Numbered from the stretch's first letter, positions 1-64,000 are shown. The stretch: DNA of 64,000 nt from Paraphysomonas bandaiensis (GCA_965644295.1 CBFFRP010000108.1:186001-250000), one strand, 5' to 3'. Notes: generated by a model not told the origin, from the sequence alone. Translations and numbers: made by a program.

Positions 1-633
1 TAGATTTATAGTGATAAAGTGATGTCGTGTCAATCAGTTTGCGAAACTGCAGCCAACTCCAATACACACACTGGAGTTTCTAGATATAGTAGTGAAATGA
101 ATGCTACACTGTCCATCTGTAGAGGAAGGCCAAACTGAAAATGTTGCAGACCGCAGATAAATATGGGTTTTTCCAACAGCACAGCACCATAATATTGCAA
201 TAGATACTATCTCTCAACTCTTAAGCAGCCATCGAAGCCAATCATTAATTTTGTAAAACTTAACAAACTAGTATTCTTGATCTTGTCTTACCCCATCGAC
301 TATTACTAATAACATGAAGTAACTTTTTAAGTGAAAAGAATATCTATAATGTGTTGGGACTAAACAAATGTAATTAAAGAACTGCTTTGTCTATACATTC
401 CACGAATCAAGTATGAATTTAGAATTTATACCACTTACGTATAACATATAACAAAGCGTAGAAAGGTGAATGTACAACAATAATTAACAAATATTGTTAT
501 TATTACACAATGTACTCATTTGCCTGGGTTATACCACTGACAACATATGATACACACCACCAACCTACATTAAAATAATTCTAATGTGGTAATACCCAAT
601 ACAAATACAGCATTTTTCGAAAATTATACTCCT

Positions 634-1191
634 TCATGAGCTCATCATCATATTAACATACTCCAAGTAATGAATTAATCCCGCGCTATCAGTCTCAAGT
701 TGGCTTACGAGATCGGTGGCTTGATCAGGAGTTAATTTATCTGCGCCATACGTGCACAATGCTCTAATTAAAGCGTCAGACTTTACACATCCAGGGGGAG
801 CAGTCCCTTCAAAAACCCTGAAGGCATTTTTGACTTGCTCAGCCGTGTACGTCGCATTCACCTTTCTGGACATGACCTCAACAAACTCCTCGAAATCTAT
901 TTGCCCATCACCAGAGGAGTCAATCCTAGTTACAAGAATTATAATCTTCAAGGCTATGTAACGGAATTCCATCACTTACTCGTTAATCATTAACTCGATT
1001 TCTTCCGCGGTGGCATCGATGCCGAGAGTGTCCATTAACTCTCCCAATTCTTCTTTCGTAATCGTACCACCACCATCCTACACAATAATAATTATAACAT
1101 CACTGATATGTGTTGTATTATTTACTTTGTCCACAAGGTTGAAAATCTCTCGAAACTCCGCTATCTCTTCGTCGGATAAGTGCTGAGTCAT
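634..1191 (-). CDS. Calmodulin-like EF-hand protein (151 aa, 3 exons: 1191-1126, 1077-980, 925-634)
   Basis: Splices via GT-AG introns of 48 and 54 nt to MTQHLSDEEIAEFREIFNLVDKDGGGTITKEELGELMDTLGIDATAEEIELMINEIDSSGDGQIDFEEFVEVM...; N-lobe EF-hands canonical, C-lobe degenerate. Confidence 0.92.
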
Positions 1192-1704
1192 GATAATACA
1201 GCTTCCCACACACGAATATATAGAGTTAATGTAATAGACGTAGACTAGAATGTATGTAGTGTATTTAACAAGACCTTACGTTGACTAGAGGAGACCGAGG
1301 TGTTTGTATAGTCTACAGTGTACAGTGTATGCCACCATATGTAGTGATGGAACTATCGGTTTTGTTTTATACGTATAGAGGGTAGACGGTGGAGTTTGTA
1401 GTATACGGTATATGTTGGTGTGAGTGTGCAGGTGACGATGATATGTACAGCAGTATCTAGATACAGCAGTATGGAGGGCCGTAGAATATTCTGTACTCTA
1501 TAGGTACATATACTGCGTATGTTGTATGTACTATGATTGTACGTATATTCTGTATTCCAGGATTGGTGTATACAGCAGGCAGTGATAATGCAAGTAGTTG
1601 TTTGCATGACGCAGCTTGAGCCTGCAGGGCTTTCAACATATAACTTAAACTACAATATCGCTGCATATTACGAGACGAAATTGGAGTGTAATTGAACATT
1701 TGAG

Positions 1705-2597
1705 ATGGATGTTGTGAGAGGAACTTAGTAAGTTATGGCTCTGACTGTTTTTCATATAATTTATTGCTATTATTCTATAGTTTGGGTTATATCTTAGAAG
1801 CCTACGAGTTAACTAAATTACCTGAAGATGAAAGTGTTTCCACTCACCCCGATTTCATTAAAGCAGTTGCATTTTGGATGGTATTTTTCATAGTTCTTCA
1901 TGTGTCGTTTAATACTGCTTTCACGTACTTGTTTCCGACCACCTTTCAAGCCCTCCCAGAGAAAAAGAAAATTGAGATGTCTACATATGTCATATCCACT
2001 ATTCATCATTTAGTAGTTGTTCCGATTGTGACATACTCTCTTGTTGTGGACATTAACGCTTACTATAATAACCCAGTTCCCTTCGAGGTGGATCACATGA
2101 ATAAACTTTACTCTAACTTCGGCGTGATAGCATTCTCAGTGGGTTTCTTTTGTGGAGACGGTGTAGCGTACTATATTCCAAAGACTCTTGCTGGCAGTAC
2201 TGAGGGACCAATGTATTTATTTCACCATGTTTTATCTGTAGTGATTCTCTGTTCTACTCGGCGATTCTCAGGTTCACTTCTCCAGGTCTTACCCCAATTG
2301 CTGCTTATTGAGATGTCGACTGCTTTTTTCAATATCGCGTGGCTCTGCAGATGCTTATCTAATGGCCGAATTCCAGCATTTGTTATATCTGGCCTTGAAT
2401 ATGGATTTGCTTTGACTTTCTTCCTGCTGCGTATAGTGAATGGAACGCTTATGGTAACTCTGCTCATCGACCAATTATGGGTTGCATCCAAATCCTTCAC
2501 TACAGCATATATCATGGCACTCTTATTGCAGTATTTTTGGTTTTATAAGATTATTATGTCTGTTTTTGGCGGAAGCAGAAAGAAGAAAGCTGGTTAA
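1705..2597 (+). CDS. TLC (TRAM/LAG1/CLN8) domain membrane protein
   Basis: ATG 1705, intron 1728-1780 joins ORF 1764-2597 in frame; motifs STIHH, YLFHH, LLIEMSTAFFN, FFLLRI, LQYFWF; C-terminal KKxx (KKAG). Confidence 0.85.
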
Positions 2598-3799
2598 GTG
2601 TAGCGTTGAACCAGGAAGGGTGTACTGGATTCATGCGTGAAATAGAAACAACGCTTCATAGTTGTGTATACAATAACATAATTTAGGATGAAATTGTTAT
2701 GGAGCAAGTTTTTGGATATATAGCACTTTAAACCTGGCATATACTGAAGCATATATACCTCGCTAACTCATGCTATTAAAACAATTTTGATATACAATCC
2801 TAACTCAGATATCAATTCATTTCAGTAGTCTAAACTCTAAACATATATGCATGCTCGAGTTACGACCGCTTACATTCAGCAGGTAGATTCATTCAAAGTG
2901 CGCTTGCACTTTTTTTCGATATGTTCAACATGTATTTAGGTTGATATGATTTCTTATTACATTGTGATGAATATACACTATGACTCCTGTATATGTTAAC
3001 GAATTAATCTTGTAAGTGAAAACATTGCTATCATTACAAGCTAAAAAATATTAAATTTCCGTCTCTCACCTTTACACTGTAAAGCCATGGACTTTTACAA
3101 CACCCTTTGACACGTTTTATTACATCACTATAATGATAACTATAAAGTCTTGTGCTCGAGGGTGAATCCTTGTTCTGCAAAACAATACACTGCGTAGTTA
3201 TATATTATCTGAATATCAACAGGCTGGGATGTATTAACGTAACAAGAACGGGCTGTGTCTCATACGCCTTGAGTTAGAATCTAAGCTTATCTGTGTGGAA
3301 TCTGTTGACGACCAGGACAATGCACACGACGAGAATGTGACACACTCTGTACATAGACATTATTGAATACCATATTCATGTCGTGTATCTTTCTGATCTC
3401 TATGCGTCCCGTCCCCTACATATCCAGTGCATTGTCCAGCTGCTGCTGTAGAAGTGTACGTGACACTGTATACCGCAAAATACAGCAATCCATATATTCA
3501 TAGAATCCTCCCCCATCTTTGATATACATAGCAGTATACAGCAGTACGGAGTACGTGTATGTATACCAGCATAGTATGACTATTGGAGAAAGCGACACCA
3601 TAACACACGCCTTTGTGAAGTGAGAGAAGTGAGTCATCATCCAATCAGCCTCTCGATATCTGATTATCTCTATTGCCTATCTGCACTATATCTCAACATA
3701 TCTGCTGCTCCTCCTGTTACGGCTCCTATACTGTGGTGTCATATTGTCATATATACTCACTGCATCTAGCATCACTCCTCTTATATTATAATACACACC

Positions 3800-6700
3800 A
3801 TGGCAAGCGCAGATGGTCAGAATTCCGTTCCCTTAGCATTCAAGGAGTTCAAGTATCTGAACTCCCACAGTATTAACTTTGATGTAAGTCCTTATTGTGA
3901 GTGTTTATCAGGATAACGTCGTAATAGGTACAAATTGCTATATGTCGACTAGAACTACCGGCTGACATTATCGTTAACTCGGATATGGTTCCTAAGGAAC
4001 TGTTTATTACAACGCATATATTATCCAATCAAATGGCTATGCATGATGTGTCTATGAGGTACGACCAGTCGATACATGTATGTGTTAGTTAACATATAGC
4101 AGTACGCACTATGGTGTCGCAGACTCTTTTCATAACTCACTCATTTGGGATACAGTACTGAATTTTCCTGTCAAATTTAGAGGTACTTGGCGTGAATGTA
4201 TTTTGGTTGCTAATATGCTTATATCATGTAGATTTGTGCATGAACTCTATGCTTGTTTTCACTGCATGGACTCCACAAGGAAAGCCTTTCGGTGGCACAA
4301 GCATGCGAATGTTCGACGAAGTTGGCGCTCTTAAGAGAGGAAAACAAAAGCTTATTTTCTACTTTGACAGACGGGGTGACAGTCACATTCAATCGGAGAC
4401 AATGGGAGAGTTATATGAACATTATGCTGCTTTCGATGATAATTTCCTCAAGGAAAAGAAGTTGGAGCAGTACAGGAATTCGGTAGCTTCAGGCCGTCCT
4501 GGAAGTGACGATGTACTGTTGGACTGGCTGGACAGATTAGTACTAGCCCAGGTGCAAAGTAGTATAGCCGTAGCCCGGCAGCATCAACAGCAGGACCATG
4601 ATGGGGCCGGGATAGTACTGTCACCCGAAATCCAAGACCTTCACTCCTACTGTTGTTTAGTGGTAGATATGCCTATGTTTCCACACCCCGTCCTTTTTGA
4701 GGAAAGACTTTATCCATCTGTGACCCCTCATCTGCCACGAGTGGCGGAACAAATGCTTTCTGTAGGGACAGGGGTAAGATCTGCTGGAGGAATGGGTGAG
4801 AAGGGAGAGGTATTCGAGTTCAATCTCACGGGGCGGCCTTTTTCAGGGCAAGCACTCCGACATATAGTGGACTGGGATATGGATGCTGATAGTCCGTGCG
4901 AAGACATGTACAGACGACTTGCTCATGACACCATACGCGGTCGAGGTGGGGCCGATGCTGCTCTAAAGCCAAACCTGCAAGAGAAGGAGCGGTTAGATCG
5001 TATTTTGACAACCCCAGGAGACCACTTGCGCACAGAGGATAAAGATTTAATGTATCGTTTCAGATATGTTCTTACCGAGAATAAAATGGCATTGTCGAAA
5101 TTTTTGCTCTCTGTGGATTGGTCCAGCGAGGTGGAAGTGGCAGAGTTGCCCGTGCTACTCGAGAGGTGGAAGGTACGCAAAGTTCGCATTCATGTATTTT
5201 TCGTAGTGTGAAATGTATTGTCTACCAGCGAAAGGCACCAATAGAGGTGTCAGAGGCACTCAAACTTCTCAGCGGTGGAAAAGCCTTCCAGAGTCCTATT
5301 GTGCGCAAGTATGCGGTCGATGTACTCAAAAAGGCATCAGTTGAGGAGTTGCAAGTGCTATTGCTTCAACTCGTGCAGGCACTGCGGTACGAACCTTCAT
5401 CGTCTTCTGGAGAAGAGGTACGTGGAGCTGAGGATGACGGGGGTGAAGTTGTGGGCGAATATGAATTCGCTGGTGGAAATGAAGAGAGGTCGTCTGCTGT
5501 CCCCTCTAAAGCGTCCCTTTCCCCTTTGGGTTGTTTCCTGGTGGAAAGAGCTTGCACCTCTACTACACGTGAGATATCCGTGATGTATTTGTATTTATTT
5601 GTAATTGCTTAAAAACTGTAGTGGCAAACTACTTCTACTGGTACCTCAAGGTGGAGACTGAGGATTCCAATATGGGACCAATGTTTCAAAATGTATTTCG
5701 CGTGTTTATGCACGAACTGAAGGCTGCTGGTGAGGCCGGCGCGATGATGGAGAGGAAGCTGCGTTCTCTTAACGAGTATGTGAACACTATATCGAGCTGT
5801 CAACGCACTGCACGTGAAGAAAAGGGACGCAAGGATCAAAAAGAGGCTGCCATGAGAAAACTTCTGGCGGAAAATGGGCGACAAAAACTCCCGTACGGTC
5901 TAGATGAAGTTCCAATGCCTTTGGACCCAGCTTTCGCCATAACAGGACTGGACCCCAGTACTATTTTCCTGTTTAAATCGGCTATGTATCCGGCTGTGAT
6001 TGACTTTTCGGTGACTGAGGTAAAAGGTGCAGATCCACTCATGGAGGGTGAGGGTAGTGATGATGAAGATGTGTCACCTCATGAGCACAAAAGTGATCAA
6101 GAGAGTGCTCCTAAGAGACACAGTTGTCCGGAGGATAGCTTCATCGGCGAGAGCGATGAGCATGATAGACACGTTGCTGAAGTGGCATCCACTCCTGCGG
6201 CAGTATACAAGATAATATTCAAGAGCGGGGACGACTTGCGACAAGACCAGCTGGTGATGCAGCTCATCTCTCTCATGGATGGACTACTCAAGAAAGTCAA
6301 TCTCGACCTCGGCCTACTCACGTATGGCATCCTTGCAACCGGCCCCACGGATGGGATTATGGAATTTGTACGCGGATCTACCCCAATATCTGCGGTGCTC
6401 TCTTCCTATGGTAACTCCATTCTAGCCTACCTGCAGCATCATAATCCTGATCCACGCGGGCCATACGGAGTGAAGGCACAGGCAATGGATATGTTTGTTA
6501 GGAGCTGTGCCTCTTCCTGCGTGGTTACCTATATATTGGGCATTGGAGATAGGTGGGTATTCTGTATATGAGTAGTTCTTGTATATGATTCCCATGCTCA
6601 TATACGATTGTGCTACAGTGATGCGCCTAACTGTACTGATATCACGTTTAATTTATAGGCACCTGGATAACGTCATGCTCCGCACCAACGGGCAGCTTTT

Positions 6701-7140
6701 TCACATTGACTTTGGTTTTATATTTGGTCGCGACCCAAAGCCACTTCCCCCACCGTTTAGGTTCACGAGGCCAATGGCTGATGCGATGGGGGGAGAAGAC
6801 AGCGACCACTATAAACGGTTCAAGTCTTACTGTTGCCAGGCTTACAATTGGCTAAGGAAATCTGCCAATCTTATTTTAAATCTGCTCAGTTTGATGGTAG
6901 ACGCTGGCATCCCTGATCTGTCTATCAACCAGGATGCTGCAACTGTCATGAAGAAGGTAGAAGAGAAATTCCGTTTAGATTTGACTGGTAGGTGATTATA
7001 CGAATTACATGGTGGTGCTGAGACTAATTGCAGATGAGTTGGCGGAAGTGTTTTTCCTTAGCCTCATCAATGATTCTCTCACGGCGCTGGCCCCCAGACT
7101 AATGGAGCTAGCCCATCAAATTTCTGTGGCGCGTAGGTAA
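3800..7140 (+). CDS. VPS34: Class III phosphatidylinositol 3-kinase, multi-exon
   Basis: C2, helical ([20 protein letters not shown]) and kinase domains ([43 protein letters not shown]); exons join via GT-AG introns; stop TAA 7138-7140. Confidence 0.95.
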
Positions 7141-7489
7141 ATATAATATTTCAAACGTTGAAATCAGAATGGCAGCCGTCAGTGCTTTTCGTTTGTTTGA
7201 TTTTGATAGTGGGGGCTAAGTAACCATGTAAATACCCTGATGCGTTGCAATAGTGGATTGGTGTTCTGGCAACCTTCTATGTAGTTATCGTGATTTCTTC
7301 AAGTAATAAACCATTTAAACAGTATCGCTATTTAGGCATTCCTAGAAATTTGTCCGTTTGTGTATCTATGCCATTGATTTCCGCCGCTTGGTGGGCGTTT
7401 TAAGTATATATTATTTCAAAATTAGTACTATACACTATACTTATTAAATATTTAGAGTAATTAATTAAACACTTCTCTCCATATCGCAA

Positions 7490-7735
7490 AAGGACGAAAA
7501 CAACGTCGAACAATGGATTGAAGATTTCGGGACGTTCCTTGTGCGGAAGGAATTAAATGAAGTTGTGATGGAAAGGCCCCCAAAGGAGGAGGATTTCGAG
7601 ATTCCACAACGTTGAACAAGACTGAGAATGAATCCTTCAACCAAGCCGGAAAAGAGTACTTGAAGGTCAATGCTATCGCTTACTCGTACTGTAGGGAGGT
7701 AGTGAAACGATCTCCGAAGGCGTTTCAGAACAACT
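7490..7735 (+). pseudogene. Degenerate Copia gag N-terminal fragment (copy 1)
   Basis: DENNVEQWIEDFGTFLVRKELNEVVMERPPKEEDF...[frameshift]...QAGKEYLKVNAIAYSYCREVVKRSPK; similar to the opposite-strand copy at 7740-8261. Confidence 0.65.
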
Positions 7736-7739
7736 TCTG

Positions 7740-8261
7740 TAGTCTGTAGCAGAAGAAGTTCAAAGCGTCATATTCTTCATTCACCAGTATTTCTTTCAGT
7801 CGACTGATCATAGAAATTTAGGTGATCGCTTGATTCAATGCTTGAAGTTCTCGGAGCAGCAATTCAAATCTTAAAACATATTTCTTAGCTGTTTCCTTCG
7901 TCTTCATCTCGAACGACCCGTATTGAGTCTCAACCATCTTGCGTGCACTGAACTTTTTGTCCCTTCCTTTCGCTGCTTTGAATTCCTCGTGCTTCATATG
8001 GAACTTCTGAAGCGTCTTTGGAGTTCGCTTCACCGACTCCCTGTAGAATGAATAAGCGATCGCATTTTCCTTCCAGTATTCTTTTCCGGCTTGCTTGTAT
8101 AGCGGCGAAATCCAGAAGTCCTCCTCCTTTGGTGGCCTTTCCAGCGCTACCTCACTCTATTTCTTTTGCACAAGGAACATCTCGAAGTCATCAATCCATT
8201 GTTCGACTTTGTTCTCGTCGAACCATGCCACATTGGCTCTATCCTCCGCAGCCGCTACCAT
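7740..8261 (-). pseudogene. Degenerate Copia gag (UBN2-like) fragment (copy 2)
   Basis: MVAAAEDRANVAWFDENKVEQWIDDFEMFLVQKK*...NAIAYSF...FEMKTKETAKKYVLRFELLLRELQALNQAIT*ISMISRLKEIL; pattern parallels the gag of the intact Copia at 44066; in-frame stops. Confidence 0.7.
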
Positions 8262-9032
8262 ATTGGCTTTTGAAATTGTATTTGTTTAGATCGTTAAAGA
8301 AGAGTTATGTCGTTATAGACTACTAGTAAGTAGTAGATAATATATAACATTATTACATAGGCAAGTGTGTTGTCACGTAAAATATATATATATCAATGAC
8401 ATAATTTTATACTTCTTCGCATGTCAACCGCTGATCAATGTCAACCGTACCTTGAATCGTCATAATACCTCAGTTTCACAGTTATAGCTACATAGTATTT
8501 TGACTAAGTATTACAGTTTTTTCACTTTGTATATACAGTTATATCTTGAGAAACATACGTATTCGAAAAATCGCATCCATCATCACGGTTTCATTGAGAC
8601 TTCTTCTGTTACAACTCTACAGTGACGAAATACTAATACTACTTGCCACTTGTAGTTATACGCTATTACCTACGTCGTGATTCACATAATATCCGATTAA
8701 TCAAATATCAAGCTCAATGAATATTAGCAACTTTCAAACTGTCAACTTTAAACACGCACATAGAGCAATGAAAAGTCTGGGGGAGAAAAAGGTTCAATTT
8801 TATCTTAGTTTAGAGATTTAACGAAAACTTTGCACAGCAATCACGTCACATAATGCATCACGTCAATCAACTTTTGTCAGCAATAGATTCTTCCACAACA
8901 GGTGTGCATCATAATTACAGCACAACTTAAGGTATTTACCATAATATTACACAATTATTTAGACACTATTTGTCTCCTTGTTTGTTACTATATTCACCGT
9001 CACCACTTGAGTAAACATCGGTAACTGGGTTT

Positions 9033-10394
9033 TCAGTTGTATTTTTTAAGGACTTCAACCACACGTGGGAATATATTGTCCCTAGCAGTGTCTGCCCATA
9101 TCATATCGAGGTGCTCATACAATGGCTCTTCGTGTTCATAAACACATTGTTTGAGCTGAGACACAGCCGCCTTGGCGTCGATAAGTCTATCTGCACCCCC
9201 ATAGAGAACTGCCACAGGGCATGAAATGGTGGATATATCATAGGGTCGTTCTTTTGCACCAGATTGATAGCAGTACTCTCTGCGGTTGACACAGCTGGAG
9301 TAGGAATTTTCTGGTAAGTCATCGCAGTAGCGGCAGGACTGGCTTCCTGTACTAGAAACATCGAAGCAACTCAATGCACCAGTATTAATGATCTGGAACC
9401 AGTGCATAACGCACTTCACCGAGGAGTAGGAATACGCATGCTCGAATAACTGAACACGTCTCTGTGGGGAGATATTAAGGCACGTCCAGTTGAAGAGATA
9501 GAACATAGCCTTCTCTACTGTAAATGCAAACAGACTTCGGCTAAGAAAACTGCGCCAGACTAGGCAGCTTGAAAGCATTGCACGAGTACCAAAGATACTA
9601 TATAACACGCTGTGGTTAGCGTGAATAACTTCAGAGAGCTCCGTATCGTGTAGACCTGGCGAACGCACAGCAGGGGCGAGAGCAACAAATATGGATACTT
9701 TGCTGTTGAGTCCAGCGTGACGACACAAAGCAGCGAATGCCTGTGCAGAGCCTTGGGAAAATCCAACATAGGCCAAGGAGGACCGCGAGGTTGTACGTAA
9801 GACGTAGTTTACACACGCTGGGACATCATAGTGGGCAAGGTCATCAATGCAATAGTCCCAGTAACTGTCCATATCACAAGAAAGATGGATGTGATTACAA
9901 GAATATTTGTTCCCGCGGTTGTTGCCGAGCCATACGTCATATCCTGCAGACGCCAGTGCATGAACAAAACTATCTGAACCACCGCATAGAAATGACTCTG
10001 AATCCTGCATAAGACCGTGCATGACCAGTACAGGAGGACGTGTTTCTCTTTCCGTCTCATCTACACCATAAGGCACATAACACCTGTGAATACTTAACAC
10101 AAACCCGTCCTCTGTTACGACTGTATGATCCTCAAAACACAGTCCACTCTTCTTAGCAAGATCCTCAGCTATGCTGTTTGACTCAAGTGTGTTGCCAGAT
10201 TGGAGATGGAATGAGAAGAGGGACTGCAGGAGAGGGGATCTGAAGTACATGTGGTCTAGTATCCACTGTAGATTAAAGGGCCACAGAGAGTAGAAGAGAG
10301 AAATGACACGACGAAGAGATGAGAGGAGGAGGAGCAGCAGGTGGAGGAGAAGGAGTTTCCATGTGGTGATAAGAGGGAGAAAGATGGGTTTCAT
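9033..10394 (-). CDS. AB-hydrolase lipase / sterol esterase (LIPA/Tgl1/Yeh-like); start uncertain
   Basis: TEDGFVL, MHGL, GYDVWLGNNRGN, nucleophile GFSQG, catalytic D (DRL) and H (YEHLD); hydrophobic N-terminus from MKPIFLPL (10394); frame stays open upstream to 10673. Confidence 0.9.
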   Translation of the reverse strand: MKPIFLPLITTWKLLLLHLLLLLLSSLRRVISLFYSLWPFNLQWILDHMYFRSPLLQSLFSFHLQSGNTLESNSIAEDLAKKSGLCFEDHTVVTEDGFVLSIHRCYVPYGVDETERETRPPVLVMHGLMQDSESFLCGGSDSFVHALASAGYDVWLGNNRGNKYSCNHIHLSCDMDSYWDYCIDDLAHYDVPACVNYVLRTTSRSSLAYVGFSQGSAQAFAALCRHAGLNSKVSIFVALAPAVRSPGLHDTELSEVIHANHSVLYSIFGTRAMLSSCLVWRSFLSRSLFAFTVEKAMFYLFNWTCLNISPQRRVQLFEHAYSYSSVKCVMHWFQIINTGALSCFDVSSTGSQSCRYCDDLPENSYSSCVNRREYCYQSGAKERPYDISTISCPVAVLYGGADRLIDAKAAVSQLKQCVYEHEEPLYEHLDMIWADTARDNIFPRVVEVLKKYN

Positions 10395-10487
10395 TGGATG
10401 TGATGTGAGGTGGGTTGATATTACTACAAGTATGAGATATGCTCTGTACATACACACCCCATCCATCTGACACCAGAACTGCTCTGT

Positions 10488-10716
10488 TTGTATGTATGTA
10501 TGTATGTATGTATGTATGTATGTATGTATGTATGTATGTATGTATGTATGTATGTATGTATGTATGTATGTATGTATGTATGTATGTATGTATGTATGTA
10601 TGTATGTATGTATGTATGTATGTATGTATGTATGTATGTATGTATGTATGTATGCATGTATGTATGTATGCATGTATGTATGTATGTATGTATGTATGTA
10701 TGTATGTATGTATGTA
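10488..10716. repeat. (TATG)n / (CATA)n tetranucleotide microsatellite, ~57 units
   Basis: Directly visible, with two CATG interruptions near 10655 and 10671. Confidence 0.99.
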
Positions 10717-10845
10717 CAATAGGTAGGTACGAAGGTAGGTAGGTATATGTATATGTGATAGGGAGACAGGTCATCCTTCTATAGTGTATGGTTTAGGTCT
10801 AGTATCATGGGTATGGTCGTATGGTAGGGTGTATCATTATATAAC

Positions 10846-11954
10846 ATGTCGAATATGTTAGCAAAGGCTGACCGCATATTGACTTCCATCCAATCATTTC
10901 TCGACTTCAATGACTTCACTTCCCCTCAATTCCGTCATAGTAAAGGTCTGGGTCGTGTAGGTGTAGGGGGGATGTGTGTAGGTGTAGTATGGGGCGGCTG
11001 TGTAGTAACTATCATACTATCACTCCTCATCATATACACTACACCTCAACCATACACCCTCCTCTATACACTGGTATACTCACCCCTCTCTCTCTCTTAA
11101 AGGCCTCATATCATCTGTAGGTGCACTGGAACACATATCTATTATTTCTATGTACATTTCACTGTTTAGAGTTCATTACTACAGCACTCTATCAGCCCGA
11201 CAAGGTCTCATATGACTGTACGTGTGTCTCACATGATCTTCATATACGATCTAATCTGTAATCAGCTTTTGTTATCAATCACAGTAAAACATACACAGCC
11301 GCTGCACTTATTAGCATGGTAGAGTTCTGGGTTGAGGAGATTATATTCTATGGATCTAATAAGCGCATGTGGATCATACTTATGGGCTTACTTCTAGTGG
11401 TATCTGGACAGGTCTCACTGTAGTAGTAACGTATATGGGGTATGATATTTTCTTCTAGATTGTTCGGACTGTTGCTATGAGTACATGTGGTGAGAACTTC
11501 TCACATATTATCATGAGGGATCGAGACGGAGACTCACACCATCTCGTTACAACTGGCATTTACACGTATATTTTTATTAACTTTTTCTATTGCCGCTTGA
11601 CGTCTGTTCATATAGGTATCTCAGGCACCCGTCGTATACGGGTTGGTTCTACTGGTCGATAGGAACGCAGCTGTTGTTATGCAACCCAGTATCTTTTATA
11701 CTGTACACATATGCTTCATGGAGATTCTTTCGAGATAGGTAGTTATATATGTCGCTTTCAATCCCTTTGATTTATAGAATTTGTACTTTGGTGTTTATAG
11801 GATCCCATATGAGGAAGAGGTTTTGATACAATGTTATGGCAGTGAATATATTTCATACATAAAGAAGACTGTAATAGGAATACCAATGGTATTCGGAGCA
11901 GATATATCACTTTGGGAAAAAGGAACTGGCGATAAGACCAAGAAGAATATGTAG
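10846..11954 (+). CDS. ICMT: Protein-S-isoprenylcysteine O-methyltransferase (6 exons)
   Basis: Spliced product has FHCLEFITTA..P..VSYDSFVINHS, GQIVRTVAM..CGENFSHII, HLVTTGIY.YLRHPSYTGWFYWSIGTQLLLCNP, FFRDRIPYEE..L..YG.EY..Y, IGIP; ends KKNM (KKxx). Confidence 0.93.
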
Positions 11955-13087
11955 TAGATTTCCGAAAATGTAGTTGTAGTAAAATGTGATTGGGTAACAT
12001 ATCGTGCCTGCTAATCTACTTATATACAAGATATTTTAAGCCATGGGACGGTAAACGACTGTCAAATATTAATTCAAACGGATTTTTAGTAGAGTTCTCT
12101 AGCTGCTTGATACGGAAGTACCGAAATTTGTTCGTGTTTATCTTAGGTAGAAGCTAGATAGTAGCTTTAAAAACCTGTATATATCTGATGGAACTATAAG
12201 TGCTCTATATCAACAAATTAGTCGTGAGTACGAAGTTTCCTCTTGTTACAAAATAAAACAATGAAACAAATAATTTTTCATGAGCATGAAAGTAGTGGAA
12301 CTGTACTCCAAAATCCAACCGCAAAATTTGTTATTACAGTCGTCATCATACCAGCATGGTGTTGTGGGAGCTTAAAGCACCTATGAGGTGTATATTGTAT
12401 AATGACCAAACTCTGATGTGATGACCAAACCTGAGAAAGTGATTTCACTTGATATTATTATGTATGGGAAATTGTCATATAAAAGCTTACTGCTTGTTTG
12501 AAGACAACATTGATATTACGAACATGGTAGTTGTTGTCTTTTACGTAGAAGTATTATAAAAAACATGTTAGTAAAAATAGTAATCATTAAATTATCACTA
12601 CTAAAATTAACGTAACTATAAATGAAGAAACAGTGATTAAATATTTATCACATAATTACTATACTAGATGACGCATAGTATAATTTCTATCCACTAAGCA
12701 TATATATGCTAAATGCTTACTTTTTTATGTATAGACAGCTTTTCAACACAATGTATGTGATCTATGCAACCCGTCATTTTGATCTAGCAATATGCAGACA
12801 TAAACATATAAGGTTGTGTATTATTATACATACCAGCAGTACTTTGACAATATACCAAGAGCAATGATAGAAGGCGCAAGAAGACCGGCATCACCATGAC
12901 GAACGACCGAAGGTGCCGGAGGTTCAAGTAACGGTAATAATTCAAAAGTCTTAGAAATACAGCTTTAAATCACTCAACATAGAAATTCTCAACACTCCCT
13001 CTCAATTGAAAGCTGTAGATAGATTGACATAATTGTAGGTACGCAACCACCGAATAATATAAGACAAGCTAGTGGACATATTATAGG

Positions 13088-13440
13088 AATGAATGTCTGA
13101 TTATTAGCGATAGGGGTGTGAGGGTTAGAACTACTAGTAGTATAGCAAAACAATTTAACTAACTAGTGCTTAACTCTGATATCTTACAATTTTGCGCTAC
13201 GAAAGCTACTTTTGCGTCACCGCAAGCACCAAGGTGCAACCACTTTGCTCTTTGTGACCATCCCGGATGCTTGACTTTAGTAGGCAACTCAATACCCCGG
13301 ATGCCCTTGAGGTGGGCCCATTCCATGACTCGCACCTTTTTGTAGTGTTGTAGAGGATATAAAAGCAAGCATCCGGAAATGGGCCCACCTGACGGGTAAC
13401 CGGGGTACTGCTGGGCTACCTGCTGAAGTCAAGCATCCGG
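13088..13440. repeat. Two fragments (one -, one +) of a dispersed repeat family with GC-rich ~60-bp subunits
   Basis: CAAGCATCCGGGAATGGGCCCACCTCAAGGG...CCTGCTGAAGTCAAGCATCCGG-type sequence shared with 36590-36670 and 49620-49800; the - copy runs to the family end AATCAGACATTCA. Confidence 0.8.
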
Positions 13441-13984
13441 TCTAATTGCAAACGCTCCAACCGAATAGCCTGGTTTTGGATACAATGCATACGCATAAAG
13501 CTATCTTTACCATTACTACTTACAGTAGTAGTATTAGTACCTATGCTCTGAGATGACGCGGCTACAGCCGTTGGGGGCACAGTACTAGTAGGTGGAGAGC
13601 ATAAGCAGGTGGAGGATCATAAGCAGGTGGAGGATCATCAATTTTTCTCATTAAAAGATCACGAAGTTCTGCTAGTCCGGACATCATTTCCTGACGAAGT
13701 TCAGCAACAGTGGGAGGTATCAGATCTGCTTTCTGCTGGGATTCGACGACCCCGTCACCATCTTCATGTACAGTACTACTGTCCCTGCTCGTGCGTTTTC
13801 GCGGTACCTCTTCCTCCGAGTCGTCGTTGGATATATGTCGCCACGAATGTCGACGACATTCACACTGTTATTAACTTCATAGTTACTTATTGTGCATAGT
13901 TATACCCTTTTCCGACCATCACCAAAAATTTCACCAGGTTTTGGTATTACCTCGACTTTAGTTCATCTAAAGAACAGATAGAGA

Positions 13985-14130
13985 AGGTGGTTGCACCTTG
14001 GTGCTTGCGGCGACGCACAAGCAGCCTTCGTAGCGTCGAATATATAGTAGGATATTAGTATTAAGTATTAAATAGATTTCTGTTTAGTTTTTTAACACTT
14101 ACATGCCTCTATTGCTAAATAATCAGACAT
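13985..14130 (+). repeat. 3' part of the same dispersed repeat family
   Basis: GGTTGCACCTTGGTGCTTGCGGCGACGCACAAGCAGC...TTACATGCCT...AATCAGACAT matches 13088-13250(-) and 49820-49940; a weaker copy lies at ~15152-15310. Confidence 0.75.
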
Positions 14131-14303
14131 TATATATGGACAGTACCACGCAACCGAGTGACAGTAATAATTTCGTCAACAGGAGTATACGTGATAGAGG
14201 GGCTACCATCATCATCAGACAATGACTTCATCTCTTGTTCTGATTGTATATATAGAAATAAGCAAGGCTTACTATAATATAAAATACATATATATATATA
14301 TAC

Positions 14304-14631
14304 TAAAAAAACGGGGAGGAAGGAAGAAGGACAAGCCTCTTTTCTACCCCTCCTATATCTACTATTAAATCTACTTATTAAATCTACTTTACTATCTATA
14401 TTACTTTTTATTATAACAATATAAATAATATATAAAGTAATTAATTTTATTTAAGAATATAAATAATATATAAAGTAATTAAAAGTTATTAATAATATAT
14501 AAAGTTAAATTAGCAAAGAGAAGGAATTACAACCGAAGGTTGTAATTGGAAACTCTCGAAGAGAAGAGCCCCTTGCAGGGGTTAGGGGTAGAAAAGAGGC
14601 TTGTCCTTCTTCCTTCCTCCCCGTTTTTTTA
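14304..14631. mobile_element. MITE-like element with perfect 48-bp terminal inverted repeats
   Basis: 14304-14351 is the exact reverse complement of 14584-14631; AT-rich interior; flanks compatible with a TAC or TA duplication. Confidence 0.85.
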
Positions 14632-15995
14632 TACTACTACACACAACATATATATTATACCAGATTGATTACTATTGTCTCTGAGTCATAGTTTTCCACG
14701 TCCTCGAAAAATCCATCACCTCTATCCTGCTTCCCCTACATATATGATGGAGAGGGCTCCGCATGCTTCGAAACAGAGGACTCAGACACCACAACGCAGA
14801 CACGGCACCAGTAACACCGACTACGACCCCACCACACACTCACACAGCAACGCCAGTCACAGGATACTCACCCGACACCTAAAGTACTCCAACTACTCCA
14901 CAAGCGACATCCACCCCAAGAATTCTATCCTCTGCAAGAGTCCGAACCTGACAGAGACAAGCGCCACCACTCCGGAAACAACTCCTCCTTACTTGTGGCC
15001 GAAATCCCACCTCGACAACCAACACCATCTCCACCACCGACTTACACTTGCATATACATCTAGCCCCAACCATCCCCCGTATTACCCATGATACAGGCCC
15101 GCCAGACACACTGCCCAAAGGCAGACCCCCCGACTAACCTCACTACAAGAGACGGTTGCACCATGGTGCTCGCAGCAATGCACAAGCAGTCCCGAGACGG
15201 TTGCCCGCCACTAGTAGTACATAGTAAGCCCAGATTAGTCAGCCTATAGATTGATATAATATACTAGTTTCTGTGCCCAACAACCGTTCACATGTAATTA
15301 TCAGACTTTCCTATATATGAGTCATTGGTAATTATATCACCACAATCCTACCCCTCCTTCCTCCTCCTGGCATCAAGCCTCGCCTTCTTTGCACGTGCTG
15401 CCTTCTTTTCAACATTTGTCTTCTTCCTCGCCGCACGCTGCTCTTCCCTGCCCGGGTATACATTTGGCAGGACTCCCACCGTATTGGCAGGTGTAGAACC
15501 GTCACAGTTGCGGACAACAACTCGTGGAGGTATCTTCCTTGCACCGGCAGACTTGTTGTTCTCCTTGTGTAAAACACAAGCCGTTGCCTTGACCCTCCTA
15601 ATGCCGTCTGCGCGGGCTCCATATATAACCCACCGCGTACCCCTCGTTCTCTGGATTCCACTTCGAAATCAGATACCCCAGTTCCACTGAAAATGGCATC
15701 TCTGAGTGGAATAAAGAGCCCACCAATTTCGTTGTAGACAAAGTCTTGAGTACTATCACTCTTAGGGGTCTCCAGCCACTCTTTCAATTCCTCGGCTACT
15801 TTCGGCTTCTGCTTCGAATATTGCTCTACTATTTTTTCCATAGTGAAGAAGTTAGCTCATCATATATGAGCCAGCTATGAAGGGGACTGGGGAAAAGTCA
15901 CCTCTTGGAAGCTCCTTCAAGAAGTTAAAGGGCTTCTCGCGAGGAAGGGGTTAGCTCTAGACTTCACAAAGTTGAGCAACGAGGCCACAAAACGA

Positions 15996-16248
15996 CTGCT
16001 GTTCCTTGGCTTCAACAAGCACTTGTGGACCGCAACGACAATGCAAATAGCTCATCGATGATGGACCGGTCAGTATAGAGGTGGTTACAACATGATGATG
16101 AAAACCCAATAACAATGCAGCAACTAGTACTCTATGTATTCCAACTCCTCGTCACTGTCGTCTTCATCCGACGGTCCACTTCATCGATGAGCTATTGCAT
16201 TGTCGTTGCGGTCCACAAGTGCTTGTTGCAGCAAAAGAACAGCAGCAG
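15996..16248. repeat. Inverted repeat, ~80-bp arms, ~90-bp spacer
   Basis: CAACAAGCACTTGTGGACCGCAACGACAATGCAA(A)TAGCTCATCGATGA and its reverse complement at ~16172-16248. Confidence 0.85.
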
Positions 16249-16339
16249 TTCGAGTCGTCGTGGGTTAATTCCTTGTCGCAAGTGTGTCATGATAATATTG
16301 GTTATATGCTGAACAAGCGCTCCACAATGTTAGTTATAC

Positions 16340-16980
16340 TATATAATATGTGTTTGGTCGATTGATACTGGTGGGTGTTAAGCTACCGAGTATCTGCCAG
16401 TTCTGGATGATCTCGTGACGACGGGGCCAGCAGCGGACATTTATCACAGCAGTTGACTGGGACGGTTCCATCCCCTGCGGACTTTGTACAAGTGCTCCGG
16501 GAGAGGAAGCTCCATCAGCGCTCATCAAGGGGCAGGCGTGCAAAGGGCTCCAAGGGTGGTGACGAATGTGTCAGTATTGGGTGAGATGCATTTATTGTCT
16601 TCATGTGTCGATGACGAGTGCAGCCTATTACAGGAGGCAGATTCCATCTCTGGTACTCGTCAGCGGGACCTAAGGTGCCTCAGACATATTCCGAATCCTT
16701 GGAGTTCAGCAAGACAAGCTGAACGTGTGACGGACTGGAACGTAGGGGAGTCCTGGAAGTCAAGCCCATCCCTACCGGTGTCACTCCATTGAAATCTAAG
16801 TATGTTTTTGCCTTGAAACGCAACAAGGAGGGTGCAATTCAACGATATAAGGCAAGACTAGTAGTACTTGGATGTGGAGACCATGAAGGTGACAGAGCCA
16901 ACAATTATGCTCCAGTGGTAAAAGCGATAACAGTGAGATTGCTTTTAACTATCGCTTTTGTTAAGAATATGGTGTTTACT
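16340..16980 (+). pseudogene. Degraded Copia pol fragment (integrase-RT linker and RT N-terminus)
   Basis: PIPTGVTPLKSKYVFALKRNKEGAIQRYKARLVVLG...YAPVVKAITVRLLLTIA (RVT_2 pattern); RVVTNVSVLGE parallels RVIVNIHKLGD of the intact Copia; frameshifted and truncated. Confidence 0.85.
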
Positions 16981-17268
16981 AGGCCCTGCCGACATTTCAA
17001 CTATACTCACCACGGTCAACGCTACTATGATCTTGTACCGCATGTGGACGTATTGTCTCAATATAACTAAGTTACGGAGTAAAAAACGGTGTATTTTCTG
17101 CTAACCGAAGTCCTTTACCCTTTGATTTGAAAGAAGTGTTGTATTAACTAGCTATTGTAACAATCTGCAAGGTTTCTTCTAGAACCACGGCGTGGTGAAG
17201 ATCAACATCCACACAAGAGCAAATAACATTGAAACAATTAAATTTAAATTTACAAAACATTAAGTACT

Positions 17269-20200
17269 TCACAGATAGTTATCGTTTCCCCATACCAACT
17301 CTCTAACATTAAAAGGTGCATGGGCAACGTGCTCATTGGAAAGCGCGTCCACACTTAAGTGCTGTGTCACTGCCGAAAATTCTTGTGATTTGCCGACACT
17401 TCGATCAGATTTACCAACACTTGCGCGTAGGGCGTTCGATTTACTGTTTTCCTTTATTTCTTTCATGTGTGCCGTGTTCGCTAATGCAGCAGGTGTTTTC
17501 GTAATACCAACCAGTGATCGTATCTTCAGTTCTCGTCGATATAAAGATTTAACAGACTCTACCATTACAGTCCTTGGAGGACGGGCATCAGGACAGGCCA
17601 TTGCTCTCCATACACGCAGCACTATATTGCGGAATACACTGACACATCGCGCTGGTAATGTGTACTTCGAAGGGGTCACAAATAATGCATCACCGGAAAC
17701 TTCAGTATTGTCTTCCTTTTTCTTGGCAGGAGAAGACGGAGCAGCTTTGGCTTGTGCAGTCGGATGAGAACTCCTCACAGCGACACTCTTAGGTGCCTCC
17801 ATGCGCCATAAGAGAAGTAAAACTCTGCACGCGGCTGGGTCGTTTAGTATACGCGGGAAACTACTAAATATAGGATCACCAGTCGGCAGCCGACCAGACT
17901 GGGGAAGAATCCTTTCAATCTGAGACTGAAGCTCCTGTTCACGAATGGTATCAGCTAAGTAGTGACGGTATACACCTACAGCCGATACACTTTGGGCAGG
18001 AATAATAATATTCTGTGGGAGAGGTTGTAGTAGATTAGGCTCGGTCTGCGTAGCTGTTGAAATAAGAAATTCTAACTTCGAATGAATTTTGATACCAACA
18101 ACTCGTTTTATGGTCTCCAAGAGTCCTTGCCGCCGAGGAACATCACCTTTTTGAATCCCAACAACACAAAAAGGAGTTCCACCAGACATATCCAATGTTA
18201 TCTTCGTTGTTTTGCGAGTACCCATGCTGCTAATTGTATTCGAAATAGGAATCATTACCCATCCCGCAGACATTTCAACAGTCATGTAATCCTCATCCGA
18301 CCATCCCTCTTCCTCGGCCTCTTGAAGAGGTTCGTCTTTCGGGATTTCCTCATCCACATCTACGTTCTTTTCGTCTTCATCGTCGCTTTCATCGTCGTCT
18401 TTAGTATCTTTCTTACCAGTGTCCTCTTTCTCGGTTTCTTTAGTAGCATTCTTCTTGCTTGCGCGCTTCAATTTTTCGGTGCTAAATCTTATGTCTCCGT
18501 CAATGTGCGATTTCTTAAACAAAGTAGAGGACTTTAATTTTTCCTTCTTCTTCTTTTCTTCTTTCTCCTTTCGCTTTTTTTCTTCTTTTTCTCGCTTGAG
18601 CTGTGCCGCCATTTCACTTCGAGATGCCTTCATTGCTGCAGATATGGTGCGATAGTCCTCTTCATCCACACGCACGGTACTCACAAGCTCCATGAATAGA
18701 TATAAATTCTTTCCACTGACATTATTTTCAATATTGCTGCGATGATCCGCGTCATCAACAGTGCACCGAACAAAGCATGTCTTATCGGGATCAATTTCAT
18801 CTTCATTCGAAAAATGCCACATGTCAAGTTTCTTGGGGTTCACAGAGCCATGCAGTTTCATTACATTTCCTCTAAAAGTCGGAGATAGCCACTGCCCTTC
18901 ATATTCAGATTCTTCTGCCTTACATATAGCGAATCGAGCACACCTAGATCACAAAACTTTGAAAAGACAAAACAAAAACACTATAGGACAACCTGTTGAC
19001 AATGTTAGCCCTTCGCTTAGGAGTTTCGGTTGGTACTCCTGTCACGCGAAGGATTTGTACACTGAAGTCAAACTGTTTCGGAGCTAGGGTACTACCATCA
19101 GTGTCGTAAATGTTGGATAGATACAGATTCTAAAATATTATGTTAGCATACTCCAGAATTTAATAACGAACCACTTACTGCATCTAAATATTTAGATGGA
19201 CAGACAATTCTTCCGAGACTATGACTTGGGTCTTTTTCGATATCAGCCAAAACTGAAAGACGATAGTTAGCGGGAAGTCCAGCAAACATTGATAAATGTT
19301 TCTCTGGATCTGGTAAGACAGAATACTGCAACTGCACATATAGCATTAGGAAAAGCAAAACAAAGGATACCCACTCACTTTTCTCAATGCATATCTCAAA
19401 GGAACAGATAATCGTAGCATTGCATCATCATCTCTCGTCAACGCGTGTAGTTCCGCAAATTCCACCCATTCTATTACACCATTGCCATTGGTGTCGATAT
19501 ATTCCAACACTGTGTCGCATTCTTCTGCTGTAATATCGTCATTCTGCATGGTTAATATGTATCTAAGCTCCGATGCGGACACTGTCCCATCATGATTGAT
19601 ATCGAAGTGATTAAAAGCTTCTCTAAGTGCAGTGAAAGAAAGTGCAAATGTATCTTTATATTTGCTTCGGATATAAGGAATGACGTGGTCCATGAACACA
19701 TTGTACTCAATAACTCCTGTGTCGTTAGGATCAGTAGCGTTGAGCAGGTCTTCTATGTCCTTAGGCGAGGGCTTTTGCCCTAGAGCACAAAGAACTCTTT
19801 CGATATCCAATGATGCAATTTGATTGGTAGCATTCTGATCAAAAATATCGAACGCGAGTTGTATAACATTCAACATACGAGCGTCATATTTCTTCAATAA
19901 CTCTTCTTGTATCTTACACTGACCATCTTCTGTCAGTCCACTTCCTTCCCATTCTGAAATTTCTTTTCGTTCTTTCTTCTGTGGAGCTCCATCATCATCA
20001 TCCGTTGACTCAACATCTGCTAACCCCTTCGAAAATTTCTTCGCATCAATACTAGTTCCTTCCGTGTCCCCATAAGTGTTAAATATTGTTTCAAGAGCAG
20101 TTTCCGGAACCAGCATTCCAATACTCAAAAACAAATCAGAGGTCTTTTCACGACTCAACTTTTTTCCATGCTTCGCAGTATATTTGACTAAAAATTCTCC

Positions 20201-23200
20201 AAAGTTGTAGCCTTGTTTCTTACGTATTCTGTCAACTAGATGTAGTCGGTACATTACATTCCAAAGAGAACAGCAGCCTAAAAATGATAATAGTTCAGGG
20301 TAGAGGACACAATCGGAATTTTCATCTTGAAATGCTTTTACAACCCGCCGAACAAGTTTAAATTCCACACCATGTACTTCTTCTTTAAGCGCAGCCTCAG
20401 CATTACCAATCGTTACCATTCCAGACACACGGTCGTCTGTTGCGGCAAAGTTGCGGAAGAGTAGAGCCATTAAACGTCGTAAACTAACCGAATCTGATCC
20501 GCGAAGCATTTTCTCCATAATCTGCGTCCCAGCTTCCACTGTAGCTCTACTCTTTGTAAGCGGCTCGTGCAGGATAAGAAGTAGCAAGGAGTAGTCGATG
20601 TCTTTTTTGAAATTTCCATCTACAAAGCATAAATTTTCAGTTAAGAGATTCGATTCCGCCTCCGTAAGATCCAGAAAGTTGTCCGTGGTGCGCTGCAAGT
20701 CACGAATGGTGATGCGACCATTCAAGTCTGGATCGCGGCCCATAATCGCCTCTCTGAATCTATCTTTCTTCGCTAAATCTGCACGCAGTGTACACAATTT
20801 CCTGAACATATTCTTGCCAAAATCATAATCTTTAGAGTCAGTTTCTGCTTTCTTCCCTCCAAGTAGTCGGCTATAGCGCTTGCCACTTTTCGAATCATCG
20901 GTTTCTAGTTTCTCAAGCATAACTGGGATGTTGACTTTTTCTCTGCTGGAAAGCTTTCCGATGACGCAATACAGCTCTGCTTCAGTGATCGGCAGCCGCA
21001 TGCGTGAAAACAGTTGCACAACTTCATCTAAGTCCATCTTCTTTTCACAATCGGCAAACATTGATTTATAGTCGATTTCCTTGATGCGCATAACTCGGAG
21101 AATATGCTTCAGCTTCTCCTCGGCTTTTGGAACAATCGTACAAGCCATTACGAGGGCACGAACAACACCTATATCAATTGTATCTTCTTGATTAGGATCA
21201 AAAAAACGAAGCAACTCAGCTAGTTGAGTTGAGGAGACTCCTGGTCTACTGCCTCCAAGTTTCTTAAGAACTGATTCAAAAGAAGCTGCATCGACGTAAC
21301 CTCTTCTCTTTCGATCATGGGGTGCCAAATTCTTAACAAAATCTTTAGCGGTTATACGTCTCTTTGAGCAAATTAGTTGCAACACAGCACCCGCTTCGGC
21401 AGTCGCATCGGTACCTTGGGAAAGTGAAAACGAAAAAAGCAACAGATCATCAACACTGACAACTCCTTCGCTAGAAACATCTAAACTTTCAAATAGTAAA
21501 TTACAGTCTGACTCCAGTAGCTGACATCCAATATGTTCCAAGGCTTTCGAAAACTTCGCTTTCGTTAGAAAAGACGAAGTCGATGTTTTGTCAATGTTAG
21601 TTCTTGAGCGTCTAACATCATCTGAACCATCCTTATTTCCCGAGCCAAACTCCGACAGCGCTGTAGACAAGCTTGCACGAGATGCACTCAAAAATGCAGC
21701 AGTTGCTTGTTCAATGTCAGTCAACAAGCTCTGAGGAAGTAAACAAGAGTCCTCCATACCACCGCCTCGACTGGCTTTGGAACGTTTCTTGTTACGCTCC
21801 TTCTCAATAGACGATATAATTTCCTCCACAGAGAGTACACTACTATCGTCACGGTATCCATGTTCTTTACACAGTTCCGAAAACAAGGCTTTAATTTCAC
21901 GTGAGGTTAAAACCGCACCAAGAGTGGACATGGCATCTTCGAATCTATCACAATTTATTCCACGATCCCGAGATCTACTGGTTCTGCCCTCTCCCTTAAG
22001 TGCATCTTCTAGTGCCTGTTCATCAAGCATTCGCATCTGGTTTCTAAATTTCTCCATCAACTATAAAAACAATACTTTGTCATTGAAGTATCTGATAATA
22101 GCATACGTACCTCTTCCGTTCCTATCTCCCCAATTCCTAGCCACCAAACAAACCCAAAGTAGTCAACAATTCCTTCCCCTGTCATATCAACACGACTTTT
22201 CAACAAATTTTCTTCTCTAGAAGATAGGGAGGGATAAAACTTTCGAATAACTTTCATGAATTCTCCCAAACGAATGAAACCCTTGTGGTGCTTGTCGTAT
22301 TTTTCAAACAGGCTTGTCAACACGTTAAACTTGTATTTCATTCTCTTGAATGCGCCATCTTGTAAGGATTGTTGTAGCTCTGTCAGTTCAGAATCTTCAC
22401 CTTCATCTAAAGCGAATGCGACAAAAGCATCGTAGGATATGCTTCCTCCATCAGCATTCGAATGATTCGATGGTACACTCAGGGCTGTCGTGAGGGCTCC
22501 CATATCTTCTGCACTAATCCACTCACTAAAAGCCACTGACTTTGAGCCTCCTACATCGTAAACCTCACGAAGCCCAGTTTTAAATTCACGCTTTGTTACT
22601 ACTCCAGAATTACGGTGATCCATACTCGCAAAGCATGAGCGTGCAGTCGAATCAACAGATTTGTCGCAATATCTCTTCACCACGCGGCGCAACGAAGACA
22701 CGGTAGCAGCCGACAAAATCTTATCAACCTTAACACGATTATCCCGACGGCGGTACTCTCTATTATCCTGATCAACGGCCCTAACGCCTGAGTTTGCAAT
22801 GCCTTCAACTTCGTTGCCGCTTTCAAAACGAATATCATATGTCCCATCACGATTTGCTTTCAATACACGACCCGGTAACCAACGACCCCGAACACGAGCT
22901 TCCACCTTGTCACCGCGCTCAAACTTCACACCCTCAGCATCCGAATCATCAAAGGGATCCTTCTTCAATAACTTCCCACCAACCTTACGCATCATACTAG
23001 TTGGTACCTTGGGCTCACGATCACCATCGTCATAATCAATAGCATAGGTACCATCTCGATTCGCTCGGGATATTACACCCTTGTACCAAGCAGCGCCACC
23101 ACCGAAACGAGCTTCCACCTTCTCACCTACACTGTAGGTCTGGTCCTCAAGCTCAGAATCATCAAATGGATCCTTTCGATGAGGGCTCTTCGATCGCCCA

Positions 23201-26200
23201 CCAGCGGCTCGAACTGTTGGCGCAGGAAGACCATACTCCTCATCCCCACCATCAAATCGAATATCATATGTGCCATCACGATTTGCTTTCAATACACGAC
23301 CCGGTAACCAACGACCCCGAAGACGAGCTTCCACCTTGTCACCGCGCTCAAACTTCACACCCTCAGCATCCGAATCATCAAAGGGATCCTTCTTCAATAA
23401 CTTCCCACCAACCTTACGCATCATACTAGTTGGTACCTTGGGCTCACGATCACCATCGTCATAATCAATAGCATAGGTACCATCTCGATTCGCTCGGGAT
23501 ATTACACCCTTGTACCAAGCAGCGCCACCACCGAAACGAGCTTCCACCTTCTCACCTACACTGTACGTCTGGTCCTCAGCGTCTGAATCATCAAATGGAT
23601 CCTTTCGATGAGGGCTCTTCGATCGTCCACCAGCGGCTCGAACTGTTGGCGCAGGAAGACCATACTCGACATCCCCACCATCAAATCGAATATCATATGT
23701 GCCATCACGATTTGCTTTCAATACACGACCCGGTAACCAACGACCCCGAAGACGAGCTTCCACCTTGTCACCGCGCTCAAACTTCACACCCTCAGCATCC
23801 GAATCATCAAAGGGATCTTTCTTCAATAACTTCCCACCAACCTTACGCATCATACTAGTTGGTACCTTGGGCTCACGATCACCATCGTCATAATCAATAG
23901 CATAGGTACCATCTCGATTCGCTCGGGATATTACACCCTTGTACCAAGCAGCGCCACCACCGAAACGAGCTTCCACCTTGTCACCTACACTGTACGACTG
24001 GTCCTCAGCATCCGAATCGTCAAAGGGATCCTTCTTCAATAACTTCCCACCAACCTTACGCATCATACTAGTTGGTACCTTGGGCTCACGATCACCATCG
24101 TCATAATCAATAGCATAGGTACCATCTCGATTCGCTCGGGATATTACACCCTTGTACCAAGCAGCGCCACCACCGAAACGAGCTTCCACCTTCTCACCTA
24201 CACTGTACGTCTGGTCCTCAAGCTCAGATTCAAAGGAGTCCTTTCGATGAGGGCTCTTCGATCGCCCACCAGCGGCTCGAACTGTTGGCGCAGGAAGACC
24301 ATACTCGACATCCCCACCATCAAATCGAATATCATATGTGCCATCACGATTTGCTTTCAATACACGACCCGGTAACCAACGACCCCGAAGACGAGCTTCC
24401 ACCTTGTCACCGCGCTCAAACTTCACACCCTCAGCATCCGAATCATCAAAGGGATCCTTCTTCAATAACTTCCCACCAACCTTACGCATCATACTAGTTG
24501 GTACCTTGGGCTCACGATCACCATCGTCATAATCAATAGCATAGGTACCATCTCGATTCGCTCGGGATATTACACCCTTGTACCAAGCAGCGCCACCACC
24601 GAAACGAGCTTCCACCTTCTCACCTACACTGTAGGTCTGGTCCTCAAGCTCAGATTCAAAGGAGTCCTTTCGATGAGGGCTCTTCGATCGCCCACCAGCG
24701 GCTCGAACTGTTGGCGCAGGAAGACCATACTCGACATCCCCACCATCAAATCGAATATCATATGTGCCATCACGATTTGCTTTCAATACACGACCCGGTA
24801 ACCAACGACCCCGAAGACGAGCTTCCACCTTGTCACCGCGCTCAAACTTCACACCCTCAGCATCCGAATCATCAAAGGGATCCTTCTTCAATAACTTCCC
24901 ACCAACCTTACGCATCATACTAGTTGGTACCTTGGGCTCACGATCACCATCGTCATAATCAATAGCATAGGTACCATCTCGATTCGCTCGGGATATTACA
25001 CCCTTGTACCAAGCAGCGCCACCACCGAAACGAGCTTCCACCTTCTCACCTACACTGTACGTCTGGTCCTCAAGCTCAGATTCAAAGGAGTCCTTTCGAT
25101 GAGGGCTCTTCGATCGCCCACCAGCGGCTCGAACTGTTGGCGCAGGAAGACCATACTCGACATCCCCACCATCAAATCGAATATCATATGTGCCATTACG
25201 ATTTGCTTTCAATACACGACCCGGTAACCAACGACCCCGAAGTCGAGCTTCCACCTTGTCACCGCGCTCAAACTTCACACCCTCAGCATCCGAATCATCA
25301 AAGGGATCTTTCTTCAATAACTTCCCACCAACCTTACGCATCATACTAGTTGGTACCTTGGGCTCACGATCACCATCGTCATAATCAATAGCATAGGTAC
25401 CATCTCGATTCGCTCGGGATATTACACCCTTGTACCAAGCAGCACCACCACCGAAACGAGCTTCCACCTTCTCACCTACACTGTAGGTCTGGTCCTCAGC
25501 ATCCGAATCATCAAAGGGATCCTTCTTCAATAACTTCCCACCAACCTTACGCATCATACTAGTTGGTACCTTGGGCTCACGATCACCATCGTCATAATCA
25601 ATAGCATAGGTACCATCTCGATTCGCTCGGGATATTACACCCTTGTACCAAGCAGCGCCACCACCGAAACGAGCTTCCACCTTCTCACCTACACTGTACG
25701 TCTGGTCCTCAAGCTCAGATTCAAAGGAGTCCTTTCGATGAGGGCTCTTCGATCGCCCACCAGCGGCTCGAACTGTTGGCGCAGGAAGACCATACTCGAC
25801 ATCCCCACCATCAAATCGAATATCATATGTGCCATCACGATTTGCTTTCAATACACGACCCGGTAACCAACGACCCCGAAGACGAGCTTCCACCTTGTCA
25901 CCGCGCTCAAACTTCACACCCTCAGCATCCGAATCATCAAAGGGATCCTTCTTCAATAACTTCCCACCAACCTTACGCATCATACTAGTTGGTACCTTGG
26001 GCTCACGATCACCATCGTCATAATCAATAGCATAGGTACCATCTCGATTCGCTCGGGATATTACACCCTTGTACCAAGCAGCGCCACCACCGAAACGAGC
26101 TTCCACCTTCTCACCTACACTGTACGTCTGGTCCTCAAGCTCAGATTCAAAGGAGTCCTTTCGATGAGGGCTCTTCGATCGCCCACCAGCGGCTCGAACT

Positions 26201-29200
26201 GTTGGCGCAGGAAGACCATACTCGACATCCCCACCATCAAATCGAATATCATATGTGCCATCACGATTTGCTTTCAATACACGACCCGGTAACCAACGAC
26301 CCCGAAGACGAGCTTCCACCTTGTCACCGCGCTCAAACTTCACACCCTCAGCATCCGAATCATCAAAGGGATCCTTCTTCAATAACTTCCCACCAACCTT
26401 ACGCATCATACTAGTTGGTACCTTGGGCTCACGATCACCATCGTCATAATCAATAGCATAGGTACCATCTCGATTCGCTCGGGATATTACACCCTTGTAC
26501 CAAGCAGCGCCACCACCGAAACGAGCTTCCACCTTCTCACCTACACTGTACGTCTGGTCCTCAAGCTCAGATTCAAAGGAGTCCTTTCGATGAGGGCTCT
26601 TCGATCGCCCACCAGCGGCTCGAACTGTTGGCGCAGGAAGACCATACTCGACATCCCCACCATCAAATCGAATATCATATGTGCCATCACGATTTGCTTT
26701 CAATACACGACCCGGTAACCAACGACCCCGAAGACGAGCTTCCACCTTGTCACCGCGCTCAAACTTCACACCCTCAGCATCCGAATCATCAAAGGGATCC
26801 TTCTTCAATAACTTCCCACCAACCTTACGCATCATACTAGTTGGTACCTTGGGCTCACGATCACCATCGTCATAATCAATAGCATAGGTACCATCTCGAT
26901 TCGCTCGGGATATTACACCCTTGTACCAAGCAGCGCCACCACCGAAACGAGCTTCCACCTTCTCACCTACACTGTACGTCTGGTCCTCAAGCTCAGAATC
27001 ATCAAATGGATCCTTTCGATGAGGGCTCTTCGATCGTCCACCAGCGGCTCGAACTGTTGGCGCAGGAAGACCATACTCGACATCCCCACCATCAAATCGA
27101 ATATCATATGTGCCATCACGATTTGCTTTCAATACACGACCCGGTAACCAACGACCCCGAAGTCGAGCTTCCACCTTGTCACCGCGCTCAAACTTCACAC
27201 CCTCAGCATCCGAATCATCAAAGGGATCCTTCTTCAATAACTTCCCACCAACCTTACGCATCATACTAGTTGGTACCTTGGGCTCACGATCACCATCGTC
27301 ATAATCAATAGCATAGGTACCATCTCGATTCGCTCGGGATATTACACCCTTGTACCAAGCAGCGCCACCACCGAAACGAGCTTCCACCTTCTCACCTACA
27401 CTGAACGTCTGGTCCTCAAACTCAGAATCATCAAATGGACTTTTCTTCAATGGACTACTTGGACCACCAGCGGCTCGAACTGTTGGCGCAGGAAGACCAT
27501 ACTCGACATCCCCACCATCAAATCGAATATCATATGTGCCATCACGATTTGCTTTCAATACACGACCCGGTAACCAACGACCCCGAACACGAGCTTCCAC
27601 CTTGTCACCGCGCTCAAACTTCACACCCTCAGCATCCGAATCATCAAAGGGATCCTTCTTCAATAACTTCCCACCAACCTTACGCATCATACTAGTTGGT
27701 ACCTTGGGCTCACGATCACCATCGTCATAATCAATAGCATAGGTACCATCTCGATTCGCTCGGGATATTACACCCTTGTACCAAGCAGCGCCACCACCGA
27801 AACGAGCTTCCACCTTCTCACCTACACTGTACGTCTGGTCCTCAAGCTCAGAATCATCAAATGGACTTTTCTTCAATGGACTACTTGGACCACCAGCGGC
27901 TCGAACTGTTGGCGCAGGAAGACCATACTCGACATCCCCACCATCAAATCGAATATCATATGTGCCATCACGATTTGCTTTCAATACACGACCCGGTAAC
28001 CAACGACCCCGAAGACGAGCTTCCACCTTGTCACCGCGCTCAAACTTCACACCCTCAGCATCCGAATCATCAAAGGGATCCTTCTTCAATAACTTCCCAC
28101 CAACCTTACGCATCATACTAGTTGGTACCTTGGGCTCACGATCACCATCGTCATAATCAATAGCATAGGTACCATCTCGATTCGCTCGGGATATTACACC
28201 CTTGTACCAAGCAGCGCCACCACCGAAACGAGCTTCCACCTTCTCACCTACACTGTACGTCTGGTCCTCAAGCTCAGAATCATCAAATGGACTTTTCTTC
28301 AATGGACTACTTGGACCACCAGCGGCTCGAACTGTTGGCGCAGGAAGACCATACTCGACATCCCCACCATCAAATCGAATATCATATGTGCCATCACGAT
28401 TTGCTTTCAATACACGACCCGGTAACCAACGACCCCGAAGACGAGCTTCCACCTTGTCACCGCGCTCAAACTTCACACCCTCAGCATCCGAATCATCAAA
28501 GGGATCCTTCTTCAATAACTTCCCACCAACCTTACGCATCATACTAGTTGGTACCTTGGGCTCACGATCACCATCGTCATAATCAATAGCATAGGTACCA
28601 TCTCGATTCGCTCGGGATATTACACCCTTGTACCAAGCAGCGCCACCACCGAAACGAGCTTCCACCTTCTCACCTACACTGTACGTCTGGTCCTCAAGCT
28701 CAGAATCATCAAATGGACTTTTCTTCAATGGACTACTTGGACCACCAGCGGCTCGAACTGTTGGCGCAGGAAGACCATACTCGACATCCCCACCATCAAA
28801 TCGAATATCATATGTGCCATCACGATTTGCTTTCAATACACGACCCGGTAACCAACGACCCCGAACACGAGCTTCCACCTTGTCACCGCGCTCAAACTTC
28901 ACACCCTCAGCATCCGAATCATCAAAGGGATCCTTCTTCAATAACTTCCCACCAACCTTACGCATCATACTAGTTGGTACCTTGGGCTCACGATCACCAT
29001 CGTCATAATCAATAGCATAGGTACCATCTCGATTCGCTCGGGATATTACACCCTTGTACCAAGCAGCGCCACCACCGAAACGAGCTTCCACCTTCTCACC
29101 TACACTGTACGTCTGGTCCTCAGCATCTGAATCATCTAGGCCCATCCGTGATCGTCCTATTGTTTTTCTTGAAGGTGTTGCAAAGTCAGAGTCATCGGCT

Positions 29201-29797
29201 GCTGAACTTTTAACCGGTGTGTTAGAGACTCCCGAATTGTCGTGAATGCGTATAGGTCGAACTCCTCTTTCCGTCTCCAAATTATCGTCATACATAACAT
29301 CATACGTGCCATCTGCATTCTTCTTTTCTATCGTAGCTTCTCGGTATCCTGGCTTCCCAGGCGGTTTCTTGACCTATCGAATTGTTTATAAAAATCGCAT
29401 ACCAAAGATCATCAAACCTTCACTGCCTGTCCTCGTTCAAATACTTTCGATGTGCTGTTACCAAACTAGTTACTAGGTAAATCCATATTGTAGAACACAA
29501 CCTTGATGTAGTCGTTACTGTCCTCGGTCTGATCGGTGTGCTGGTTCTCCCTCCTCCATCATCAAAACTCCCAGCTCGCGCTCTAATAAAACATTATAAA
29601 TATTGTTTGGGTTTTAGCGGATGGTATACCGTGATAATCCACCACTTGCCGGTCGGGCTCCTCCACTCCTGCTAAGCCTGTGAATATCTAATGAGTACAC
29701 CTCAAAACAACCCATATAATATCTACTTTGGAGGGGGGCGAGCTCGAGCAGGTTTATCAAAGCTTATATCAAATGCCTCAGCGCTCTTTACAGGCAT
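17269..29797 (-). CDS. Giant (~4,050 aa, 9 exons) protein: ~31 Tudor/SH3-fold repeats, many EF-hands and a C-terminal nephrocystin-1 homology domain
   Basis: ATG 29797; four small exons splice into exon ~29373-22111; intron 22110-22061 joins the EF-hand exon in frame; further short introns lead to the 17269 stop. C-terminal motifs GLPANYRLSVL, NVMKLHG..PKK.DMWHFS, LFMEL, EMSAGW, GGTPF, LPQNII, YRHYLAD, PIFSSFPRIL occur in the order I recall for NPHP1. Confidence 0.8.
22790..29125 (-). repeat. Coding tandem array: 16 type-A + 14 type-B Tudor-like units (~213 bp each; AB dimer 426-429 bp)
   Basis: Near-identical DNA repeats; two positions have AA instead of AB (639-bp spacing). Confidence 0.97.
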
Positions 29798-30506
29798 GAG
29801 AAAATAAAATAATACTCAAAACAAAGTCTAATTTAATAATCAATACTCAGCATAATGAACACTTTCGGTCATTCGTTTGCGCTGATGAAAAAATATCGTT
29901 ATCCAAACAGACCTCAATGAGCAGAATGGATTCTATTCTAGTAGACTCACTCGACACTCACTCTGCAGACAGTTCAGTTCCTCTTATGCCGATATTTAAA
30001 TACTTCGTTCCGTTTTTGAAATACAGCAAGCAATACTGAAAGAGGAATACATGCAACTACCGTAGAATACCATGGAATACAGCAAACTACAACTGTATTC
30101 AGATAAATACGGCCGCTCATCTCCATGGATCTGGCTGTGGTATTCCGGTATTGTATTGTAGGGCCAGCCTGTATGTGTGCTGTACATCCTCTGTACAGCT
30201 GCACCTCAAGCAGTGCATGGATCCTCTGTAGGCAGTGTACGTATGTATGGCACAGTGCTATGCACGCATGCTCGCTCGTATGCACCGTAAGACATGAGTG
30301 CAAGAACAACTGGGGACAGAGGCACTGCTTCCAGTTATACATCTACGGTTGCAAAGTATAAATAGATGATTCAGCTCTCACGTGCATCATCCTATTGCAT
30401 CTAGTGAACTATATCACAAGAGCACTAACGCATAAGTAAGTGGGTCTGCTAGAACAATAATCAAAACCAGACCATTCGTGAACAAAATTATCTGATAGCA
30501 TAAGAA

Positions 30507-32117
30507 ATGCGTATACCGACACGGTCCAAAATAATAGGCTATGGCCTGACTAGTCTAGGAAAGAGTGGTAACATCTACGTTTTCACGCAGTCATGTTTTC
30601 ACAGTATTTTTAGGTAAAAAAGCATCTGATCTCATACAAGAGGCACTTCGAAGTGCTTTACTCAGCACCGGAGCAGAGTTAACTCAATTGGATGGACTGA
30701 TTGCAGTTCCTTCCTTGGCTGAGCCGCGATTCATGGAGGCACACTACATTGGTACGGTATGCTTGGAGTGTATTTATACCAAGTGCTGATATCGGTTCAC
30801 ATAGGTACTCGCATTGGACTACTTCCACATAAGAATGTACTCGTTCGAACTATTGTAAGCTCTTGATATTTCATGTTCGTGCTTTTACCGAAATATTGTA
30901 GGACACTGGTGGTGCTGGTCCAATCAGCGCTCTTCTAGAGGCCGATGAAATGATTCGTCACGAAGGATGCGATTTAGTAGCTATGGTTGCCGGTGATGCA
31001 GTATCATCTCTTGACACAGCGGAATTTTTAAAGAGAGCTGATGCTGGATGTGCCTCACCAGATAACGACGTGCCGTCGCCCGTGATTCCGAATGGTTACG
31101 ACAAGGTTGCTCAATGGCAAATGGAAAAATATGGAGGTGAGATCTCTATACTCGATTTGCTCAATGGTAGCAAGTGACAATGTGTTCGTATACAACAACG
31201 CAGTTACCCGTGAGCAGTTGGCGATGGTATCTGTTCTTATGAGCTATCAGGCATCCCGTCACCCCATGGCCCTAACCAAGCAGCCTACGACGCTGGAGGC
31301 TGTTCTTTCATCTCGTACTATTGCTCCTTGCACGAACCTTCTTGAGTGTGCGAGGAGAGCAGATGGGGCAGCAGCTATTTTGGTGGCCTCCTCCCGGTTT
31401 GTATCCCGCATGGGGTGGGACCACAAGCCTGCTCCTGTGGTTGTAGGTGGGGGGGAAGCTAGTGGGCCCCTCTACCCTCCAAAGGAAATATCAGAAGATA
31501 TGTTTTCCTGTGAGGAAGCCGCCCAATCTGCGTACGCATGTTTACAACGATGGTATTAGTGTAATATGTTTGTAGGTATTCCCGGGCACAATTGGGTGTG
31601 TCTGATATTGACTTTTTCGGGTTATACGACTGCTACCCGATTTGCTTTATTCGAGCTGTGGAAGCAGTAAACGTAAGTTATCTTTGGAGCACGTATTCTT
31701 TTAACTTCTTGATTTTGTGATCAGCTGGCACCTAAAGGTAAGGGAGGTGAATGGGTGGAAGCGATGTATCACAAGCACTGCTTGAATCCTGACGGATCTC
31801 CAAAGGAAGCCCCTCTTCCCGATTCGAGGGTACCTGCTGAGAGTATTCTACCAGTTAATACTCATGGGGGTTTGTTATCCTTTGGTGCGCCTTGGGAAAC
31901 ACCGGCAATGTATAATATTATTGAGGCAGTTGCACAACTGAATGGAACAGCTGGGAGTAGGCAAGTACCAAATGCCAGACGTGCGCTTGTATATGGTATG
32001 TATAGTTGTATTAATAACCCCGTTGAAATTAAGACATTTTTTCTGCGGTTTGGTTTAGGTAATGGAGGCATATTTAGTGCTTCAGCTGTTGCTATACTTG
32101 GCAACGGGATTTATTAA
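30507..32117 (+). CDS. Thiolase-fold protein lacking the catalytic Cys/His (SCP2/Ltp2-like), multi-exon
   Basis: IIGYGLTSLGK, DTGGAGP at the usual CxS site, CARRADGAAA, GLYDCYP, PVNTHGGLLSFGAPW, A..QL.G.AG.RQV, YGNGG. Confidence 0.88.
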
Positions 32118-33216
32118 CATTCCTAATTAAACACCTATGTGATTGCCTATTGCGGAACAAAGACTATAGCGAATGGACTAGTATTAGCAGTTGTAGTAAT
32201 AATATATCTTTGTTGGTATGGTGATACAGTAACAGTAGAAGTAAGTGTTACAGTCCGCAAGTATATGACAATATATATACAGCTCACTATGCGAAAACCT
32301 TTGTTTTTTTACCGAATACAGGTCTCCCAGTGAGTTATAAGTATTAGATATTGCGAATCGACGCTTCAGTGAGGTCATGGTCTAATAATTCAGATTCTAG
32401 CTTGATTCAATGTTTAGAATATATAAGATAGTTCGTGTCTGTTGGTATGTTATACGTAACACTATATAATCTGTTCCACTTATATTATGATACCTGAGTA
32501 AATAGGTAGAAAACACTGTAAGGTGTAAGGCTGTAAATGACTGTAAGAAATGCGTTGACTTCAAACACCTACACGTTGACACACACTATACTATCTGCTA
32601 CACTCAAAACAACTACTAGGCTATCCTCTAATTTTTGGAAAAGTTTTGCTTTTCCACAGTTTGATCACTCTTTGCACCGGCCTATCTATGCAGTCTGTTA
32701 TTCCCATACCTCTAGGTGCTTCAGAGAGTACAATGACTAGATAAGCTACTTCACAGCATTTCTTCACACTTACCTTGCATTTCTTCAACTGGAATGGTGG
32801 GCTATCTGTGCCCTTCTCTTCTAATTTAATGATGATGTCCGTCACATGTTCTTCCTTGCTCAACAGTTTCCTGCTGTTTCCTGTTTCCTGAAAAAAGTAT
32901 GGGTATTCTTACAATTCGTAAGATATTCTGATAAAATTTGAAGTTTCTGTTATTGGACGGTCTAAAACCAGCAGTTTTCATGTCCAAGTCGAAATGTCCA
33001 AAGCCTCAGATACAACATACATGTAGCTGACTACAGCATCCGATACACTACGAAGCAGGAGGATCCGTCAGTGCTGCAGTGTTACACTGAAAACAGCCAT
33101 CATCCAGCCCATCATACCATCCACTGCAGCTGTCCCTATAGCGTGATATAAGAGATAAATCCCTCCCAATATCGCCCTGTAGATATCCGTGTAACCACTA
33201 TACGTTACAGGACACA

Positions 33217-35148
33217 ATGGGGTGTTGCTCTGCGAGGGAACATACATTTTCTACCTCAAATACTCCATCTGAAGACAGTCGTCGGGCAGATATCCCAATC
33301 CTACAGGCTGATTCATTTATAATCAAGCGACCTCTAACTGAGGGTTCATGTGGCAAAGTTTATTCTGCTGTCAATAGATTGGATCATAGTAAGGTGGCAT
33401 TAAAGTTTTTTGGGTACACATCTCGTCCCCCTGACCCGCAGGCCATACAGCGTGAACTAGAGCTCATGGCATCGCTCAGAGATATAGATGGCATAGTCCA
33501 AATAAAAGGTTATTTCTTAGATACACCTGATGGATTGGTTGAAAATAAATTATACTTGCAACGCTACCCAGTGATTGTAATGGAGTTACTGGAAGGTGGA
33601 GATGTATTTGATCACATCCAGGATCGACAATATCTGACTGAGAAACATATTGCCCAAATGTTTAAGTCAATCATACGTGCATTGGATAGCCTTCACAAAC
33701 GGCGTTATATACACCGTGACTTGAAACTTGAAAATCTTATGCTGGTAAATTGTGGGAATGAGAGCCCAGTAAAAATAATCGATTTTGACATTATGGTGTC
33801 CATGCCTTCTGAAGATGAAGACACGTACCGTAGTTGCAGTGTTGATGGGTCGCCCGGAATGATAGCCCCAGAATCTATTATGCAGTTTGAATATTCTCCT
33901 CGGAGTGATGTGTGGCAAGCGGGGTGTACACTCTACGCCTTGCTCAGTGGAACACACGCTTTTTCTCCCCGTCGTCTTGACCGCATCATATCTGCACAGT
34001 ACACTATGACAGGCCCTTCTTGGGAGGGCATTTCTGATAGTGCCAAAGATCTAATTGCCTCCTTACTCCAAGCTAAACCAGAGGATAGGTTGACTACAGC
34101 TAGTATTCTTTCCCACCCATGGCTCGTGAGTGAAGCCCCCGACACAATCATATTTGGAGAAGAATACAAAACACGCATTATGAATCTCGTTCTTGGGGAG
34201 AAGCTCCGTATATTTTTTCAAGATAGCGACATTGAAGCAGTCAACACAGATCGCAGGAAAAACCTCCGCAGCCTTCTTCCTTTCTTGAAACCTATATGGA
34301 TGAGCAGAAGGAGCTCTGGTTCTAACGTTGCACTTCCTGCTCTGACCCCTGGAAGATCGCAGACTACAACTTCTGTGAACTCGGAAGAGGATTGCGGGAA
34401 AAATGACGACCCTGAGGAGGAGGTTGAATGGGTTGAGTTTGAGCAAAAACTGAATAAGCTACGTCGCCTAGTCATTGATCAATCTATCCGATCACAAATG
34501 TCGCGGAGTACTATTGGTGCCCTGTCCTCCGAGAATGAGGAAGATCACGACAGCACCAAGGAAGACCACGTCTCTTCACTTTCAAGAAACAAAGATATCA
34601 CTTTTTCTACTTTTGTGCGGCTGCTTTCGGAAGTAGGTCTGCAGCAGCTGGCAAACCAGCAGGTGTTTAGCATATTTGACATTGGCAATACTGGTACGGT
34701 TGATATCACTAACTTCCTCCTTGCCCTACTGGCGTTTAGGCCTGAGAACGAACCAGAGCAAGAGGGTTGTGATGAGGGATGTTCTGGACGTTGTGCATCT
34801 GCCGCACGACTCTATTTTGATATGTTTGATATTAATAACACGGGATACATTGACCTTGAGGAGATGAAAGTCATTGTGCGGTGTATGTTGTTAAAAGACA
34901 AATATGAGGAGTCACGGGCCAGTATGCGCCTTAGTTTGGGAGTTTCTGCTACTGGTAGTGGAAAATATAGGAAAAGTTTGAAGCCAGCTTTGAGTCGTAG
35001 TGAGAGTGCCAAGCGTATAAACGTTAAATCCGCAGATGTGGACACTCTGTTTAATGTGATCGATGTCAACAAGAGCGGAAAGATATACTTTGATGACTTC
35101 AGAAAGTTTTATGATACCATGCTGTCTCCATCTCAATGTAACTCATAG
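33217..35148 (+). CDS. Ca2+-regulated Ser/Thr kinase (CAMK group) with three C-terminal EF-hands; intronless
   Basis: MGCC N-terminus; GSCGKV, VALK, HRDLKLEN, DFD, APE, SDVW; EF loops DIGNTGTVD, DINNTGYID, DVNKSGKIY. Confidence 0.92.
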   Translation: MGCCSAREHTFSTSNTPSEDSRRADIPILQADSFIIKRPLTEGSCGKVYSAVNRLDHSKVALKFFGYTSRPPDPQAIQRELELMASLRDIDGIVQIKGYFLDTPDGLVENKLYLQRYPVIVMELLEGGDVFDHIQDRQYLTEKHIAQMFKSIIRALDSLHKRRYIHRDLKLENLMLVNCGNESPVKIIDFDIMVSMPSEDEDTYRSCSVDGSPGMIAPESIMQFEYSPRSDVWQAGCTLYALLSGTHAFSPRRLDRIISAQYTMTGPSWEGISDSAKDLIASLLQAKPEDRLTTASILSHPWLVSEAPDTIIFGEEYKTRIMNLVLGEKLRIFFQDSDIEAVNTDRRKNLRSLLPFLKPIWMSRRSSGSNVALPALTPGRSQTTTSVNSEEDCGKNDDPEEEVEWVEFEQKLNKLRRLVIDQSIRSQMSRSTIGALSSENEEDHDSTKEDHVSSLSRNKDITFSTFVRLLSEVGLQQLANQQVFSIFDIGNTGTVDITNFLLALLAFRPENEPEQEGCDEGCSGRCASAARLYFDMFDINNTGYIDLEEMKVIVRCMLLKDKYEESRASMRLSLGVSATGSGKYRKSLKPALSRSESAKRINVKSADVDTLFNVIDVNKSGKIYFDDFRKFYDTMLSPSQCNS

Positions 35149-35640
35149 CATGAAAACCTGCTCTCAATAGTTTCCTGGTTTACTCGCGAATCGAATAACA
35201 AGATATGACCGGAGTCTAACGTTTATGTAGTGATCACCCTTTTCTCTGGCCGTTTATTCTACATAGGGCCATGATTCTGTATTATTTTTCTGTGCTGTGT
35301 TATGATTTGTTTTCAGAAAGAATTTCTACATATATGTCATATGCCTCACTCGCTGAATTTGTCTAGGTGATTCCTTGAGTAGGCTCGTTGTTGTGAACTA
35401 CTCTCTGTGAAATATACGGTTGTAGCTATGTTTGTCTCCGAATGGCATGAAATATTCATATTTGTGAACACGTTCATAAGCTCCTTACGCGCTCACCGTC
35501 AAGTTACAGAGCGTATGCAGTCCTTATGCTTGGAGGAGTGCTATTATTTTCATGTGTATATGTTGTGCTATCAAGCTCTGCCACGTGTGCTTAGCACGTG
35601 ATCTCTTAGTGAAAATATTTATGGACTATTAATCAGTAAT

Positions 35641-35826
35641 CAGAGCTGTATAATATTTAGTCATTAGTCAACATTGCTATTGCTAAAATCAAAATATTGA
35701 TTGCAATCTATTGTGAGCTATTTTAACAGTAACAATATTGATGAAATACTTGGTCGGTCCACCAATCAATATATTGTTGTTGCAATATATTGCACTTCAA
35801 TATAATAATATTGTTCCGTAGCCCTG
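35641..35826. mobile_element. Degenerate hAT-type MITE (family of 53367-53582 and ~50205-50318)
   Basis: Ends AATATTGTTCCGTAGCCCTG; interior similar to 50205-50318; no clear TSD. Confidence 0.5.
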
Positions 35827-36156
35827 CTACATACACTAATATTACTTCGCATCTAATACTATATACATATGTATAGTATCTTTGTTAGAGGTTGACATTT
35901 TGACTCTTGAGGTGTAATATAACTGAACGCTGCAAAGAAAACACCCAATTAATTAATAAATTTAAGAATATTCTTTTATATACAATCAATTTCTGTACCT
36001 TCTGACAGGCTAGGTGGCATACAGTATACATTAGTGCAATGTACTTCTATGATATAGCGAATTGGAGCGTATTATATTTTTTCTTTTCAGAGGAAATTAG
36101 CCTTTACGCACCAAAACGAATACAGAGTATAGTTCAATTGGTTCTTATATACAGTT

Positions 36157-36247
36157 CAGGGCCTGGTAACTGTTAATGGTAATGCCATTATAATTGCCGG
36201 TAAGCGGACTACCATATTAAGGGGCCATTAATGGTTACCAGGCCCTG
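36157..36247. mobile_element. 91-bp hAT-type MITE
   Basis: 14-bp perfect TIR CAGGGCCTGGTAAC/GTTACCAGGCCCTG; 8-bp flanks ATACAGTT/CTACAGTT (7/8 match). Confidence 0.8.
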
Positions 36248-36399
36248 CTACAGTTGTGAGGAGAATGAGGAGTAATCAGACGAGAAAATTAGAGAAACTC
36301 TAAAACCTCGTTTGTGTTTGTGTATGAACAGAGACTATCTTCTCTGATGCGTTTGACAGCTTTGACCTGTTTGACAGCTTTGACCCCTCAACAAAGTCG

Positions 36400-36840
36400 G
36401 ACTCGCACCTTTTCGTGGTGTTCTGGGGGATAAGTACCGGAGATATTTCTCCGGGAAACTAACGTGAGCCGCATATTATATATAGTCAGCAGATATATTG
36501 TTCTGCCCACTCATAGCCAAATGCTTGTGTGGTACAAGGGACACTAATAAGTGTCACTTGTGTAGACGTCTTTGGGCCCTGACGAATAAACAGGCATCCG
36601 GGAATGGGCCTACCTCAAGGGTAACCGGGGTATTGGGCTGCCTGCTGAAGTTAAGCATCCGGGATGTTCACCTTAAGAACTCAAAAAACCTGAAGTCAGC
36701 AGATGTCAGGTATATCAACATTCTGCTTGCTCCCTGCGTTTGCTTTGAGTGATAGAGCGGGGGTGGTTGCACCTTGGTGCAAGCAGCTTTCATATCGTTA
36801 AATAGTAGGATATTAGAGTTAAGCGCTAGGTAGTTAAGCA
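36400..36840 (+). repeat. Copy of the GC-rich 60-bp-subunit repeat family (paralogous empty site of the Copia insertion)
   Basis: GTGAGCCGCATA...AGTCAGCAGATATATTGTTCTGCCCACTCATAGCC matches the two halves flanking the Copia (43525-43559 and 49522 onward). Confidence 0.85.
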
Positions 36841-37464
36841 GTGTCAGGTACATTTGTGGTGCTTTTATGTTATTCTTGCTTAGTAGGTTTTCATCCGAGC
36901 GGGGAAGGTGCACGGTTTCCTACTAGTGTAAGTCACTCGGGAGAAGAGTGCAAGGTGGATGCATGTGCTGGACGAGTGCACACAATGGAGGGAAGACATT
37001 GGAGTCAGCTTGAATTTGTAACAGATTTTTGTTGATGTCTGTTTCATGCGTCAGTGTGCAAAATTGCACCAGTGAGACCGCTTCGTGACCGTGGGAGGAC
37101 CCGGCGCTATAGAGCTACTTTATTCTCCCTTCCAGACTACCTGCTGCTGTGAACACCACCTTGAAGAGGGCCCTAAAGATCTGCCGCGTATACAGGAGAC
37201 ATATGCCGAAGTCACCGACCGCAAGTTGTTTGTGTAAGGACAAGTAGATTGGGCAGGAGCGTATGATCCGGCTTAAACACGCAACTCGTCGTATGCCCAT
37301 GTAGCTAACTAAATCGTGTTGTATAGTTGAGCACTTGTCGGTGCATGCAATAGTAACTAGATGAGAGTCATGTTATGCATAGTGTCGCGCGAGTTGTTAG
37401 GTTGGTCGCGGCAACGCACATGCGCTTCTTAATAATCTGACATTCAATATATGACAGCTTTGAC

Positions 37465-37895
37465 GTCATTTCCTAACAGACTCCAAAAACTCGGATCAAA
37501 GTACCTCTTCTTTGCTAACTGCTTCGTGCATAGGATCTATGAAACTGGGATACTTTTGGTATCCACTATCCGCAATAAAGTACCCTTCTCGGCATGTATA
37601 CAGTTGTCATTTCTCATCACATTAATGGAATTCGACATCATTCCTTTTACTGAAGATGATATCGTACGAAAATTGTCTTTCATAGTGATTGTCTTATTCA
37701 TACATAATGCAGCGAGTGTGGTCAACTATTGCCTGGTAAGGCAAAGCGGTATAAGAGTACTTCCCCTTACACAGATTGTGCTGATCCTTGGGGCAACGAT
37801 ACCACCGAAAATGGGTAGCATCTATACCAACCCTTGCAAAGGATTGCGTGCAGAGGAAGAGAACAACAGGCAAGGTATTCTTTGCTTCCAAGCTA
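37465..37895 (-). pseudogene. PIF/Harbinger DDE transposase relic
   Basis: VGIDATHFRWYRCPK...CKGK...YQAIVDH, then in another frame GYFIADSGYQKYPSFIDP...ESVRK; stops and frameshifts. Confidence 0.8.
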
Positions 37896-38917
37896 TGAGG
37901 GATCCAGATGGCATGATTACAAGGCAGTAGTTCCCACTCGACATTTCTAGGTCAGCATTTCCTCTCTTTGTCCGTCTTCTGCGATAGAGAGAGGGATCTG
38001 GCCTAGGATGTCATTTTAACAACTGCTATGCTTACCTAATATTATCTTCACTACTCCATTTGCGGTTAACTACGCCCCCATTTAAATGTAATTTGAATAT
38101 ATATAGGTGGTGATGCTATACAGGCTGGCACAAAGAAGGTATTCACTGTTCAGTTTCACAAATTAGACAAATCTCTTTCACTGAACTTCATTTACTGAGT
38201 TCTGAACGTAGATATATACATGAATTAGTAGTTATGTCAAAATGTGTGATTTGATGCACTGCAAGCCATTATATGTGAGCAGATATCTTAGACAGTCACT
38301 ATGTCCAAGCAATGGATATAAAAACGATTACTAGCACTAGGCTTAACACCATCACAATAAAATTTGCCGACACAATCAATTTTTCGTTCGATTCTCAATA
38401 ACACTTTGTGTTTGTGTAGTTCATTATTCACTATATCTCCACCATTTTATGTGAAGAGAGTGTTGCATAGACTTGTGAATCTTTACAGTCACTAAGAAGT
38501 AGATTCTCTCTCAGCATATAATAACATATCAACAGCCAGTGTATAAGCCTATATACCCTTTTAAGATATACCACCTCAAAATTGTGTTGTGTGCTTATAC
38601 AAATTTAAAACGCGTTTGTGTACAGCATATATCCAAGCTCTACATTCAATTACCGATTCTATTTATTATTAATTCAAATTATGGAAATATAGTGAATAGT
38701 TTATCGCAAGTGCATGCTCACTACGTTGGTATGTTTTTAACTAGCATACACCAAGTATAGAATATTAGCACTGTAGTACTTAGAGAGCGACTGGTGTGCA
38801 CAGTTGAGATACCTACAACTTACACCACTGATAATATGGTTGATACTTTAGCAGTAGGTGCACATAAATTTCAAAATAGAAGCACATAATGTAATTCAGT
38901 GTGGTGTGCCGTAACCA

Positions 38918-39271
38918 CTACGACCGCTGACACCTTTTTTTCCCATATCTAGGATTCGTAAAAAAGAGCGAATAACAAGTTGAGCAATCCTTACTGCAGA
39001 AACTTGGGTCCTCAGCCTGAGAATATTTGGGGAAGAATGCACAATCACAATTGACACACTTTGATACAGTGCTGCTGACGTAACCGTCCGAGCTAGTTGA
39101 ATTAGAATCCAAGCTATTTGAATCACTCATTGTGGTGACATCATCATCATATAAGGAGGAAGCTTTACTTGATACCATGGTGGCATCTGTGTTGCAGCAA
39201 AGAGATTGTTCTCTGGGTACGATGATATGAGACCCAGACTTTTGTGAATTCGGGAGCAATGAGCGCAGCAT
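38918..39271 (-). CDS. Small Ser-rich protein with FCS-type zinc finger (117 aa)
   Basis: Low-complexity S/D region followed by CVNC-x15-FCSKDC; start uncertain. Confidence 0.55.
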   Translation of the reverse strand: MLRSLLPNSQKSGSHIIVPREQSLCCNTDATMVSSKASSLYDDDVTTMSDSNSLDSNSTSSDGYVSSTVSKCVNCDCAFFPKYSQAEDPSFCSKDCSTCYSLFFTNPRYGKKRCQRS

Positions 39272-40040
39272 CACGTCGAAATGACAAATTATCTCTACTG
39301 ACTCCCGTGAAACAATAGTGATTATGTTGGTTATGTTTAACAATAGAAGATCTAGAGAATAATAATCTGTTCCCTTATTGTGATCCTCCATTGATTCCAC
39401 TCGTTCTTCCCTCTCTCACTGTTTGGATTCTCTGCACAAACGATCCTCATATGATCATAACGGCAACTACATATACTGCTATATACTGCTGTATACCTCT
39501 GAGAGGGCAGCTCATTGGACACGAGTATACTGTCGAATACTGTGTATGGAAAACTGATCCTAAAAAATTTCACGACATGTCCTCCCTCTTATTATTGAGA
39601 CAAACAGGCCGATTCTGATCTCTGTGGAGGTGTGTGTGTGTATACGTGTATACGTGTGTCTGTGTAGTCTCGAAACTGAAGAATGGTAAGCGTATACATA
39701 CATATACATACAGCAGTGCAGAGGGGTTTCAGCACATACACTGCACTGCACTGTACTGCACTGTACATAGAGAGAGATGAGAGTGCAGTGATCTCAGTCG
39801 CATGTAAAGCAGCTCCATATAGTTGCCGAGTCATACCCCTATAAGAAGAGTTCCAGTCAAGGATATAATACACAGAGAGTAGTCGGGTGACTGCTACCTG
39901 ATATCATATCTGCATATACACATACATACATATCAGTAGCGGGTCTCTCTGGTTAACACTCGTGTAGTGCCTGTAGTTACATCATGACAGAGGGTTAGCT
40001 CATTGGAAATATATCCGTTTAGTGTTTGATCAGAGGCGTT

Positions 40041-43000
40041 ATGGCAGATCACTCACAAAATACTGATACAGAGCCTGTGAAAGGCCGGAAGTGGTTCGGT
40101 CGACGGATCACAGGCAGTAATGATAGTATACGCGAGTTAACAAAGAAGAAGCCCAAAGAACATCGTGACAACCGTCCAATGGATTACTATCATAACCCTG
40201 ATATGCATACAGGCTTCCTCAAAATATATCTGACTTATGCTGCTCATGCCAAAACTATTGTGCAAAACGATGCGTTTAATTATTTTATTATATTCGTTAT
40301 ATGCGTAGCTGGAGTCAATGTTGGAATTCAGAGTTATGAGCAGATGAACGATGTTGTAGCACTTTCAATTCTAGACAGCATTGTTTTGATAGTGTTTTCA
40401 TTTGAAGTGATAGTGAAGATTCTCTCTGAAGGACTGGCACCATTGCTGTACTTCACTGGAGAAGAATGGAAATGGAATAATTTCGATTTCGGAATTGTTT
40501 TCATGAGCTTGCCGTTCTGGAATGGCTTGTTTGGAGGAGGTTCTTTGGCATTGCTGCGATTAGTCCGTTTAATGCGATTAGCGAAGCTCATTAAGAAGAT
40601 ACCTGCTCTTCAAATGATCGTACGTGGTTTGATTGGTGGACTGGCTTCTATTGGATATATCATGCTGCTTTTGGTTCTAGTGTTTTATCTGTTCGCGGTT
40701 GCAGGATTTTATATGTTTGGTTCAAACGACCCTTTCCATTTTGGGACCCTCCCTATTGCTCTGATGACTATGTTTCGATGTTCCACACTTGATGCCTGGA
40801 GCGACGTGATGTTCCTAAACATTTTCGGGTGTGACGGATATGCGTACCTGTATGTGTCTGAGGAGGACCAAGATGAGTCAAACAGGCTCTTCTGGTGTGA
40901 AAACCCCAAAAAACAATTTGTGTTGTCTGCTGTATATTTTATTGTTTTTGTGGTGATATCTGCCCTGGTTATGCTGTCTCTATTCATTGGTGCCGTTACA
41001 CTGAGCATGACTGACAGTCTGAATGAGCTGAAACGTATTGCCGAAGAAAAGAAGAAAGCCGCTCGATTCGAGAAGAACATAAATAAGCTAAAACTTGCAA
41101 ACCCCTTAATGGATTTGAGGGTAAAGAGTCGTGCAGCATCACGTGCGGTGTCCCGTGCTCCGAGTAACCGGCGATTGGGCGTTCTATCTTCGGGCTCTAA
41201 TCAGGGGTCTTTTGAAAATAGCCGCTGTAGCCCAACGGGTCAAGATGGGTCTCCCAATACAAAGGTGTTTTTCCGTTCGAGTCCTGGACCTGCCTCAACT
41301 TCCAATCGATCTAGTCCTCAGTCTGTAGGATTGGAACAAGGTCCCGAGATTGACAGTTTCGCGCAAGGAAGCGTAGATTCCAATTCGACGTTCATGCACC
41401 ACATTGACGGGGAACTTCACATGGGTTCTGTTATGAGTGCGGAAGAATCTCCTACCTCAATTCACTTGGCGAAAGGACCAGAGGAGCGCGAGCATGTGAG
41501 GCGCATGATGTCATATATGAAAAAGCACTCACATTTCAGTGCGTCTGATGATGAGCAGCCCTCGGTGACAGCTGATAAAAGCTCGTCAATCCTAAACTTT
41601 GACGCAATTCTGCCGACATGGTATAAAGATTGGCGTGATAAACAGGCAACACTAACGTCACTTAATCACGGGGTAGAAATCAGCCGCTTGCTACGAATAG
41701 GCATGGGCGAAGAGCCTCACGGCGTCGAAGACGATCCGAAAAGTGTGACCGCATGCATACAACGCATGAGAGATGCCGAATCCATGACACAACTTTATGA
41801 CATATTTGTGGAGCACTGCAAGTTCATATCGGAACATAGTCGATTTGTGAATTTTGTGACTATAGTTATTATTTTAGCAGGGATAAACGTGGGTGCGCAA
41901 ACTGATCCAAGGATCACAGGGGTGGATGAGTTAAACGATGCCATTATTGTGTTGGATAAATTCGTCCTATCTGTGTTTACATTTGAATGTTGCTTAAAGA
42001 TTTTAGCGGAGGGCTCGAAACCATGGGTGTATTTTTACGATAACTGGAATAAATTTGATTTCATCATTGTAATTGGCTCCTATACGCCCGGAGCTGGGTC
42101 GCTGCTAACCATCTTACGACTGCTCCGCCTGCTGCGGGTGCTCAAATTAGTCAAGTCACTCCCGCAGCTTGCAGTCATTGTTAATGCTCTGCTCATGGGT
42201 ATGAACTCAATTGGATATATTGGGTTGATATTGTTTCTGTGCTTCTATATTTTTGCCATCCTTGGCATGATGTTATTCCGCAACAACGATCCATTTCATT
42301 TCGGGAATTTACATATATCCATGTTCACTCTTTTCCGATGCTCCACATTGGATGACTGGACAGAGATAATGTATGTCAATCTCTATGGATGTGACCGCTA
42401 TCCGGGTGTGTATGAGGACTTTCCTGAGATGTGTGATAAGCCGAAGGCCACTGGGATACTCGCTCCGCTATACTTTAACCTGTTTATTATTGTGGGCGCA
42501 CAGGTGCTGCTAACACTGTTTATCGGTGTTGTCACCACAAGCATGGAACAGGCGCAGGAAGTAAAGGATAGGGAGTTAAAATTAGAGCGACAGTGTAAAA
42601 GTGTGAAAAACTCGCTCGAATTGACTGAGGTACAGATGAAGTGCTTCAGGAGTGTGTTCAATATGTTGGATTATGATAAGTCGGGCACTATAGAGGAGGC
42701 AGAAATCGCGGCATGTTTTGAGTCCATTGAAGACCTGCTGTATCCATCCTCTGTCGAGGAAGAAGTCAGGAAAACAGACCCGGAGGGACGTGGCATCGAC
42801 CTTGTCACTCTGATAGTAGTCATGTGCAACCTGCCAAGCTGTAAGCACAAGAGGGTGCTACGGCGGGCAGTGAGACGATGGAAGTATAACCGCACAAGAA
42901 GAGGAAGGTTCTTTTGGTCTGGTAAATCTGTCCGTCAGTCGGGTTACAGCAGTGGAAGTTCCGAGTACGGTCCGAGCAGTATGAAGAGCATAACCAAATT

Positions 43001-43160
43001 AAGCATGAAAAAAATGTCGCAGAAGCAGCTTCTTCCTACACTGAGAGACGATTCTGCTTCGCGTCCTTCCAGTGTTAAGGCTGATGTGTTGGACGTAGAA
43101 TTATTCGAAACTGCAAAAGAACAGGATCTTCCGAGGAGACCAAGGCAAGTCACTATATAG
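40041..43160 (+). CDS. Two-repeat (2x6TM) voltage-gated cation channel with C-terminal EF-hand; intronless
   Basis: Two Ion_trans domains: WNNFDF/WNKFDF, S4 LRLVRLMRLAKL/LRLLRLLRVLKL, pore NDPFHFG...FRCSTLDAWSD/FRCSTLDDWTE; EF loop DYDKSGTIEEAE. Confidence 0.93.
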   Translation: MADHSQNTDTEPVKGRKWFGRRITGSNDSIRELTKKKPKEHRDNRPMDYYHNPDMHTGFLKIYLTYAAHAKTIVQNDAFNYFIIFVICVAGVNVGIQSYEQMNDVVALSILDSIVLIVFSFEVIVKILSEGLAPLLYFTGEEWKWNNFDFGIVFMSLPFWNGLFGGGSLALLRLVRLMRLAKLIKKIPALQMIVRGLIGGLASIGYIMLLLVLVFYLFAVAGFYMFGSNDPFHFGTLPIALMTMFRCSTLDAWSDVMFLNIFGCDGYAYLYVSEEDQDESNRLFWCENPKKQFVLSAVYFIVFVVISALVMLSLFIGAVTLSMTDSLNELKRIAEEKKKAARFEKNINKLKLANPLMDLRVKSRAASRAVSRAPSNRRLGVLSSGSNQGSFENSRCSPTGQDGSPNTKVFFRSSPGPASTSNRSSPQSVGLEQGPEIDSFAQGSVDSNSTFMHHIDGELHMGSVMSAEESPTSIHLAKGPEEREHVRRMMSYMKKHSHFSASDDEQPSVTADKSSSILNFDAILPTWYKDWRDKQATLTSLNHGVEISRLLRIGMGEEPHGVEDDPKSVTACIQRMRDAESMTQLYDIFVEHCKFISEHSRFVNFVTIVIILAGINVGAQTDPRITGVDELNDAIIVLDKFVLSVFTFECCLKILAEGSKPWVYFYDNWNKFDFIIVIGSYTPGAGSLLTILRLLRLLRVLKLVKSLPQLAVIVNALLMGMNSIGYIGLILFLCFYIFAILGMMLFRNNDPFHFGNLHISMFTLFRCSTLDDWTEIMYVNLYGCDRYPGVYEDFPEMCDKPKATGILAPLYFNLFIIVGAQVLLTLFIGVVTTSMEQAQEVKDRELKLERQCKSVKNSLELTEVQMKCFRSVFNMLDYDKSGTIEEAEIAACFESIEDLLYPSSVEEEVRKTDPEGRGIDLVTLIVVMCNLPSCKHKRVLRRAVRRWKYNRTRRGRFFWSGKSVRQSGYSSGSSEYGPSSMKSITKLSMKKMSQKQLLPTLRDDSASRPSSVKADVLDVELFETAKEQDLPRRPRQVTI

Positions 43161-43559
43161 CAAGAAGCCTACTGTGTTGTGTTCTGTGTCTATATCTGTC
43201 AATATGTCGCCAGTGCGAAGTCTGACAGTCATCCGTCATTTGTATATACCTCAGCCAACGGCAGTCAATGACTCACATCATAACTTTTCATTGACATGTA
43301 ATAAAAGTAGTACGCTGTACTGTATGTAGTTTGTTGATTGTCATGTTTTAAATAGAGATGTAGTTTCGTACTTTATTCGTAGAGCTAATATGTAATTATC
43401 ATACAAGTCCTGACGTTTTCTATTCTTGTTCCAAACGATAATATTTGTAATTGTCAATCCCAAGAATATTTTACAAATACTCGTGCAACATTTGTTCTCA
43501 CTCACTCCTATTTATCAAACTAAAGTGAGCCGCATATATAGTCAGTAGATATTGCTCTC

Positions 43560-44056
43560 TATTAGGATTCAGCTTAATACATGATTGTATCTGTGAGTTA
43601 TAATGTTCAATGAAATATACCATGAACTGAATTAGAGAGAGTATCTGTCGAAGATACGTGATCGTCATCATAACGTCGTCATTATCAGTTACACTTCTAA
43701 CTATTCCGTTGTGCATGATAGTACGTTCTATATTGTTATTCATAATTTTCACTCTATCGTGTTCATTACTTACACTCTAATAATCACAACATTGTTTTAC
43801 TAATAAGCTTAATACATGATTGTATCTGTGAGTTATAATGTTCAATGAAATATACCATGAACTGAATTAGAGAGAGTATCTGTCGAAGATACGTGATCGT
43901 CATCATAACGTCGTCATTATCAGTTACACTTCTAACTATTCCGTTGTGCATGATAGTACGTTCTATATTGTTATTCATAATTTTCACTCTATCGTGTTCA
44001 TTACTTACACTCTAATAATCACAACATTGTTTTACTAATAAGCTTAAATCTTATTT
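43560..44056 (+). repeat. 5' LTR (497 bp) containing a 235-bp tandem duplication
   Basis: AGCTTAA at 43571, 43806 and 44041; 497-235 = 262 = length of the 3' LTR. Confidence 0.95.
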
Positions 44057-44065
44057 TGGTAGCGG

Positions 44066-47000
44066 ATGGTAGTTAAAGTTACAAGTTACGACTCAACCGA
44101 CTCGGATTCAACAACCGAAAAACAGAAAGACTCAATGCCAAAGTTCGACGCGAAGAACTTCTCCAAGTGGCAGAAAAAGTGCCGTGCATGGTTTTACAGA
44201 AAGCCTAAGATCGTTTATACTCTACAGAACGATCACCCAATTGAGCCTGAAGCAGGAGAAAACTCAGATGACGAGGACTACCAGTATCGACTCGAACAGT
44301 ATCAGGATGCGAAACGATATCATGATGAAGGTAATAACTACCTATGGTCAGTCATTGCAAGCTCTATCATTGGTCAGGATGAAGAGGCTGAGGGGATTTT
44401 GGAGAACGTCCCCGATGGAGACGGAAAAACCGCCTGGACGGACTTGCTCAACCACTTCAAAGAAAAAACGACTAACGATGTAATCACCGATCTGATTGGC
44501 CAGTTTCAGAGCATAAAAATCAAAAAAGGTCAGTCGATAATCAACTTTCTTGACGCTGTCGAAAAGCTCCGAAACAAGCTGATTAATTATGGTCATCGGA
44601 TAAGTGACCAAGATCTTATCTCACGCATTCGACAAGGCCTGGTATCCAAAGAAAATATGACGTATCGTGAACTGGCGATCAACCTGCAGATGCACCCTAT
44701 CGATGACTACAAAACACTCATACGCAGACTACGCGGATTAGGAAGCTCGTCTGTTGGAATGCTCTTGTCAAGCAACGAGGAATCAAAAACCGACAGTATT
44801 CAGCTTGCAGCCTCAAAACCCCCATTTTTCAAAAGTAAAGTGAATTCCAAGCGCAAAAAGGGGACATCTTTCAGAAACCGTTCCAATAAACCGAAACATG
44901 ACAAGAGAGCTGACAAGGACATTAAGTGTTTCCGATGCGATGGAAAAGGACACATCGCTTCAGAATGCAAACACTCATGGGAAAGGATCCAACAAATGAA
45001 GAGTTCCTCTGGAAACAAATCAACCAGTAGGAAATTCAAAAAAGTTAGATTCCAGACCCACCAGAGCACTGAAAACGACGAATCCGACCAGTTTGCAGAT
45101 TATGAAGACAGTGGTCCACTACAACAGAAAGGACGAGACTTCGGAGGAGTCGGATATCCAACAAACGACGAAACGAACTTCGTTTTTGATCAAGAAGCCG
45201 GAATGGGAACCCTTGATTCTGGCTGCACAGTCTCCATCACACCTGAAGCCGGATACATCACCAATTATGAGGAATGCCTCACCGACATTCAAACAGCTAA
45301 GTCAGGATCGACTATGACCTCTTCAGGACATGGAAGACTTGGTATTATCCCCAAGTGCAAGCACGTGGACCATGCTTCGAGGACACTCGTGTCCATCAGC
45401 CAATTAGATGACCTAGGGTATAAAATCTTGTTCGGAAACCAATCAGTTGAGATATATAAAGATGAAATACTGCTATCAAAGGGTAAGAGAGTTGGAGGCC
45501 TATATGAAATTCCATTAACAGACCTCGGTACTCCTATTGACGAATCCCACCTTGCTTCAACTGCTTCAGGCCCACTCGCAACTCTAGCACATAAGAGATT
45601 GGCACATTCTTCAATTGGACTCATACAGAAAGCTGTACAGTCAAAATTAGTAACGGGTATTAAGTTAACGAAGTCGGAGATGAATGCTACTTCTTTACCG
45701 GGTGGCCTATGTGATGGTTGTGCTAGTGGTAAATCTCATCGCCGAAAACATAGACACGCTATCAGACAAATGCTGCTCAAGCGTGTAAGAAGAGCAAATG
45801 AGCTGGGGGAGCTAGTAGTAGCCGATTTTTCTGGACCCCATGCACCAGAGGCAATCATTACTGGCAACCGTTACATACTCGGGATGACAGATGTAGCTTC
45901 CAGACACCAATGGGACTCCTACGGACCAACGAGAGATGAAGATTTCGTCATCCAATCCATCCAGAAAGTTGTCATGTATCTACATAGTAAAGGCAAACGA
46001 CTACAACATTATCATGCGGATGGGGGGAAGGAGCTGGTATCAAGAAAAGTTCTAGAGTATCTTCAATCAATAGGGGCTACGTGGACTTTCAACTCCCCGT
46101 ATACCCCCGAGGATAACCCATTCCAAGAGCGATCATGGCGGACAACTAAAGAACGAGCACTCAGCAGCCTTATCGACTCTGGACTCCCACCGAATTTCTG
46201 GGAACAAGCCTCAAAGGCGACAATACACATCAAGAACAGGTTACCGTGTCAAACAGCTAAAGGATTTATGTCTCCACTTCAGTTTATCGAAAACGAAATA
46301 CCAGACTTGAGTTATGCCAGAATATGGGGATGTAAATGCTTTGTGAATATCGATTCCAGTCTCCGAAAGAACAATTGGGACAGACATAGCTGGCCTGGGT
46401 ATTTTATGGGCTATCGAGAGGATGGTCCTGGATATATAGTCTTTGTTCCCGCATTAAGAGATTTTGTTATATCAGGACATGTATTTTTCAACGAATGTGT
46501 TCCACCAGCGGATAAGAGATATTTTAAAGAGATAAATGAGATCTTCAGAGAGAATGAGACCTCCAGGACAGTAGAAAGTTTCAAATATCTCATAGGTCTA
46601 GCTCATGTAGATCCAGACGATGGATTAACATATGTAACAACTCAAATAAAGCTCAGAAAAGGATTAATCGCAGCGTATCGTGGTCTAGTGGACGACAGCG
46701 GTGACAAGACACGACTCATCCAGCTCGACGACCCCATTCATGCTGCAGACGTCGAAAAGTACACTGAAGAATACATAGAACTCAAAGCAGTTGGTCTCAA
46801 ATGTAATACTTCTCGATCGAAAACCCCAATACATAAATCCAGCAAATCAGATCGAGACCCCGATACAGTTAATGGATCTCCAGCGCCAGCCGCTACTTCC
46901 AGGGGGAGTGGCGTGAATCGAAGACATCATGATGCCGCGCAGGAGAGAATCAGCAGCCATCGGTGTGAACCTACCCACTCCGATGCAAAGATAGCGAAGA

Positions 47001-49060
47001 CTCGCCCTTCGAAACAATTCAATGGGAATCTAGTGCCGAATCCGGCACCACACGGTCAAGTGGATCGTGTGCGTCAGCGTGTGGCCAAACGCTGCAACAA
47101 GCCTGCTGATTCATCGGGAGATTGGGAAAATCAGGGAACACCTGAAGGGCCAAGTAAGGTCCGTGCTACAGCAAAACAACAATTTTTAGCTGGTAGAAAG
47201 AGTGTTCTCCGAAGCAGGAGAATGGCCAGGAAACGGGTAATCGTAAATATACACAAACTAGGTGATGGTGTATATACATGTGATGTAAATGCTAAACATG
47301 TAGTAAATCATAAGGCACATGACACACAATGTATATCAAAATTACATACTAACAATATTGATATTGTTATGCATGCTATCAGTAATTGCGATGACATTGA
47401 CGAGCTAACTGATACACCAAAGAGTGTTCAAGATGCTATTTCAGGTAAATATAAACAGCAGTGGATCGATGCTATCAACAGAGAAATATCCATCCTTCAG
47501 AGGAAAGGGTGCTGGAGATACACTGCGTTACCACCTGGAGCAAGAGCCATAAAGGGGAAACTCATATTCAAAATAAAAAGAAAACAGAATGATATCAAAT
47601 TCAAGGCTCGACTAGTCGCACAGGGTTTTACTCAAATCCAAGGCATCGATTACAATGATACATACAGCCCCGTCGCGAAGGCTACATCCCTACGTACAAT
47701 TATTGCCCTTTCGACTATTATGAAACTCAAATTGCACCAAATCGATTTCACAACTGCGTACATCAATGCTGACCTCGAAGAGGACATATACATGTATCCC
47801 CCTCCTGGCATGGACGTCCCTGACGGAAAAGTCCTCAAACTGATGAAAAGCATCTATGGTCTAAAGCAAGCAGGTCTTAACTGGTATAAGTGCTGTACAA
47901 ATTTTATGCTAGATATGGGTTTCACCAGACTAATATCTGACCCGTGTATATTCAAAAAGCAGATTAATGGCAGGATTATGCTAATAGCCATGTATGTGGA
48001 CGATATTATTATAGCATCTACATCCGACACTGATATCCAACAATTCAAAGATCATTTATCCAAAAAGTTCGAAATTACGGATCTCGGACTCCTAGATTAT
48101 TACTTGGGCATCTCCATTCATCAAGATTTTGACAAAAATATCACGACTCTCAGTCAGGAGCAGTATGTCAGAAAACTGCTGGACAAATTCAACATGTCCA
48201 ACAGTAAACCCATGTCAACACCTATGTTACTGTCTTTCAACTATGATTTACATGAATACAATCATCTTTCAGAGTCAAATCAAAGTTATGTTCAGAATTT
48301 CCCCTACAAGGAGCTCATAGGTTCCCTGATGTATCTAGCTGTATGCACTCGACCGGATATCGCCTACGCAGTCAATACTCTTGCCAGATTTTCTGATATG
48401 CCTAATCTAACTACCTGTAATGCTGCGTTACATGTTCTTAGGTATCTCAAAGGCACTGCTAAGCAAGGATTGATATATTCTGGATCCCACATAACATTGT
48501 CAGGATACTGCGATAGCGATTGGGCACGATGTCACCTCACTCGACGGTCCACTACAGCTTTTACATTCTTCATAGGTAATTGTCTTATATCATGGCAATC
48601 TCGATTACAGACAACTGTGGCATTGTCATCTACTGAAGCTGAGTATATGGCTCTATCGTCAGCAGCTCAGGAAGCATTATGGCTACGCTCTTTATTATCA
48701 GAAATTGGTTTCAAACTTCCATTCTCAACAACTATTTGGTGCGATAATAAAGGGGCAGTCCAATTATGCTACAATCCTACTCATCATCGTCGTACGAAAC
48801 ATATTGCGATACGGTATCATTTCATTCGAGAAAATATTGCCGAAAACCAATTGACTGTTGACCATATTCCCACCACGTCAATGTTAGCCGATCTTCTCAC
48901 GAAACCACTAGGAACAACTAATTTTCTTCAATTGCGAACTACATTGATGGGGGGAGCCGGGTTCGACATCCCATCCAGCAACAACAGGAAGCGATCAACA
49001 ACCTCAGAGACACCTAAATCACAATTAACAAGCCACAAGCGACCTAGGTGGCTAGTTTGA
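44066..49060 (+). CDS. Copia gag-pol polyprotein (gag, zinc knuckle, protease, integrase, RT, RNase H)
   Basis: CFRCDGKGHIASEC; LDSGCT; HKRLAH...CDGC; ADFSG/HADGG/QERSWR; KARLVAQG, YGLKQA, YVDD; CDSDWA, EAEY, CDN, ADLLTK; Copia order IN before RT. Confidence 0.98.
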   Translation: MVVKVTSYDSTDSDSTTEKQKDSMPKFDAKNFSKWQKKCRAWFYRKPKIVYTLQNDHPIEPEAGENSDDEDYQYRLEQYQDAKRYHDEGNNYLWSVIASSIIGQDEEAEGILENVPDGDGKTAWTDLLNHFKEKTTNDVITDLIGQFQSIKIKKGQSIINFLDAVEKLRNKLINYGHRISDQDLISRIRQGLVSKENMTYRELAINLQMHPIDDYKTLIRRLRGLGSSSVGMLLSSNEESKTDSIQLAASKPPFFKSKVNSKRKKGTSFRNRSNKPKHDKRADKDIKCFRCDGKGHIASECKHSWERIQQMKSSSGNKSTSRKFKKVRFQTHQSTENDESDQFADYEDSGPLQQKGRDFGGVGYPTNDETNFVFDQEAGMGTLDSGCTVSITPEAGYITNYEECLTDIQTAKSGSTMTSSGHGRLGIIPKCKHVDHASRTLVSISQLDDLGYKILFGNQSVEIYKDEILLSKGKRVGGLYEIPLTDLGTPIDESHLASTASGPLATLAHKRLAHSSIGLIQKAVQSKLVTGIKLTKSEMNATSLPGGLCDGCASGKSHRRKHRHAIRQMLLKRVRRANELGELVVADFSGPHAPEAIITGNRYILGMTDVASRHQWDSYGPTRDEDFVIQSIQKVVMYLHSKGKRLQHYHADGGKELVSRKVLEYLQSIGATWTFNSPYTPEDNPFQERSWRTTKERALSSLIDSGLPPNFWEQASKATIHIKNRLPCQTAKGFMSPLQFIENEIPDLSYARIWGCKCFVNIDSSLRKNNWDRHSWPGYFMGYREDGPGYIVFVPALRDFVISGHVFFNECVPPADKRYFKEINEIFRENETSRTVESFKYLIGLAHVDPDDGLTYVTTQIKLRKGLIAAYRGLVDDSGDKTRLIQLDDPIHAADVEKYTEEYIELKAVGLKCNTSRSKTPIHKSSKSDRDPDTVNGSPAPAATSRGSGVNRRHHDAAQERISSHRCEPTHSDAKIAKTRPSKQFNGNLVPNPAPHGQVDRVRQRVAKRCNKPADSSGDWENQGTPEGPSKVRATAKQQFLAGRKSVLRSRRMARKRVIVNIHKLGDGVYTCDVNAKHVVNHKAHDTQCISKLHTNNIDIVMHAISNCDDIDELTDTPKSVQDAISGKYKQQWIDAINREISILQRKGCWRYTALPPGARAIKGKLIFKIKRKQNDIKFKARLVAQGFTQIQGIDYNDTYSPVAKATSLRTIIALSTIMKLKLHQIDFTTAYINADLEEDIYMYPPPGMDVPDGKVLKLMKSIYGLKQAGLNWYKCCTNFMLDMGFTRLISDPCIFKKQINGRIMLIAMYVDDIIIASTSDTDIQQFKDHLSKKFEITDLGLLDYYLGISIHQDFDKNITTLSQEQYVRKLLDKFNMSNSKPMSTPMLLSFNYDLHEYNHLSESNQSYVQNFPYKELIGSLMYLAVCTRPDIAYAVNTLARFSDMPNLTTCNAALHVLRYLKGTAKQGLIYSGSHITLSGYCDSDWARCHLTRRSTTAFTFFIGNCLISWQSRLQTTVALSSTEAEYMALSSAAQEALWLRSLLSEIGFKLPFSTTIWCDNKGAVQLCYNPTHHRRTKHIAIRYHFIRENIAENQLTVDHIPTTSMLADLLTKPLGTTNFLQLRTTLMGGAGFDIPSSNNRKRSTTSETPKSQLTSHKRPRWLV

Positions 49061-49259
49061 GTTACACGGAGTTTTTACCATTTTTTTTACTTTTATTCAA
49101 TACATGATGCTGGACTAGAAGGATGGTCTCACAATATGGCATCTCTGCAGTTCGCTTGTTATTGGATAGTGACTGCTACTCTGGTTTTTACTCTCAGTGT
49201 GCATAAGTTCATATTCTCTCTATTATCTACGGTTCACTGATTATTTCATTGAGGGGGCG

Positions 49260-49521
49260 TATTAGGATTCAGCTTAATACATGATTGTATCTGTGAGTTA
49301 TAATGTTCAATGAAATATACCATGAACTGAATTAGAGAGAGTATCTGTCGAAGATACGTGATCGTCATCATAACGTCGTCATTATCAGTTACACTTCTAA
49401 CTATTCCGTTGTGCATGATAGTACGTTCTATATTGTTATTCATAATTTTCACTCTATCGTGTTCATTACTTACACTCTAATAATCACAACATTGTTTTAC
49501 TAATAAGCTTAAATCTTATTT
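49260..49521 (+). repeat. 3' LTR (262 bp)
   Basis: Follows the PPT; identical by eye to the 5' LTR unit. Confidence 0.95.
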
Positions 49522-49943
49522 CTCTCTGCCCACTCATAGCCTAATGCTTGTGTGGTACAAGGTACACGGGACACTATAATTAGTGTCACTTGTGTAGAAG
49601 TCTTTGGACTTTGACGAATAAACAGGCATCCGGGGTATTCGGCTGCCTACTGAGGACAAGCATCCGGGAATGGGCCCACTTCAAGGGCACCGGGGTATTG
49701 ATCTGCCTGCTGAAGTCAAACATCCGGGAATGGGCCCACCTCAAGGGCACCCGCGGTATTGAGTTGCCTGCTGAAATCAAGCATCCGGGATGGTCACCTT
49801 AAGGACAGAGAGCGAAAGGGGTTGCTTGTGGTGACGCACAAGCAGCTTTCGTAGCGCAAAATTGTAGGATATCAGAATTAAGCGCTATTTAGTTAAATTA
49901 GTTCTGAATCTTACATGCCTATTGCTAATAGTAAGGCATTCAG
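49522..49943 (+). repeat. Remainder of the GC-rich 60-bp-subunit repeat interrupted by the Copia (about three tandem subunits at 49620-49795)
   Basis: Collinear with 36500-36840 and 13088-13325(-). Confidence 0.85.
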
Positions 49944-49979
49944 TACTACATTTACATGGATGGAAAGAATCAAATTAAA

Positions 49980-50193
49980 GTATTCTTCCTACTAAACTGT
50001 AAAATGCCATTTGCTCACACTAAATTTTGCAAAAGGCAGTTGAGCAATCGAATTTAGTAGAATCGAATAGAATTCTTAAATTAGAAGGAATATCTGAAAA
50101 AAATAGTAGGCTCATCTTGCATTTTAATTTAATAGGAAATAGGTAAATTTAGTAGGAACAACTGACACTTTTTAGTTTAGTAGGGACGAATAT
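49980..50193. mobile_element. Degenerate MITE-like inverted repeat
   Basis: TATTCTTCCTACTAAACT...CTAAATTT versus AAATTTAG...AGTTTAGTAGGGACGAATA (imperfect ~45-bp arms). Confidence 0.45.
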
Positions 50194-50697
50194 ATTACTG
50201 GCAAGATGTTGTGAGCTAGCTTAACAATAACCAATAACAATACTGATTATTGTATTTGCCGGTCGACCAATCATTATATTTTATATTGCAACACAATAAT
50301 ATTGTGTTCCTAGCCCTGATATGTATCCAATTCGAACTTTTTTTTGCTCCAGTAGTATATAGGAATCCCACAAGCAAGTTTTATTTTTTTGCTGCGTACT
50401 CCCTTACATTTCACTACATAACACGAGTATTATCGAGGTCTATTATCCATCCATAGCTGGGGAAAGTTATTTTAGTAAAACGAGGTATAGAATCAAGTCT
50501 TTAGAGTGGCGCGGAGATATAAGATTGTTTTTAAGGAAAAATTGAAAACACCTATACAATCATGCCGACTATTTTTATAGTATAGTACTTGTCTTAAAGT
50601 AAAACGCAGGTTCATCGAACTGTTTTCGAAGAGGATATAATTACGCAGTATGGAGCACACCACATGTGTATTCTTCATTGGCATAAGCCATACAATT

Positions 50698-51894
50698 CTA
50701 TACCACCGCAGCCAATAGAGCCATCGCAACTGCTGCTGCCACAAAAAGTGACATTGCCATTACCATGTTCTTACACTCCGAGAGCATATGTGGAAGCATT
50801 TCCATCGTACCAATATACCTGCGAAACAAGGATGAAAAAAATATTAACAATTCTCTAACACCAAGAGGCATAGGCAACGTACATAAATGATCCCGCAGCG
50901 AGTCCAGTGATGATGCCAGGTACGGTAGAACTGTCCCCAACATCTAGGAAGCAAGCCACAATGGCTCCACATGGGCTGGCCAAAGCATATACTCCATACA
51001 GACTCGCAAACTCAATAGAGGAACATTTCGCATCCATCAGCGCACTTGCCAGTGCTATGGATGCAAATACCTTATGTACAATGATGGCCATAGCAATTGT
51101 AAACTGTTCTACGAAGTTTCCCGTTACACCTATCGCGAATCCCTCCATCACTGAATGTACGACCAGTGCAATCCAAAAGCTATATACTCCTGTACGAATC
51201 TCAGAAGTGGTATTACTGCCAGGGACCGGCTTTTCTTCTTCAATGGCATCAGCAAGAAGACTTTTTGAAGCTTCATTAGTCTCATTATTTGGAGGGGAGT
51301 ATCGGGAAACCCCGCTTGCGGACACAGAGTTAGATCGACAATTGTTTACCTCCTTCTCTTGGGGACGAAAGGTTGCCCGATCGTAGCTCATTGTTCTAGC
51401 TGCTGTGTTTGTTGTCAGTCCTCCAACTGACTTCCATCCACGACGCTGAATGGGGAAAACCGTGGACGGTACGCTATGAGCTCGCTGCACAGTCACTCCG
51501 ATCTCAATATCCTCACCACTATCCTCTGCCTAACACATACAAGTCAGATTGACTACGATCATTCTTACGAGCGCATACTTATGCATATATATATACATAC
51601 CGGTGTAGTAGTGGTGTTGAAGGTGAGCAGTGTCTCTACACACACCAACAGCAGAAACCCCGACAACGCACACGCAGGAGCAACAGGATAAGACGAGAAA
51701 TCTTCAAGATCTTCCGTGGCATCAGCCAATAGATGAGTGAATGCAGCAGAGAGGATCACTCCTGCAGATAGAGCGTTCAGATACGATAATACGCCACTGC
51801 TGGAGCTCTGCATCTTGTATCCTGTGGCCCCTGATACTACCGCTACAGTGGCGAGAACGATTGCCCATATTGCGGTCACGACGATACGATACAT
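50698..51894 (-). CDS. ZIP family (ZRT/IRT-like) metal transporter, 3 exons
   Basis: LNALSAGVILSAAFTHLLADA, ALVVHSVMEGFAIG, AIIVHKVFASIAL, GLAAGSFMYIGTMEML. Confidence 0.92.
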
Positions 51895-52295
51895 TGTGGG
51901 TTTGCTTGTATGCTACCAGACTGTTCTGCTCTACAGATCCATACACACATATATATACATGCATAGTATGCGGGTCTGTACTGCTCTGTATAGGTAGAGT
52001 ATACTGTATGGCTCTTGCTCTGTAGATATGGTGTATCCTGCTGTGTACTGGACGTGTATAACGTACCGGTATATGGTAGATATACCCCTGCATGGATGGG
52101 CACACGCTCTGTATTTTAGAAGGGAGGTTGTTGTAATACACTAATATACATACCGTATACCAGAGTTAACTATCATACCTGTGTTCTCTATACCGCGTAT
52201 ACACGCACTATGTATGCATAGCTACACAGCAGAGATCAGTTCATGTCGATATATATCAACAGAGACTACTATCAACTCTAACTCATACTACTATA

Positions 52296-52766
52296 ATGGC
52301 TGGTAGTCCGTTTGGTGCTCAACGGATAACAGTGAAACCACCTGAACGCGGCGTGTTTGCCCTTGATCACGATGGCGAATGCAAATCAGAAATGAAGGTA
52401 TCGTTAGTGTTTCATAGTTATCAGATGTAGCAACACGTGTAAATTATATATCCAACGACAATCTCTGACTGTATTACAGGCATTTTTAGGATGTTTAAAA
52501 CAGAATGATAATGATCACTTCCCATGTAAAGCACTGTCGAAGTCTTATTTGCAGTGTAGAATGGATAGGTTGGTAGTAAGGGTACTCTTAATACTGTATA
52601 ATAGGTTCCTCACAGGGACCTCATGGCCAAGGAGGAGTTAGATAATTTAGGACTAGGAGAAATGGGGGAATATAAGAGGGTTGATAGCAAAATCGGTGAA
52701 AGAGAGCAAGCTGGTTTCGTGGCAGGATCTGGGGTGAAGCCTGGAAAGAAGGGGATCTTTTGGTGA
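52296..52766 (+). CDS. COX19: Cytochrome c oxidase assembly protein COX19 (twin Cx9C), 3 exons
   Basis: Spliced MAGSPFGAQRITVKPPERGVFALDHDGECKSEMKAFLGCLKQNDNDHFPCKALSKSYLQCRMDRDLMAKEELDNLGL...GFVAG; absent from the ORF track. Confidence 0.93.
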
Positions 52767-53366
52767 TTCACTGGTATGGTACATTAATTTGAATGACCTC
52801 GATTCGTCAAATGTAACTAATATATTTTCTTGATATTTTATTATTACTGTTTTTGTTGTCCTACTACTGCAAAGAGAAGGTAGAGAGTCATAAGGCTTTG
52901 GTACATATCAAATATATAGAAACATACCTTGATATATTACTCGATAAAATGATGCAAACTCATGTGATATCGTCCCTGTATATTAAAATATGTACATGGA
53001 TGCTGCAAAACAATGAAAAAGTATAGAAGTATGTCTTGAACAACGAATAACAGTTTACTCCTTCTTCTGCCATGATATATCTGTGTAGTACAAAGTTAGA
53101 AAATAAGAAAAAACATGGATTTGTATATAAATACATACTAGAAAGAGGCCGTCCCTAGAGAACTTTTTAGCTATTGTAAGTTCTTCATTGATGGCGACCA
53201 CTTCGGTGATTTCGACTACGTAATACCTGTTTATCTGACAAGACTTTTCACGTCACGGATTTCTGACAAGGTAAATCAGTGAAACGTAGCTATTTATGCA
53301 ATTGTAGTCTCACTATAACTCTGCTTCATTCTGTCTTTTTAACTGTTAGAATCAATCATAGTTATC

Positions 53367-53582
53367 CAGGGCTAGGGAACGATATATATTTGATGGGCCG
53401 GCCAAATGTTCCATCAGTATTGTTTCTAGTATATTGAATAACCCTAATTTAATAGATTGGCTGAATAATGATACTGATATATTGAAATAGTATTATTGGG
53501 CCGGTTTAAAAACTCCACCAGTAATATTATTGTTGAGACGCTCTATAACAATAGCATTGCAATATATTGTTCCCTAGAACTG
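53367..53582. mobile_element. 216-bp hAT-type MITE
   Basis: CAGGGCTAGGGAACGATATAT / ATATATTGTTCCCTAGAACTG imperfect TIRs; 8-bp flanks TAGTTATC/TAGCTATC. Confidence 0.75.
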
Positions 53583-53883
53583 TAGCTATCCAACATAAAA
53601 TTATTACAGTACGAGTATATCACAATGCTAAGCTTCGAGTACAGATATTCTTCCAGTACTTGTAAACATATAGCTGCCCACTGAGGTGTAACAGGAAAAT
53701 TACGTTATTATTATGGCATATATGAATATATAATACATAATATATCCATACAAAAACTGAGATAGTCATTATTCATAAGTTCCACACTTGACTTTTAATT
53801 CCGCTTTATAAAACATACTGTAAACAGTAAATATTGATGTGTGTACTCGATTCGATTCACTAGGTCACTCTACTGAGTGTGTA

Positions 53884-54309
53884 TCACATCTTTGTCATTT
53901 CGCGAAGTACAACAGCATTGCTCACATGAAGTGTGATGTCTTGCAAAGTGCCGATAACATATATCATCACGTGTAATTGGTTGATACCACCATATCCATA
54001 TTCAGACATCCTAAACACGTCGCTGTAAAAGGAGCCGATGTCCACTTGCGCTATTAGAAATAGCACAGCATGCATATGAATCATAAAGTGTACAAATACC
54101 ATTACAGGAAATCTTTTTGTTAGCGCAAAACATGTAAGTGCACTGATACAATCAAATGAAAAGTACACTTGTTTCAATTGGGTGTTTAGATATCCAAAGG
54201 GAAAGAAAAGCTCTTGAAATCCGAATAGTACCGTTGCATGGCACGCAGCATGCCATAACTCGATCAATATCATCACCTGCGCGAGGCGAGATTTCGTAAA
54301 TTCCATCAT
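53884..54309 (-). CDS. Hypothetical small multi-pass membrane protein, His-rich helices
   Basis: 141-aa ORF with ~4 hydrophobic segments containing HAACH, HFMIHMH and QDITLH; no family recognised. Confidence 0.6.
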   Translation of the reverse strand: MMEFTKSRLAQVMILIELWHAACHATVLFGFQELFFPFGYLNTQLKQVYFSFDCISALTCFALTKRFPVMVFVHFMIHMHAVLFLIAQVDIGSFYSDVFRMSEYGYGGINQLHVMIYVIGTLQDITLHVSNAVVLREMTKM

Positions 54310-54689
54310 TACTATGGATATATTGTGTAGATGTAAGCAATGCTCTTTGTTCGTTATCGTTATGCAAGTTAACGATATGTGTCTTTGTCGTGGTAACTGC
54401 TGCACTAACTGACAGTCTGACAGTGATCATCTGCCCCTATATATGATCCTACTGTACTGTACTGTACTGTACTAGTATGCATGTCTATATGGATGTATAT
54501 ATGCATAGAGATATATTCTTAATTCTTATTCTAACAGACTGCACCAGCAGCAGATACAGAAGATCTTGTAGTGTGCATACATAATACATACACATACCTA
54601 CAGCAGTGTATAGAGAGGATGGAGTAACAGTCACTGGCAGCCCATACATGAATAGATATCATCCACAGTGACAGTAAATTCAACATCTC

Positions 54690-56128
54690 ATGGCACTCCA
54701 GGGTCGACGAAAGGCATATATTGCCGGTGGATACATTACTAAGTTCATCGGTGCAAGAAATCCAGATTTCATATCTAAAAGCCACTCAGAATACGGAAAG
54801 AGACAGAATCCAGACCTGGAACACTACATCAGGGATGCAGTTAATGGTGCATTGGGTTCTTGTCAATGCCCAGGTGAATATGTTGATAAAGCTTGGATTG
54901 GTAACTTTGTTGGAGAATTATTTTGTAGTCAGGTATGACATATGCAGCTATATATACGATGTTATCAGTATCTTATTGACATATAAAAACATCAGGGTCA
55001 TTTAGGAGCAGCAGTGGCAGGATCAAACAGTTCACTAGTCAACAAACCAATTATGCGTGTAGAAGGAGCATGTGCATCGGGTGGCCTTGCGTTTACCTCT
55101 GCTGTGGATTCTATTCGCGCAGGTACAGATGTTACCCTTGTTGTTGGTGCGGAAGTTATGACGACTGTGAGCTCAAGAGAAGGAAATAAATATCTTGCAC
55201 GTGCCGCACACTACCAACGACAAGCTCATATAGATGACTTCTTATGGCCTGCACTGTTTGCTAGACGGATCCGCGCTTGCTTTGAAGCTGGAATCGCAAC
55301 TCCTCACGACTTAGGAATGATCTCAGTCAAAGCGCACAATAATGCTAGACTCAATCCTCTTGCCCATATGAGAGCTTCAGATCTAACTATCGACGGGACA
55401 GTGCCGTCAGACTCTAATCCCCTGTTTTTGTCAAACGACGAGCTGAGAGAATATATTCGCCTTTCCGACTGTGCACAGATGTCGGACGGTGCTGCTGCTG
55501 CGGTAATATGTAGTGAGGAAGGCCTGAAGCGTATTGGAAGACGACCTGAAGACTGTATCGAGGTGATGGGAATCGGGTGTGCCACTGGGAACCTCTACGC
55601 TGATTCGGACCCAACATCCATGCCTACCATGGCAGCAGCGGCAACACGAGCATTCGATGAAGCCGGTTTGAAGCCCTTTGATGTGAACGTTGTCGAACTT
55701 CACGATTGCTTCACGATATGCGAATTACTGGCACTTGAGGCAATGGGATTCGCGAGCAAGGTATAATTTATTACTGTTCGCTATAGCAGCAATTAGTAGT
55801 TATGGTGTACTATACAGGGTAATGCAGTGCGGTTACTTCGAGAGGGGAAGCTCGAGCGAGGCGGGAGCCTTCCAGTTAACACGGTCAGATGATACTCACG
55901 ATGTTTCAGCTTTAGTGACAGTATAATTATTTTTAGGGTGGAGGTTTGCTGGGTTTCGGGCATCCTGTTGGAGCTACGGGGGTGAAGCAGATAGTTGAAA
56001 TATACCGTCAAATGAAGGGGAAATGTGGAGAATATCAGATATCATCAGTTCCGTCTGTAGGGACCACTGCAAACATGGGGGGAGACGACAAAACTGCGGT
56101 GGTAGGAATTTTCCGAAATGTCGAGTAA
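54690..56128 (+). CDS. SCP2-type acetyl-CoA acyltransferase (thiolase), 4 exons
   Basis: GNFVGELFCSQGHLG, RVEGACASGG, SDGAAA, HDCF, NTGGGLLGFGHPVGATG, NMGGDDKT. Confidence 0.93.
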
Positions 56129-57087
56129 TTTGTGTGTATGTATGTGTTTTAACTTGAGCGTAAGGAATTGAAGTATATACGATACTAGAGATGAATTCTT
56201 ACAAGGTAGAATTCAGTATCGGAAATACTGATGACCATTTTATATTGTACAGATAGTAACGAATACCATACAGCGTGATATATGTGTTGCATACTTCTGA
56301 CTTTACAACCGCATGGTTGAATAGATATTATAATTTTATAATTGCACTGATTACTAAACACTAATACAATGCTAGTAGCACACAACTGATTTCTCAAATA
56401 CGCCAAGCGTTTAGTACTTATTTAACAGAGTTGCGACTCGACAGCAAATTAAATAAAGAGACATATGCGTTGAAATAAGTACAAGTTGTCCTTCCTTTTC
56501 TATTCTACTAACGCTTCATCGTCTGAATGAATAAATATTGAAATACTCTTTATAACTACCCTCAATTTTTTATTTTCTCTATACCTTCTAATTCATAAGG
56601 GTCGCCAGTTGGCTGAATTGAAGAGCAGAATTCGTTGTTATCTTCGCCTCATTGAGTATCTACGTCATATCTGTACGGGGTCTATCTACAACTACGATAC
56701 TGCAAATATACATCATGCTTACTAACAATTGGGGTGTAATAGACGCAAAAATGTGGGACAAGTCTAGCTGGAAGGTATCACACCTACTTTCAACTCTACA
56801 CAGTAAGAAGCTCAACACCCCAATTACCTACTCAAATGTTATTTGGCTTAGGAAATGCCCATTTGAAGTCACGGGCAAAATGGCCTATTGTGACGAATAT
56901 GTATGCACGTTGTTCTGCCAAGTGGTAGGCAACATAAACTCTACACAAGTAGAGAGGGAAAATATATATTCAACATGTCATTGACATCTGGTTTCATTAC
57001 TAGGTAAAACACAACCGCATAAATAGAGCACAAATACCATTAAAAGGGGCGTTGATGCTAAACTTATTCAAGAAGCTGTAAATTAAT

Positions 57088-57438
57088 CTAGTAATCACCA
57101 CCTCCACCACCGAACATATCCATACCACCCTCAAGGGCATCGACCTCCTCCTCGACAGGCTTGGGAGCAGCGGCAGGGGCAGCGGCACCAGCATCGGCTG
57201 CGGGGGCAGCAGCAACAGGGGCAGCGGCAGCAGCGGCGGCACCACCAGCCATCAGCTTCTCCTTGCCCTCCTCGATAAGCTCAGACAAGTCCTTGCCTTC
57301 AAGATCAGCAATAAGAGCATCGAGCCTCTCGGCATCGACCTCAATACCGCACTGGGAGAGGGCGTTAGTGACATCCTCAGCAGTGGGGCTGGTGTTTCCA
57401 CCGATGACCAACAACAAATAAGCAGCCAAGTGACGCAT
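57088..57438 (-). CDS. RPLP2: 60S acidic ribosomal protein P2
   Basis: MRHLAAYLLLVIGGN..P...GIEVD.ERL...L.GK.L.ELI.EG; Ala-rich hinge, acidic tail; 5'-UTR intron ~57440-57524. Confidence 0.96.
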   Translation of the reverse strand: MRHLAAYLLLVIGGNTSPTAEDVTNALSQCGIEVDAERLDALIADLEGKDLSELIEEGKEKLMAGGAAAAAAAPVAAAPAADAGAAAPAAAPKPVEEEVDALEGGMDMFGGGGGDY

Positions 57439-58057
57439 TCTAGAATCAAATTAAGGAGCTGCGAAGAATAAATCAGTAATGGCAAGCAACATGCGATATC
57501 AATCACATTAATTAGGTATGCTTACCTCGAAACTACCAGAAACCAGAAGGCGACAATTGTGAGTGCGGTGTGTATATATATAGCAGCGCTCTTAACTCAC
57601 CTGCCACACTATTCCTCACACCATCCACATGCCATATCTTCAATAGTCGCTTCGATTTCAGTTTACACAAAATATTGAAGTACAGAATACTGTTCTGTAG
57701 TATATTATCCAATTGTTTCCTTCTATTTTCTTTCTATTGGATGGTTATATTACGTAGTGAGGTTTTGTAGACAGAGTGAATATCTCCATATGAAAGTATC
57801 GGCAGTCAGAATCTTATTTTTCGGAAATGTATTGAGGTAAATATCGTCTATATTACTGTGATACAACTACGGCTGTAATACAGATAATTATTATCTCAAT
57901 ATTAGAGACATCTTGGAACAAAAATATACACAGGGATGCTGATACGAATCTCGGCGACTATCAGATCGTGGTGTAGATAGCCTTATGATTCAGCTATGTG
58001 GCATCATTATACATATATCTGGAATCTGTGTACCACTCTTTCCATCTGATAGGTCCC

Positions 58058-59111
58058 ATGATCGAGTTGAATAATCTCCAAGCTGTGGGTACAGTGAGTG
58101 TATTCATTGTATCTCTACTGGGATTCGCTGTTCCATTCTACCTCAGAAACACTCATAATAACACATCATCAGCTTATTCTATGTTAAAAACATTTGCTAG
58201 TGGAATAATGCTGGGTGTTGCACTCATGCATCTCCTTGTTGATGCATTGGAAAGCCTGGATGACGTAGTGGACTATCCATGTGAGTGTATATTGAGTCTT
58301 ATGTCTTCTCAGTGACGATTTCTCACACGTAGTGGCTCCAATGTGTACTGGTGTTGGAGTTATACTTACCCTGGGTGTGGACCAAGTCGCGCTATACTTA
58401 ATGAGCTTTCGTAAGGTCGAAGAATGTGAGACTGGAATATCAACACGAGATTCTCCGGAGGTTGAACACAGATACTGTCAACCGCGATCTCGTGGTATAG
58501 AATTGGCTGTAGTTCGATCTCCAACACATAAAGATGAGGAAGACTTTCCAAACGAAAATGATATTTTATGTCGTAGCGAATCGAGTGATACAATTGAGTC
58601 TAATATCTCCGTGGTCACACCGAGGCAAAAGTATGTTTTGAAGGCGTATATACTGGAGGTTGCTGTTGCGATTCACTCCATCATCATTGGGTTCGGATTT
58701 GGTGCCATTGACTCTAGCAGATTTGCAACTATTCGTGTTCTTATTGCTGCCTTTGTCTTTCACCAATTTTTTGAAGGAATTAGCCTTGGCACTGTGGTAC
58801 TAGACTCCTCTCTTTCACCTGCATTGTCCGCCAAGTTCGCACTTCTCTTCGCCCTCACTTTCCCAGCGGGCGTCGTGACTGCAATGATAGTGCAGAATTC
58901 CTCTGATCCGCAGAGTGTGTTCTCGATTACTGTACGGGGCGTTGCCAATGCGATCGCAGCGGGGATCCTTTTCCACTCTACGCTATCCGAGATGATACCA
59001 GATGATTTCTCAGAAAGGCTAGGTCGTAGGTCGGGCATCCAAGTTGCGGGTATGTACACTGCACTCGTGACAGGGTTCGGACTGATGGCGTTGCTCGCTA
59101 TATGGGCATAA
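58058..59111 (+). CDS. ZIP family (ZRT/IRT-like) metal transporter, 2 exons
   Basis: KTFASGIMLGVALMHLL, LEVAVAIHSIIIG, FHQFFEGISLG, AIAAGIL, MALLAIWA; intron 58281-58332. Confidence 0.93.
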
Positions 59112-59143
59112 GTGTGTAACTGGAATATGAATTCTTAGATTTT

Positions 59144-62100
59144 TGTGATACCAGCGTCTCTGACCCTGGCTCAACTAAACCAATAACGAGTCCAATATCT
59201 CTGACGCGCTGCTGATCAGCACTCGATATCGACTGTTGTTCTTCAATAATCATTGCTCTGATCCTTCTCAGAGCTAAATGAGACAGACTAGAGTCATGAA
59301 CCTCCATTTTAGGTTCTCCCTCCATGGTACTAATAGATAACTAACAATGAATATGACTACAACTACAATACTATCTACAAGCAACTTCCAGAGTACAGAA
59401 ATTGCATCTTATTATCAACAATCAATATATACATATGATTCCCAGGCCAGAGGAAGGCCTCCAGGAATGACCTTCATCCATATACATCACTAATAACTCA
59501 GCCTGATCACAACTGATTCATCATCAATGCATAAGGGAAGATACATTCAGTATTCTCATTGTAGTTGAAGCCTTGTATACGTACTTCCAAGTACAGTTCA
59601 ATAAACAATAAGTACCTAATGAAATACATAAGTACAACTGTATTACTGGATAATCTGGCAATACACGTCTATCAGCATGGATATCAAACCCGGAATTCTC
59701 CAGTAAACTTCTCCAGCCTTAAGCATTAATATATATATATAATAAGAACATATACATATAAATCATCAATCATAATATCTTCATCATTGAACTTCATTAT
59801 TGGTAATCCTGTCTTTCTTTGTCTTTTGAATAGATATATAAGTATCAATGATAAGCATAAATTGTCATATTCATAATATATCATATAGCTTAATGTGAGA
59901 TATGGTAATAATAATAATATTCAATCTATGTTTGCACAGATAGTATGTACAAAGTTAAGCATATACAATAGAGAGCTCATGTAGCATAAAATAACCAGAT
60001 ATGGCTGGTTATTACACTACCCCCTCCAGCAGTCGCATACGCCAGTATGCGGAACGAAGTTCACTGCGAACCTCTAGTATGTAGTTTCCTACTGATTGGA
60101 TAAATCCGGACTTCGTACTCGTCAAATTTAGCATCATAAAGCACATTACATTGCAGCTGTACACCTTCATATGGACCTTCAAATTTCGCCTGTAGAATGG
60201 CCTTAAATTTGGTATGGTTCTTCATTGTGTAGGGTACATCATAATCACTAATGTGAACGCGTGCAGCTGGTCTTCTATGTTTCCTGGTTGGTATTGTCTA
60301 TCGGTGTTGTAGACATCCTATCTTCCTGAAGTGGAATGTGTATGTGCCACATTCCCTGCATGAGGTGAGGGTATATATGACGACACTCCTTCATTCAGCA
60401 TTCTTGTTACTATGTTCTCTGGCTTGCAAGGGGTCCATATGTACTGGACTATCACCTGTCGCATCTCCATCAATTGAACATAAATCCTCCTGGGCCCTCA
60501 ATGGTTGGATTACATTCTAACCGATTACGAGAGGCTTGGGCTAACAAAAACCTCCACCGGGCTACTCGAATGTTCCACCAGTTCTGGAACAGTTGTGACT
60601 AAACTGTCGATATCCTGTTGAATTGCTCGCTCATCGAGATCGTTACCTCGGTCCACACGAGAATCAATTTCTGTAAAAAATGTGATACCAGCGTCTCTGA
60701 CCCTGGCTCAACTAAACCAATAACGAGTCCAATATCTCTGACGCGCTGCTGATCAGCACTCGATATCGACTGTTGTTCTTCAATAATCATTGCTCTGATC
60801 CTTCTCAGAGCTAAATGAGACAGACTAGAGTCATGAACCTCCATTTTAGGTTCTCCCTCCATGGTACTAATAGATAACTAACAATGAATATGACTACAAC
60901 TACAATACTATCTACAAGCAACTTCCAGAGTACAGAAATTGCATCTTATTATCAACAATCAATATATACATATGATTCCCAGGCCAGAGGAAGGCCTCCA
61001 GGAATGACCTTCATCCATATACATCACTAATAACTCAGCCTGATCACAACTGATTCATCATCAATGCATAAGGGAAGATACATTCAGTATTCTCATTGTA
61101 GTTGAAGCCTTGTATACGTACTTCCAAGTACAGTTCAATAAACAATAAGTACCTAATGAAATACATAAGTACAACTGTATTACTGGATAATCTGGCAATA
61201 CACGTCTATCAGCATGGATATCAAACCCGGAATTCTCCAGTAAACTTCTCCAGCCTTAAGCATTAATATATATATATAATAAGAACATATACATATAAAT
61301 CATCAATCATAATATCTTCATCATTGAACTTCATTATTGGTAATCCTGTCTTTCTTTGTCTTTTGAATAGATATATAAGTATCAATGATAAGCATAAATT
61401 GTCATATTCATAATATATCATATAGCTTAATGTGAGATATGGTAATAATAATAATATTCAATCTATGTTTGCACAGATAGTATGTACAAAGTTAAGCATA
61501 TACAATAGAGAGCTCATGTAGCATAAAATAACCAGATATGGCTGGTTATTACACTACCCCCTCCAGCAGTCGCATACGCCAGTATGCGGAACGAAGTTCA
61601 CTGCGAACCTCTAGTATGTAGTTTCCTACTGATTGGATAAATCCGGACTTCGTACTCGTCAAATTTAGCATCATAAAGCACATTACATTGCAGCTGTACA
61701 CCTTCATATGGACCTTCAAATTTCGCCTGTAGAATGGCCTTAAATTTGGTATGGTTCTTCATTGTGTAGGGTACATCATAATCACTAATGTGAACGCGTG
61801 CAGCTGGTCTTCTATGTTTCCTGGTTGGTATTGTCTATCGGTGTTGTAGACATCCTATCTTCCTGAAGTGGAATGTGTATGTGCCACATTCCCTGCATGA
61901 GGTGAGGGTATATATGACGACACTCCTTCATTCAGCATTCTTGTTACTATGTTCTCTGGCTTGCAAGGGGTCCATATGTACTGGACTATCACCTGTCGCA
62001 TCTCCATCAATTGAACATAAATCCTCCTGGGCCCTCAATGGTTGGATTACATTCTAACCGATTACGAGAGGCTTGGGCTAACAAAAACCTCCACCGGGCT

Positions 62101-63090
62101 ACTCGAATGTTCCACCAGTTCTGGAACAGTTGTGACTAAACTGTCGATATCCTGTTGAATTGCTCGCTCATCGAGATCGTTACCTCGGTCCACACGAGAA
62201 TCAATTTCTGTAAAAAATGTGATACCAGCGTCTCTGACCCTGGCTCAACTAAACCAATAACGAGTCCAATATCTCTGACGCGCTGCTGATCAGCACTCGA
62301 TATCGACTGTTGTTCTTCAATAATCATTGCTCTGATCCTTCTCAGAGCTAAATGAGACAGACTAGAGTCATGAACCTCCATTTTAGGTTCTCCCTCCATG
62401 GTACTAATAGATAACTAACAATGAATATGACTACAACTACAATACTATCTACAAGCAACTTCCAGAGTACAGAAATTGCATCTTATTATCAACAATCAAT
62501 ATATACATATGATTCCCAGGCCAGAGGAAGGCCTCCAGGAATGACCTTCATCCATATACATCACTAATAACTCAGCCTGATCACAACTGATTCATCATCA
62601 ATGCATAAGGGAAGATACATTCAGTATTCTCATTGTAGTTGAAGCCTTGTATACGTACTTCCAAGTACAGTTCAATAAACAATAAGTACCTAATGAAATA
62701 CATAAGTACAACTGTATTACTGGATAATCTGGCAATACACGTCTATCAGCATGGATATCAAACCCGGAATTCTCCAGTAAACTTCTCCAGCCTTAAGCAT
62801 TAATATATATATATAATAAGAACATATACATATAAATCATCAATCATAATATCTTCATCATTGAACTTCATTATTGGTAATCCTGTCTTTCTTTGTCTTT
62901 TGAATAGATATATAAGTATCAATGATAAGCATAAATTGTCATATTCATAATATATCATATAGCTTAATGTGAGATACGGTAATAATAATAATATTCAATC
63001 TATGTTTGCACAGATAGTATGTACAAAGTTAAGCATATACAATAGAGAGCTCATGTAGCATAAAATAACCAGATATGGCTGGTTATTACA
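59144..63090 (-). mobile_element. Tandem LTR-int-LTR-int-LTR non-autonomous Gypsy-derived retroelement (LTR 873 bp, internal 664 bp, period 1537 bp)
   Basis: LTRs at 59144-60016, 60681-61553 and 62218-63090 with TG...CA and inverted ends TGTGATACCAGC/GCTGGTTATTACA; minus-strand PPT GGAGGGGGTAG adjacent to the LTR (from 60017); TTTT flanks; internal KAILQAKFEGPYE (GPY/F-like). Confidence 0.9.
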
Positions 63091-64000
63091 TTTTGCTGTA
63101 GTTAAAACGATATTTTTCTTTGTCTTTTAAATATGTTGGTTATAAATAGCTATATGATTTAGTTAATATACGCTAGTCTTTTCTAGAGTTGTACAGATAC
63201 TATGTACAATTATATTCTGGAATAGTGATACTATTATTTATGAACCCAAAGGACATGGATTGAGATTTTTTTGCATTCCTATTACAAACTGAAAATAAAA
63301 TTAATCTTAATAAGAAAAGTGTAATCGTATGATTACACACTTACTGGAGAATTACAGGTAATATATTCAAGCTAGTAAATGTGTATTTTCAAATTAAACT
63401 GTTGTGCGCTACGTGCTTCTGGTATAGTCTTCAAATAATAAATAATTTGACCTCATCTATATATGTTTAGGACACTATACATCAACGTCAATAAGCGTAC
63501 TACATGTATAAATATACTTAATGTAACATCTCTAATAAACTGAGTATTAATATAACGATTAGCCTCAAATGTAGTTTGTTATAAATTACTAACGAATACC
63601 ACTACTTAAAGCCAGGGATCGTAGATATCATTATAGCGCACTGAAAATACAAAGCGGGTTATGATATTCAGTAATTTGTTACATTTTTGAAGGAAAAACT
63701 GGTTTATAGATGCTGTAGTTTTTTTTAATGCTGATCGAGGATGAAACGTGAATTGCAAGGACACAACAAAAGCACACTCAATAAATCCTCTGCATGAATG
63801 TCAACCTTTCTTACTCCAATTATTAAAGTAATTCTTCTAAAAACTATTTATTTTATTTAGTAGATCTGAAATTTATTTACACTATTCCAATAAAAAATCA
63901 AGTTTTCCCAGCATTACAATGTAAACTTGTCGCTTGTCGTTCAATTATTCAAACCATGTCTGATTTGTCAGCGTTTCGCCAGTTGTAGACCTTGAATAAA

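Follow-up and report, generated by a model that had tools for sequence, protein, structure and literature searches.

A giant gene of Paraphysomonas bandaiensis encoding a probable NPHP1 family protein with EF-hands and 31 Tudor-like units

A nine-exon gene and its transcript

The window analysed here is a stretch of 64,000 nucleotides from Paraphysomonas bandaiensis (GCA_965644295.1, CBFFRP010000108.1:186001-250000), a flagellated marine protist. It contains a giant gene of nine exons on the minus strand, as are all features of the window described below, which runs from an ATG at 29797 to a stop codon at 17269-17271. Three long ORFs in this region (22057-29295, 19346-22060 and 17269-18861) are linked by short GT-AG introns, and the coding exons total 12,144 bases, or 4,048 amino acids by addition of the exon lengths, which agrees with the protein of about 4,050 residues that the initial annotation had joined from in-frame pieces. 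All eight introns (GT-AG, 44-50 nt) are removed in RNA-derived contigs. At the 3' end, the intronless transcript contig L001 (JGI record Ga0186469_100254, 5,840 nt) aligns to window positions 23290-17266. Besides 12 mismatches and one N10 scaffold gap, the alignment shows four deletions, which are exactly the four 3' introns: 22061-22110 (50 nt, GT-AG, in frame), 19332-19378, 19130-19178 and 18944-18992. The continuity assumed earlier across 22061-22110 and about 18945-19380 is borne out, as these introns are absent from the contig, and the exon joins in the L001 product (P0164, 1,225 aa) are identical to those read by eye. At the 5' end, the introns 29678-29726, 29583-29629, 29455-29501 and 29374-29417 are all skipped in RNA contigs of the runs X1 and X3, whereas none of them is skipped in the DNA run X18, which is collinear with the window there. 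These data support one gene and one mRNA for the giant reading frame.

The first exons are short. A 5' UTR, which extends to at least 29952 and contains two short upstream ORFs, and coding exon 1 together occupy 29727-29952, and contigs of X1 and X3 cover 29726-29952. The same contigs join exon 2 (29630-29677, 48 nt), whose joints are absent in X18, exon 3 (29502-29582, 81 nt) and exon 4 (29418-29454, 37 nt). By sequence reading, exon 4 begins the first, degenerate Tudor-like unit, which straddles the last 5' intron. Exon 5 (22111-29373) comprises 2,421 codons with no stop and carries the 31 Tudor/Agenet-like units, with the first EF-hand pair in its tail, and exon 6 (19379-22060, 894 codons) is mainly helical with scattered EF-hand pairs detected by Pfam. 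Searches were run exon by exon, and the database protein P0164 represented exons 6 (part) to 9. For the middle of the array (about 23290-29100), no bridging read, transcript contig or short-read contig was found, and the evidence is the unbroken exon 5; the Tudor copy number therefore rests on the present assembly.

The Tudor-like array and the EF-hand region

Every unit of the array in exon 5 is anchored on [DN]GTY, and the units number exactly 31, as had been estimated at first sight: one is degenerate, 16 belong to type A and 14 to type B. At 22823-29136, the units form a near-identical tandem array, in which a super-repeat of one type A and one type B unit recurs (TRF: period 426 nt, 14.8 copies, 93% matches). 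The barrels are separated by acidic linkers with 23 [DS]PFDDS motifs, 19 of them DPF, each containing a Ser that precedes acidic residues. In Pfam, a 300-aa piece with four units matched Agenet (1.6e-19, 70.6 bits against a cut-off of 27) and Tudor_5 (1.1e-14, 54.4 bits against a cut-off of 31), and array units also matched SGF29_Tudor and MORC2 chromo-like, so that Pfam places them in the Tudor 'royal family'. The best PDB sequence matches of the units are the Tudor domains of PHF20L1 and PHF20, which are weak (E 0.1-0.4), and the aromatic and Asp positions of the units (W/F, Y, F/Y, D) align with these domains in the same weak, sequence-only matches.

Three relatives of the protein (P0043, P0065 and P0139) carry a single N-terminal Tudor-like domain, which aligns well with the array units and has the motif GDKVEA..YRG..KWYPG...DGTYDIDYDDG in common with them. 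These relatives indicate one NPHP1 subfamily with Tudor, EF-hands and core, in which the Tudor domain was amplified to 31 in the present gene. The amplification seems recent: the 16 type-A cores have only 5 DNA versions (pS about 0.012), the differences between repeat units are too few for meaningful dN/dS, and judging from the DNA, the copies either arose very recently or are being kept similar.

It is conceivable, though on balance we think it rather unlikely, that the array has no specific function and is a young, unstable amplification that reflects a genome-wide tendency to form arrays, serves at most as a spacer, and has a strain-variable or mis-assembled copy number. The few DNA versions of the type-A cores and the single Tudor domain in three relatives favor such a view, as do the short-read contigs, which end at the array edge. 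In addition, the same Tudor subfamily (43-49% identity) is found in long arrays of at least three other giant ORFs of the genome, on contigs C394, C144 and C11. However, the 7.3-kb exon is unbroken and is transcribed at either end in frame with the remainder of the gene, the linker variants are arranged along the array in ordered blocks, as expected of a truly resolved array, and the N-terminal Tudor domain is kept in distant members, which suggests that the domain itself is under selection. The arrays in other giant ORFs also argue against the array as a device specific to the transition zone, and by sequence comparison the Tudor array is not specific to the NPHP1-like gene.

Between the array and the core lies an interval of about 1,100 residues. 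Pfam detected EF-hand pairs in three stretches of it only, namely the exon-5 tail (EF-hand_7, 9.4e-10), residues about 160-270 of exon 6, and a terminal module within the final 144 residues of that exon; the remainder of the interval had no Pfam match. Thus, the EF-hands proposed in the initial annotation are present, but their extent of about 900 aa was overstated. The terminal module (19436-19873) is a calmodulin-like set of four EF-hands (Pfam EF-hand_7 1.5e-20, two stretches, and loop patterns) and, as first described, directly precedes the C-terminal domain, ending about 26 residues upstream of the core. All four loops quoted for it are present. Loops 3 (DINHDGTVSASE) and 4 (DTNGNGVIEWVE) are fully canonical, loop 1 (DQNATNQIASLD) has Asp at position 12 and is without Gly6, and loop 2 (DPNDTGVIEYNV) is without an acidic residue at position 12. 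The EF-loop pattern fits only five loops in the protein, and Ca2+ binding, as predicted from the loops, looks possible for only 4-5 of them; in the four-EF module, it is predicted to be probably a property of the C-lobe only.

The C-terminal core and its relatives

Among the genes mutated in nephronophthisis, NPHP1 is affected most often. The C-terminal region of the giant protein (654 aa) is predicted to fold into a C2 sandwich followed by a helical domain, a form seen in an AlphaFold2 model built from a 96-sequence alignment (pLDDT 79.1, pTM 0.78); an earlier input of 12 sequences without the first C2 strands gave an unusable model (pLDDT 51.6). The model has four parts. First, exon 7 (19179-19331), which is included in L001, encodes the conserved lead-in LPDP...GLPANYRLSVL, of which the GLPANYRLSVL part is ordered in the model (pLDDT 88-96 for the exon) and which is kept in P0010, P0019, P0043 and others. 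Second, an eight-stranded NPHP1-type C2 beta-sandwich (18028-19093, exons 8-9, model residues 64-403) has its first strands in exon 8 (18993-19129), which is followed by the last intron. Using VIA-align, the sandwich matched 47 solved chains at Z>=8 (Z 10.4-8), the listed ones being mostly named C2 domains, and on this model the sandwich is a C2 domain. Third, a Lys/Glu/Asp-rich insertion of about 125 aa (18289-18666, model residues 191-316) lies within the C2 domain as a long helix and then disorder (pLDDT mostly <50), and it is variable or missing in relatives. Fourth, the alpha-helical domain (17272-18012), defined by the model, alignments and ESM Atlas, ends in a conserved PFNVRELxWG directly before the stop codon.

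In ESM Atlas, the core was matched best by nephrocystin-1 clusters from chordates. The top shape match was a chordate cluster named 'nephrocystin-1 isoform X2' (752 aa, 95% with SH3), with TM 0.52 by query (0.52/0.45) and 399 residues aligned over 5-654. The next two were an SH3-protein fragment from chordates (TM 0.69 by target) and a 'nephrocystin-1-like' cluster (0.66). Of the other matches, two plain C2-domain clusters covered the sandwich only (TM 0.56 and 0.42 by target), and other unrelated rows reached TM 0.26 at most. The language-model features likewise placed the nephrocystin-1 clusters first (0.93 and 0.88), with NPHP4 clusters at 0.90 and 0.87, and a feature search with the 530-aa last-exon piece only returned nothing usable. 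When the core was compared with the PDB, Foldseek gave no match at E<=0.001, and no NPHP1 core structure was matched by sequence. Pfam found no family in the core, only low-complexity noise such as DUF4778, and no SH3 domain over the exons of the giant gene, in which a coiled coil was not detected either.

A profile of the conserved part of the core retrieved 165 relatives among 1.84 billion representatives, and the C-terminal motifs quoted in the initial annotation are both present in the sequence and conserved across this family. EF-hands occur in 17 of the 39 longest relatives and SH3 in none of these. The combination of EF-hands and core is seen in P0010, P0019, P0109, P0132, P0143 and others, P0143 being from Percolomonas, and another relative is from Ochromonas. 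In word-indexed and exhaustive profile searches with HMMER, no named animal NPHP1 appeared among the 165 relatives, and a search with a charged-insert-free alignment (A6) still gave none. Because of this, the case for homology to animal NPHP1 is built on structure prediction, embeddings and a single paper, and membership of the giant protein in the NPHP1 family is probable rather than certain. The NPHP1 likeness of the C-terminal region that was proposed in the initial annotation is supported by fold and by language-model features.

That paper provides the published frame for the present gene. Zhang and Aravind (2012) described NPHP1 as SH3, NPHP1-C2 and an alpha-helical domain, reported that N-terminal EF-hands replace SH3 in some clades with a suggested Ca2+ response, and placed an NPHP1-type C2 domain already in the last eukaryotic ancestor (PMC3495828). 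The predicted architecture of the giant protein fits this SH3/EF-hand, NPHP1-C2 and helical definition. Since the EF-hand-NPHP1 fusion is thus already published, the architecture is not as undescribed as was first proposed. In the literature, we found no mention of NPHP1 with a Tudor domain or Tudor array, and the new part seems to be the N-terminal Tudor-like domain only, which is single in three relatives and present 31 times here, though arrays also occur in other giant ORFs. The phylogenomic surveys of Barker (2014) and Nevers (2017) found NPHP1 to be opisthokont- or metazoan-specific (PMC4092220; PMC5850483), which the 165-member family, probably of the NPHP1 type, contradicts.

Proposed role and comparison with known systems

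The genomic context is that of a ciliated cell. The NPHP1-like core is single-copy in the 62.6-Mb assembly, and the genome encodes B9-domain (B9-C2) proteins at three loci, IFT57, and an RPGRIP1-type C2 domain (PF11618, 1.4e-20), which shows that the organism keeps genes for the cilium and for both transition-zone modules. These hits lend no support to a loss of the flagellum in this lineage member. Considering all the data, we propose as the likely explanation that the gene is the organism's single NPHP1 family gene in the protist EF-hand form, that its N-terminal Tudor domain has been amplified to 31, and that its product may be a Ca2+-responsive protein of the transition zone. This protist form would carry EF-hands at the N-terminus, where animal NPHP1 has a coiled coil and SH3. 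By analogy with the NPHP1 of animals, nematodes and Chlamydomonas, the protein would reach the ciliary transition zone through its core, a non-classical C2 sandwich with a helical domain, and the core would dock at the membrane there alongside RPGRIP1L and NPHP4. The calmodulin-like module next to it may then allow Ca2+ to change docking, the presentation of the core or the pose of the arm; its position about 26 residues upstream and its two canonical last loops suggest that Ca2+ could alter core presentation. The single Tudor-like barrel found at the N-terminus of proteins in this subfamily would here recently have been amplified to 31 near-identical copies on [DS]PFDDS linkers, and these barrels may form an extended, highly multivalent arm at the N-terminus that could bind a repeated ligand. 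A putative role as a Ca2+-sensing multivalent scaffold of the transition zone is plausible by analogy.

An alternative that we regard as unlikely is that the protein is not located at the transition zone but joins the other giant Tudor/EF-hand proteins in a network of the cortex or cytoskeleton that responds to Ca2+, and in which the NPHP1-like C2 domain would be a membrane anchor only. Several giant Tudor-array genes in the genome would suit such a network, and animal NPHP1 acts at cell junctions too. Nevertheless, the genome has only one copy of the NPHP1 core and retains B9, IFT57 and RPGRIP1-type genes. Still less probable is a separate C2-plus-helical family, related more closely, for example, to NPHP4 or to some other C2 protein of cilia, with a likeness to NPHP1 in predicted shape only: the HMMER searches gave no sequence-level link to animal NPHP1, the NPHP4 clusters scored close to those of nephrocystin-1 in the feature search, and the two surveys place no NPHP1 outside opisthokonts or metazoans (PMC4092220; PMC5850483), but the nephrocystin-1 clusters span both domains and the lead-in (5-654), whereas the short clusters of NPHP4 and of plain C2 domains may extend over the sandwich only, and EF-hand NPHP1 forms and a C2 domain of the last eukaryotic ancestor were described by Zhang and Aravind (PMC3495828).

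Returning to the transition-zone NPHP1 protein as the favored reading, a bolder version, which we offer as a long shot, would be that the NPHP1 homologue and the other giant Tudor-array/EF-hand proteins assemble at the base of the flagellum into a multivalent lattice that is specific to the lineage and responds to Ca2+. The Tudor barrels would read a repeated, possibly methylated, ligand, the arm would be more than a spacer, and the lattice could be part of the stramenopile transitional helix or of the machinery for Ca2+-triggered flagellar shedding.

The gene and its 165-member family support the earlier proposal by Zhang and Aravind of an ancient C2-plus-helical core, which many protists combine with EF-hands. 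With the calmodulin-like module beside the core, NPHP1 may be the route by which Ca2+ gates flagellar shedding or the function of the transition zone. The array of 31 units is an example of how quickly the valency of a scaffold can change, and it points to a wider use of Tudor-like arrays in giant proteins of this organism.

Among known systems, animal NPHP1 has the same C-terminal core of a C2 sandwich and then a helical domain, and over about 400 residues this core was the top match both in structure and in embeddings. Both proteins carry small SH3-fold barrels with acidic flanks N-terminal of the core; in animal NPHP1, acidic stretches flank the SH3 domain. However, animal NPHP1 measures about 730-750 aa and contains a coiled coil and a single SH3, whereas the giant protein has 4,048 aa, no detected SH3 or coiled coil, 31 Tudor-like barrels, an EF-hand-bearing region of about 1,100 aa, and the 125-aa charged insertion within the C2 domain. 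The linkers between the barrels resemble Eps15-type DPF repeats and the CK2/PACS-1 acidic clusters of animal NPHP1, with 19 DPF among the 23 [DS]PFDDS motifs, although they may be nothing more than acidic linkers. PHF20/PHF20L1, SGF29 and Agenet-type Tudor domains are alike in their Pfam matches (Agenet, Tudor_5 and SGF29_Tudor) and aligned aromatic positions, but PHF20/PHF20L1 and SGF29 are chromatin readers with one or two such domains, in contrast to 31 tandem copies in a predicted ciliary protein. Finally, the protist EF-hand NPHP1 proteins (PMC3495828) also have EF-hands N-terminal of NPHP1-C2 and the helical domain; they are about 670-1,100 aa long, and no Tudor domain has been reported in them, whereas the gene in the window encodes 31 Tudor-like units.

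Transcript records and marine expression

The public transcript record matching window 23290-17266 (JGI Ga0186469_100254, 5,840 nt) is scaffolded, with a run of ten Ns at its positions 2100-2109. Because this gap split the record, it carries two gene calls, of 727 aa and 1,225 aa, and public databases therefore hold only a truncated product, which lacks the Tudor domains. When words of window 17269-22800 were looked up in five marine metatranscriptomes from two studies (X5, cDNA, and X6-X9, poly(A)-selected), 38-49% of them were present, which indicates, from word matches, that marine populations express this gene or that of a very close relative. Ahead of the start codon at 29797, the 5' UTR (window 29798-29952) contains two short upstream ORFs, of 10 codons (ATG...TGA) and 6 codons (ATG...TAA). 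RNA run X1 also contains a separate contig of 1,516 nt with high coverage; it starts about 400 nt upstream of this 5' UTR (window 30354-30400) and is probably a neighbouring gene.

Charged insertion in the C2 domain

Two strands of the C2 domain are separated by an insertion of roughly 125 residues rich in Lys, Glu and Asp (window 18289-18666). Divergent relatives, among them P0143 (Percolomonas), P0109 and P0132, lack it or have a far shorter one.

Tudor arrays and their linkers

Arrays of Tudor-like units recur across the genome of Paraphysomonas bandaiensis. Outside the window gene, units of the same subfamily, with 43-49% identity to those of the window, were located in the organism's assembly at C394:194206-206301, C144:168279-176390, C11:118285-128787 and C66:489402-490751, and they form very long tandem arrays within further giant reading frames (4,320, 3,313 and 4,336 aa). 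In the window array (22823-29136), the type-B unit is absent at each of two A-A junctions, and every linker between units carries an acidic [DS]PFDDS(D/E) motif (DPF, n = 19; [DS]PFDDS, n = 23), with three linker variants arranged as ordered blocks. These linkers resemble adaptor-binding DPF repeats and also CK2-type acidic Ser sites, in both cases as a likeness only.
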